A program made the position numbers and the translations under genes. A stretch of 63,823 nt of DNA, filler included, from Reticulomyxa filosa (lineage: Eukaryota > Protista > Foraminifera): assembly GCA_000512085.1 (NCBI GenBank). It is 26 parts of 26 records of this genome, joined end to end, with 100 filler letters (N's around TTAATTAATTAA, not from the genome) between each part and the next. Parts side by side here need not be neighbours in the genome. Positions count along the whole stretch, not along the records: positions 4,886 to 7,348 come from ASPP01034508.1; 25 more parts are not named here. One strand, written 5' to 3'. The notes beneath the pieces are model-generated. The model saw only the letters and a program-made list of their open reading frames with translations. It did not search any database and was not told where the DNA came from. Positions 1 through 63,823 of this stretch are shown one piece after another (positions within the stretch are counted from its first letter, which is position 1; each line of letters opens with the position of its first letter).

Positions 1-107
1 AAAAAAAAAAGAAGAAATCAAACACTTGGACTTGCTATTAACGAGAGCCATATACATATATATATAATTTTTTTTTTTGTCAAAAAAAAAAAAAAAAAAA
101 AAAAAAA

Positions 108-2092
108 GGGTGGTGTGTCTTGTATGTGTACATAAGTATTGCGAGGGTGTGTATGTGTATGGTGGGGTAATACATAGATGTTACGGAAGCGTAATAAATG
201 TGAACGAGAGCACAACGAAGCAGACAGTAGAATGTCATTCCACGCGGTCTTGCCGCAACACCACAGTGTTGATCGACTCCGGCGAAGCGCACATTATTTG
301 TCATTCGGACAGTTCGTGTCAATATATGAAAGTCCTTGTTAGAAATTCTAACGGTTATAAATTTGTTTATTTTTGTTTGTTTGTTTGTTTGTTTAAAGAG
401 AAAAGTGCAAAAAGGGGAAAACAAAAAACCTTTTTTTTTTTTTTTTTTAAAGGTTATGTGAAATGGGATTGTAAGACTCGCAACAGCTGTGTCGAAACGA
501 TAAATGACTGCAGTGGAACTTGCATTTGGAAGCGTGAGATTGGATGTTGCGAGAAGGCTCGATTGTATTGTCGCGATGACGGTAATTGTGAGACAGAAAT
601 AGTGACGAGTGCAAGTCAAAAAAGAGGAGGCGTACCAACCCATCACCCACACACTACCAAAATTCCAACAACGAAAAGCCCAATAAAAAGTTCAGTATCT
701 ACGTCCTCTACGTTAGTACCATCGAGTACACCCACTGGGTATCCCTCCAACCTTCCGACCAGAGTACCCACCAATTTTCCGACCAACCTTCCAACTACCA
801 AGTCCCCGACCTCGTTATCTCCGACTACTAAGTCGCCTACCAAACATCCCACCAAAATTCCTACCAAAAATTCCCACCAAAATTCCTACCAAAATTCCCA
901 CCAAAATTCCTACCAAAATTCCCACCAAAATTCCTATCAAAATTCCTACCAAATATCCCACGCATGCTCCTATCTTGCCATCGCCAACATTGTCGCCAAC
1001 CTTGGCTCCCGTCCATCCCCCCACTCAAGCGCCCACCTCTAATGTCGGGGGTGGCCAATTTGGTCAAAAACACTCCTCGTCTTCAAAATTTGGTATTTAA
1101 AAAAAAAAACCAAAAAAAATAAAAAAAAAGTAACAATTTTTTTTTTTTGTGTTGTATGTTTGCGATATGACATATTCTTTCTGCAATATTTTGCAATATT
1201 GCACATAGCTGATTGGATCATTTATGTGATCAGCGGAGCAGCAGCCGCCATGCTCATCGTCATTGCACTTGGCTATTGGCGATTCAAACGCGCACGAAAC
1301 ACCGAGAAAAACGCAAGTATACACAAAGAGGTCTCTATTCCCATTCAAACTAGCAAAGCTTCTCTCCCTTTGACAAACGTGGTCAAGCCACCTCCAAATC
1401 CTCCACCCAAAGTCACTACCAATGGCATTACTACTACTGCTAATACTGCTACTATTACTACTACTGCTAATACTACAACAACAACTACTACTACTACTAG
1501 ACCCAGTTTTGTTGCCATCAAATGCAAACAATACAATAACATTTACACAAATATATGTGTACGTGTGTATATGATATATTTGAACAATTTTATTTTTTTT
1601 TACAAACACTCAATCTCAATTACCTTGCTGTAAACCCCATCACTTGCACGATGAAAATGTCGGAACATTAGAGCCACCAAAATCCACCTCGCGAAACAAA
1701 TCCAAAGCCACTTCTCCAAAACCTGTCCTTTCTTCCTCGGACATCCAACTTGAAAAAGCAGAGGAAAGCGGCGGATCCGAGGAATCGGATCAAAAAATGG
1801 ACGTTTTGGATGCTCAATTTGAAACTCCGATGGGATTGCCTCAGTTATATTTATAATATATACATATATTGTTTTGTTTTCTTTTTTTTTTTTTTTTTTT
1901 ACAGAGTGTACATGAACAACACTATTTTGTTTGCGCGCGTGGGTGGGGAAATAAAGAGGTCAAGAGATTGATTTAAAGGAATCAGATGATGAAGAGAGCT
2001 CTGGAGCTCGCCAGCCGAAGCAACTCAATGTCACAGATAACAATCCATTGAACAATTCTTATATTCTTCAAAACGAAGCTTTCCAAGAATAA
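108..2092 (+). CDS. Multi-exon type I membrane protein (5' partial): Cys-rich ectodomain, Pro/Thr mucin-like stalk, one TM helix, Thr/Pro-rich tail
   Basis: Cys-rich exons (CHSTRSC, CHSDSSC, CKTRNSC), PTxxPT stalk, TM segment WIIYVISGAAAAMLIVIALGYW followed by RFKR. Poly-T/A introns. Last exon ESDDEE...EAFQE* ends at 2092. Exon boundaries approximate. Confidence 0.65.
848..955 (+). repeat. 12-bp coding tandem repeat CC(C/T)ACCAAAATT (PTKI)n
   Basis: About 9 units are visible. An extra A at about 870 shifts the reading to NSHQ/NSYQ. Confidence 0.9.
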
Positions 2093-2336
2093 AAACGTCT
2101 TTTTTTTTTATAATTTTTTCTTTTTTTTCTGCTGTGTAAGTGCGAAGTTCTTTTGTATAAACAAATAACACATTTTGCAATGGAGGAACTTTTTAAAGAG
2201 ATTCTACTTTTGTACGTATGCTACCAGTATAAACTTATCAAACCAAAAAAAAAAAGAAAAGGTCAAGCCCTTCAACCTCACTTCCTCAAATTGTAATAGC
2301 TCTTGAAACATATTTAAACACTGGTACTTTACAAAC

Positions 2337-3312
2337 GTGACACTAAAAAAAAGTTTGCAACTGAGCTTTCTTTCTCGCCCCCCCCTGATTGAATCAGAAC
2401 AAAGTGGAGAAACGAAAATGTATGCAACCTCTCCTTGTGATGATATAACCTTTAGCGGGTGTGAGATTTGGCTGCAAGAACGAGAGCAGTTTCTGTTGAA
2501 GCATCAGTTTTATTCAAACGTGCACTTCGAGTCTTCTTGCGGGAACTTGCTTCAAGTTCTGGACGCAAAAGAAAGCAAAGGCAAGACAAAAGATGAGAAG
2601 ATGAGAACAGACCTTTCGAAAGCCACGAAGCAAAAGTTTGTGGAATGGATATCGCAATACAAGAAGATTCCCTATTGCAACATAGTCGTGGATGGATTTG
2701 AGTGCGCGCCAATGTTGCGCGAATTGTCATCGGCGATCTTACCGTCGAAAGGTCGACGTTTGAAAAAGCGCACTTTGGAAGACTTTTTCACACATGAAGC
2801 GGAAGATAGAGAAAAAGAAGAAGAAAAGGAAAAAGAAAAAGAAAAAGAATACATGGAAAGGGAAAGGGGAAGTGGGGTCATCGAAAAGAGTCAACATTTT
2901 TTCGAATCCGAAAAATGTTGTCGCTTTGTATATTTTTTGACGCATTTCCATTTCGATCACTACCGGGGACTTTCCAAAGAGTTCAATGCAGGAACCATCT
3001 ACGCGAGTGAGATCACGTGTCGCATCATTGGCGACAAATTTCCCGGAATCGACCCGGCGAATTTATTCGCTCTGAAGCTGCACGTGCGATACCATCTCCC
3101 CAGCGACGTCAGCTACTATGACACTTATGTCACTGCCTTGGATGCTAATCACTGTCCCGGTGCCATTATGCTCCTCTTCGAAATCTATCTGCCCAATCAC
3201 TCCGTCCGACGCTATCTGCACACTGGCGACTTTCGATTTGAGCACCTTCACAAACCGAGTCTCAGAAAAGATAAAAACATTTTACTCCAGTATAGAGACA
3301 AGATTGATCGAT
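2337..3312 (+). CDS. SNM1/PSO2-like DNA cross-link repair nuclease (metallo-beta-lactamase/beta-CASP family), 3' partial
   Basis: Motifs KKIP..VVDGF, YFLTHFHFDHYRGL, IYASEIT, LDANHCPGA and LHTGDFR in the expected order. Start codon uncertain. Confidence 0.92.
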
Positions 3313-3451
3313 GGTTATTATATAACTGTTTTTTTTTGTCGATTATACGTATACACTCTTTTTTTTGTGTGTGGTGTGTATACTTAACATCACACACACA
3401 CACATACATACGTATCCGCATGTTTTATAGTTGCATGCTACATTGTGTGCA

Positions 3452-3551
3452 NNNNNNNNNNNNNNNNNNNNNNNNNNNNNNNNNNNNNNNNNNNNTTAAT
3501 TAATTAANNNNNNNNNNNNNNNNNNNNNNNNNNNNNNNNNNNNNNNNNNNN
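3452..3551. other. Artificial contig linker (N44-TTAATTAATTAA-N44), first of 25 identical copies
   Basis: Identical 100-nt spacer with stops in all six frames. Other copies start at 4786, 7349, 9318, 10656, 11958, 14204, 16020, 19500, 20944, 22202, 25096, 30932, 33669, 35159, 36260, 38089, 42721, 47574, 50034, 52042, 53315, 55146, 57022 and 60443. Confidence 0.99.
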
Positions 3552-4785
3552 AGAGATGATTGTGTTTCTCCATGAAAAAACAACATTTAATCAATATCTA
3601 CGAATCGTGTAGTTTTTAAATATCATTTTGATTTAGTTTTTTATTAAGTATTTAAAATTTTTCCAAAAATTTATTCTTTCATTTACTTTAAAAAATTTTT
3701 TGTGGTTGCATGAGTATGATAATATTGTTTTATAAAATTTAATTCAAGTTTACCAACGTATTAAATCTCATTTGGCTTTTTTAACTGACTGTATTCTCTT
3801 TGGCATCGACTTTATTAAGGTTTCACAAATGTTTGTTTTTATTTTTTCACATTCTATTTCGAATTGGTTCCAAAGTTCTTTCGTAGTATTAAATGGTCCT
3901 TTTTTGTGAATCATTGTCTTTACTATCTTACAAAGATTTTCAATTGGATTTAAATCAGGTGAATTTGGAGGAAAATTCATTGGTTTAATTTTTTTTTAAC
4001 AATTTCATAATTTTTTCCGATTTATGGTATGTTGAATTATCTTGCTGGAAAATACAATCTTTTTTATTTTCTAAGAAGCAATTCCCGCTCTTTAGCATTT
4101 CGTCAGATAAAATTTCTTTATATATAAGTATTTACTCCACCTTCCACCTTGCAAGCGTAACATGCTCCAAAACATGACTAGACTAAAATGCTTCCACCAC
4201 CAAATTTTGCTATTCTTGTTATGAAATTTTCGTCTAATGGTTGTCTTGGTCTTTTCCATAAATATCTTATAAAATCACTTATATTTAAATTAATCCTGCT
4301 TTATCTGAAAATAAAACCTTTTTACAGTCAAACGTCCAACTTTCGTGATCTAACGTAAATTCATATATTGCTTTTTTGTGTTTCATTGCCACAAATGGTT
4401 TTTTCTTTTTTGTAATAGAACTTAGCCCCTTTGCTTTAACATATTTGTAATTGTCGAACGCAAAACAGTAGTAAAATTTCTTCTTTACATTTCTATTATA
4501 AAATATCTTGCTGTAAATGCTTACCAGTTATAATCCATCTGACAATAATACGATGCAATCTTAAAGATATCTTTTGCGGACGTCCAGTGCGTTGTTTTTT
4601 CAAAATTCTACTATCTTTTTTAAAAGTTAAAAACCATTTCCTGACACACTAATGGCTAACTTTAAATTCTTTGGCCACTTTACGATAGCTTGGCCCATTT
4701 CGTATCATTTCGACAGCACGACCTTTCACAAAACCATCTATATGTTTTCACATTCTAACAAAAATAGCAAAATGTCGATCAATAT
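3552..4785 (-). mobile_element. Degenerate Tc1/mariner-family DNA transposon (transposase pseudogene about 4753-3768 plus subterminal repeat)
   Basis: Broken frames give HTH GPSYRKVAKEFKVSH, GRPQKIS, IFQQDN and FPPNSPDLNPIENL. Bases 3555-3635 resemble the terminal repeat at 33490-33640. Confidence 0.9.
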
Positions 4786-4885
4786 NNNNNNNNNNNNNNN
4801 NNNNNNNNNNNNNNNNNNNNNNNNNNNNNTTAATTAATTAANNNNNNNNNNNNNNNNNNNNNNNNNNNNNNNNNNNNNNNNNNNN

Positions 4886-5164
4886 ATTGCTGCTTTTAGC
4901 AAAAATGCTGTCATGATTGCCAACAACACGGCCATCTCTCGCTTGTTCTTCGAACGCATTTCCAGAAAATTTGATCTCATGATGACCCAGTATGCATATG
5001 TTCATTGGTATCGTGGAGAAGGAATGAGTGGGAGGGATATCCCTGAGGCCCGTGAGGACGTGGGATTTTTAGAAAAAGACTATCTTGATGTTTTGTGCGA
5101 TGGGCTAACAGATGATCCTGATGATGATTATACCAATGATGATGATGATGATAACTATTATTAA
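4886..5164 (+). CDS. Divergent alpha-tubulin (foraminiferan alpha2 type), C-terminal fragment
   Basis: KNAVMIANNTAISR..ERIS.KFDLM..AYVHWY.GEGM..EAREDVGFLEKDYLDV, acidic tail and terminal Tyr. Confidence 0.9.
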   Translation: MAAFSKNAVMIANNTAISRLFFERISRKFDLMMTQYAYVHWYRGEGMSGRDIPEAREDVGFLEKDYLDVLCDGLTDDPDDDYTNDDDDDNYY

Positions 5165-6429
5165 CTTTGCTACATGGCATATCAAATATCATTCTTTTTT
5201 TTTTTTTTTTTTTTCCATACACCAAAAAAAAAAAATCGACAAGTTTAATTTTATCAAAATAAAACAATATGTCGATTTTGAGCGGGTTTAGTGATATTTT
5301 TTTGTTTTTGTTTTTTTTTTTTTTTTTTAGTATTGACTACATTTTTTGCATTTGAAAACGCAAGTCATATTATTTCCATTTTCTCTTATGTTTACAACGT
5401 CTCTTCATTTTCTAAGGTCTTTATTTTGGAAAAGTAATACATCTTGCAGTTTTTTATGTACAGAAAAAAATCTTAAACGACATAGTTGGTATTGAAAAAA
5501 ATCCTTTTAAATTTATCACACGTTCTGCATGATTCAAAAATTTCTCTACAGTGTAGTTCAATTTTTTTAAAAAAAATCACCACGAACAAAAAAAAAAAGG
5601 TGTTACCCCTTTTTGATTATAGAAAAGAGATCATACACTCTTCTCCATGCTCAAGCATTTTGTGCGTTTCAAAAAAAATGTTAAAAAAAAAAAGGAAAAC
5701 ACTATCGAATTATCCTAATTCCAATGACAGATTTTCATATGTTGAAGTTCGCATTGATAGTGCATGGAATTCCAATCAATTTGGAGCAGCATATTGTTAT
5801 GGCCATCATTGGAGAGGCTGGAAGCTTTACGAAAAAAACGGACCGATGTGTCCCAAATCAGAAGTACAATTGGGCCACAAAAAAGCCTCCGCAAATGTGA
5901 AAAATGTGGTGTAGATAAGACAAATTGCGACACGAGCAAAACAAATACATGGGAATCCATGCTTCTTATACACAGACATCATCATCAACCGTTTCATCTG
6001 TTTATGTCGAACATTTGCAACGGCTGTGTTGAATAGTTTGCCATTCCAACCTTTTAAATTAAAAGATTTTTTTAAAAAGTTGTGTTTAACCTGACTAAAA
6101 TGGATGATTACATTCCAACAAAAGCATTTTGATTTTAGAAAAAGAAAGAATGATAATTGATTATCAACAATACACAATAATATGAAGTCTGTGTGAAACA
6201 AATTCATATGATAAAATAATTTTTTTTTTGAACGGTTGAATTTTAAAAAGGTCGCATCTATCACCAATATAACTTATTTCATAGAAAACAAGTAGTTCTG
6301 CAAAAAGGAAAATATTTACTAGTTTTTTGTCTTTTCAATAATATCTTTTGAGCATACTCAAATTAGCAAAAAGAAATAAAAACCATATTTAAAGTTAACA
6401 AATATTTTAATTGCTTTTTCATTAAAAAA

Positions 6430-7348
6430 TTAATTCATTTTACTAAATTTTATAATAATTTTATCAAAATCATCGATCCATCCAAAGTTTATTTCTGAAG
6501 TTCGAATCCAATATTCAATAATATATTTTATTTCTTGCTTTGTCTGTCCATTTTTATTATTAATCAATCAGTTTCACACAATAAAATTTATTTTTGCTTC
6601 ATCAAAATAAGTAAATAATTACCAGCTGTGAAACATCCCATAAACGCATTTTAGTCATCATGTGAGTTGATACTGATACATGTTTATCATCTTTCCCTCC
6701 AATGATGTAAATATCATTGTTTTCCTCATTCAATGTTGCAGCACAATAATACAATGAATTGGGTAAAGCGTTTTTAAATGTCATCCATTTGTTTTCTCGA
6801 ATTGAGTACTTGTACACTGATTTTGAAATACCACTACCATATCCACCAAAGAATAAGATTACATCATTGATACAAACATATGCATATGCATAGAATAATG
6901 CAATATCCTTAGAAACAGGTACTTTATGAAACTGAAAAGTGTTGTTATCTTCATCATATTCAATTGATAATCCTGCCTTTCTACAAAATAACATCATTTG
7001 ATAATTTTGCTTATTAGTTTTCATCATTTCTTGCCCTTGTCCATTTTCTGACTTTGATACAAAGCAATGATAAAATATTGCTCTATCAATTGGCAAAGTA
7101 TCATGTTTAATAAATTGAAATGTATTTAAATTAAACACATTAATATCATTTGATCGATGAGTGATAAATAACAAATGATTATTACTTCCACCAATCACTG
7201 CACGCACTCCTTGATAATTATAATTTTGATCTCTTCCAATGATAATTGGATTATTGTGATCGTCTGTGAAAGGGATCCATTGATTGTAATTGCTTAATTC
7301 ATTGGATTTGTTTGATATATCACTCCAAACACTTACATATTTCATCAC
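6430..7348 (-). CDS. Kelch-like beta-propeller protein with C-terminal WIR/GWIDDF module (5' partial; exons 7348-6623 and 6543-6430)
   Basis: Kelch hallmarks ILFFGG, VYKYSIRENKW, IYIIGG. GT-AG intron 6622-6544. Last exon TKQEIKYIIEYWIRTSEINFGWIDDFDKIIIKFSKMN*. Confidence 0.8.
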
Positions 7349-7448
7349 NNNNNNNNNNNNNNNNNNNNNNNNNNNNNNNNNNNNNNNNNNNNTTAATTAA
7401 TTAANNNNNNNNNNNNNNNNNNNNNNNNNNNNNNNNNNNNNNNNNNNN

Positions 7449-7510
7449 CGGATCCGGAAGTAAGCGAGTCGTACGACATTCCGGCGTTCCTGCGTAAACA
7501 GGCAGATTGA
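7449..7510 (+). CDS. ftsZ: Cell division protein FtsZ, C-terminal end (bacterial contig)
   Basis: DPEVSESYDIPAFLRKQAD*, the conserved FtsZ C-terminal peptide, directly upstream of lpxC as in the dcw cluster. Confidence 0.93.
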
Positions 7511-7604
7511 TAGCGGAGGGCAATTGACTGCGGTTGCTTAATCAATCGGCTGCATGGTGAGCCTATGCTAAACTGTGCACAGTCAATTTGTCCGGAAGCG
7601 CATC

Positions 7605-8520
7605 ATGATCTTGCAACGCACGCTGAAACAGGCCATCAGCGCCACCGGTGTCGGTTTGCATTCAGGTGAGCGGGTCAAGCTGACCCTGCACCCGGCTGCA
7701 CCGGATACCGGCATTGTGTTCCGCCGCACCGACCTGCCCGCGCAGGACGAGGTGGCGGTACGGCCTGCGCTCGTGAACGACACGCGCCTCTCCTCGACAC
7801 TGGTCACCGAGACCGGTGTGCGTGTCGGCACGATCGAACACCTGATGTCCGCTTTTGCAGGGCTGGGCATCGATAACGTGATTGTGGATGTGACCGGTGC
7901 CGAAATGCCCATCATGGATGGCTCGTCGGCACCGTTCATCTTCCTGCTGCAGACGGCGGGCATCGAGGAACAGACCGCTGCCAAGAAATTCATCCGGGTC
8001 AAGCAGCCGGTGGAAGTGATCGAAGGCGACAAGTGGGTACGGCTGGACCCGCACGAAGGCTTTAGCGTGCAGCTGTCGATCGAATTCAACCACCCGGCGT
8101 TCAACCGTGCCCCGCAGACGGTGAGTGTCGACTTTGCCCGTCATTCCTATATCGAGGAAATCAGCCGGGCGCGTACTTTCGGCTTCATGCACGAAGTGGA
8201 GTACATGCGCAGCCACGGCCTGGGCCGCGGCGGTAACCTCAACAACGCCATCGTGATCGACGACGAGTACGTACTGAACCCGGAGGGTCTGCGTTTTCCG
8301 GACGAGTTCGTGCGGCACAAGATTCTGGATGCCATTGGCGATCTGTACATCTGGGCCACCCGCTGATCGCCGCGTTCAGCGGTCATAAAGTCCGGCCACG
8401 CGATGAACAACAAGCAGTTGCGGGTGATGCTGGACAACCCTGACAGCTGGGAATTTGTCACCTTCGATAACCCCCGAGGATGCACCCAGCAGTTTTCATC
8501 GCTTACCCGAGCTGGCCTGA
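7605..8520 (+). CDS. lpxC: UDP-3-O-acyl-N-acetylglucosamine deacetylase, with three probable sequencing indels near the 3' end
   Basis: [46 protein letters not shown]. Indels at about 8351, 8388 and 8473. Corrected end is ...[17 protein letters not shown]. Confidence 0.97.
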
Positions 8521-8531
8521 CGCGAATCATG

Positions 8532-8558
8532 AAAAAAACCGTGCGGATGCACGGTTTT
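8532..8558. terminator. Intrinsic terminator-like hairpin, copy 1 (AAAACCGTGC-GGAT-GCACGGTTTT)
   Basis: Perfect 10-bp stem just after the lpxC stop, with A7 on the left (U-tract for the minus strand). Confidence 0.75.
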
Positions 8559-8700
8559 GAGATTGCAGATAAACCCTATTTGCTATGCAAACAGGGTTTG
8601 TTTTGTCAAACAGGAAGGCTGCGGATTCAAGTACTGCTGTGGTGTGGCTCGACTTTACCGGGGCCGGCCAGATATTGGTCGGTACGTTGTCAGCAGCCTT

Positions 8701-8727
8701 AAAACCGTGCGGATGCACGGTTTTTTT
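8701..8727. terminator. Intrinsic terminator-like hairpin, copy 2 (identical 24-mer)
   Basis: Same 24-mer ending in T7, about 10 nt from the stop of the convergent CNP1-like gene. Confidence 0.8.
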
Positions 8728-8736
8728 ATCATCCGC

Positions 8737-9281
8737 TTACTTGCGGATCGGCTCTATTTTGGGCGGCGGGGCGGCGCGGCTGGCCTTGGCCAAATTGGCT
8801 TGCAGCTCTTCGGCAGTCAATGGCGGCGTATTATCGGGGCACAGTGCCTGTACCACGGTTTTCATGGCCAGATGGTTGCGGTCCAGCTTGCGCCACTCGG
8901 TACGCTTGGACTCGATCCAGCGCTTGTTGACACTGTCGCCATAGGCATAGCTGCGCTGGGTACGCTCGGCGCAATGCACACCTTCATGGCTGATGTTTTC
9001 GATACCGCTGCTGCTGAGTTGCAGCAGACTGAAGCGCACGGTGCGGTCATCGGCCAGGCGCAAGGTCTGGCGGTTCGATGAAGAGTTTGACCTTTTATGG
9101 TCACTGGCTTGTCCAGCTCTACCCAGTCCCACGCACCAAAGGCCGGAAGTGCCAGCTCTTGTTCTTTCCATGGCCCTTCATCGATGTAGTTGTGCTTGCG
9201 CTCTCGGCCTTTACCAGAGAGATCGGCATGCGCCAGGTTGGCCGCACACAGCAGCCCCAGAAGTATGAAACGGGTTTTCAC
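8737..9281 (-). CDS. CNP1-like exported protein (betaproteobacterial), frameshifted near 9075-9095
   Basis: Signal peptide MKTRFILLGLLCAANLAHA, WKEQELALP, DRTVRF...SSSGIENISHEGVHC..RSYAYG..W...W, matching the CNP1 family pattern. Confidence 0.8.
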
Positions 9282-9417
9282 GATGGATTCCTGAGTTGTC
9301 CAATACGGAGCAGATGANNNNNNNNNNNNNNNNNNNNNNNNNNNNNNNNNNNNNNNNNNNNTTAATTAATTAANNNNNNNNNNNNNNNNNNNNNNNNNNN
9401 NNNNNNNNNNNNNNNNN

Positions 9418-9460
9418 ATGTTATGTTATGTTATGTTATGTTATGTTATGTTATGTTATG
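9418..9460. repeat. (ATGTT)n microsatellite at a contig end
   Basis: About 8.5 perfect units. Confidence 0.95.
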
Positions 9461-9469
9461 TGTAATGTA

Positions 9470-10045
9470 TGTGCATGTGCGGTCAAAACAATTTGCTCTG
9501 GGGTCAAATACAGCTGACACAAGCGTTCATATTCGTTCCGACTATTTTCAAACATGCGCTTTAATCCGTCTCGGTCTATTATCGGTAAGTCACACAGTAG
9601 TGTGCTGTCGTCGTCGTTGCTCTCATTGTCCTTTTTGCTCTCGCTTGTCACTGATTCTGTTGCTGTCAATCCATTGCATTGCTCACTTATTGTCGTTGCT
9701 GTTGTCCCATTTGATGGAGCTAATACAATGTTCTCGTTGTCCATGTCACTGTCACTCTTTGAAATGTCATCTTTATTCTCCTCCTCCTCTTCTTCTTCTT
9801 CTTCTTCTTTTTCTTCTTTTTCTTCTTTCTGTCTCTCTTTTCATTTCATTCGGCTTCTCGCTTTTGCTCAGTCCGTTTGCCAACACTTCCGTTTGCAACA
9901 TCTTCTTCTCACTTAGCAAGTATCGCCAGGACACATTACGATACTTGAAAAATTCCAACCATGACTGCTCACTCTCAAGAGTCGGCAATGCTGAAGTAGC
10001 AAAGCTCTTGCTCAGACATGGAGACTCTGCAGAGGCTTCTTCCAT
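9470..10045 (-). CDS. Probable Rab-GAP TBC-domain protein, N-terminal part, frameshift near a Glu-rich run
   Basis: YRNVSWRYLL and SRNEYERLCQLY resemble the RxxxWxxLL and RxxYxxL motifs that open TBC domains. Catalytic motifs are not in the contig. Confidence 0.5.
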
Positions 10046-10467
10046 TTTCCGTCAGAGGAACGGAAGAATTGAACATTTTTGCACCCCCCTTTTCCTTCTC
10101 ACATTTCATCAGAAAAACACTAATCAATTGTGCGTTACATATTTCTATTCAAGCACTTCCAAAGTGTCAGGAGAAACAAAGTCCCAAAATGAAATGGATA
10201 AATTATTGCGTATTTTTGCTGTTCGTCATATTCGGAATAGTTTCACCACACAAAAAGAAATAATCGCAGTGTCCTGCAGGCATAAAAAAAAAAAAAAAAA
10301 AATAGTCAAACAATGTTTGAATAAATATAAAAACGAAAATAAGCAACAATTTTCAGAGTCCAGTTTTTTTTTTGTTTTTTTGTTTTTTTGTTTTTTGTTT
10401 TTAAAGTTGATTGTTGATTTGGCTTTTTGTTTGAGTCTGCTGTTAACTTTGTGTTGTTAGAAAAGTA

Positions 10468-10655
10468 ATGACGACAAAGAATTTGAAAGATACGGAGGAC
10501 GAAAGTGATGCATTTGTGTTGGTGGACGAGTTGAACGACGAAGAAGAGTCGTTAAAAATGGAGACGATATCAAATGGGGCAATTGAAGCTCTGCAAGACA
10601 ACGGCAATGGCAATGGCCCAGCATTGAGCGCAGTGCACGATCACATGAGAGACAG
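10468..10655 (+). CDS. 5' end of an acidic hypothetical protein
   Basis: ATG-initiated frame open to the contig end, with coding-like composition. Confidence 0.55.
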
Positions 10656-10785
10656 NNNNNNNNNNNNNNNNNNNNNNNNNNNNNNNNNNNNNNNNNNNNT
10701 TAATTAATTAANNNNNNNNNNNNNNNNNNNNNNNNNNNNNNNNNNNNNNNNNNNNTATACATACATACCAAAGCAAACAATCCCA

Positions 10786-11877
10786 GACATTTCCTACTTT
10801 CAATGTCAAATATTCAAACAAAGGCTGTTTACAAATGGTTTCAATGCAATGATGAATATAAGCACTGCTGTTTTTATATGTGAATTTTTTGGTTTCAATA
10901 ATGATAGAGTTGAACGAAGCATAGATGACATTTGCGCCCAATCTTTTCCAGCGAGCGATCAATTGGTAAAATACCTTCATCATCAAGCGATGGATCATTC
11001 GATGCAAAAGCGGATCATAAAATTTGCTGCTGGGACTTCGCAGCCATCGATAGAACTCCACCAAGCATCGATCCGCGAAGGGGTCCGGCTTTGCCCGCCA
11101 AGTTTACCCATTTCCGGACCAATTCTTTCAGGATACGAAACGCGCCGGAACATGAGGACGCATCATCCATTTGGAAGCTGCTTTTTTGATAGGAGATTTG
11201 ATCGAGTTCGTCCTAATAATGTTATATATTAAGTTTGAAATATAGGTATAGCCCCTCTCTCTTTCTCTCTTTCTCTTTTGTGTTGCATATAGGTTATGAA
11301 CAAACTTCATCGAGGTCCTCTGCAGCAGCGTTATCAACAGTGTCGTCAGAGTCAATATTAGGCACAAATTCGGGTGCGTCTTGCTGCTGTGCGTCCAATT
11401 CAATGGATTGAATGTGTTCGGATTGAACAATGGTGTTGATGGCCAGATAGCCGATGTGAAGTTCCACGCAAATACTCCAATATGCACCCGGCGCATTAAT
11501 GATTGGATTCGAATGTTCGTTTTCATACAAATTGTCGTCTTCCTCCAATCCGCCCAAGTCTGAACGATTACCCTCGCTGGTCCACCACACAAACTTATAA
11601 TCCGTCAAATTTCGGGAAAAGAACACATCCGTAATGGATATCCACGTGTCGGAGGGGATGTTCCCAATGGGGACATGACCATAGCGAGACCACTCTTTGT
11701 ATATCTCGAGTTCGGCGGGGATATATCCAGATAGCGTGACGCCATACGTTTCGATGAATACGAATACCATTGCAATGCGGGATATTCATTGTCATTGTCT
11801 GGCAATGGGAACGTGACTACGGGAAAAGAGTCACGTAATACTGGTATGCGATGATACAATTCACTCAATTCCACCGC
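10786..11877 (-). CDS. POLE: DNA polymerase epsilon catalytic subunit, C-terminal region, internal fragment
   Basis: SRYGHVPIGN..DVFFSR, FYRWLRSPSS..YDP.LHR, RLGANVIYASF. Intron about 11305-11218. One frameshift near 11720. Confidence 0.93.
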
Positions 11878-12898
11878 ACTCTTTTATATACATATATATG
11901 TATATAAATATAAATATATATGTATATAAATATAAATATAAATATAAATATAAATATNNNNNNNNNNNNNNNNNNNNNNNNNNNNNNNNNNNNNNNNNNN
12001 NTTAATTAATTAANNNNNNNNNNNNNNNNNNNNNNNNNNNNNNNNNNNNNNNNNNNNCTTTTTTCTGTGCAACCGTTGTGAATATGCCTTTATGGTTTGA
12101 ATTTCAACAGTTTACGCAAAGAAGAAAAAAAGACTTCACGCATACATATACTTTTTTAGGTTCATTATTTTCTTTTTCTTTAACTAAAAATACGCTCGTA
12201 CACAAAAGCTCTGAACGTGTTGAAAGAAAGGCGCACAACCTGTCCATAAGCAAATGATTAATTTTAAAAAATTAGTTTGATTTTCTTTAATGTGATATTT
12301 TAGAAATTTTGTAATCTGAGCAATGTTCAATTGTAAAAAAAATAGTTTTAATCATAATAGAGAAAGAGTTTTTTATCAATCGACAAAAAAAAATGTAATT
12401 TGTGTTCGCAAGTGTTCCAAATTGGAAGTAATTTGAACAAAGTTTGGTTCTTCAGTCTCGTCCAAAGCTTTAAAGTTGGTAGTATTTTCGGTGGTTTGAT
12501 CTTTTATGCATAACAGAAGATATTTAGAAAAATATTTACTTATAAAACCGTAAAATATAACAAAGATAATAAAGAAAAGTTTACTGTATTAATTTTGAAA
12601 GAAAATAATTTTAAAATTAATAAATTTTGATAATTTTTGATCATTCAAAATAATGAAAATAAAGTGATAGTGTTTAGTTATTGTTAACGCATTAGAGAAC
12701 AAGATAACATTTCAAAAAATTTTAAAGAAACACTCGCCAAGCACTTTACAAAAAAAAAAAAATCTTTTCCCTCATTGTATTTGACATCTGAGATGTTCCA
12801 ATCAGGAAAATTTTATGGATCTGAGCCATTCAATCTATAAAAAATTGTGCTTCGACTAATAGTACTGCAATCATTATTTTATCTCTTCACCTCTATGT

Positions 12899-12973
12899 TT
12901 TTGGTGTCTGGTATTTTATACATTGCAGATATTGCTGCTTGTTGGATTTTTGACAGGTTGAGCAATTCCAATC
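12899..12973 (-). pseudogene. Degenerate RanBP2-type zinc finger remnant
   Basis: DWNCSTCQKSNKQQYLQCIKYQTPK fits W-x-C-x2-C-x3-N-x6-C-x2-C with the last Cys replaced by Tyr. Flanked by stops. Confidence 0.55.
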
Positions 12974-13266
12974 ATCAGTTTGAACTTTTTGAAAAACATT
13001 TTCTTTGATATCTTTCTCTTGGTTAGTTAACATGTCCAAGTTTTTTTATGATTCTTGTTGGGCTTTTTAACAGGCTTTACCTTGTTTTTTTATCATTTCG
13101 TTAATATAAAAATCATTAAATATTCTGCAAAATTAATGATATTTTATTTTCCAATAAAATTGGTAATTTATTATAAATTGAATCTTTGGTTATGTACATT
13201 AAGTCAATTCCAACAAAGTTTCCCTTTATTTTCATATATAATCATTTAATCAATCAAAAGATTGAT

Positions 13267-14203
13267 ATGAATTGTATCATTAAGAATAAGTTACAAGTGT
13301 ATTTTTATTACGACATAGCTCTCAAACATAAAAGTAAATGTAAACACAGAATATCATTGAATCAACAAAATTGTTTAATGGTATTATTAGAAACATTTGG
13401 TAATCGAATTGACAAGGCAAATATTAATGACATGTGGTTTCAATGTAATCAAATCTTTGCGAAAGTACGATTCGAGTTGAAAGAGAAATGTTCCAATGTA
13501 GATCTCAATAAGTTTACAAAAGATATATAATTTCTCCTTGACTTGTCCTGTATTTTCATACTTGTTTAATTGAATGAACTTTTGATAGATTGGAGGAAAA
13601 GCACGAATTGAAAATTGAAAGGGAAATGTGTTTGCATGTATTGTGGAATCTCTTATATAAACCGAAGAGTACCAAGTATCATCAAATCGGCAATGATACT
13701 TTAATTGACAACTTGAAACATAAATATAATCAATCTGACGCTGATCTTATGAAAATGTCAAAGAATATGGAACAGCACTTTGATACATTTGGATTTCAAA
13801 AACAGGAAGATAAAAATTGGATTTGTGAAAAATATGACCAATTTGTGTGACTTTGGAAATATTATCGCAAATGGATCTCTTCATATATGTATATATATTT
13901 TTGTCAATTTAGGATGCAATCTGATTTGAAGAATAAGAAATGGAAATGGAAATAATATAAAATTCTCTTTGATTATGAATATCGAAGAATTATGTTGCTA
14001 AATATAAATAAAGGAAATGAAGAACAAAAATATAAAGTTGAATCATTGCAAATTGGAAATCCAAAGAAATCAGTAATTGAATTCAATGTTGACATTCAAT
14101 GGAACAATGATTTCTTGGAAGTTGAAACACTGAAACCAAATGTTATAATTCTCATTCTAATTCTCAATAATTTTTGGCATTTTTGCATGTTTACCAATTC
14201 TTT
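13267..14203 (+). pseudogene. PUB-domain-like lineage-expanded protein, disrupted
   Basis: CLHVLWNLLYKPKSTKYHQI...FGFQK..NW matches the PUB pattern NxxxxPxxxKYRxI...GF. In-frame TGA at 13848. Confidence 0.6.
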
Positions 14204-14485
14204 NNNNNNNNNNNNNNNNNNNNNNNNNNNNNNNNNNNNNNNNNNNNTTAATTAATTAANNNNNNNNNNNNNNNNNNNNNNNNNNNNNNNNNNNNNNNNN
14301 NNNGGGGATACGCTGACGTCATACTTTGTTGTTGTTGATTTAGGCATGCGCACTATTACATAATCACTTTGTGTGTGTGTGTGTGTGTGTGTTATAAACC
14401 GACTCGATTGAACTATAATAATTTTAATTTTTTTTTTTCTCCCTCCCCCCTTTTCTCCTACGTATAATAAATGTATTCTCCTCAG

Positions 14486-15999
14486 CTGGATCAGAAGGTG
14501 AATCTGCGTTCACCCCAGAGTTTGTGAGAAAAGTAGACAAGGCGACTCTGATGGCGAGAAGACTGGAGGCAGGATGCATAAACAACGGGCTGTCGCAATT
14601 GCAAGTGGTGTTCAACGAACTGCGGGTGAAAGGGAAGCTGTCGAAAGTGCAAGGGACAGGTCTTCGTCGCATTCTGCATGCATATATCAATGCGCAGTGT
14701 GTGATATCGGTGCTGTTTACATTGTCCCCTTCCGAAAACAATGCCACCAGCACGGCGAGCACGCTGAAGTTTGCCGTTCAAGCGGGCATGGTGAAAGTGA
14801 AGCCCGTCAAGTCCAAGGTCGAAGTCAACTACAAACAGTTGGTGGACCAGCTCAAAGAGCACATCGAAGAGCAGAAGCAACTCATCGAAAAGCTCAACGA
14901 CACCATCGAAGAAATGAGAGACAAATACGAGGACATGCGATTGGAACACGAACGTCTCATTAACGCCGCCAAAGATGCAAACAACAAGCCCAGTCCACAT
15001 GCGCTCGAAGTCAAGCCAAATGCTTTCGCACATCGACAAACCATTACAAGAAGACAAGAGACTGTCATGAATGAAGGATTACTTAACAATTTGGAAGTTA
15101 TATATGCATATATATATATATATGTATGTATATAACTTCCAAATTGTTCTTTATTATTTTGTTAACAGCTGTTTGAAGCACAAAACAAAGACGATGATGA
15201 AACAACCGAAGATACCAATGGCGTGTTAGTCTGTCCCATGGACGAAGCAGAGGTTGATAAGAAAATCGTTGATCACAGTCGTGCAAGATCTATGATGGAT
15301 TCCAACTTGGTGTCAATGCATTTGAATCTTAGCAAACTCAAACTCGATATCCCCGACGATGAGTTGGACGAGGAAGCCGAAGAAGAGGTCCCCATCAAAA
15401 AAACGCATGTGGAAAACAAGCCTGGTTTCTTTCTTTTTGATTTTCTATTCTATTCTATTCTATTCTATATTCTCTATCTTATATCCTATATTTATATGCC
15501 TTTTTTTTTCTTCTATCGACCTCTCTCCTCACCCCCCCTCTGGAACACAGCTGTTTTGGTTTGTCATAAAACATACATCCATTGGCTACAATAATCAGCC
15601 AAACTAGCTCCTACTCAAAATACTGTTGAAGTCGCGTCCAAAAATCGCTTCGCGGTGGCGCTGGCTGTGCCTGGGACAAATACAAAAGAAGTTGATATTC
15701 AACAAATTAAAAGTTCAGTTGAAATTCAAAAAGCCCTTCCCGACACAAACACGGACGAAAAAAAAGCCGAGTCTACCATGGAATTAATTGGCATGGCCGG
15801 CGTGCAATTTCGGCATGCAGACACATCCAAAATGAACAGAGAAGAACTGCTGGACTATTGTGATGCTATGGAGACTCAAATCATTGAGGAAAGAGCTTTG
15901 CGAGGATCTTTAGAACAATCACAAAAAGTCATCATTGATCATTTGATGGAAACAAATGAAGGATTGTTGCGATGGTTCCAAATGAAAAAGATATTGTAA
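14486..15999 (+). CDS. Divergent kinesin: end of motor domain, neck coil and tail (5' partial, multi-exon)
   Basis: AGSE (switch II), EAGCINNGLSQL (helix 4), TLSPS..N..ST.STLKFA (helix 6), then coiled coil. Introns at about 15097-15168 and 15425-15597. Confidence 0.88.
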
Positions 16000-16119
16000 A
16001 AAATTTGCTTTTTTTTTCCNNNNNNNNNNNNNNNNNNNNNNNNNNNNNNNNNNNNNNNNNNNNTTAATTAATTAANNNNNNNNNNNNNNNNNNNNNNNNN
16101 NNNNNNNNNNNNNNNNNNN

Positions 16120-17389
16120 CTTGAATTTCACAAGAAATGATTGCTTGTTCACATTTTAATCCTTCCCACGCAAGATGTGACAAATAATCAATTTCCATTT
16201 CAAAAATATTAAACATATTTTGTTCATTTGTTTTGTTCTTTGTTCCATTTGATTTTATCCAATTCCATTTCATATAACATTCCAACAATTTCTCATACAA
16301 TGTTGAAATTGATATATCATTTAATTCATCAAATATTTTGACTTTCATTTGATCTTTTTTCATTTCATTCATTTCTTGTCTTGCAAGATAACAAAATAAA
16401 CTCAAATACAATGGAGTGCGACTTAATAATTGCAAACTTGGATTATTGTTCAATGTTTTTATCAATACGTCTGCTTGACGATTATTGTCATTATCTGCAA
16501 TGTTTTGAAAATATCCATACACATAATTTTGAATATCTTGTCTTTGAAATCCAATTATATCGAATCTTCTTAATTTATTATCCAAATATGAACATATTGC
16601 ATTAGGACGACTTGTCATAAGTATAGAATAATTTGAATGTACAACACAGTGTTGCAGCCATTGTTTCAAACCTGGCTTTGTATCTAATTCATTTGCAATT
16701 TCATCAAATCCATCCAATACCAATAACAATCTATTTTCTGCATTCATTATGCATTTTATGTCATTTATATTCCATTGTGGAACAGCCAACTCTTTCATTA
16801 TCTTTGACCATTGCATCTCAATATTGTCATCATCATTTTCGTCCATGTTTTTTTCAAGAATATTTGCAACTTTCCTCAAAGGAATGTACAACAATAATTG
16901 AAATCTATCATTCCACATTTGTTTGCTTGCCCATAGATATGCAATGTTCTGAACCAATACACTTTTTCCAGTTTTTGTTTCACCATGGATACTAATGTGA
17001 CGAACTTCTAATTCATCCTCTTCTTCTTCTTCTTCTTCTTCTTCTTCTTCTTCTTCTTCTTTTTCTTCATCTTCTTCTTCATCCTTCTCTTCTTTTTTCT
17101 TTTCAACTTTTTTATCCTCAGCGTCTCCTGCTTTTTTTACTTCCCAAATATCTTCTAATTCTGTTATCTTTTGTTGAGTATAAATCAATGAATAATTCAT
17201 TGTATTTGGCCATTTTTCATTTTCTTTATTATTTTCGTTGCTTCTTTTTCGGACTAGTCGAACATAACAATTGACAGTTGCTTGTGGGGTGTTGTCAAAT
17301 AACGGAGTTTGTTTGTTTTGAGAGTAGTAATGCTCTTTCAATTTTTTTTTTGCATTTCCAAAAAGACAACCCTTATCCATTTTTGCCAA
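16120..17389 (-). CDS. NACHT NTPase domain protein (3' partial)
   Basis: Walker A GETKTGKS, Walker B LLLVLDGFDEI, ILMTSRP, IIGF, LSRTPLYL, YLSHLAWEGL. Poly-Glu tract before Walker A. Confidence 0.9.
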
Positions 17390-18501
17390 GAGAAAGTAAA
17401 AACTTTTTTTCCTCGGATTTTGAGTTTTTAAATCTAATCTGAAGTTTTTTTTAAATCTGGTTTTGGAGTCTTTTTTTAAATGTGAGTTTCTTAAAAAAAA
17501 AAACTGAAATGCATTTTGTTATCTGTAGTGAAATATGATTTTTATTTTTTTTTTTATTGCAAAATTTATTTTGAATTTTTTTTTTGCACTCACAAAAACA
17601 AAAATCTATACTTTAAAATAGCGTTTGTGTGACTGTTTTTTTGAATAATTTTTCTAGGTGCAATTTTAGTATATCATGACTTTTGTAACTACGTGTATAC
17701 GTACGTATACAAATATTCCTTTTTGGTAGTGAAAGAATCTGTTCAAAAAAAAGGAAAGACATGTGTAAAAAAAAAACTTTGACTACTTTTTATCAGCCAA
17801 CTAAACTCGGGAAAAAATTTTGAATTGCTTTCATTGCTTTTCTGCTTTCTTCAATTCTATTTATTATTGCTTGTATACCACAAATCCCTGCTATAGCTGG
17901 GCTTTATCTTTTTTTTTTTTTTTTTAACCACCCAACAATATGCATGTTGGTCTTCACTGTAAAAAAAAAAGTTTTTTTTGTGACCTCAAGAAACTGGATT
18001 GGGCTGGAACTGTTGGAATGGTACGTGGCTACTCACGCTTGCAGGCTGAGTTATCGAAGTCATCCCTTGACTCTAATTTTTTTTTTTGGGATCTTTCCAC
18101 AAGAATATAGAATTAAACATTTCATAAAAACTGGGGAATCAATAAAAAAAAAATGGCCTCGAACTGAAAACATGAAAAGTAAGGCTCTAACAATCAGACA
18201 AGCACTCCACCTTTTTCTCTCCCTCCCCTTCGTCGCACTAATTATTCTCAAAAAAAAAAAAAAAAAAATAAGCATTTCGCACACATGGAGACAGAATTTA
18301 GTGAAATGATAAGAAGAGCCACAAGCCAAAGGACGAAAGCAAAAAAAAAAAAAAACAGAGGAAAAACAACACACACACACACACACACATAGCAACAAAA
18401 AAACATATCAAGGATTAGAGAGAATTAAAAAAAAGGACTCATTGCATTATCACAGATAAATAAACCATCAAAAAAATAAAATGAAAGAGAAAGGAATAAA
18501 A

Positions 18502-19499
18502 TCACTGTATACATTGATAATCGCAATGACTAATTTTGCTACAACAGCAAACAGCAAGAAAATAAGAGTAATTGGCGGGAATGTTTTTGATAACACCAAC
18601 CAAGACATGGTTAACAAAGAAAGTGATTTCCTTGTTGTCGCAATCCAATAATAGGACAATGATGTCTCCATTTTTCCATTTGATCTCAGTGAAGTGATGT
18701 GAATGTGAATGTGAATGTGAATGTTGAATTGCAACTTGTTTTTTCTTAGCCATGTCTGTGATTTGCATTTGTGCCTCCTTGTAATCATCAACTCCTTTTT
18801 CATAACACTCGTCATCCATATAACAGCGTCGATAGTTCTCAAAACCATTGTAATGATACAACTTGCCATTGCTCATCAAATAATACGACAATCCAATGTC
18901 CGGACATTGGCTCAAGTGCAAGGACTTGCCATTGGGCATGTCCACACATTTGGGGTTGGTGAGAAACCCGATTTGATTCGACAAATTCGGACACTTTACG
19001 CGACACTTAATTTTGAACAAGTGCTTGCCCGTGTCGAATCCATCGCGCAAAATGCAGAGATTGCCAAGTCGGCTGCAGTGCAAGCTTGTGCCGTCGTCAC
19101 TGCCGCGAATCCGTCGGTTTTGGTCGGACAGATCGAGGTCGTATTTATTTGCAAAATAAGCAAATGAGCAGAGTGTCGCGGGAGTTTGTAGCTATATATA
19201 TATATATACAAATATATATGTATATATTATTTGTATATATATCTACATATTCGTATATATATTTGTATATTCGTATATATATCTACATATTTGTATATAT
19301 TCCCACTGTCAATTGACTGACCTTGTTTTGCCACCGTCTACTCAACAAACGCAAGCTCGAGGAAGTGTAATCGATGAGCGTGGAGTTGTTTCTGACAAAG
19401 TCGTCTCTTTCCTCGTGTTTGTGGTTGTTTGGGCTATGATTGTCATCACAACGACTATTATTATTATTAATATTATTAATATTATTATTATTATTATTA
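18502..19499 (-). CDS. SPRY/B30.2 domain protein with upstream F-box-like motif (5' partial; intron about 19306-19192)
   Basis: GFDTGKHLFKIK, NQIGF, WKNGDIIVLLLDCDNKEITFFVN..YFLAV (SPRY). The upstream exon ends SLRLLSRRWQNKVSQLT. Confidence 0.8.
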
Positions 19500-20129
19500 N
19501 NNNNNNNNNNNNNNNNNNNNNNNNNNNNNNNNNNNNNNNNNNNTTAATTAATTAANNNNNNNNNNNNNNNNNNNNNNNNNNNNNNNNNNNNNNNNNNNNG
19601 ATACCATAATCAAGGCAGATAATTCCGGAAGGAGAGAGGAAAATTACACCAAAAAAAAAATAATAATTACACATCCTAAAATATGCAACGCGTAGTGGAA
19701 AAGACCAAATTAAAAATCATTCTTACTTACATCGTTTTTTACGCTTCGCTTGTCCTTGTGAAAAAATAATTTAGAATTATTACAATCCATCCAATTTTTA
19801 TTATTTTAAAAGATGATGTTATACCTTTTTTGATTGGAGTTATTTTACTGTGTTCGCTTTTGTTAAAAAAACTGAACGCTTACACTTAAAAAAAGGGTAC
19901 GTAACGACATATATTACTTTAATTTTTTTTGAAAAATGTTCTCGCAGCTTTCACTATCTTTTCTGAGGATAGAAAAAGAGATACTGTCGAAGATTTGTGA
20001 TTTGCAATGAGGACTTGAACGAAGCAAATGAGCTTCTTAACTTTGTCACTGATAACCAGTTACAAAACAATGTGTGAACACTTTTCCTAAATAACAGTGA
20101 TTACAACTGTGTTATGGTGTTAGGACATC

Positions 20130-20662
20130 TATTGAGCAACAAAGAAAGTTATTAACATTACTTGGAAGATTTTAGTGCACATATCGACAAAGAGATAATT
20201 TTAAAAAATTAGGTGAGATATGGGCAAATGTATACTTGCTATGCTCGAATTAAATAAAATTTGTAAGGCCAATACCAAAAAGTTAGGCATTTGTGAAAAT
20301 GTACGTTGAATGTTGAGATATCGTTACAAAGTTGTTTGTGAATTGCAACGTGCATAGAATTGAGAAAAGTGATGAAACCAAAATAATAAAGGGCTTGTGT
20401 TTGCATGTGCTGTGGAATCTTTTAAGTAATCCCAAAAAGATGAAATATCGATAAATGAGCAATAGTTTATTATTTCGAAACGTAAAAAGCAAATGCAAAG
20501 AAATGAAAGTAGAAATGGATTCAGTGCTGGAAATAATACGTCACTTAGTTGAAAGAATTTGGACTTCAATACAAAATCGATGGAAATTGGTATTGTCGTG
20601 ACAGCGTTCCACCATTGTTGTTATGGCAACATTATTGCAAGTGGATTAAAAAGCAATTAATG
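20130..20662 (+). pseudogene. Second PUB-domain-like family member, disrupted
   Basis: CLHVLWNLLSNPKKMKYR*M...KEFGLQYKIDGNWYC...LWQHYCKW, paralogous to 13590-13880. Stop at 20452 and a frameshift near 20545. Confidence 0.6.
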
Positions 20663-23600
20663 TTGTGTATTTTGCATTTCAATTACCATTTAATTTTTCA
20701 AAATCCGTCGAATGATATTTGTTGTATTGTTGTTGATTGCAAATAGATACAAAACAAATCGTTGTTATATTGTGGAAAATCCTGTAGTGCCGAATTCAGC
20801 TATGACCAAATGGATTTAAAGCATAACATGTGGACAGCTATTTGCAAAGTGTTATTACGATATTATCCAAACACGAAAGACGAGAAGAAAGCAGCATGGA
20901 CTTGTATTGTGAGCTAAAAGGAGTGAAATTTGAAAATATTAATNNNNNNNNNNNNNNNNNNNNNNNNNNNNNNNNNNNNNNNNNNNNTTAATTAATTAAN
21001 NNNNNNNNNNNNNNNNNNNNNNNNNNNNNNNNNNNNNNNNNNNATTACAGATAAAAAAATAAAAAAAATGGAACTAACCCCTTTTTAAGGGCCACTTTTT
21101 TGTTGAAGAAAAAGAATTGATTTGAAAATAAAATAAAATGTAATTTGTGCAAATGGTGGGTTATTACAAGATATATTCTTTTCGCAAATTCCTTGACATG
21201 AACAAGAACACATTATCTCGGTAATTCCTTGCACAAAACTAATACCAAATGGAAGTAAAAAAGGCCCAATGTCAATCACACGTCCTTGTTTTTATCTATT
21301 ATTAAAAACTCCACAGCTCTTGTTTAAGGAGTTCTATTCGTAATTGCTTATCATTATCACAGTTTGTATGTTTGAGTTTTTCTTTTTCTTTTCCTTTTTT
21401 TTTTTCATAACTTTTCTCTATCATTGTTATAGTGCATGTTGACAATTTTTCCACTTTTATCATTGTTGTTTGGTTGCAATTCTTTTCGAGTTCTTTACAC
21501 GTAGATATATTCCTTTAAATAATGCTCCCCTCACTCCGAACGGTAGATTATAACTATCTTATGCGTTCATTTTGACGTTCGAAGATCACAATAATATGAA
21601 AATCAATAATGTCATTCCTTTTTTTTAATGCTTTTGTTCTTTCAATTTACCAAATTCATATTCTTTATACCTTTAGATGCATCCCATATTCGTCCGTTTC
21701 AACTAACTTGCGCAGTGTGAAAAAGAATCAGTACATTGAATTTACAACAACTCTTGCCAAGTAAAAGACGGACAAAACTTTGTTTTGAACAAAAAATATA
21801 ATTCAATTGATATGCACCATTTGATCAAATACTTTTGTATTCTCTTTGCAAATTGTTTTTCTTTAATAAATATTTTTAAGGAATAACATAGTCTCCTTCA
21901 AAATGAAATAAACAAAATACAACAACTGAATTATGCAAATATAAACTATCAATGAAAAATAAAGTGCTTTTCACTAAATATTTCACATATTTCGCTGTCA
22001 TCGCATCAAAATTAAACAAAATCAAAAAAAAATCTTTTACTTTTTCCAAGATATCTGTTTTTTTTTGTGTTATCCCCAAATACGAATGGGACCTTTATAT
22101 GAACCATAACACAATTGACATTGCAAACACTGTCATCAGTTTTTTTGCTTACATTTTCTTTATTCTTCAATGGTAAAAATTTAAGAGACACTATTCCACC
22201 ANNNNNNNNNNNNNNNNNNNNNNNNNNNNNNNNNNNNNNNNNNNNTTAATTAATTAANNNNNNNNNNNNNNNNNNNNNNNNNNNNNNNNNNNNNNNNNNN
22301 NTTTTATTTGACCCAATTCAAGGTAAAACAATACTGGAAGAGAAAAAAAAGGACAAAAGTTTCTTTATTTTTTTGTTTATTTATTTGCATTATTGAAATA
22401 AATTACCACATAATTGATCAATGTACGCAATTATAAAATATGCAGCATCACAGAAGAACCTGAATAAAAAAACTGTTAACACGTCAAGAGTTTGCGTCGA
22501 CATTAACAACTTCATTTGGGACATCACTGTTGCCAACGACATTACAGTCCAATCTTCTTTAAGCCACAGACCAGGTACCTACTTTTTGAAACAGTCAAAA
22601 TGCATCAGATATCTGTGAGCTCAGCGCAAATGCACAGAAACTTGAGTCACAACAAGACAAAAAGGATAACGATGCCGATGGAAATGAATCTGAAGCGTGT
22701 CTTTGGAATCAGTCAATGGCATCGAAGTGTCCAAAGAATCATCTATGTCAGATAATGATGCCTCAGCTGCTCAACCAACATTGACTGCCATTGTCCCAAA
22801 GACTGCTGCAATCAAATCCAAAGAAAGAAGAAGAAACTTTATATGCTATTTCTTTGCCTTTTATTCTCTGTAATATAACCATAATAACAGTAATGACAAT
22901 GAGATGTCAACACAAACATATGCACACTGCAATCATTAGCATTGTGGTTGCTACGTATATTTATTGATACATATAAAAGATTGCGACAAATGAAACCAAT
23001 GTCAAACAAGTGTAGCCACAAAACTTGAAATAATTCAAATGTTTGACATTGACTCATATCTATCTTCCAGGCTCGACGGAAAAATCATAAGTCACAGATG
23101 CCAAACCAAAAGAACAGTAAGTACAAAGTCCGGACGAACCCGCAAATCCGGTGCAGTTTTCGGAGACCAATGCTGCGTCCGCAAATTCGACTTCGAATGC
23201 AATCATGGATGTGGCCTGGAAACAAAGAAGACCTGGTTGAAAAGAGACAAAGACCAGCTCAAAAGCGAAACGCAAAAAATGACAAGCATATTTGAACTGG
23301 AAGAAGACACCAACAACAAGTATATACAATTCGATGAGCCAAAAGAGCTAGACAACAATAACAATATACTATATTTTACAATTGCACATAGTACATAATA
23401 TAAATGTATTGTAATTTTTTTAATGCAGCAACAAATATTAACAGTGCCTATTGGAAGACATGAAAGATTATTGTCGTTTTCAAGACATACTACTTCATCC
23501 AGCATCAACATCTTCCAAAAATATTTCAATTGTGTACAGCATTTGATTTCCGCGTTCAACATCTATATGTGGGTACATGCATTATTCAGTTGCTTTGAAA

Positions 23601-25587
23601 AAGATTTAAAAAATATGTTATTAAAGAAAGATAAATTTATAGTCAAATGTTATTTTGTATATACGTCATTTGTAAACAGATGCTCCAATAGCACCAGCGC
23701 GTGCTTCACTTTAAATGACTGCTGAATGTTGTTTGGAAAAGTCGAAGAAATGATGACTGCAGTAAACCGTGATATGGGATTACTGGTTTTCAGCGCTAAC
23801 GTAAAGCGAACGATCGACAATATAGTCAACCAAGAAGTTTAAATTTGTTTAGCCAACAAGAACAAACTCAAATTGGCAGGTTTGGCAATTACTTGCTATC
23901 CATTAACTGCACATGTGATGCTATTGTTTTTTTGAAGAAGTGTTGCGAATGTATTCGGATTTACACACCTCCAAAATATACTCATGCTATTGAAACATTG
24001 ATTTACTTTACATATCCCAAAGTGACGGCCACGCACACACTGAACATGTATACAATAGATGACATCAACAAAGAGACCAAAGTACGCTTGTTTGAGGAAA
24101 GTAGATTTAAAGAAGTGGCCAATGAAGCTATCAATTCGGACGTATGCGTCTTGTTGGTGTGTCTTGGGATAAATATTGAATACACTGAAGGCCTTGTGTG
24201 AATCCTGAAAAGTACACAACAAGAATCTCATTCTCGAATACTGTGAAACCTGTACACTTTAATGAATGACGACATCAAAGATCGGACCAAGGAAATGCTC
24301 ACAAAAAATTAATACTGGTCCCTTTGATGCTTAATCCAGGTCTTGGATCGTAAGAGACCAATATGGTCGAATAAATCCGAAGAACTGAAGATAACGTCAA
24401 AGAAAGAGAAAACACATTGAAAACTTTGGAAAAACTCAAATTTGCCTTCATTGATTGCATCTTTGAGTCTCAAAAGTTCTTAAGGTAATTTTGTCTAAAA
24501 AAACGTTTATATGTGTGTTTTTAAATCGGCTTTGAAAAAAAAAAATTAAAATATGCAAAAAAAAAAGGAGACAGTTGCGAGCGTAGCGTGTGCTCGTTGC
24601 GTGATATTTGGCAAGTGGATTGTGATTTTTCAATACTCGTAAAGCCGTCAGCACGTATCAAAGTGTGATCGAGTTCATCACGTTGGCATTGACACAACGC
24701 TACTACTATCGGTTAAATGTCGAGCAAAGGCTCATGTATGGTAATGCATCCAGCAAAAGCTCGTCGAAAAGTCATATCAACATATCGAGTTCGAGCAAAC
24801 GGTGGAACAAGAGCAGTGGTATTATGTCCGAAAACTGACAGTCTCGCCTGGAATTGCGCTCAATCTCGCTTTTCGAGAAAATTTGTTTGTCATTTTGGTC
24901 GCTTTGGCCACCAAGACTCCTACCATTGTTCACTTGCAATATATACGTAATACTTATGTACATATTGAGTGTACGTATTTTTTTTGTTTAAAAAAGGATC
25001 ATTCAAGACATTAGCAATTGCAACACTACAAGCAAAATTGGCGTCTTCAAGTAAAAATAAGTCGTTGACACAAATGGGCTTTGACGACTTTTTCGNNNNN
25101 NNNNNNNNNNNNNNNNNNNNNNNNNNNNNNNNNNNNNNNTTAATTAATTAANNNNNNNNNNNNNNNNNNNNNNNNNNNNNNNNNNNNNNNNNNNNAAAAA
25201 AAAAAAAAAGAAAGGGGGGGGGGGGGGGGGGGGGGGGGGAGGGAGTAGAGAAAAGGAAAGCGAAAAAATCCATATTAAAAGTTAGCTTTCTAATGTCAAG
25301 TCCGAACAAAGCGGGAAAAAAAATTTAAAAAAAATTAAGCATTGATTGAAGGAAGATTCACTATGCCAAAAAAAAAAAACTTTTTTCTCAAAAACGATAC
25401 ACTTTTGGTGAATCGACAAAATTTGCGAATTGAAACTTTTCAAAAAAAAAAAAAAAAAAAAAAACTTTCTCGCTTTCCTTTTCCTTCCCTCGTTTTAAAA
25501 AAATTGTAATGTGTCCATTTTTGTTATATGCAATTCGTTTGTAATGTCACCCCTTTTTTTATTTTATTTTATTCGAAAACAACACAG

Positions 25588-27646
25588 AGAAAGTGAGTTT
25601 CGTATTTTGCTCGGTAAAGTATGAAGAGAAGGCCAGTGGAATAAACAAAAAATATGAGCTACGGACGGCATTGGGAACGGGCTCATTTGCAGTAGTAAGA
25701 TTGGGGATAGACCGTTCCACAGGACAACATGTGGCAGTGAAACAGATTGATAAAAAAAAATATCAAACGAAATCCAAAAGTAAAAACCCTGATAGCATTA
25801 AAAATGAATTTGAAATATTGCGCAATATCAACCACAAAAATATTATCAAAGTCTATGATGTGTTCGAAACCGACGAAACTTTATATTTGGTATTGGAAAT
25901 GGCCAGTGGTGGAGATTTGTTCCAAAGAATCGTTCAAAATAAAAAACTTTCTGGTGAGTTTGCATTAACTATATATATATATATACATATATACACATAT
26001 ATAAATATATTATATATATGTATGTACATACATACTTATATCTGTATACGTAGCATGTATGCGATACATTCTTAATATACGCCTTTATGAATGCTTGTGC
26101 ATGATCTAAAGTATATACTTATATGTTGCTATATACATATACATATATGTAACAATGTAATATAAACGGGGGGGGGGATGTTGAATATAGAGAATATTGC
26201 TCGGAAAGTGATGTGGCAACTGCTTTCGGCAATAAAACATTTGCACGATGGGAAAGTTGCACATCGTGATTTGAAACCGGAAAATGTGTTACTGAAAGCC
26301 AACGATTCTTGGGAGATCAAAATCACGGATTTTGGATTGTCCCGTGCTCTCAAATTAGACCAGGAAGCGCTCACCACCATGTGTGGCACTCCTTTGTTTT
26401 TGGCACCAGAAATATTGTCCAGTCACAAAACCGGTTTGGTTTTGTTTTTTTTTTTTTGTTTTTATTATTATTATTATTATTATTCACTCTTCTTTGTTCC
26501 GCTTTTGTTGCTAATGTATTCGAACTTATGTACATTGCGAATATGCATAGGATACGGGTTTGAAGTGGACTATTGGAGCATGGGAGTGATACTCTATTTG
26601 ATGTTAGTTGGTCATGTGCCGTACAACGACAAGGACGGGCTTTTGCTGGACTTGGTCAAAGCCGGGAAGTTCACATTCCCTGCGCAAACATGGAGATATG
26701 TTAGTCCCGACGCAAAAGATTTAGTTCAAAATCTGATGCAAGTTGATCCTACCAAGCGCTTTGGTTGGGAGCAAGTATATTCTCATCCTTGGATGCGAGT
26801 TTTGCTCACTGCAACAGAAAAACAGTAGATCAACATATATGCATATATATATGTATATTGTATATGTGGTTATATGTATGTACATAAAAATTAAAAAAAG
26901 AAAAGTATGGAAATAATATAATGTTAGGCTGACCCATTATCAATTCCTCCACCAGAAGAATTTGGACTGGAATGTGTGAAAGAAGTCACACAATCGCACG
27001 ATAACGCAACACCAATAATCTCAAGTACACAGCTATCAAAGGAATTGTCCAGCGGCCTCACTGTTGCCTTTGACCACATGGAAATGTTTGCGGTAACTGC
27101 AAATGCAATTACAACTACAGCTACAAATATGACTTTGACCACGAATACAACAACAGCAACTCCAAATCTGGCAACTCCAACCCTAGCAACCCCACAAATA
27201 AATCATAATTCACCCAAAAAACTCCAAAATGGAACTGCCACAACCCGGCCGTCGCAGGACACTTCTCCAGTTTTTCCCAGCAAACTACAAAAAAACTCGA
27301 GAAAACGAGTCCTTAGTCAACGAAATGATTTTGATGTGTTTGATTTTCAGCACCTTGGAGATGACCAAAATTTATCCCCCAAATGTAAAAAACCAAAACT
27401 TCAAGATAATTTTGTTGTTTGTCAAGTTATTTCATCCACTCTTTTTTTTTTTCTCTCCTGTTTCCCCTGCTTCTCTAACTCCATTTTTTCTCCTTTCACA
27501 CCAAAAATATGACACAATAGGACTTTCAATTTCTATCTAATAACGACGGAGAAGAACATCTAACTCCATTGGATTCCATGACACAAAAATCAGACTCTGA
27601 TTTGATGGCGCATAGGACTGTGCTACCATCAAAAGAAGCTACTTGA
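25588..27646 (+). CDS. CAMK-group Ser/Thr kinase, probably Chk2/Cds1-like (5' partial, at least 5 exons)
   Basis: LGTGSFAVV, VAVKQI, HRDLKPEN, KITDFGLSR, TMCGTPLFLAPE, GYGFEVDYWSMGVILY. Upstream KVSFVF may be the last FHA strand. Several SQ/TQ sites in the tail. Confidence 0.85.
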
Positions 27647-28516
27647 ACAAATATCACCGCATTTTTATAATAATAAAAAAAAAAATTGTTTCAATACAGT
27701 GTCCTATCAAGTTAGAAAACAAACAAGAATGTAAACATAAACGTTGTTCGCCAATGTTTTGGTTTAGTTTTTGTGTTAAAGAGTCCTCACAGAATTATTT
27801 GTCTAAGTCAAAAATAATAACGAACTTTCTTTTGTTGTTGTATTTATCCTACTTTATTATAACTATCTCCTCTTTCGCTCTCTTCTTCAAAGGGTGTTTT
27901 TTTTTGCTTGTGAATGTCAGATTTTTGGTGTTGTTTAATGTTTTTTTTTCTTTTTCCTAAAGAATTAAAGCTGCACATTTTTATCGTTTCCGTTTTACCA
28001 TCCTGGAAGAAACAAACCCATTAAATTTTTTAGGAATTAATTTAATTCGTTTGTTTCCAAAGCGTGGATTTTTGCTGTTTGACAAAAATATTATTATCAC
28101 GTGGTGGCAAAAAAAGCTCAAGTTTTTAAGGTAGATAACACAACATAAATCCGATTGTACAGCATAACGAATAGCAAAATAAAACACTGTCTAACATACG
28201 AACAGATGAAAGAAAGAGAAGGGTAGATAAAAAAAATACAATTAAATGTTTCTTTTAAAAAAGAATATACAATCGGGAAAAAAATAACCAGACACAATCT
28301 AAAAATGCACAAAATAAAAGAAATTTTGTTTCAATTAACTATAAATCCTAATTCTTACTCTATCCAATTTACCCAAAACAAAAAAACAAATCTCTTAAAC
28401 AGAAAAGAAAAAAAAAAAGACGTCCAAACACATATGCAAAATCAAAATTTGTGTTGTCCATATATCCTTTGTATAATAAACTAGATATTTATATACAATT
28501 TTATGTTTTTTTTGGG

Positions 28517-30180
28517 TCAGAGTTGCGTTTGACTATTGGAAGCTTTGGAGGAGGGAGGTGATTTTTGAGTGGCTCCATAGTGCCCTCTGATGTTCGAAGG
28601 AATTGACAATCTCTCCACATTGATGTTGCTGTTTTGTTTATGGTTTTCACCGAACAATCGTGCATGTTTGGTGGTAATACTTGGAGATTCCATGGGATAG
28701 GATTGCCGTTGGGAATGATCAGGTGGATTGTATGTAGCAGATTTTTGCGATCGAGTTATATCATTGGGACGGTTTGGATAATACCACGAGGAGGAAGGAG
28801 GATAATGCGGAATATTTGTGTGAGACGGTGGCGGATTTGGCAACGATGTGACATTATTTCTGTAATGTTCATTATTCAATCCATTCGTGGCCATCCAAGT
28901 CAGGTTAGAAGATTGGTTGTAATTCGGGATCCTCCCCCTGGGGTCAATGACATTATCCAATCTCAAGTCAATCGGACTGGGTATATTGAGTGTTCCCATT
29001 GGCAAATAAGGATTTGTTGGAACTGTTTCATGGAAAGCTGGCTCCATCATTGGAATGAGCTGATTATCGTTTCCATTGCCATTTTTACTTTCATTCTTAT
29101 TTACAGCAGCATCACCATCTGCATTTTTATTTTCATTTGTATTTGTTTGCCCTTGAGAGCCATTCATATCGTTATTGCCGGCATTGTTATTATCGTCCTG
29201 GCCGTAATATGTCCATACCATCTTTTCTTCTTCTGCTGGTGTTTTGATTGTTACTCCCATGTATTCATTCCAACTTTTCATAAACTCCTCCATATTTTCT
29301 GGAATATCTGTCCCTATGTTGTTGCATCGATTTCAAAAGAACAGAGTTACTCCATAGACGTATACATACGTATACATACATATACATACATATACGTACA
29401 CTATGAACAAACTCCATACCCAAAGTAGGCATAGGTTGCATGGCGTCATTTTCAATAGGCTCTTGTTGCCCTTCTTCGGTATCGGAATGAACGAGTGCAG
29501 TTCGGCTGTGAGCAGGACTGCTTGAAAGATGGGACTTATTCCTAAGTAGTGATGTGGAGCGATTGGATCGGGATGAATCAGAAGCCGAATTGGACATTTT
29601 GCGTCCATTTGCGAAGCGAGTCTCTTCATGGTTGTCCGTTTCTAACCCCAGCAATTTATTGCTGCTTCCATCCACGACTATAAACGTGCCATTTCTTCGA
29701 CCCCGATTTTTTTCTGCGGTCATCGGAGGGCTGTCATGAATAATCACGTCGATATCGTCATCGGTATGACTTTCATCGCCATTGCCATCGCCATCGCCAC
29801 TCTCGTTGTCATGGACATGCTTATTATCCGTATTGTCATTGCGGATAGCAAGACCAATACTGGCACTATCGCCGCTAGTGGAGTTGATGTCGTGTTCCAA
29901 TCCTTTATTTGGAGTCGTATTACGACGCGAGTTTCGTACTTGGAGTGCCACTTGGACGGGGGTGGAGGCATCGTGATAATACACGACATGGGGGATCGCG
30001 CTGGGCTGCGCTCCATACTGAAACGTATAAGGCGCTTCACTGGCTCCATCATTTGGGGGCTGTCCCACGGTCCGAATTGTCTCCATCTTTGCATTCGCAT
30101 GCTCTGTTGAAACCAGCTCTTTGCGTTTGTTCTCGTGTTTACTTTTACGTTCATTATCAGTGTCTGTGTCATTAACATTA

Positions 30181-30234
<54 letters not shown>

Positions 30235-30841
30235 CATTATTACTATTATTATTGTTCCTTTGTATTTGTGGCAAAGACTTTCCCACATTGGGCTGATCTT
30301 CGCTTCTGATGCTACGATCAAGTGGCGTGGGATTGCTATTTAATGGGATAGGAAACGATGGCGCAAGAGTTTGGCTAAAGGGCTTGTGTGGTCGTGTGGC
30401 GGAGTTGGACTTGGAGTTTTGCATGACGTGTGGTTTGTGGCGTGTGATCATGTGTTCACGTTCGGGGGAGGAAGAAAAGGGCTTGGGGGGATCACTAGTG
30501 CCTCCTTGCATGGACGTGCGACGGTCATTATCACGTCCATCACGATCGTCGTCATGGCCATCGTCTTTACGAGACCGACTCGAGTCGCGATGACAATGAC
30601 GATTACGACTACGACTATGACTACGACTATGAGTACGGTGACGGGAGACAGGAGTGCGCGAGGAAAGATTGGCGGAGACGTGGCGATGGACGTGGGTCAT
30701 TGCCGGAGTGGACTGGACCACGGTGAGGGATGCAGGAGGGTCGATAGTTGTTGCAGCGATCACATTATTGCGACTCTCATAGTCTTGGTTATGGCTGTGC
30801 TTATGATTGTGACTGTGAGTGTGACTATTGGAGCGAAGCAA
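28517..30841 (-). CDS. Low-complexity Asn/Ser/His/Pro-rich hypothetical protein (5' partial)
   Basis: Three long consecutive frames joined by a frameshift beside the (AAT)n tract and a GT-AG intron about 29419-29314. No recognisable domain. Confidence 0.6.
30176..30253. repeat. (TAT)n microsatellite encoding poly-Asn on the minus strand
   Basis: Directly visible. A similar (AAT)n tract lies at 31478-31537. Confidence 0.95.
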
Positions 30842-31031
30842 AGGAAGACCCTCTAATCGATCATTCGTTTCCGCGTTGTTTTTAGGGTCATTTTTTTTTT
30901 TTTTGCTTGGATCTTGTTTCTCTTCGTTGTGNNNNNNNNNNNNNNNNNNNNNNNNNNNNNNNNNNNNNNNNNNNNTTAATTAATTAANNNNNNNNNNNNN
31001 NNNNNNNNNNNNNNNNNNNNNNNNNNNNNNN

Positions 31032-31477
31032 CAAATACAAATACAAATGCAAATACAAATACAAATGCAAATGCAAATACGAAAACGAAAGCCAAAGAAA
31101 AAGACAAAAAAACGGAAAAAAAGAGTAGGCCAAACTCAACGTGGTTCCAAACCAATGTGTCAAGCAATTCTCAACGAAGGAAGCGAGAGTCAAGTGGAGT
31201 CGCACGTGGCGTGTGTGTAAATAATAAGTTGAATGCATTGCAATTCCCCGTTATTAATTTCGATGTCATTTACAACTTGGGTCACAGTGGGGCCATTGTG
31301 CATTGGTGTCACAAAATCTTTTCCATGTTAGTTCCACAGTGGATTCACTTCTTTATGCTTAATTGCAACTCCTTTCGCGCTAACCCTATCATCTTTGTCG
31401 ACATTCCAATCACCAAAATTGAAATGAGCAAGCGAGTCACATGGCCATTTGTCCATCAAAATATTGCATTTCACGCC

Positions 31478-31530
<53 letters not shown>

Positions 31531-32682
31531 TAATAATATCAGTAACTTTGTCATCGCTGCCCCAACTCCCGCTCCAACGCCCGCTCCAACTCCTGTCCAA
31601 ACACCAACTGCATCCGCTCCGTCTCTGATTTCCTCTTCCATAATTGGAGCCAATCGCGTAAATGCAATGTTATCGCTGCCAAGGGTGAAAAGACACACAA
31701 TCACTTTGCTCCACGCCTTTCTGCGTGAACATGACTGTTTTGTTTTGTTTCGATTAAACTTGTCTATCTTTGATTTATCCTTGTTACTATTGTTGGATTT
31801 TGTGATATAATGATGATAACAATAATAATGATGATAATTATCATTATTATTATTACAGCAGACGAAGAAGAGGACCAAGACAAAACATTGGAGCCAAGAG
31901 ACGAAAAAGAGACTGAATACGTTCGCTGGTGCTTGCAACCCGTTTTGCAAGACTTTTGGAGCCAAATCTATACGCTATTTACACTGACAATGCTACGCGA
32001 ATGGATCATCGAATTTCCTCACGACCATTTCCGACGGATAATGAATTGGCTATTTACTCCTTCTAGTGATTGTGATGGGAAACACACAAATGTGATTGCT
32101 AGCCACATCCAATGGAATGAATGCAATTTGTGGAATGATATATTGTCCAATGATGAACATGAATGGGTCATTGTCAATAATACCAAAAATGCCATTCCCA
32201 ATGTCACATCGCTATGGAGATATATCATTTCCTACAATGAATCCATTAACTCTCTTCCCGCCTCCTTGAAAAATCGAGCCAAACCTATACAATTTGATTG
32301 GATTGGCTTTGATGTGGTTCACTGCTCTCATTTGCTTTTGGAAAATACCATTGGTAAAATTCTTCACCATAATTGTGTTGGTGATTGTGATTACATTTTA
32401 TTCTCTTTTGACATTTCCAAGGCGATTCGCTTAATCAAAGCGTCTGATGAACATAGAGCGCTGTTCAAAACCTATGGAGATTTTTTAAAGCACTTTCGAG
32501 GCTCTGCGGGCACGGACTGGGACGGGCTTTTACTTAGCCCGGCCACCAATATGTTCAATGGGCATATTACCCTCAAACAATGGTGCCATTGGGTGGAAAA
32601 CTCGGTCCACCAATGTCCAGCCAATGGTGATATCTCATTTGAAGAAATTGGAAAGACACTACAACACCTGTTGGGAATGTGA
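31032..32682 (+). CDS. Hypothetical protein with a Trp-rich globular C-terminal region (5' partial)
   Basis: Long open frames 31157-31810 and about 31858-32682, separated by a probable intron. No family recognised. Confidence 0.6.
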
Positions 32683-33489
32683 TCAACATCGATATTGTTT
32701 AACACGCTTTTTTTCTTATTATTATTAGTTTTAATTTCATTTTTTGTTTGTTTATGTTTACATCCAAAAAAGTTTTGCTTTTTGGAACGCCATAGAAGCA
32801 AGAACAAATAAATTTGGCTTTTGAAGGCTTTTTTCATTTGAAATTGTGTTAATTGAGTGTTTTATTCCTTTCAATGTCATATTTTTTAAAAATAAATTAC
32901 ATTTTTTATAAGCGTATCTAATGTTGCATTTTTATTTTAAGGAATTAAGTTTTCACTGACATCAGCTTCAACAATACTAGTCTTTTCTGTACAAAAAAGT
33001 TAAGCAATCGAGTGTAGCTGTTATTACCAATAACACCCAAATTAGTGTAATGCAGTTCGATTAAGAGTATATCTTCTGATAAGCGAATTTATTGAACAAA
33101 TACAGTTTTATAACTCGTAAAGTGGTCTCATTCCTTGCACTGTAAAAATAAAATTATATTGTCACTTGTGTAATGTTATTTGGATTAAAAAAACAATTCA
33201 AGATTTTTTTCATTTTGAAAATTTGCTAACAAAAGAAATCAAATTCTTTTTGTTGTATTTTTTGAAGATAAAAACATTACATGTTTTATTTTGTTTATTT
33301 TCTTATTTGTATTATGTCTTTAGTATTTAGTTGGCATTACGTTTTTTGTAATTTTTTTTCATTTTTTAATAAAAATATTTTGTTAGTTTTTAGCAACTTC
33401 AATTAATTACATTTTTTTATTGCATAATTCGATCATTAAATTTTTTAATTGCATGATACTCGATTTTTCAATTAAAGAGAAATACAGTA

Positions 33490-33668
33490 CAGTAGGTTGC
33501 AAAGAAAACTGAACGCCTAAAACATATCTTATGATGATAATTGATTTTATCAATGAAAAATCAACATTTAGACATAATTTTTTTTTAAAAAATATCTACA
33601 AGTCTTGTAGTTTTTAAATATGACATTGATTTTTTAATAACTTTTTTTTTTGTTGGATGAAATCAACA
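33490..33668 (+). mobile_element. Tc1/mariner-type terminal repeat, TA|CAGTAGGTTGCAAAGAAAACTGAACGCCTAAAAC...
   Basis: Starts CAGT after a TA. Reverse-complement copies at 57125-57158, 60545-60578, about 60656-60802 and 60886-60962. Confidence 0.9.
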
Positions 33669-33768
33669 NNNNNNNNNNNNNNNNNNNNNNNNNNNNNNNN
33701 NNNNNNNNNNNNTTAATTAATTAANNNNNNNNNNNNNNNNNNNNNNNNNNNNNNNNNNNNNNNNNNNN

Positions 33769-35158
33769 CGCAAATGCGCAAATTGGATGAGATTCGAAAG
33801 CAATTGGAAGAGAATAACCACAATTTGGTTCAAAAGAACGAGCAAATGGCAAAGTCATTGACCCAGTTCCATACAGACAATGTCGGATTGCAGCAGAAGC
33901 TGACTGATCACCAACAAACGATTGACACTTTGAATTACGACTACTCGCAATTGAAGAGCAGTTTAAATGCTTTGCAAAACGAAAAGGAACACGTGATGAG
34001 ATTGCTTAAAACGGAATCAACCAGCAACAACATGCAAGGTGATAAGGGAAGAGACATTGTCCAACAAGTGGAATTTCTGTTGAGTATGAATCGTCGTTTG
34101 CGAGAGCAATGTCAATCATTGGGAACGCAGATGCGCGACATGACAGAAGAAGCTAAATATTTACAAGACTTTAACCATCAGTTTGATGAAATCAAAAAGC
34201 TATTGGTGTCCACTCAAAAGCAGTTCCAACAAACGATTGGACAACGCCAAAGTGGCGATAAAGAAGACAACAACGGCAAGACATTTGATCCTTCCAACCT
34301 TCTTCTCCACAACAATGTCTTTGGCGCAACGAAAGAGGGCCAACAAGAACTTTTGAACAAGTCGATTCAAAGAGTGGACAAACTCCTCGACTCCCGAAAG
34401 AACTTGTTTAAAAACCAGGTGGGCCGATTGTCCCGAGAAAAAGTGGATTTGACCAAACAAATGGCAACCTTGCAAAGCGAATACGACCAATTGCATTATC
34501 AAATGTCAATCCAAGCCCAAGAATTCAAAAACTTGCACAGCGCACATGCGCAACTCAGTCACGAATTGAAAGTGGTGGAGCAAGAACGCCAAAAGCTGAG
34601 TCAGAAATTTGCATTGCATGAACAATTGAACGCGGAGTACAAGTCCACACTGCTTGAACGAGACTTTTTATTCCAAAAAGCAAAGGCGTTGGAACAAGAA
34701 ATGGAAAGCTTAAAAAAATTGCAACAGTTGGGAAGAAGCGACAGAAATGAAAAGACGGGCACCAGCGAACAACAGATTCGAGACTTGAATGAAGACTATG
34801 ACAAATTGAAGTCGGAAGTGAGCGAATTAAGCCAATTAAATGACGTGTTATCTGACCAATTGAAAACACTAACCACCACCCATTCCGAAATGAACAAGCA
34901 ATTAGATAACCTATTTTTGGCCAACCAATTGCTCCACCAACAAGTATCCATGCTTTCCAATGAAAAAACCACATTGCGAGACGAGGCACAGCAAAAAGAA
35001 AATGAGCTCAAAAAACACAAGCAACAATGCCAACAACATGTCTCCGAGTTGCAACAGGTACGATCGAAATGGGATACCATTGTCGAAGAATATCAAAATG
35101 CACATGAGGAATGGATATTAGAGAAGGCCGAATATTCCAAAACGATTACCGATTTGCA
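33769..35158 (+). CDS. Long coiled-coil protein, internal fragment
   Basis: The whole contig is one open frame rich in Q/E/L/K heptads. Confidence 0.85.
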
Positions 35159-35289
35159 NNNNNNNNNNNNNNNNNNNNNNNNNNNNNNNNNNNNNNNNNN
35201 NNTTAATTAATTAANNNNNNNNNNNNNNNNNNNNNNNNNNNNNNNNNNNNNNNNNNNNTATATATAAATTTGTGTTTGCTTGTTTTGAT

Positions 35290-35795
35290 TGAAACTGAAA
35301 ACAAAGTACAAAGACGAGACAATAGAAGGCGTGGAAGAAGTGTTTAAAAGGATCGACAAGGACGAATCGAAAGACTTTGAATACAAAACTGAAGCACTTG
35401 GGAAATTCCAAACAGCGATCGACGATTTCAAAAAGAAGAAAAACCGACTTCCTAACGCGGCCGAGTTTTTGCGATACTTGGGGGCCGCCTTTGAAGACCA
35501 AGAAACGGAGGTGGACGCCGGCATGTACGCGCAGCTGTCAGGGGTATACAAGGACGCAAAGGAGCTGGCCATGCAATTGAAACATGGAACCGACGAGGTG
35601 TTGCAAACAAAGGTGTTGGACTCGGAGACCAAAGCAGCTCTGCGAGACCTGTGGAAATGGATTGAAGAAAAGGGGCTTACCACGTTGCAAAAGTCGCAAG
35701 ATAACGACGAAGAACTCGACAAACTGAGGCAACAGTGTGAGGTTTTTTCTCAAGAGAATGCTTCACAAAAGACATCATTGGAGACACAAATGAAA

Positions 35796-35840
<45 letters not shown>

Positions 35841-36207
35841 TTGTTTTGATCAATTAAAACAATAGGAAAAAAAAAAAATAATGAAATGATTGACATAGTC
35901 AACAGAATTGGAAAAACAGCTTCTTAACGCGCGTATTGAAGTGGACCAATTGAAGGACCAATTACAAAGTCTTGCGGAAAATCAAGAGACCTTCCAAACC
36001 ATTGAGCAGCAGCTGACTCCACTGGAAACGGACGTGAAGCAAAAGGACCAGGACTTGAAGCTCGCCCAAAAAGAGCTGGAAGAGGTGCGCAAGCGCTTCA
36101 ACTCGTGTTATGAAGAAAACCAAATGCTCAAAAGCCAACTCCATTATCTTAACGTTGTCACCGACGAATTGGGCAGAGCCCGAAGTGCGTTGGAATCTGC
36201 TAATCAA
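35290..36207 (+). CDS. Coiled-coil protein, internal fragment (2 exons)
   Basis: Two heptad-rich frames separated by a (TA)n-containing intron about 35799-35898. Confidence 0.75.
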
Positions 36208-36359
36208 GTTTTTATCTATTAAATAAATAAATATATATATATATACATATAATATATATNNNNNNNNNNNNNNNNNNNNNNNNNNNNNNNNNNNNNNNNN
36301 NNNTTAATTAATTAANNNNNNNNNNNNNNNNNNNNNNNNNNNNNNNNNNNNNNNNNNNN

Positions 36360-36745
36360 TTTCGAACCCTTTGAGCTCGGCAATTTTGTTTTCTTTGTCG
36401 TACGCAATGTACCTTTTCTTCAGCTTCCTTCCCTCTTCCGTCGACGCCAGTAACACCATGCATTTATACGTGCCATCCAACTCAAAGAAGATACCATCCG
36501 TATCCAGCTCAATGGGCAGTCCAATGTGCTCGCATAGCCGATGTGCGTCAATGATTAGATTACCATCGATGTGAGTGGTGATGCCTGCCATTGCCATCGA
36601 ATGCCATCTGAGCTGGGGCATGGTATTCACAAATGCCAACTTCTTCGCTTCCACTGTCTCATATTCGATTTGGGCACGCAGGAGTTTGTACTCTGCTTTG
36701 TCCAATGGAAAATACTTGCCACGCCATTGCCATTTCAAACGTACA
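36360..36745 (-). pseudogene. POLE: DNA polymerase epsilon catalytic-domain copy with multiple internal deletions
   Basis: WQWRG, RWHSMAMAGI, IGLPIELDTDGI, FFELDG.Y, EEGRKLKKRY and AELKGFE are present, but intervening conserved blocks including HKCILNSFYGY are missing. Confidence 0.85.
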
Positions 36746-38188
36746 TATGGATTGTGAGAAAACGTTGGACCGAGATTGGAGAATGGCACTGAATTCATAT
36801 TGAAGGTAGAGCAGGTCCATTTGGCGATTCCAATATCTTTGACCGCATCAACCAATCTTTTTCTACTTTATTCTTTCCAACCTATACATATCACAGTAAC
36901 AAAAATTAAATAAAAACTATTTGTGTTTGTGTGGATGCGAAAAACAGAAAGGGGGAACAAATTATACACACAAACAAAACTATTGTTTTGCTTGTCGACT
37001 GGTTCCTGGTATGGTCATTCTGCATTGTCTATTTTTTTATTTTAAACAAGTCAAACAAAAAAATATATATATTTGTAAATATACTTAACTGTTGACTGAT
37101 GTCCACTGGACATAAATAGTATTGGAGTCATAGCTCCACCGTTAAAAATAAAAATTTAATTTAATTTTTTTTTTTTTTTTCTTTTTTTCTTTTATCAATT
37201 CTTTTTTTTTTTCAAATTATTATTATCTTTTTTTTTTCCCAATTATTATCTTTTTTTTCTCTCCAATTATTATCTTTTTTTCTCCTATAAAATATTTCTT
37301 TTTTTCCCCTTCAATACATATTTTCTTTTTTTTTCCCACCATTTATTCTATTTTTTTCACCCCCCTTTATTATCCCTTTTTTTTCCCCCCTTACACTTTC
37401 CACAATTCATTCCAAAAAAAAATTTTTGTTTCTCTCTTGGCCGTCGACATCTATGCAAACACACAAACAAAAGTATTTTTTATATTTTAAAGAATAACCT
37501 AAGAAAATACAATTACCTTTTGCACTTGGACTTCAAACTCCAATTCCATATTCCTTTCCTGTGGGCAAATACAAAAAAAAATTTATTTTGTTTATTAATG
37601 AGGGAGAGGGGGAAACAAACAAACAAAATAATATATATGATCTCTCTTGAAAGGGGGAATTCCTGTGTTCACAAAACACAAACACAATCACATTGTTTAA
37701 AAAAATAAAAATATATACACATATTAAATATAACAAACCTTTAATTATTTTTGCGTATACGGGGCTGGCCTTCGACCCCATACATATATTTGTGTGTGTG
37801 GAGGTGATGGGATGGGGAAACACATTAACAATCTTGACTGTGGAGGGGACTCCTATATTACAACACACAATATGTTAATATAATTTTTTTTGAAAAAAAA
37901 TAACACAAACCGTTTTTACTCCTTTCGGAGACGGGGTTGGATTTTACCCCTCGTTTTTTTTCATCACCACTGACGACTATTTAAAAACACACAAACAATC
38001 GCTTATGTATGTAAAAGACAAAATAAATAAAATAACTTTTACCTTATCTTTGGTATTTTGGTACCAATCATACCTTTGCATTGTCGTTNNNNNNNNNNNN
38101 NNNNNNNNNNNNNNNNNNNNNNNNNNNNNNNNTTAATTAATTAANNNNNNNNNNNNNNNNNNNNNNNNNNNNNNNNNNNNNNNNNNNN

Positions 38189-38953
38189 ACAATAGTGCCA
38201 TCTTAATGGAATGCCAAATTATGGACGAAATCAATTATTGCTTTTTGAAAGAACAGCTGCTACGACAAAGAATACATTTGTTCCATCATTTGAAGCCGCA
38301 CACACAATCTCATATTTTGAGAACTACCGACAACATCACGTTTCCGATTCTTAATTACATTGGTTCGCTTTTTTTTTCATATCAATAAAAATATATACAT
38401 ATTCATATATATATATTTTTTTTTTTTGTGTGCAAAATCAAATAAAAGATATTCCGGGAATTCGGGAGTTATTGGCGTTTTATCATTCGAATGCACAATC
38501 GAACGAGGAAATTAAAGAAGTTTTGTCTTGCTTTTGTGTTGTTTTTAAAAAAAAAAAGGATACATTGTCGCAAAACTGTGATCTGATTTGACAATGAATA
38601 GGTCCTCAAAATCCGGTCGAAATTGCACAGTGCGTCGCCTCTTTTGGAAATGAACGCAAAGTTTGCTGGTATCTTAAAGCAAATCGAAAAACACCACAAC
38701 AGCTGGCCTTTCAAAAAAACCTGTCAACAGCTCTAGTGCTCCTTTGTACTACGATGTGATCAAGCAACCTATGGATTTGTCACAAATCAAGTCCAATGTC
38801 AACAATTACTATTATAAGTCCAAACAACAGTTTATCAATGATTTCAAGCTAATGATTAACAATTGCAAAATATACAATGCCAAACACAATATTTATCATA
38901 CCATGGCACTTGAATTAGATCAGTATTTTGATACTTTAACACAAGATTTGTGA
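38189..38953 (+). CDS. GCN5: GCN5/PCAF histone acetyltransferase C-terminus with bromodomain (5' partial)
   Basis: AILMEC...INY..L...Q (end of HAT domain), DIPGIRE, SWPF.KPV..YYDVIKQPMDL..MINNCKIYN. Frameshift in an A7 run near 38715. Confidence 0.85.
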
Positions 38954-39258
38954 CTCTCTGGTTTGTTCTTTGTTACTTGCGGTTTCTCTTCCTAAGAAAA
39001 TGAAAGAGAAAGATAACAATGTGCAATTTTAACCCATCTCGTGACACTTTTTAATTATTCGAGAACTGTGACAGTACTTTTTACAAGATACATAACTTTC
39101 ATATTTCTACTTCTAGTTGAGAACTTCTCATACAAAGCTATTTTTCTGTTTACCTCCACTAAAAGCAAAGTTCTGAACTTTGGCCCCTTACTTTTGTTTT
39201 TTTGTTTTGTTAGAAACTAAGTGTTCTTTACTTTTCTTGTTAATGTTTACAATTGTTT

Positions 39259-39436
39259 AACCTTTTGAGGTTATTAAATGGGTAAATATGCAAAAAGACC
39301 GCATAAAAAGTGTTTTACTACCCAAAGGAAAAGTGAATCGGGTTTGAGGAGTAGATAAAAAGGTGCAAGCGGAAACCCGCAAGATGTTTAACCACTTTTT
39401 TGTTACGACTAAATTTCGCATCTTTTTGCTTGATAA
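39259..39436 (+). ncRNA. Atypical U13/SNORD13/snR45-like snoRNA (candidate guide for 18S helix 45 acetylation)
   Basis: CCTTTTGAGGTT (39261-72) is antisense to 18S AACCUGC(A/G)GAAGG and TTGTTACGACT (39400-10) is antisense to AGUCGUAACAA, in the same order as in U13. C-like TGAGGA 39345-50 and D-like TTGA 39430-33 bracket a 10-bp stem. Confidence 0.7.
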
Positions 39437-39467
39437 CAGGTACAATTATTGCAATTTTTTTGTTTGT

Positions 39468-39533
39468 TTGTTTGATGATATTTGTTATCCCTGTCTGAGA
39501 CGCTTAAACTGATGAGGTTTTCGTACTGAGCAT
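39468..39533 (+). ncRNA. Box C/D snoRNA, snR38/SNORD1-like
   Basis: C TGATGA 39473, guide GTTATCCCTGT 39484-94 complementary to LSU ACAGGGAUAAC, D' CTGA 39495, C' TGATGA 39510, D CTGA 39526. The D+5 rule gives the G equivalent to yeast 25S Gm2815. Confidence 0.88.
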
Positions 39534-39899
39534 TGCATTGTTCTTTTTTATGTTAAATTTTTTTTTCGTTTTTTTACAAGTGTGATGTTTTTCAATAGGA
39601 AGTCGTAGCGGGGAAACGATGTCAAGCATAAATTGTTTAAAAAGTTTTTATTTTTTTTTAAACGTAATTGAAATAATTTATGAAATTTTGATTATGTGTT
39701 TAGTGAACGCAACAAATTTTCTCCATTACAAAAACTTCTTTGAGCATATTTTAAAGTCCCAAAAAGTTCAAAATTCACATCTACATTAAACATCTTTAAC
39801 CACACAAAGATTTGGTTGTCGCAGATTCAAAAAAAATGACATTCGAAAGGAGACATCGCTATTTCAAAATTTTGCAAGCGTATAATGACAGTCTTCAAA

Positions 39900-40274
39900 C
39901 TAAAAAAGTTTTCCTTGTTTTTGCAACTTTTCGTACTCTTTTTTCAAATATTCTCCAAACGTTTTAAATTCTTCGAATGAAATAACTCCGTCACCATTAG
40001 TATCCACTCTGGGAGCCAGTTCGTTTCTCAATTTTTCAACAAACGGTTCCATGGCTTCCCTAGAGGGTGGTGGATTGTCAGGGTCACGTTCTTGACAAAA
40101 TATTTGCAGTGCTGTAAATAACAGTTTGTCAAATTCATTTCGGTCCAAGACATCATCGTCATTCTTGTTGAATTGCTTCCATATGGCACGTAAGTTTTCT
40201 TGATTGTTCAAAAAATCAGCTAAAACGTTACGATCAATTTCACTTGTATCTTGTTTGGTACCACAACAGCCCAT
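39900..40274 (-). CDS. Small N-acylated two-EF-hand calcium-binding protein (124 aa)
   Basis: MGCCGTK myristoylation/palmitoylation motif. EF loops NKNDDDVLDRNE and DTNGDGVISFEE. Complete single-exon ORF. Confidence 0.88.
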   Translation of the reverse strand: MGCCGTKQDTSEIDRNVLADFLNNQENLRAIWKQFNKNDDDVLDRNEFDKLLFTALQIFCQERDPDNPPPSREAMEPFVEKLRNELAPRVDTNGDGVISFEEFKTFGEYLKKEYEKLQKQGKLF

Positions 40275-41175
40275 TTTGATTGCTTTATTCTAAGTATTGA
40301 TTGGTTGTTTTTTTGTGCGGTATAGTCTTTTTGATAAAGTGTGCAAAGCATCTCACCCTCAATAAGGATTAACGGTTTGACTTAAAAGAGAAGAGAAATG
40401 GAAAACTCAATAATAGCTGCGCTTGATGACGAATGTATCCAGCAATAATACAAAAAACGGGAGCAATTTTGAAGAACTTATTTTTTGTGTTCTCCACTGA
40501 AAAAAACTGTTTTCTGGAGTTACAGTCCTGAATTTTAGTGGTACGACTACAAGTACATGTTTGGCAGACTTACTGACATTTGTGTCTTGCATTTCAATAA
40601 ATTTAATTGTAAAACGTTTAAAAGCATTTTTTTTTGTCGAAACACAAGCGGAATGTATACAAAGTTTGATTTGCCAGAATCAACAGTGATTTGAATACTC
40701 TAATTTTAAAATTAATACAAGGCATAAGTTCCAAATTTGCTTTTCTTTTTTTCCTCATCCAATGCACAAAATTTGATAACAAAATATCACTTAAAAGAAA
40801 CAAGTGCAAGTAAATTTGCACAGTTTGTTCTTTTGAAAAAGAATATACAACTGACTTCATTTCTATTTTTTTATTCTTTTTAGTGACATGAATTTATTTG
40901 CAATCAATCGCAAAAAACTCTAATAAAATCCATCCTATTAACAATGTAAACTTTCACTAGGTTATCTGCAATTGATAACAAGTATATAAAATTTTATTTT
41001 CTCATTTGAAATAGCTCATTTTTGGTGTTTATGTTAAGTTCCTGTTACTAGTTATATTTCTGCGGAACAAAAAACACAAGGTGAGCTCGAAAGGGAGTGT
41101 TACGGAGTGGGCGGATTTTTTATCAATTTTCGAGTTCAAGTCTCTACTTTTGTTGAAACATTATTTAGGAAGGAA

Positions 41176-42399
41176 TGGCTGTCAATAATAGCAATGAAAA
41201 AAACAAGAGACCGTTTAAACATTTGAGAAAAAAAGCAACACTGTATTCAGTTAGGATTTGGTGTTAACGTTTGGAGTAAGTTGTAACCAAATCAAAAAAT
41301 GTAACCAAAAAAAAAAAAAAAAAAAAATAGTCTGCAGAAGAGATCACAATGATTTTGGAAAGATGGATTCGGTCATTGTCTATCCGATTAGGATGGATTG
41401 ACGACTTCAATATAATTATCTCACAATATGTTTGGTATAATCGCTAGGGTCTATATAGTTTAATTTGTTGGGTCTGGATTGCATCTGCAAACGTGCAAAC
41501 AATAAAAACGAACAGGCTAAATACTTCAAACTAATCAAAGTGCTTGACGACCACTTTCGAACGGTGACGAGTGTGACATTTTCTCCAGACGACACGAAAA
41601 TAGCATTAACATCGTATGACACCACTATTCGAATCTGGGAAGTGCCATCCGGGGACGTAGCGCAAATGTGCAAGGGGCACACACATTGGGTCAACAGTGC
41701 AGATTTTTCAAGAGATAGCAGTTTAATAGTGTCGGGTTCCGACGACAAAACAATTCGATTGTGGGATACAAATACCGGCAAAGAAATAAAAAATTTGAAG
41801 GACATGCGCTTAGTGTTATGAGCGTGCACTTTTCACCCAACGCACAAAACGTGGTATCCAGTTCAATTGACAAGACTATTCGACTGTGGGACGTACAGTC
41901 TGGACAAGAAGTGAAAAGAATGATCGGACATTCCAATGTTGTAAAAACAGTACAATTTTCTCCAAATGCTCAAACTATTGTCTCAGCTTCGTATGATGCT
42001 GTCATTGCAATATGGGACGTACAGTCTGGAGAAAAGATGTACGAATTGCTGAAACATGTAAATCGGGTAATGAAAGTGAGATTTTCTCCAGATGGTCTTT
42101 TCCTTGTTTCCGGCTCGGATACCGGCACAATTCGGGTATGGGACGTAGCGTCTGGGAGTCAAACCACAATTTTGCAAGGACACAAATCTGGAGTCACGGA
42201 TGTAAGGTTTTCACCAAATGGCCAAACTATTGTGTCGTGTTCCAATGATGGGACTATTCGAATATGGGATGTGAAGTCTGCAAAAGAGGTACAGAGAATT
42301 TATAACCATTCCAGAAGTTTGACCGGAATAGATATTTCATCTGAAGGTGATACACTTGTGTCTTCCTCTATTGATGGAACAATCCAATTGTGGGAATGA
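41176..42399 (+). CDS. WD40-repeat protein (about 7 repeats) with N-terminal WIR/GWIDDF module
   Basis: Exons about 41176-41249, 41331-41429 and 41516-42399. Repeats GH...V.FSP...S.D.TIR.WD. One base is missing in the A run near 41790. Confidence 0.9.
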
Positions 42400-42820
42400 C
42401 ACAAACTATGCAAAAATAATTGATCCAATTTGAAGAACAAAAAAAAAAAAAAAAAGAGATAAATGCTTTTTTGAGTCGAAGCTGAGTAATGCTTTTTTTT
42501 TCCTCCACTCGTTTAATATATCGAAAATGTGCAAGACTTATTTTAGTAGTTTTTACTGTATTTTTGGATGGCGATTATATATTCAAATCATGTTTTGTTA
42601 CAGTATATAAAAGTTTGGATAGCAAATCAACTAAATCTTCGCACTCTTCAGTTTCTCTAAATCGTATGTTACGATAAAAAAAAATTTTACGCCTGTTTTC
42701 CAGATCTTTTTGCCACTTTTNNNNNNNNNNNNNNNNNNNNNNNNNNNNNNNNNNNNNNNNNNNNTTAATTAATTAANNNNNNNNNNNNNNNNNNNNNNNN
42801 NNNNNNNNNNNNNNNNNNNN

Positions 42821-42860
<40 letters not shown>

Positions 42861-42929
42861 GTATACTTATACATAAATAAATATATATGTATATGTTTAT
42901 AAGTATTATGTACAATCTCTTCCTCTTTT

Positions 42930-44325
42930 GCAAACTCAGAAAGACAAAATACACCAGCGTAACAAAGTGTCTATTGTGTTTGACGGGGGTCGATGTTTGC
43001 ACTTGAAGAAACAAAAGGACCATTCCACAAACGAATGTAAAGAGAACACGCAGGACAGCAGTTGCGCATCTGCTCTTGCAGAAAACGACCATGACACAAA
43101 GCAAACAGAAATTCAACTCAAAATAGAACCTGATGTCGATGAGAACGGAGTTTTAGTTTTGCATAATAATAACAACCCCTCCTTGTCTATTTGTTTATTA
43201 TTATTATTATTTATTATTTATTATTGTTATTATTGTTAGTTTTTTTTTTTTTTTGTAAATCATATAAAAAAAAAAAAAATTATTAATCCAACTTTGAAAT
43301 GGTTTGTGTGGGACATTTGAAAAGCAGACACGTGAGGAGAAAGGGATAACAGGTAGTCGTGGTAAAGACAACAAGGAAGGGGACCGATCAAAGGTTGAGA
43401 TAGTGAAGGTGAACTGGACGATGGACAACAAAGAAGTGGAGTGCGACGAAGTACGACCAAAGTTAGAACGTGAGCCCGAATCAGAGCTGAACGTGATGTG
43501 CACAAATGTAGCGAACCAACACATTGGCATGGACGTATGCACAAGTAATGGTAGTACTAGTACTTTCAATAATGCCGCAACTGCCAAGGGTGATGAAAAA
43601 ATGTGTCATGTGGAAGTAGTTCATGTAGGACAATCGTCACATTGCAGCACTGTGAATAGCAACAAAGAAAATGCGTCGCCTGCTTTCAACAGCGACGTGG
43701 TCGAGACCCTATCCCAAGCCAAGCAGTGCCTCCGACGAAGGGAGATGCAACAAGTGGTTGACCGTTTGCAAACGTGTGTGAACAATGACAACAGCCAACA
43801 CTGGAGTGGACATCCTCTCATGGTTGAATGCTATCTGCTTCTTTCATTTGCACTTGCGCATTTACATCTCTTTGAGCAAGCTCAAAACTATTTACAGTTG
43901 CTGAAAGTCCGTCATCACTTGTTGCCAACGATGCAACTTAAAGTTTCACTTTTTTTTTTTTTTATTATTATTATTTTAAAAAAAAGGTCAAACGAAAAAA
44001 AAAAAAAAAAAGGTTTTGAATTTGTTGTATGGTATCAATGAACGGTTGGAACAAAAGCAAAAAGCCAATGAAAACTTAAAGTTACTTGATTTGCACTTTG
44101 ATAACAAGCGCTGCTAAAATTGATTTGTTCTTTTGTTTATTTTGTTTTGTTTTGGTATCCAGAGAGATTATGGAAATTATGGAAAATTGGGACGAAATCG
44201 AACCTCCACCAATCCACGAAATCAAGTCCAGCCTTCAACAAATTGCTTCACTGTATGGTACAAACGAGCCATCGATGTGGACATTGACCTATTTTTTTGG
44301 AAAGCATTTTTCTCTAAACACTTAA
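42930..44325 (+). CDS. Multi-exon hypothetical protein with a TPR-like helical segment
   Basis: Coding-like exons between poly-T/A introns. ECYLLLSFALAHLHLFEQAQNYL resembles a TPR helix pair. Confidence 0.45.
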
Positions 44326-44764
44326 TCCCTTTTTCCTAATAGAAGTTTGTAAACGAAGGAGAAAATGTGATTTTTTTTGGTCTTTGAACTACAAAAATGG
44401 ATGCTGATAATTTCAGTACATACATGATATTTGTAAATGTCTCGGCAACACGATTCCATGATGTCAAATGTTTAAATGTACAGATAACGTTTTTAGCGGA
44501 CCGGTTACACACTTGTGACAATGTTAGAATAATTAAATAATTAAAAAATCTAAAAGCTTTCGCTTCAATCATAAAACAAAAAAAGTCTCTTTTAAAAGCA
44601 GAAGCGGCACGCTAACAAAAAAAAGAGATAAAGGGCGACCGTTACTGTGACAACCTCTGTTTGATCACGTGGGTTGGAATGACGTCAACAAAAACACGCT
44701 ATTATATGTGTATCTGTTTTCAAAAAGCGACATTTATTTGTTCGTTTCCTCTTTTTTTCTTTTG

Positions 44765-46198
44765 ATGGAGGCACTAAATCAATTTCGTGAGTTAGCATTG
44801 AATGGAGAATATGAAAAAAGTTTGCAAAGTTTTGACGAGTTTACGAAAGAGGTCAAATGTATGGAAAAAGACAAAGAAAAAAATACAATGATTGAGGGAT
44901 ACTCTTGGAAGCAAATGCAAAATGAGCTGTGCAAAGAAGCACACGTGGTCAAGCAAATAATTCACGAATTAAATGCATTTAAGCAGAGCATAGACTTTGG
45001 GGACATTGGCCCCAATGTCCAAGAGCAAGAAGAAAAAGAGGTCAAAAAGGCGAAACCGATCTTGCACGGTGCCAACAACAATACCGTTAAAACAATAAAA
45101 AAACAAGTATCAAAAACAAGCAGATCCAAGCTGTCATTAACAGGGAAAACTCCAGTACAAAGTACAATTACCAATAATAATAATAGTAATAGTGAAGCAA
45201 AAATAAAACCAATTGGATTTTCAGAGAATGAATCAACAAAAGGTGAGAAAGAGAAAAAATATGAATGTCCAAAAGGGATTGATCAAGAGATTGTGTCGAT
45301 GATTGAAGATAGTGTGATCGATCGTAGCAATGGAATTAGTTGGCTCGATATTGCATCATTGAACGAGGTGAAGTCGCTATTACAAGAAACAATAATCTTG
45401 CCCTCTGTGATGCCGGAAATATTTAAAGGGATCCGCAAACCATTGAAGTCGATTCTACTCTTTGGCCCTCCGGGTACAGGCAAAACAATGTTGGCAAAGG
45501 CCGTGGCTAATAACAAGGACTCCATATTTTTTAACGTGGCTCCATCTTTGGTCGTTAGTAAATGGCGAGGCGACTCCAGCAAGCTTATTAAAGTCTTGTT
45601 TGAAATGGCAAGATTTTATAGTCCGTCCGTTATATTCTTTGACGAAATCGATAGCATTGGAAGCGAACGAAGTGCAAATGGAGAACACGAAGCGACACGG
45701 CAAATGAAGTCCGAATTGCTAATCCAAATGGATGGAGTGAACAATTGTAAAGATTGTAGAGTGATTATTTTAGGAGCTACAAATCACCCATGGCTGATTG
45801 ACGATGCCTTGAGACGTCGATTTGAGAAAAGGATTTACGTACCCTTGCCAGACAAACCTGCAAGAATTCAGCTGTTTCAAATGTACTTAAAAGATATGGA
45901 GTTATATAAAGACGTCGAATTTCCGATGCTGGCTGATTTAACAGAAGGATACAATGGTGCTGATATCAATGCCATTTGCAGAGACGCTGCGATGATATCT
46001 ATTCGAACACAAATCCAGCGGTTTTATTCTGGCTCCAATTTTAACTTAAATTCTCAAACTTTGCAAAACATTCAAATCCAAAATGTTCCCATTTCCGTGC
46101 AAGATTTTCAGTCTGCTGTCTCACGTATCAAATCTTCTGTATCTTTTCAAGATTTGGAAAAACACACCAAATGGTTTCAGACATTTGGCAGTTTGTGA
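44765..46198 (+). CDS. KATNA1: Katanin p60 microtubule-severing AAA ATPase
   Basis: N-terminal RELALNGEY (MIT-like), GPPGTGKTMLAKAVA, SKWRG, LFEMARFY, FFDEIDS, HEATRQMKSELLIQMDG, RRFEKRIY, terminal FGS. Intronless. Confidence 0.9.
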   Translation: MEALNQFRELALNGEYEKSLQSFDEFTKEVKCMEKDKEKNTMIEGYSWKQMQNELCKEAHVVKQIIHELNAFKQSIDFGDIGPNVQEQEEKEVKKAKPILHGANNNTVKTIKKQVSKTSRSKLSLTGKTPVQSTITNNNNSNSEAKIKPIGFSENESTKGEKEKKYECPKGIDQEIVSMIEDSVIDRSNGISWLDIASLNEVKSLLQETIILPSVMPEIFKGIRKPLKSILLFGPPGTGKTMLAKAVANNKDSIFFNVAPSLVVSKWRGDSSKLIKVLFEMARFYSPSVIFFDEIDSIGSERSANGEHEATRQMKSELLIQMDGVNNCKDCRVIILGATNHPWLIDDALRRRFEKRIYVPLPDKPARIQLFQMYLKDMELYKDVEFPMLADLTEGYNGADINAICRDAAMISIRTQIQRFYSGSNFNLNSQTLQNIQIQNVPISVQDFQSAVSRIKSSVSFQDLEKHTKWFQTFGSL

Positions 46199-46606
46199 AC
46201 AATAAGTAATGGCAGATTTCATTCCACTATAGGAATTGTCGTGAACAAATCCTCTAGTCTAGATTCTTTTCCCCAAATTTTTTCATTTTTATTTATATAT
46301 TTTTTTGGTCAAAGCAATGCAACCTGGATGACAACAATTTGTCAATTGCCTGGTTCTTGCGAAATTAATCTTTGGAAGTTTGGCTACATTGACTATTTTT
46401 GATTTTCAAGTTTTATCAGTTTAGGTTTATTTAAATTAATAAAAGAAATTTTTTAAACAAATTTTTTTGTCAAGGATAAAATTAATTATTCAAAAAACGC
46501 CAATAACAAATAAATACAAGACACCCAAAAGTAAACAGTATCGACTGTTTTTGTGGGAGTCCCCACCGCAATAGATAAAAATTTCTATTTATTAAAATTA
46601 TCTAAG

Positions 46607-47430
46607 ATGATAACATCATTGTTTGTTTTTTCCTGGAAAATTGTCAAAAAATTAGCTTCATTTTTGCCCAATTGGGTGAAGAGAATCCCATTCTCTTCTC
46701 CCATGTTTGTGGGATGTGGTGTGAGGTGAGTGAATTTTTTCCCATTTTTTTTTAGAAATGTGTTCCCTCCTCCCCCCTCCCCTTCCAAAAACATCACAAA
46801 AAAAAACTTTGAAATAAAATCGGAAAACAATGACTTAGAGTGTTGATATTGCTACTATTTATGGTGATGGTAACATTATTAGCGATAACGTGTTACGTAA
46901 TGACTTATTGGTACGTAATTCCGACCCTTCACCACGAATACCCAGTGTACCTGGACTACAGGCAGCAGCCGTTTCCTTTCGGCGTGATGGAAATGTCCCC
47001 ATCGCAATTGGACATAAAAAACACGAAAGCCACGCGTTATTCTTTGTCCACGCGTCAATACTATGATGTGAGCGTGTCAATCCGCATCCCAACCAAGTCC
47101 TCCGTCCATGAATTAGGGAATGTAATGTTCACAGTAGAGTTGTATGGATGCAAAGGAGGAGCAAGAGCAGAAGAAGAAGAAGAAGAAAGAAAAGGGAAAA
47201 CAAAGGGAAAAGGAAGAGGAAGAGGAAGAGGGAAAAGAAGAGGGAGAGAAGATGCGGCTCCAGTAGAAGATATCGACGTCGATGTAGAAAACGAAGGCAA
47301 ATCATGTCCATCCCCGCAACTGGGATTGATGCCTACCTACACACAGCGAGGAGACGTGTTGCTCGTTACAAAAACCAAGCCTTTGCTGATCGAATATAAG
47401 TCTTGGTTTATTGTCGACTACCTTGATAAA
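46607..47430 (+). CDS. BSCL2: Seipin (lipid droplet biogenesis), 3' partial; exon 1 46607-46725, exon 2 from 46839
   Basis: TM helix then YWYVIPTLHHEYPVYLDY, L..RQYYDVSVSIRIP, ELGNVM, KPLLIEYKS. The GTGAGT donor joins in frame. Confidence 0.8.
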
Positions 47431-48026
47431 GTCATCTTTTTTTGCCGTATTTGTGGAATTGGAAAAGGCCAGAACAACTTTTGACCATTCCCGTCATTCA
47501 GGATTTTTATCACCGATCTGTGCGCTTTTTTTTCTTTTGTTGTTGTTTGAGGAAGAGGGGGGGGGGGAGGGGANNNNNNNNNNNNNNNNNNNNNNNNNNN
47601 NNNNNNNNNNNNNNNNNTTAATTAATTAANNNNNNNNNNNNNNNNNNNNNNNNNNNNNNNNNNNNNNNNNNNNAACCCTGTAACCGAGAGTGCAAAAGAC
47701 ACGCTATGCCACATTAAGAAGGCTATCCACATTCTCTAATTTAAGAAATTTGAAAATACTATTTTGGGTAAATCTCCAAGAAAAGCTATCATTAAATGGA
47801 AGTACCGAATAAAAGCTTTTATGCTGACAATAATATTAAATACATTTAAATTTATTAAGCATGATATTTTATTAATATCAAATTCAGGAAATGGACAAGA
47901 AGTCCACAATCGGTCAAGGAAAAAAAAAGTAGAAGGGAGCCTTGAAAAATTGGAGCTAAATGATAAGCGATATGAGGATCGTCCCGAATCTATATCAATA
48001 TCAATATTTTTTTTCTTTGGAAATAA

Positions 48027-49960
48027 ATGGCATTGAGCCCGTTTACTCAGAATTTGGGTCATACAGTGCAGAGCTGCTCTTCTGTGGTGTGACAGGAACA
48101 TGCATAGTGATAATAATAATAATGCAATTGCTGAGCTTTCATTTGGAATGGGGCATAGTTGGCAGTGCGCGTCGACGTTTGCAAAAACAAATGCAAGGAA
48201 AGAAAGATGGGACTAGAAATAAAGGAGGAAGAAAAAAATACAAAATAAAGGGTGAGCAATTAGGTCATCACTTTCATATATGTGGAAAGCCAATGCCCTA
48301 TGACAAGCTTGCATTTGCAACATTTATCCGCTTGTTATTTTTCTATTTGTTCCAGTTTGTCTTGTGTATTTTATCTGTACTGTTTTATCTCGGTTATCCC
48401 AATTGTCTTATTTGCGAATATGGATCCATCGCTATTCAATGTGCATACATCCTGGGCCGAACCGGTTTTATACTAAACACACAACTAAAAGAGAGAAGAG
48501 GGAAGAGAGGTTTCAATGAAGTATTAAATAAAGAAAGATACATAATGTTGTTGTTGTTGTTGTTGTGATTGAATAGTGTGCTACTCTTTCTTGTTACACG
48601 TATGTCTCTTCTTTGTATCCAAGATATGATTGCATATATACGTATATATATACATACCAAAAAAAAAGTTTGAAAATGAAAGACATTACAAAAGAACATC
48701 TCTTCATTGTATCGACATTTTTTTAAAATTTAATTAATTGAAAAAAAAAAAAAAAATCAATTATGTACTATAGGGAGAGAATTAATGTACAAAAAAAAAA
48801 AAAAAAAAGTAACATAATTTGTGTCATAAAGAAAAAAAAAAAAAAAAGTGCAGATTATTTACAATTGATTTCTTAAAAAAAAAAAAAAAAAGCGTGCTCG
48901 GTTAAGTCAAGGGTTGATGGATACATTGTCACCTTATTGCTTCAAACGAGTATTGCCATTGTTTGTAAGCGTCAATTGTATCACATTCATATTTGTGTTT
49001 ATATTTTTTTTACCTCCAGTTAAGCTTTGTTTATTTTTATGTATTTATTTGTTTTGTGTCTTTTTTGACAATTGAATTAAAAAAAAAAAAATCACACACA
49101 CACACACACACATACGTATGATGATGTAAATAGACTGTGGAATGTATGGACAAAACCAATGCCAGCATGTGGGATCGCGTGTGCAACAAAAAGGAACATG
49201 GAATGACCAAGTGGGTGCATATGGTACAAGGGACGATTGAAATACTAATGGTAATATTTTTGACGTATTTGTTCTTAAAGCCAGTGTTGGCAATGACTCA
49301 AAACATGGACGAACACTTGCACACAAAGTTGGGAAAGCGAAACCAATCACAAAAAAAACAACCTCTAACGTATCCAAATTCGACAATGTTGCGCTCCTCT
49401 TCGCAATTGCCATTTTCTCAATGCAATGATCGCAATGAAGAAGAACATTCCAAACAGCAGCCCGAGTGTTACAATCCACCACCACTTTCGAGTTCGCAAT
49501 TGCAAAGCAAGCCTCATCCCGTTATTTCTTCTTCCTCTCCTTCTTCCAATCCAAATGGGGGAGCAAAACTAGAAAACCCCAAAGACAATGATGTACCGAT
49601 CACATTTCCTTCCGACGAGCGACCATCAGTTTGGCAAAGTCTCTGTTTCTCTTTGCCATTAATTAGATGTAGTAATGCACACAATACGTATACATTTATG
49701 TAACGTATACATATGTATAACTTACTTTTTATATACGTATATAATAAAATAAAAAAAAAAATTAATGTGGTTTTCAACAAAAATAAAAAAATGTATGAAA
49801 ATAGTTTTTATTCACACCACCAAAGCACGGTGGGCAGAAAATTGACATCAGACAAACCAGGTATTGGAGTTCCAGAATTAAAGAAAGACAAGAAATTATT
49901 CATTCTTTAATTGTTATGTCTGTGTTAACCGCGAGTAATCTCTGTTCCGCTTCCTTGGTT
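48027..49960 (+). CDS. Multi-pass membrane protein, possibly a serpentine (7TM-like) receptor
   Basis: At least 4-5 hydrophobic segments across exons (e.g. EILMVIFLTYLFLKPV) followed by a long polar loop. Gene model uncertain. Confidence 0.45.
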
Positions 49961-50639
49961 TTCCTATTGTATCCAAGAGTTATGTGTTGTTTTTTTTTTT
50001 TTTTTTTTTTTTTTTTGTAAAAAAAAAAAAAAANNNNNNNNNNNNNNNNNNNNNNNNNNNNNNNNNNNNNNNNNNNNTTAATTAATTAANNNNNNNNNNN
50101 NNNNNNNNNNNNNNNNNNNNNNNNNNNNNNNNNGGTAGTGGATGTGCAGACGTGTACAAGAATCGTGGGACATAATTGGATTGAAAACATGAGAGATTTG
50201 CGATTGTTGCATAAAGAAGAAAGTTTGAGAGAAATGCGAGTAATTGCAGGTGCAGTCGTCCAATGGCTTGCGAGTGATGGTAGTAAAGAGTTTGTAGATG
50301 AAGATGTAGGAAGAGGCATTAGTTAAATATTCTGTTATTGGAGTTGCATTTACATACGAACAGTAATTTGTAACACCAATTTTGAGAAGAGTCACCCTTT
50401 TAAAACACAGCCGCACGTATACAAATCATTATGTGTGTTTTTTTTTTGTGATGTATAAAAACTAGATTCGTTAAAACAATTCATTTGCAGCATTGGAACA
50501 CGAGATTGGGCAAATTCGGGTATGACAGACCATTTCGTATACTTTATGTGTTATAAAATAAATGATTTGTTTAAATGGTATACGTATATGTAAACTTAAT
50601 TAATGTTGTGCTTTGTTGTTGTGTATGACGAGAAAGCGA

Positions 50640-51885
50640 TAACTGGAGATTTGCGAGTGACAGCGTCGACAACCTTATGTTGCGAAACGATTCGTTGTGT
50701 TATCAAACGAAAGAACAAATCGTGGTTTTTATTCGATTTCTCCCATCGAAAAATCGCGTCAACACATTACACAATTCGACACTACGTCTCGTTGGAGTTT
50801 GAGGTACTGACCATTTTTTCTTTCTTTATTGCTTGCTTTTGTATAAATAAACAAACTCGAATTGGATAAAATAGGGATCCGTCAATGAACAAAGTTTTAA
50901 TTGCATTAGAAACCATGCAAACGATTGCGATTTAAATAGGAAAGGTGGTACGTACACGTGGAAAATCAGATGTGATGAAAAATATTCAATATTTCAAGTT
51001 CGACGTGTTAACTTTTACTTTTTCCATTTTTGTTTTTGTTATTGATCGATGCTTTTTGGAACTTTTTTTTAAAGAGATTGGTTTGATGTTTTTGAATTGT
51101 CATTGTTCGTGTGATAACATATGTATTACAATCATAACAATAATAACGATAATAGTATCTGGCAATAACAAGATTTGAAATGTATGTTGAACTTCAAGAA
51201 CAAGTGATGCAACAAATAAGCAAAGGTTTGTTTTTACTTGATCTCTCTATGCTGTAACATCTTTTTTTTGTTTCAATGCAACAAACAAATAAATAAATAA
51301 CAATTAACAATGTACATTGACACAATAGTTGTTTGTTGTTGTATTTTCAATTGTGTTGAAATGCAAAAAAGGGTCGCTGTCATTTGCGTATCCTACGACT
51401 TTGTTCGTGTCCAACCAATTGCAAATATCATTGATATCAAATGGGAGGACACGTGGCAAAATCCAGTATTGTGTGGAGATATTTATTTGTTGTATTCATC
51501 TATCGCATCTGACAGCAAGCATGCTCATTGTGTGATTGGTCGTGAGCTTATTCGTTTTGTCAAAGAGCCAAAGAAGCGTTCGTTGTTTGTCATTGATTTT
51601 AAAGACATTAAAATTATTCCAACTCATTATTCATTGAAGTTTCGACCACTTTTATTTGTTGTTTTTTGTATATAGTCAAATGAATCATTTAATTAATTAA
51701 ATAATTTTATTATAAAAAAAAAAAGGCATTACATTATATTTAATACTGGACGCTTGCGCAATTGGAAATTTGAACCAAGTGACGACAGCACGGACGGTGT
51801 CAATGGGCAATGGATGTCTATGATCACTAATAACAACGACCAGTTATTAAATCGAAAGGTTGCAACGCATACTTGGACAATTTAT
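50640..51885 (+). pseudogene. Degenerate tandem discoidin/galactose-binding-like domains (HECTD1-type)
   Basis: SWFLFDF..THYTIRHYVS and FVIDFKDIKIIPTHYSL..LRNWKFEPSDD..W..NND..L..THTWTI. Stops and broken frames nearby. Confidence 0.55.
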
Positions 51886-52683
51886 TCTTACGTTGTGGAC
51901 ATTACATATCGTGGGACAAAGAACAATTGTGTTTTTTGGTGTTGGAATGAAGTGGCGATGGAATATCATGGACCCCCGTCTCCGAAAGGAGTCAAAGAGG
52001 TTTGCAATTTATTTTATTTTATTTTTTAATATATTAAATTANNNNNNNNNNNNNNNNNNNNNNNNNNNNNNNNNNNNNNNNNNNNTTAATTAATTAANNN
52101 NNNNNNNNNNNNNNNNNNNNNNNNNNNNNNNNNNNNNNNNNTTGACATGACAGATATACTCGCAATGTCCAAAAAAAGGGTCACGCGCTCTTTAATTTGT
52201 TTTACATAGAAACAACCTTTGTTAGTGTTATGCATTTAATTGCAAAAAAAACATTAAATGATAAAATATCTTTTCTTTAAAGCTTTATTCTAATAAAATA
52301 CTAAACTCAATAAAACTTTTAAAAAATGCAAATAGTATGAACAAAGAAAAACAATCTAAGATTTCCAAAACGTAATAGCATTAATGTTTTACATAATGTT
52401 GCTTAAGATTAATGTTTTTTTTATTAGCCAAAAGATGTTGGCCCCTTTGCACTTATTTTCATTTTTTCCATCATGTACTATAAAAAGCCGAAAAAAATAC
52501 AAAGCAAAGTAAAAAAAGAAGATGATCGCTTAGATCATGATTTAAACGAGAATAAAACTAGTACATATCGTGAGAAATAGCATATTCAAATAACTATAAT
52601 TTCTCTACAAATTTTTTTTTCAAAATAAAAAGTGTGGTTCATGAAAACCTAAAAAGGATAAGTAAAAGTAGCGATTTATTAAC

Positions 52684-52852
52684 ATACTATCTGCCTCAAG
52701 ATTATGTATTGTCACTCCCAAGATGTGCATGATTGTGAAAGCAATTATGTGCAACGAGATGTTGCTTAAATACTAGGTTTGATTGATGCATGATTGGTGG
52801 ACGGGAATAGCGCTTAGCCTATGGTTAAGCGGTTCTTCGTTCATTTTTTTTT
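52684..52852 (+). ncRNA. Candidate structured non-coding RNA of unassigned class
   Basis: Several G-U-containing helices, a GAAA-capped 10-bp stem, a long 3' hairpin (52798-52843) and a T9 tract, in an otherwise ORF-free AT-rich contig. Confidence 0.55.
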
Positions 52853-53555
52853 AAATTTTTTTTCAAAAAATAATCATATAAATATGTTTAAAATGTGCCT
52901 TTTACTGAATTTTCTTTTTTGGAACTAAGTCCTTTTCGTATTACATTTAGTCGTCTCAATGTTCCTACATGTTACTTAAAATATAAAATTTGGAATATAT
53001 ATTTAGAAAGTATTGCAAATGCTACAACTACAATTAATCAAAATTCTTTTTTTAAAATTCATGTACCATAATCATGAAATTAAAAGTATTCCAAAATAAA
53101 TTATTTGCACTAATTTTTTTGAAAATGAAAACAAAATAAATGCATAAAAAAAATCAAATAATGATAAAGCGTTCTTTTGATTGTTTTCTTTTTTTTTTTA
53201 TAGTGGATTTTAAAAATATCACATTGTAAGTAAATAATTATCACATACTTTGCTGATAATCGATTTGTTTGGAAAAAGATACAATAAACTAATGTTGTTA
53301 TACCAAAAAAAAAANNNNNNNNNNNNNNNNNNNNNNNNNNNNNNNNNNNNNNNNNNNNTTAATTAATTAANNNNNNNNNNNNNNNNNNNNNNNNNNNNNN
53401 NNNNNNNNNNNNNNACACACACATGCAGCTATTGCTACGTATACTTACACAAATATTTGCATGTATATGATTTCGTGCAAATACATATATGTATACGTAC
53501 GTATACATATACATAAGTATGTGTACATACATATGTATGGATACATGAAATAGAG

Positions 53556-55030
53556 GTTCGATTGAGATTTATTGAAATGATAACCGACAAAGACGTGAAT
53601 AATGTGATAAAATCGGCGAATGACACGTTTGGTAAAAAGAGCGGATCACGGCAATATATGAAAAAGCTGTGGACAAAGAAAGAAACATTGGAAATGTACA
53701 AAACGGTGATCTTTGAGCTAATGGATCTGTATCACGCATTAACAACCGAGTTGAACCATTACCTGCCGTGCGCATCGTTGAATACAGGAGTGGAAGACGA
53801 GATAAAGACGAGAGAAGCATTGAATTTGCACACAAGCGAAAATGTAAGTGCAAGTACAAGTGCAAGTGCAAGTGCAAGTGCAAATAAAAATGAAAATGAA
53901 AATGAAAATGCGAATGTAAGCGAAAATGCGAATGTAAGCGAAAATGCGAATGCAAGTGCAAATGTGAATGAAAATAAAAAAGATGAAAATGAAAAGCAAA
54001 AGGAAACAGAAAAAAGCAAAGACGAGATGACGATGGTGCGTTTGAGCGAGCAAAGCCAAATGGACGTGGTGTTGTCTGGACAAACCCAAATAAGCACATC
54101 GCCATTCAAGAGTGGTTCGTGGTTGATTTTGGGAGTGCCAAGCGAGTGGATGACGCAGCAGCAGCAGCAGCAGCAGCAATGGAATGGAGGCTCGAGCCAG
54201 CTAGAAAAGCAAAAGCAAGGACAGATGCAAGTACGCGTGCAAATGGCATCGACGAACAAGACAATCGACCTGCATGCGAGTGAGTCCATTCACACATTGC
54301 AGACCATCTTCCAAAGCATCTTAACGAATAATCCTTTGTTCCGAAGTCACACCATCACCGTCAAAGAGTTTGAGACGAGTATTTATCCGGGAAGCGATCC
54401 AGAGATGTGGCGTGGTTTAGACATAAGTAACACCACCACTAATAGCAATAATGGGTCCCTTTCACATATCGATATCAAAGATTGCTCAATGTTCATGTAC
54501 GAATTGCAATTGGTTCGCACTCGTGGCTTGCTTCATCTTCCGCCACTCACATTGGTGGAACATCAGCCTTTAATCATTCACTGCTGCTCCTTGCGCCATT
54601 GGGCTGTTGTTCGCGCCTTGCTTCGCGTCTTCGAGATCGTCTTGCTGTTTGATGTCAATCCCGTCAACTACTGGAACGTCCTAACCTATGCTGTCATCAA
54701 TGACCAACTCGATATTATCCAACTGATCTTGGCTATTTGGGATAAATACCAATATGATCGTCAGCTTCTTCAGGCCTTGCAAACACAAAAATCACAAACT
54801 CTATCCTTTGCCTTACTTTCCAATACTTCTTCTCCCTCTTCTCCCTCTGCTTTTGCCAATCCTTATTCTCTTCACTGTACCATCGCTCGCTCCGTCGACA
54901 AAGACGGAGTGCCTCTATTATTGTTCGCTCACAGCATCAAGACCATCGAGTATCTACTCCTCTCCGGTGCCGATGTCAATGTCGTCAGCTTCACTGCACA
55001 CGAGTCTTTGCTCATTTGCTGTGTCAAAAG
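53556..55030 (+). CDS. Ankyrin-repeat protein, internal fragment
   Basis: NVLTYAVINDQLDIIQLIL and DKDGVPLL..IEYLLLSGADVN. Low-complexity ASAS/NENE and poly-Q inserts. Confidence 0.75.
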
Positions 55031-55302
55031 GTTTCTTCTACTTTTTTTCTTTTTTTATCTTTAAAAAACAAAAAAAAAAAAAAAATTAGTAAATGTTACA
55101 AATATTGAATGCGGGCCAAACAAACATGTTTAAAAAAAAAAAAAANNNNNNNNNNNNNNNNNNNNNNNNNNNNNNNNNNNNNNNNNNNNTTAATTAATTA
55201 ANNNNNNNNNNNNNNNNNNNNNNNNNNNNNNNNNNNNNNNNNNNNAAAAAAAAAATCAAAAGATGTGTAAATATGTTGTTTTTTCAATAATGTACTGTGC
55301 AG

Positions 55303-56712
55303 CAGTCCAATCTCAAACCTGCAACCAATACAATGGATAAAGACATTGCTAAACTAAAAAAAGACGTACCCTCGAAAGGGACAACAGGAATAGCTCAAGA
55401 TAAATCAAAGCCAGAAGAAAAGACTTCCAACAGAGTCGTTAAGAGATCGCTGCAAGATTCCGATAAATCACGTATTGATGAATCTGCTATATTCAGCAAA
55501 GACAATAAGCAAGCCATAAATGCAGCTGCGGCCAAGAACGTAAAACCCAATACCGATGCCAATGCCAGTGCCAAGACAAATATAGATGCAAATGCAAAGA
55601 CAAGCACGAACGTAGCTGCAAATACAAAGGCTAATGCGAGCGCAAGTGCAAATGCAGCAAATGTAGATGCGAGTAAGACCGCAGCCAAAGTCGAAAAACA
55701 AGAGTCAAAGCAAAACGATAGTTGGAATGCTTCTGGTAGTGATGAGGGCAAAGAATGGGGATTTCAATCGTCACAAAAGTCGGGTTTAGATGACGATTTT
55801 ACCAACAATTCGTTTTGGCAGCCAGGTGCGAAGAAGACGCAGCAAGAAAGCAATAAGGATTGGAAGGAAGAATACAAAAGTCGAATAATAGATATATACA
55901 AAAAGCATGCACCAGAAAGATTGGCAAATATAGATGAATTGATTTTGAAATATGGAGCAAATCCAACAACGATTCATGAAAAGCTCTACCTGACAATCTG
56001 TAGCAAATACAAGGAGCAACCAAAGCCCATGTATCGTAATACTGCCCAGAATACACAACAAATACCTTCATCATCAAATAGTTAGGATGAGACAAAAATA
56101 GAGGAGGGTTGACAATGAAATTCATATTTTATCCATTTATATCAAACACAACATATACGTTAACACATTACAACACAAATCAAACTCAAAGGCTTCGATG
56201 ACACTTCTTCTTGGAATAATCATGGTAATGACAATGACGCTTGGGACAGCAATAAAAATGTCTGGGGAAATGACAGGGGAAATGGCAGGGGAAATAACAG
56301 TGGCAATAACTTTGGAAGAGATAATAATGCGTCAAAGCCGCCTGACAATTGGTTCGATCAGCCATCAAATAATTCAAAAGGTGACAATGGCTTTGGATTT
56401 GGAGGGGGATGGGGTTCGGGCTCCGATAAAAACATGAACGATACAGATACCAACTTGTGGGACACTTCGAATAATAACGGCAGCAATAATCCATGGGGGG
56501 GATTTGCAAGCAGTGACACTAACAATTGGAACTCGTCTGAAGGAGGAAATAACCTTGGCTTTGCATCGAGCGCTGAACAACCGGCCTGGGCCAACAACAT
56601 GGCCGCTGTGATGACACAGCAGCCTAGCAACAACGATAATGATGGCTTTGCAGCATTTTCCAAAGCCGGAGGCTTTGATGGATTTTTACAGGGTGGGGGA
56701 AGTAGTTGGTGA
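55303..56712 (+). CDS. Low-complexity protein with a small helical domain and a Trp/Gly/Asn-rich tail (5' partial; intron about 56082-56190)
   Basis: YKSRIIDIYKKHAPERLANIDELILKY..LY..ICSKY domain. Final exon has many W and F motifs and ends GGGSSW*. Confidence 0.7.
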
Positions 56713-57121
56713 GCAGAAATAGAAAGGAAAAGAAAAAAAATATTATGAAATAGATTGCAGTATTGTTTGTTTTATTCCTTTCATTTTATCTCACAAAGAC
56801 TAAATTTTTCAATTTGGATCCCAAAATAGGAGAAAAAAACAACGTTTGTCTGAGCGCTTCAGAAGTACAGCAACTGTATGCATAGCTACGCAATAATTCA
56901 AGTGCCATGTTGTAGTATTGTCAAAAAAAGAAGAAAATCAAATATATACTTTATCTAAGATACTGTAGGGAAAGTCCATATTATAAATCCCCAACTACTA
57001 ACGGAACGGTGGGACCCCCAGNNNNNNNNNNNNNNNNNNNNNNNNNNNNNNNNNNNNNNNNNNNNTTAATTAATTAANNNNNNNNNNNNNNNNNNNNNNN
57101 NNNNNNNNNNNNNNNNNNNNN

Positions 57122-57158
57122 ATCGTTTTAGGCGTTCAGTTTTCTTTGCAACCTACTG
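57122..57158 (-). mobile_element. Tc1-type terminal repeat end followed by TA
   Basis: 57125-57158 is the exact reverse complement of 33490-33523. Confidence 0.9.
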
Positions 57159-57659
57159 TAAATATTTGTTATAAAAAAATTAATTTAACATTTAATGATG
57201 AATATTCGAATCCAGAGACCTGATGTAAATTTATGTATGGCATGTATAAAGTATATATTTGGATTTGCCACTACTTACTTATGTAAAGAGTATAGTCGTG
57301 TTACTTTAAAGAATTTGATTTTTTAAAAAGTGAAAAAGATGTGAAAATGAAAATATAAACAGATATGATATTTTGAAGTTTTATTTACGGTCATGGGAAA
57401 AGACGAAAAATAACATATTTCGTTTAAAAGATTACATATTATTATAAATTGTATTTACTTTGGGCTTACTATTTTATTGTTGTTCAAATTAATTATCTTC
57501 TATGATTAATTTTAAAAAAAATTAAGAGAAATAAATTTTAATTTTAATTAAGGCATCTTATTTCTTCAATCAGATTTATTGCCAAGAATTAAGATGATAC
57601 TTTTTTGGAAACGATATAGGGATGATGATCTCAAATTAAAAAAAAACACACACAATTAC

Positions 57660-58964
57660 TTACAAATTTTTCAATTTTAATATTATATTTTTTGTATTTT
57701 GATGATTTTTACCCAATTTTTCAGTATAAATCGATAATGCATTTTCATAACATTTCTTTGCTTCCGTTTTATCTCCTTTTTTATAATAGATATATCCTAA
57801 AACATTATATGAATCACCAATATATTGATGATTTAAATCAAATTTATTCAATCTTAATTTCAATACTTTATTTCCAAATTCCACTGCTTTATCATATTCT
57901 CGTTTTTCATAATAAGTTAATGCTAAATTATTATATAAAACAGCAATTTCAATATGATCAGATCCCAATTTATCTAATCGAATTTTTAATGAATTTTCAT
58001 AATATTCAATTGCTTTATTATATTCTCCTTTTTTCTATATAAACATCTCCTAAACTATTATATATAATAGCAATATCAGGATGATTATATCCAAATTTAT
58101 CTGAATTAATTTTTAATGATTTTTCATAATATTCAATTGCTTTATTATATTCACCTTTATTGCTATATGCTCTACCCAACCAAGAATAAGAATCAGCAAT
58201 ATTAATATGAGAATTATGTAATGTTTGTAATAAAAAACAAATTACAAAACGAAATAATTCTATTGCTTCATTTATTTTTGATATTTCTAATAAATTTCTT
58301 CCTAATTCCATTATATTCTTTATATCAATAGGCCAAGAACAAGTAAAAACATGAAAACGAAAATGACAACAAATAATAGATAAATTAGTAGAAATAAGTT
58401 GTTGAATAATATGATAATTTCCAAATCCATTCATAATACAATTTACAACATAAACACATCCATCAAATATAATATTTTTTGAATGAAATAAAGAAATAGA
58501 ATATTGTCCAATTATTAATTTTTTTTTCATATATTTATTTGAAGTAATCACCATTGAGAAAGGAATATTATTAATTTGATATAATTTATTATTTGATTTT
58601 GCCAATTGTTCAATATTCTTTGCAACAACAACAATTCCTTGTTGTTTATTAGTAATCATTTTACTTAGCATTTTATGGCTTCTTTATTTGTTTTATTCCA
58701 TGAATGATCTTTATCAATTTCAGTATCTAAGCTTTTATATTTTTCGGCTGGATTTATAATCTGGTGAAATTTATCTTCATCCTCTGGATATTTTCTTTCA
58801 TCATCATTGTCAATAATTTTAAAATATGACGTAGAGTTTATTGTTTTGTCATTTTTAGTATTAATGATCTCTGTCACTTTTTCTCTCAATCTTTTTAATC
58901 TCAGGAAAACAAGTGTCATTTTGTGCATTTCTTTTTTAAAACAAAGAAAAGCTTTATAAAGCAT
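57660..58964 (-). pseudogene. TPR-repeat protein (kinesin-light-chain/NPHP3-like repeats), frameshifted
   Basis: IADSYSWLGRAYSNKGEYNKAIEYYEKSLKI-type repeats. Frame breaks near 58670 and 58030. Confidence 0.8.
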
Positions 58965-59639
58965 TTCTTTTTTTTTAGTTTGCCTATTATGAATATTTTA
59001 AAAAAGTTTTAGGTTAACTCCAGTTTTTTCAAAAATCCCTTTCACGTTTTTATGTTCTTTTTGAAAAAGATTTTTTTAAAAAATCCTTTTTCAAATTTTG
59101 ATCAATCTTTTTTAAATTCCTTCAGCAATGACATTTCTATTCAATTGTATGAATATGGAAATATAGTGTACATCCTGGACAATTACTCGAAATGTATGAA
59201 GGTACACGCATCTATATTTCAACCTTTGAACCACAAAAGTGAAAACAATTATGCAAAAATAATAGATATTAACAATTTTAATGTTGACCTAATTTGTAGA
59301 TACAAAAGATGATGATGTGTACATTAAAGTTTAGATATAATTATTTTCCTAAAAGAAAAAAAAAGAGCAAGATCCAAGAAATAATGACTATTAAACTTGC
59401 AGGAGGTATGCAAGATGAATTAAAGACAGGGCAATATGAAGGTATTGATAAAATTATACGGTAATGTGATTAAAGAAGATATACGCTTGAACAAAGCAAT
59501 GGAAACGTTTAGAGCAAAATATAATCTGTACGTTTAAAAAAATATTGATATTCTCTTTTTGATATACTTACTACAATTGCCTCTTGTTTAAAAGATATTA
59601 TAATTGTTGGATGGTTCTAAAATTATTTCATATTCAAGG

Positions 59640-59790
59640 GATAAAAGTATTCGAATATGGGATGTGTCTAATATTAGAAGGACATAATGTGTATATTAGT
59701 TGTATTCACTTATCACCCGATTATTCAAAACTAGTATCAAATTCTTATGATAAAACAATTCGATTATGGGGTAGTAATAATGGTAAAATT
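59640..59790 (+). pseudogene. Degenerate WD40 remnant
   Basis: LEGHNVYISCIHLSPDYSKLVSNSYDKTIRLW within broken frames. Confidence 0.6.
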
Positions 59791-60136
59791 ATTGAGATAA
59801 ATTGTATTTAGAGAGTAGGTACTCAAAGTGGTTTATTAATGAAAGATAGTATTTTGAAAGCATAAAAGGTTTGGAAAATGACATCCAAAGATAATATCAT
59901 TTTTATTATGCAGTTTGTTGAACGTCTTCAATACAATAATTGAATATTTTCATGTAAAATATCTTTTTTGTTTTAAACAAAATTTACCAATAATGGTAAT
60001 GGTCTTCTTTCAACTCCTTTTTTCAGAAAATATAAAAGAAAAAAATTTAAACTTTTTTTTAACAAAAGCATTAAAAGAATTGTTGTTGTTATTATTTTTA
60101 CCAGCATTTGTAAGCACTATCTTGAAAAAATGATAA

Positions 60137-60442
60137 TTATCCCCAAATGCAAATTGGACCTTTGAATGAACTATAACACAGATTAATGCCACAATCACCA
60201 TTATTTTTATTTTTCATATTCTTTTTTAATTGAAAAAATGTAAGACACATTATTCCGTGATCTTCTTTAATAATATGTAATTCACATTTATTTGATCGAA
60301 TATCCCAAAATTGAATTATACCATCCCTTGATCCAGAACATATTACATTTGAATTACCACCAAATTCAATATTTTTTACTATAAATGGTGAATATTTAAC
60401 AGTCCATACTTCACTTTTATGTCCATTAAACATTTGACTTTG
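60137..60442 (-). CDS. WD40-repeat protein, C-terminal fragment
   Basis: FNGHKSEVWTVKYSP..ICSGSRDGIIQFWDIR..GPICIWG*. Confidence 0.85.
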   Translation of the reverse strand, partial: QSQMFNGHKSEVWTVKYSPFIVKNIEFGGNSNVICSGSRDGIIQFWDIRSNKCELHIIKEDHGIMCLTFFQLKKNMKNKNNGDCGINLCYSSFKGPICIWG

Positions 60443-60542
60443 NNNNNNNNNNNNNNNNNNNNNNNNNNNNNNNNNNNNNNNNNNNNTTAATTAATTAANN
60501 NNNNNNNNNNNNNNNNNNNNNNNNNNNNNNNNNNNNNNNNNN

Positions 60543-60962
60543 ATGTTTTAGGCGTTCAGTTTTCTTTGCAACCTACTGTATTTAAAGCTTCACAAAATTT
60601 TAAAAAATCATTTGAAAGAATGATATCTTTATCCAACCTAAAAAAAAAGTTATTCAAAAATCAATATCATATTTAAAAACTACAATACTTGTAGATATTT
60701 AAAAAAAAAAAAATTAGCTTTAAATGTTTATTTTTCATTAAGAAAATCTATCATCTTCATAAGATGTCATTTTCAGTGTTCAGTTTTTTTTGCAACCTAC
60801 TGTAGTTTGTTGAGGAGGTTTAATCCAAAGGGAGCTCTTCAGTTCAATAAGCGTTCAGCCATGTGTGATAAGGGCTTGCACTAAAGTCTAAATGTTGATT
60901 TTTTATTGATAAAATCAATTATCATCATAAGATATGTTTTAGGCGTTCAGTTTTCTTTGCAA
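60543..60962 (-). mobile_element. Cluster of three same-orientation Tc1-type termini
   Basis: Copies end at 60578 (+TA), 60802 (+TA, diverged) and 60962 (7 nt short). Confidence 0.88.
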
Positions 60963-61693
60963 TTACAAATAAATGGAGTGCTGATATTTATAAAAAACAA
61001 GTGGATACCTGTCAAAAAATAATGTTACAAATGGGACCCGAAAATATACCAGAAATATATTGGATCAAAGGTCATTCGGGAATACCAGGAAATGAGAAAG
61101 CGGACGACATTGCAAAAAAAGCAAGAAAAACTGCGCAAAATAATCAGCCAGAATTATATCAAAAATCTGATAAAAGCGCATCATTCTTGAATGCAGATGG
61201 TTTGGATCCATATTTCACACTTGTATGGAACAGACATTGGACAAATGAAGGCAATGAAAATCATCCACATGAGCATTCAAAAAAATTTATACGTAATCTT
61301 ATTGATGAGAAATCCTTTGAAAAGATTGTGTTAAATCAGTTAGAAGTACATGAAAGAAGAATCATATGCAGAATTATTACAGGTAAAGTAGTGCTAAACT
61401 ATTACCTCCATAAAATAAACCCTGTACAAGCGCCAGAATGTGATTGGTGCAGAAATGAACACGAAACTTTGGATCATTTCTTGATGAAGTGTCCATATTA
61501 CAATGACTTACTTAAGATGTTGTATTTAAATATTAAAAACATATTTCCAGAATTATATGTGGCAAAATTAAGTATGAGAAAATTAGTAATTGGCAGCAAA
61601 AGATGGAATAAAAATTATACAACAATTGACAAAATTTGTGATAGCAACATGAAGGAAGCTATGAGTAAAAATACGTACAAACCAAGCAAGTAA
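60959..61693 (+). mobile_element. Non-LTR retrotransposon ORF2 fragment: RNase H end plus C-terminal CCHC knuckle
   Basis: YWIKGHSGIPGNEKADDIAK (RNase H), RIITG..LN.YLHKI, CDWC..ETLDHFLMKC. Confidence 0.85.
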
Positions 61694-62218
61694 AATACAA
61701 TTAATTTGTATTGAATGATAATAATCAATGATCGAGCTAACATGTGTGTATCAGTAAGTAGGAAGGAACGTTAGTAGTCAATGAACTATAACCAGGATCC
61801 ACAAAGTTCAAACAAGTAATAGCAAGCAACAACTGCATAAGAGAATCTGTTCTTATATTTTTAAAATTTATCAAAATTTGTGATTGTGACAATCTGTACG
61901 TTCTATCATTTTGTCTTAGTGCCATGTCCTATCTGGACCAGGTATGATGAACTTGCTTTGGTTGCAGAATGATAGTTTTGGATTAGATACATCGCTTAAT
62001 AGTACTAATCACAAAATACCCTGCGCAAGTGAAAAAAAAAAATCAACACCAGGAGCTCATCCATCCATTTTACATGATATAATTACTTACCAATATCAAG
62101 AAGGAGAGAACAAGAGTTATAGAAGAAATACATTATATAAGTCAAACCTTTGAAACATTGGTATGTAGAAAAACTTTTTTAAAAAAGAGCAATTATTGCA
62201 AGTTTAACAATTATCAAC

Positions 62219-63610
62219 TAACAATTTCAGAATGTTTTTGTTGTGGAAAACAATGCTTTGGTAAATCTTCGATGCGAGAGTTTTTAAGTAAAAATAGACG
62301 TGATGCTCGTTCATGCAATGTTCCTCCACATTTCATTCCACGTATTTGTAACTCTGTTTTTAATCTTTCCATCCCCAAACGTTCCAAATCAACGATTGAA
62401 TTAAATTCACTCCATTGTAAAAGTAAATTTGTATCAACAGGAAGTGGATCAGTCCAAGAATCGATAATTATTTGATTAGGATTCAGACAATGTTCAAAAT
62501 CTTTTTCTCCATACAATTGTTGCTATACAAATAATCAAATAAGGAAAAAAAAAAAAGTGTGAACTAATTATATTAACAGCAAAACTACATTAAATGAATT
62601 AAACTTTTTTGTTTTCATCACTATTATTCAAAGTTTGCATATCTTTCAAATGATCGTATTTATTTGTATTACTTTCATTAATTAATCCTAGTAATCCTAA
62701 TTTTTTTTCTTTTTTTTTCGTTGTCTTCTCACTTTTTTTCCAAACGATTTTGAAATGCTATCTCCTCGTATTATTTGTCCTATTTGTCCTATTTTGTTAT
62801 AAACAACAAAAAAAAGATGATAAAAAGCTTGTGAAATCGATTTGTAAATCCAAAAAATTAGCTTATTAATCTCACCTCCTTTGTCAGTTTTGATAGCAAT
62901 AACAGAGCCTATTGAAGACTTTGCAGATACATGTAACAAAGGATTGACAGTAGACCAAAGAATGTCTTTGGTAATATCCAAACACATATCACACAAATCA
63001 AAGTCGCAGGGAGAGTTGTGAGACGAAGCTGGGTTGTCTGATGTATGAAGCAATCCATGGTTGCAGTGCCAGGATGGGCCATAGTAAGCTCGAGAGCAAT
63101 GATCACAGATGATAAAATCACAATCCTTACGCACTCCATAAACTAATGGATGTGAGTGTTGTTTCGTCAGTATCCCTTGTCTAATAATCTGCCAATCCTC
63201 GTTTGTTATTGTCACTCCCTCATTTTTATCATTATTGGGATTATTATTATTATTATTATTATTAATGCTTTCAAAACGAGCATATTCCGATTTCAATTGT
63301 TGTTCCATATCAGCGACTTGTTGTAACATTTGATCCATATTTCTTACATTAGAGAGGTTCGCTGATGTCATTGCTGCATTGGTTTGTGCAGTTTTGTGTT
63401 CATCATGATCCTCGTGCTCGGATGACATTTCACTCCATTCACTCCCATACAATTCTAACAACTCCTTTTCCGTCCCTGATTTCGTATCGATATTGCTACT
63501 GTTGGCCATGTTCCGTTGGTAACTCTGTCCACTCAATATTGCATCCGATATCTGTCCAAACTGTTCATCTTCGGCATGATATATCGGTGCCGGAGAGTTC
63601 TTGTTGGGCC
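62219..63610 (-). CDS. Multi-exon protein with a ZZ/C1-like zinc finger and an SDE2/SF3A3-type SAP domain
   Basis: HSHPL..CDHC..SWHC..CDFDLCDMC, then LERLGMERLKTELQIRGMKCGGTLHERASRLF. Exon linkage is inferred. Confidence 0.65.
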
Positions 63611-63763
63611 TAGGAAAGTGATCTCCCTTGATGGAAAAACAAAATTATAAACAAATAAGGGCACAAATAAATTGCACCTTTACGGAATTTCGCACAAGTT
63701 TGTTTGTTGTTTTTTTTTTTTTAAATGTTAATGTTTGCAGGCTCAGCAAAAAAAAAAACACAT

Positions 63764-63804
<41 letters not shown>

Positions 63805-63823
63805 AGAATAAAGTACGTTTGGC

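What the first reader, a model, noticed from the sequence alone, without database searches (positions are those of the whole stretch)
6430..6543. Exon-encoded 33-aa WIR/GWIDDF module shared by unrelated beta-propeller proteins: candidate lineage-specific F-box/SOCS-box-like adaptor
Seen: the last exon of the Kelch gene (TKQEIKYIIEYWIRTSEINFGWIDDFDKIIIKF) aligns without gaps to an N-terminal exon of the WD40 gene at 41331-41429 (SAEEITMILERWIRSLSIRLGWIDDFNIIISQY), with 16 of 33 residues identical. A phase-0 intron precedes the motif at the same position in both genes. Neither exon appears in the ORF track. Established: short helical modules fused to either end of Kelch/WD40 propellers are the layout of cullin-RING ligase substrate receptors (F-box, SOCS/BC box). 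Inference: this is a shuffled docking module that plugs many variable propellers into one core complex. I do not recognise a named domain for it.
Basis: partly seen in the sequence, partly recalled or inferred. Interest (0 to 1): 0.85.

Follow-up and report, generated by a model that had tools for sequence, protein, structure and literature searches.

The report
Two-helix module joining Kelch and WD40
The short exon is the real last exon of a Kelch-propeller gene of the foraminifer Reticulomyxa filosa. It encodes an unnamed, so far species-specific two-helix module that sits next to Kelch or WD40 propellers in hundreds of genes and probably mediates protein-protein contacts, but its partner is unknown.

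Summary
It follows a 79-nt GTAAT...AG phase-0 intron after the Kelch ORF. The piece is a whole Reticulomyxa filosa contig, and GenBank's model RFI_34450 already includes the exon.

A profile of the module ("M") finds 191 cluster representatives (E <= 0.001) among 1.84 billion proteins. All 20 that I sampled are R. filosa. Only three layouts occur apart from fragments: M-WD40, Kelch-M and Kelch-M-WD40. All 10 Kelch loci I read carry an intact M exon, including 6 whose annotation missed it.

M matches no Pfam family and no solved structure by sequence. AlphaFold predicts a helix-turn-helix outside both propellers, at modest confidence. M is more conserved than the propellers beside it, and 16 of its 35 positions are hydrophobic.

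My best reading is an interaction (self-association or docking) module that links Kelch and WD40 propellers. The link would be in cis in the fused proteins and possibly in trans between Kelch-M and M-WD40 genes, which often lie head to head.

The cullin-RING adaptor idea is neither supported nor excluded. Sharing may reflect fission or fusion within one superfamily rather than shuffling among many hosts. No RNA data could be obtained.

The parts
6623..7348 (-). 3' part of the Kelch-propeller exon. It is cut at 7348 by the contig edge and ends ..WDVSQL.
   Evidence: ORF. Pfam Kelch_1, Kelch_4 and Kelch_2 score above their cut-offs. It is 100% identical to RFI_34450 and 99% to RFI_23989. The propeller is confidently modelled in the near-identical copy.
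6544..6622 (-). Phase-0 intron of 79 nt, GTAATT...ACAG.
   Evidence: Sequence. Five paralogs have the same donor type and position, with intron lengths of 77-91 nt. The genome's mean intron length is 87 nt (PMC13746701). Read-through stops after six codons.
6433..6543 (-). Terminal exon encoding module M (37 codons). Predicted helix 1 covers about residues 2-16, a turn 17-19, and helix 2 residues 20-34. W12, R14, G21, W22, I23, F26 and Y/F33 are nearly invariant.
   Evidence: Translation. Profile score of 65 bits in a six-frame scan. Conservation tables. Helix-turn-helix in the AlphaFold model of a Kelch-M-WD40 protein.
6430..6432 (-). TAA stop, the natural end of the protein.
   Evidence: All nine distinct Kelch-gene M exons stop 2-4 codons after Y/F33. 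Sequence downstream is not conserved between paralogs: identity is 0.53, against 0.80 in M.

Best explanation
Window 6543..6433 is the true last exon of a Kelch-propeller gene of Reticulomyxa filosa. It encodes M, a module of about 35 residues that is so far specific to this species.

Shown:
- M is a separate exon behind a phase-0 intron.
- It occurs in hundreds of genes and only next to propellers: Kelch-M, M-WD40 or Kelch-M-WD40.
- It is the best-conserved part of these proteins.
- It matches no named family.

Predicted: M folds as two helices outside both propellers.

Inferred:
- Both helices carry hydrophobic faces too broad for a lone hairpin, so M must be buried against something.
- Most likely M pairs with another M, or docks on one common partner. 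It would then tie a Kelch propeller to a WD40 propeller, in cis in the fused proteins and in trans between Kelch-M and M-WD40 proteins, which are often encoded head to head.
- The Kelch-M tail after Y33 may be a read-through of the intron that follows M in Kelch-M-WD40 genes.
For: Exon and splice:
- In locus L001 the intron is absent, and Kelch and M are one continuous ORF. This confirms frame and junction without RNA.

Spread and constraint:
- 10 of 10 Kelch loci carry an intact M exon, including 6 of 6 models annotated as reading into the intron.
- In a rough simulation only 41% of such exons stay stop-free after 10% change per site, yet 9 of 9 distinct ones are open.
- A decayed copy in L003 shows what a dead one looks like.
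- The profile search found 191 representatives.
- Layouts among 147 representatives: M-WD40 88; Kelch-M 18; Kelch-M-WD40 at least 10; M alone 26, all short models. WD40 is found by Pfam in 98 of 147.
- Mean identity in M against the flanking propeller is 0.53 vs 0.38 (M-WD40) and 0.70 vs 0.64 (Kelch-M). Between the two groups M is 0.51 identical.

Structure:
- AlphaFold on a Kelch-M-WD40 protein gives helices 345-359 and 363-377 at pLDDT 49-67, between propellers at about 85-98.
- 16 of 35 positions are at least 70% hydrophobic, with hydrophobic arcs of 240 and 200 degrees.

Gene arrangement:
- A divergent M-WD40 gene lies 0.7-2.4 kb upstream of the Kelch gene in L003, L005, L008 and L010, and a relic lies upstream of the second Kelch gene in L003.
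Against: - There is no experimental or co-folding evidence for any partner or for self-association.
- No RNA run was listed, so splicing rests on comparative evidence only.
- dN/dS in M among five Kelch paralogs is 0.86 (35 codons), against 0.53 for the Kelch part. The intron is nearly as similar between paralogs (0.71) as the exons (0.75-0.80). Part of the conservation inside the Kelch family therefore reflects recent duplication.
- The moderate pLDDT of M could also mean that the fold is simply mispredicted.
- Fused proteins hold one M, not two, so trans pairing is not required by the data.
Confidence: 0.5

Rival explanations
1. Cullin-RING adaptor box. M docks the propellers, as substrate receptors, onto one ligase core, as the F-box does with Skp1, the SOCS/BC box with Elongin B/C, or the DCAF H-box helix with DDB1.
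For: - The layout fits: a short helical element directly before a 7-blade WD40 propeller or after a Kelch propeller.
- In DCAFs an alpha-helical H-box just N-terminal to the WD40 domain binds DDB1 (PMC3928422).
- M is the constant part beside variable propellers.
Against: - No F-box, SOCS-box, BTB or LisH match appears in 142 copies, even at E <= 10.
- The PDB sequence search is empty.
- The WDxR signature of DCAFs is not a family feature here: R takes 10% and K 26% of the fourth positions in 350 W[DN]xx motifs.
- Known boxes sit on a fixed side of the propeller. M sits C-terminal to Kelch and N-terminal to WD40, and between them in fusions.
- No partner was tested.
Confidence: 0.12
2. Structural neck only. 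M is the N-terminal extension or inter-propeller connector of one WD40 family. The Kelch-M genes are Kelch-M-WD40 genes that lost the WD40 exons and keep M as a tail with little function of its own.
For: - Helix 2 of M runs straight into the first WD40 strand in the model.
- True Kelch-M-WD40 genes exist, with a phase-0 donor right after Y33.
- The Kelch-M tail of 2-4 codons after Y33 resembles the start of such an intron.
- dN/dS in M of Kelch paralogs is 0.86.
- There is no WD40 remnant downstream in the window.
Against: - M is intact in 10 of 10 Kelch loci and more conserved than the Kelch propeller.
- W12, G21, W22, I23 and F26 are 93-99% conserved across all layouts.
- M is not confidently packed on either propeller.
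- A passive linker would not need 16 hydrophobic positions in 35.
Confidence: 0.25
3. Repeat-family by-product. The Kelch-M / M-WD40 cassette is a recently amplified, largely non-functional or selfish duplicated unit, and M is conserved only because the copies are young.
For: - There are hundreds of copies; 324 Kelch relatives were scored.
- The assembly is 30.5% repeats (PMC13746701).
- Introns are 0.71 identical between paralogs and dN/dS is 0.5-0.9.
- Decayed relics exist.
- Many gene models are broken.
Against: - dS of about 0.39 between paralogs is not young.
- M-WD40 representatives are below 50% identical overall, yet keep the same seven residues at 90% or more.
- Open frames are kept in all Kelch copies read.
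- Conservation differs strongly from position to position, which is a mark of selection on the protein.
Confidence: 0.1

Closest known systems
LisH motif (about 33 residues, N-terminal to WD40 in LIS1, TBL1 and others)
   Same: Similar length. Two short helices (for M; established knowledge for LisH). It sits directly before a WD40 propeller and has a hydrophobic surface suited to a four-helix dimer.
   Different: No Pfam LisH match in 142 copies. The spacing of conserved aromatic and Gly positions differs. M also occurs C-terminal to Kelch. Dimerisation is untested.
DCAF H-box / helix-loop-helix of DDB2 and CSA (CRL4 receptors)
   Same: A helical element immediately N-terminal to a 7-blade WD40 propeller (PMC3928422).
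   Different: No sequence relation was shown. WDxR is not conserved. M also follows Kelch. DDB1 binding is untested.
F-box (FBXW, F-box/Kelch) and SOCS box (WSB)
   Same: A short helical module fused to WD40 or Kelch propellers: a constant box beside a variable propeller.
   Different: No Pfam F-box, F-box-like or SOCS-box hit. An F-box is three helices of about 45 residues and always N-terminal. M is two helices of about 35 residues and sits C-terminal to Kelch.
BTB-BACK-Kelch (KLHL) proteins
   Same: A Kelch propeller combined with an oligomerising or docking element.
   Different: No BTB or BACK domain; only Kelch families are hit. The extra element here is C-terminal and tiny.

Membership tests
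Kelch-repeat beta-propeller (host gene) | Kelch repeats detected by Pfam and a propeller fold | tested here: met
   Kelch_1 scores 33.9 bits (cut-off 20.1), Kelch_4 31.9 (21.6) and Kelch_2 25.4 (21.3). The AlphaFold model of the near-identical copy has mean pLDDT 83.5 and an all-beta propeller.
F-box | Match to Pfam F-box or F-box-like profiles | tested here: not met
   No hit on the window peptide at E <= 1. Among 142 copies at E <= 10 there is no F-box hit, only one stray FBA_2 hit.
F-box | Binding to Skp1 | not testable with these tools
   No multimer prediction or experiment was available.
SOCS box / BC box | Match to the Pfam SOCS_box profile; C-terminal position after the recognition domain | tested here: not met
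   No hit. The position criterion is met only in Kelch-M proteins. In WD40 proteins M is N-terminal.
LisH | Match to the Pfam LisH profile | tested here: not met
   No hit in 142 copies at E <= 10.
LisH | Two-helix motif forming a four-helix dimer | tested here: inconclusive
   Two helices are predicted at pLDDT 49-67, with broad hydrophobic faces. Dimer formation could not be tested.
DCAF (CRL4 receptor) H-box | Alpha-helix just N-terminal to the WD40 propeller | tested here: met
   Helix 363-377 abuts the first WD40 strand at 380. This shows position only, not homology.
DCAF (CRL4 receptor) H-box | WDxR motifs in the WD40 repeats | tested here: inconclusive
   Of 350 W[DN]xx motifs, 34 end in R and 91 in K. 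Only 25 of 103 proteins have any WDxR.
DCAF (CRL4 receptor) H-box | Binding to DDB1 | not testable with these tools
   No co-folding or experiment was possible.
BTB-Kelch (KLHL) | N-terminal BTB and BACK domains | tested here: not met
   The precomputed Pfam lists of 120 paralogs hold only Kelch or propeller families.

The most novel reading that the evidence does not exclude
M is a pairing module that assembles Kelch-M and M-WD40 proteins, which are often encoded as divergent gene pairs, into two-propeller complexes. Hundreds of variable Kelch and WD40 propellers would then form a combinatorial recognition repertoire in this giant syncytial foraminifer, for example for self/non-self or cargo recognition. 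The Kelch-M-WD40 fusions would be the single-chain version.
Probability: 0.15. Interest if true: 0.8.

Novelty: new variant of a known kind. Interest (0 to 1): 0.5.

Why it matters
If M is an interaction module, a single 35-residue element organises what may be more than 1% of the genes of R. filosa: 324 Kelch relatives, plus well over 100 WD40 cluster representatives, out of 39,965 genes. It would be a new, independently evolved answer to the problem solved elsewhere by the F-box, SOCS box, BTB and LisH, namely how to plug many variable propellers into a common assembly. It also gives a practical handle. The module profile finds family members and corrects many gene models that stop inside the intron. 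The head-to-head Kelch-M / M-WD40 pairs and their fused versions offer a directly testable prediction of who binds whom.

Tried and rejected
- RNA evidence: the look-up of sequencing runs listed no run.
- Word-indexed search restricted to the module region found only 11 Kelch paralogs and was too insensitive. The exhaustive profile search replaced it.
- ESM Atlas look-alikes of an M-bearing N-terminus gave no usable feature hit, and the structure rows were short helices of no meaning.
- The PDB structure comparison of the Kelch-M-WD40 model returned only WD40 propellers (WDR5, G-beta, LIS1 WD40). M was not covered.
- Pfam on ten N-terminal regions upstream of M found nothing except WD40 in fused models and one weak TPR.
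- A first dN/dS on unaligned Kelch segments was unreliable and was redone on a codon alignment.
- The apparent 'KQL/KQS' extension before M in WD40 models was rejected as part of the module. It is the translated 3' splice site (..AAACAG) in models that read through the acceptor.
- The R. filosa genome paper (Curr Biol 2014) is not held. No paper holds the motif string.
For folding I used the public protein of the near-identical copy (P0001:1-362) and a public Kelch-M-WD40 protein.

Full report
**What is in the window**

The usable piece (4886-7348) is a whole 2463-bp contig of Reticulomyxa filosa. A protein search with the long minus-strand ORF returns RFI_34450 at 100% identity on a contig of exactly this length. 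It also returns RFI_23989 at 99% on a second contig. That second contig matches the piece at 99% apart from one 173-nt indel.

- The ORF 7348..6602 is a Kelch propeller (Pfam Kelch_1, Kelch_4 and Kelch_2 above cut-off). It is cut at its 5' side by the contig edge.
- On the minus strand the exon ends ..CAG CTG at 6623.
- The intron is 6622..6544: GTAATT...ACAG, 79 nt, phase 0.
- The next exon, 6543..6433, reads TKQEIKYIIEYWIRTSEINFGWIDDFDKIIIKFSKMN, followed by TAA at 6432..6430.
- The mean intron length in this genome is 87 nt (PMC13746701).

**Is the exon real?**

No RNA run was listed, so the evidence is comparative.

1. 57 of the 120 best Kelch paralogs are annotated with this module at their C-terminal end. 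The others end in ..SQLVMICLF.., which is the translated intron.
2. I fetched loci for six of those read-through models. Every one has an intact, unannotated module exon behind a GTAAT..AG intron; the five introns measured are 77-91 nt. Counting all loci, 10 of 10 Kelch genes have it.
3. In locus L001 the intron is missing, and Kelch and module form one open frame (..RIWDISQL-EIIQFVIKHW..). This is a natural check of the junction and the frame.
4. In a rough simulation only 41% of such AT-rich exons stay free of stops after 10% change per site, yet nine of nine distinct copies are open. A copy with a stop lies in L003.

GenBank's model for the window gene continues past the module through a non-GT/AG 'intron' into 144 further residues. 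No paralog supports this. The sequence after the stop is 0.53 identical between paralogs, against 0.80 in the module. I take that extension to be an artefact.

**How widespread, and with what partners?**

A profile of 44 module copies (A1) was run against 1.84 billion cluster representatives. It gave 191 hits at E <= 0.001 and 35 at E <= 1e-10. All 20 that I looked up, including the weakest listed, are R. filosa singletons.

Pfam finds WD40 in 98 of the 147 new representatives. My own domain mapping gives these layouts:

| Layout | Representatives |
|---|---|
| M-WD40 | 88 |
| Kelch-M | 18 |
| Kelch-M-WD40 | at least 10 |
| M alone (all short fragments) | 26 |

A few other models look like fusions of neighbouring genes. 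Regions upstream of M in longer WD40 proteins hold no Pfam domain. The partners are thus two propeller types, not many.

The Kelch-M-WD40 proteins are genuine genes. In L001 the donor GTACGT follows ..NY of the module, and the acceptor ..AAATAG leads into IKGYELLMVLQGH, the first WD40 strand. This matches other fused proteins.

In the WD40 genes read, the module exon has phase-0 boundaries on both sides:

- Acceptor: an AG directly before the first module codon in L002 and L005, and four codons upstream in L003.
- Donor: a GT a few codons after Y33.

**What the module looks like**

No Pfam family matches the window peptide. None recurs among 142 copies scanned at E <= 10; in particular there is no LisH, F-box, SOCS box or BTB. 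PDB sequence searches with both profiles give nothing below E = 0.3.

- AlphaFold on the near-identical Kelch-M copy gives a confident propeller. It gives a helix for module residues 2-15 at pLDDT about 65-69, and the rest falls below 50.
- AlphaFold on a Kelch-M-WD40 protein, with an 83-row alignment, gives two helices (345-359 and 363-377) at pLDDT 49-67. They lie between a Kelch propeller at about 85-90 and a WD40 propeller at 97-98. Helix 2 runs into the first WD40 strand.
- Structure comparison found only WD40 propellers and did not cover M.
- Across 142 copies W12, R14, G21, W22, I23, F26 and Y33 are 90-99% conserved. Sixteen of 35 positions are at least 70% hydrophobic, and the hydrophobic arcs of the two helices span 240 and 200 degrees. 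That is more than two helices need to pack on each other.

**Constraint**

M is more conserved than the propeller beside it in every group: 0.53 vs 0.38 in M-WD40, 0.70 vs 0.64 in Kelch-M, and 0.51 vs 0.46 and 0.41 in the fusions. M of WD40 genes and M of Kelch genes are 0.51 identical.

Two results weaken this. dN/dS in M among five Kelch paralogs is 0.86 (only 35 codons), against 0.53 for the Kelch part. The intron is 0.71 identical between those paralogs. Within the Kelch family, part of the similarity is therefore due to recent duplication.

**Gene arrangement**

In L003, L005, L008 and L010 an M-WD40 gene lies on the opposite strand, with its M exon 0.9-2.4 kb upstream of the Kelch gene. 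A decayed M exon lies about 0.7 kb upstream of the second Kelch gene of L003, which is the near-identical copy of the window gene. That is 4-5 of 9 Kelch genes with enough upstream sequence. By my rough estimate this is far above chance for families of a few hundred members in a 102-Mb assembly. The window piece itself holds no WD40 remnant.

**Reading**

- Shown: a real terminal exon; a discrete, species-restricted, unnamed module; three layouts; high conservation.
- Predicted: a helix-turn-helix outside the propellers.
- Inferred: M is an interaction element. Either it self-associates (LisH-like in principle) or it docks on a common partner, and in doing so it couples Kelch and WD40 propellers. 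The fused genes and the divergent gene pairs point to Kelch and WD40 members acting together.

The DCAF-type WDxR signature is not a family feature, and the H-box comparison rests on position only (PMC3928422). A purely structural neck and a young repeat family are the other rivals.

Public proteins of the same family were used instead.

**Novelty**

No paper in the library holds the motif or discusses Kelch in Reticulomyxa. The genome paper itself is not held. The proteins are public but unannotated for this element. I rate it a new variant of a known kind: a short helical module beside propellers.

Noticed in passing
window 4886-5164 (+): The 3' end of a divergent alpha-tubulin gene, matching alpha-tubulin residues about 372-447 (E 9e-17). 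It has an unusual acidic tail ending ..DDDDDNYY and is convergent with the Kelch gene.
   Followed up: partly
window 5726-5898: A 173-nt stretch, richer in G+C than its surroundings, that is absent from the otherwise 99% identical contig ASPP01020642 (L003 6736/6739). It is an indel between alleles or recent duplicates.
   Followed up: no
window 5827-6429 (-): GenBank model RFI_34450 skips the natural stop after the module through a splice that is non-GT/AG in the near-identical L003 copy. It then adds 144 low-complexity residues. No paralog supports this, so it is probably a gene-model artefact.
   Followed up: partly
L003 1583-1672(-)/2699(+); L005 682-774(-)/1692(+); L008 2224-2310(-)/4167(+); L010 1360-1452(-)/3883(+): Kelch-M genes often have an M-WD40 gene head to head upstream, with the two start regions 0.9-2.4 kb apart. 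This suggests a duplicated two-gene cassette with a shared promoter region.
   Followed up: partly
L003 4219-4329 (-): A decayed module exon with in-frame stops, about 0.7 kb upstream of the near-identical copy of the window gene. A weak WD40-like fragment lies at 4453-4557 (-).
   Followed up: no
proteins P0001-P0124 (Kelch paralogs), N-termini: 25 of 111 complete Kelch models start MGN.., and 21 fit the PROSITE-like N-myristoylation pattern. Some M-WD40 models (for example P0157) also start MGN. Membrane anchoring is possible.
   Followed up: no
L002 985-2349: Several annotated WD40 gene models use non-canonical 'introns' that seem to bridge frameshifts. These are either assembly errors or pseudogenes.
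   Followed up: no
window 5190-5330 and 5560-5700: Long poly(T) and poly(A) tracts in the intergenic region between the tubulin and Kelch genes.
   Followed up: no
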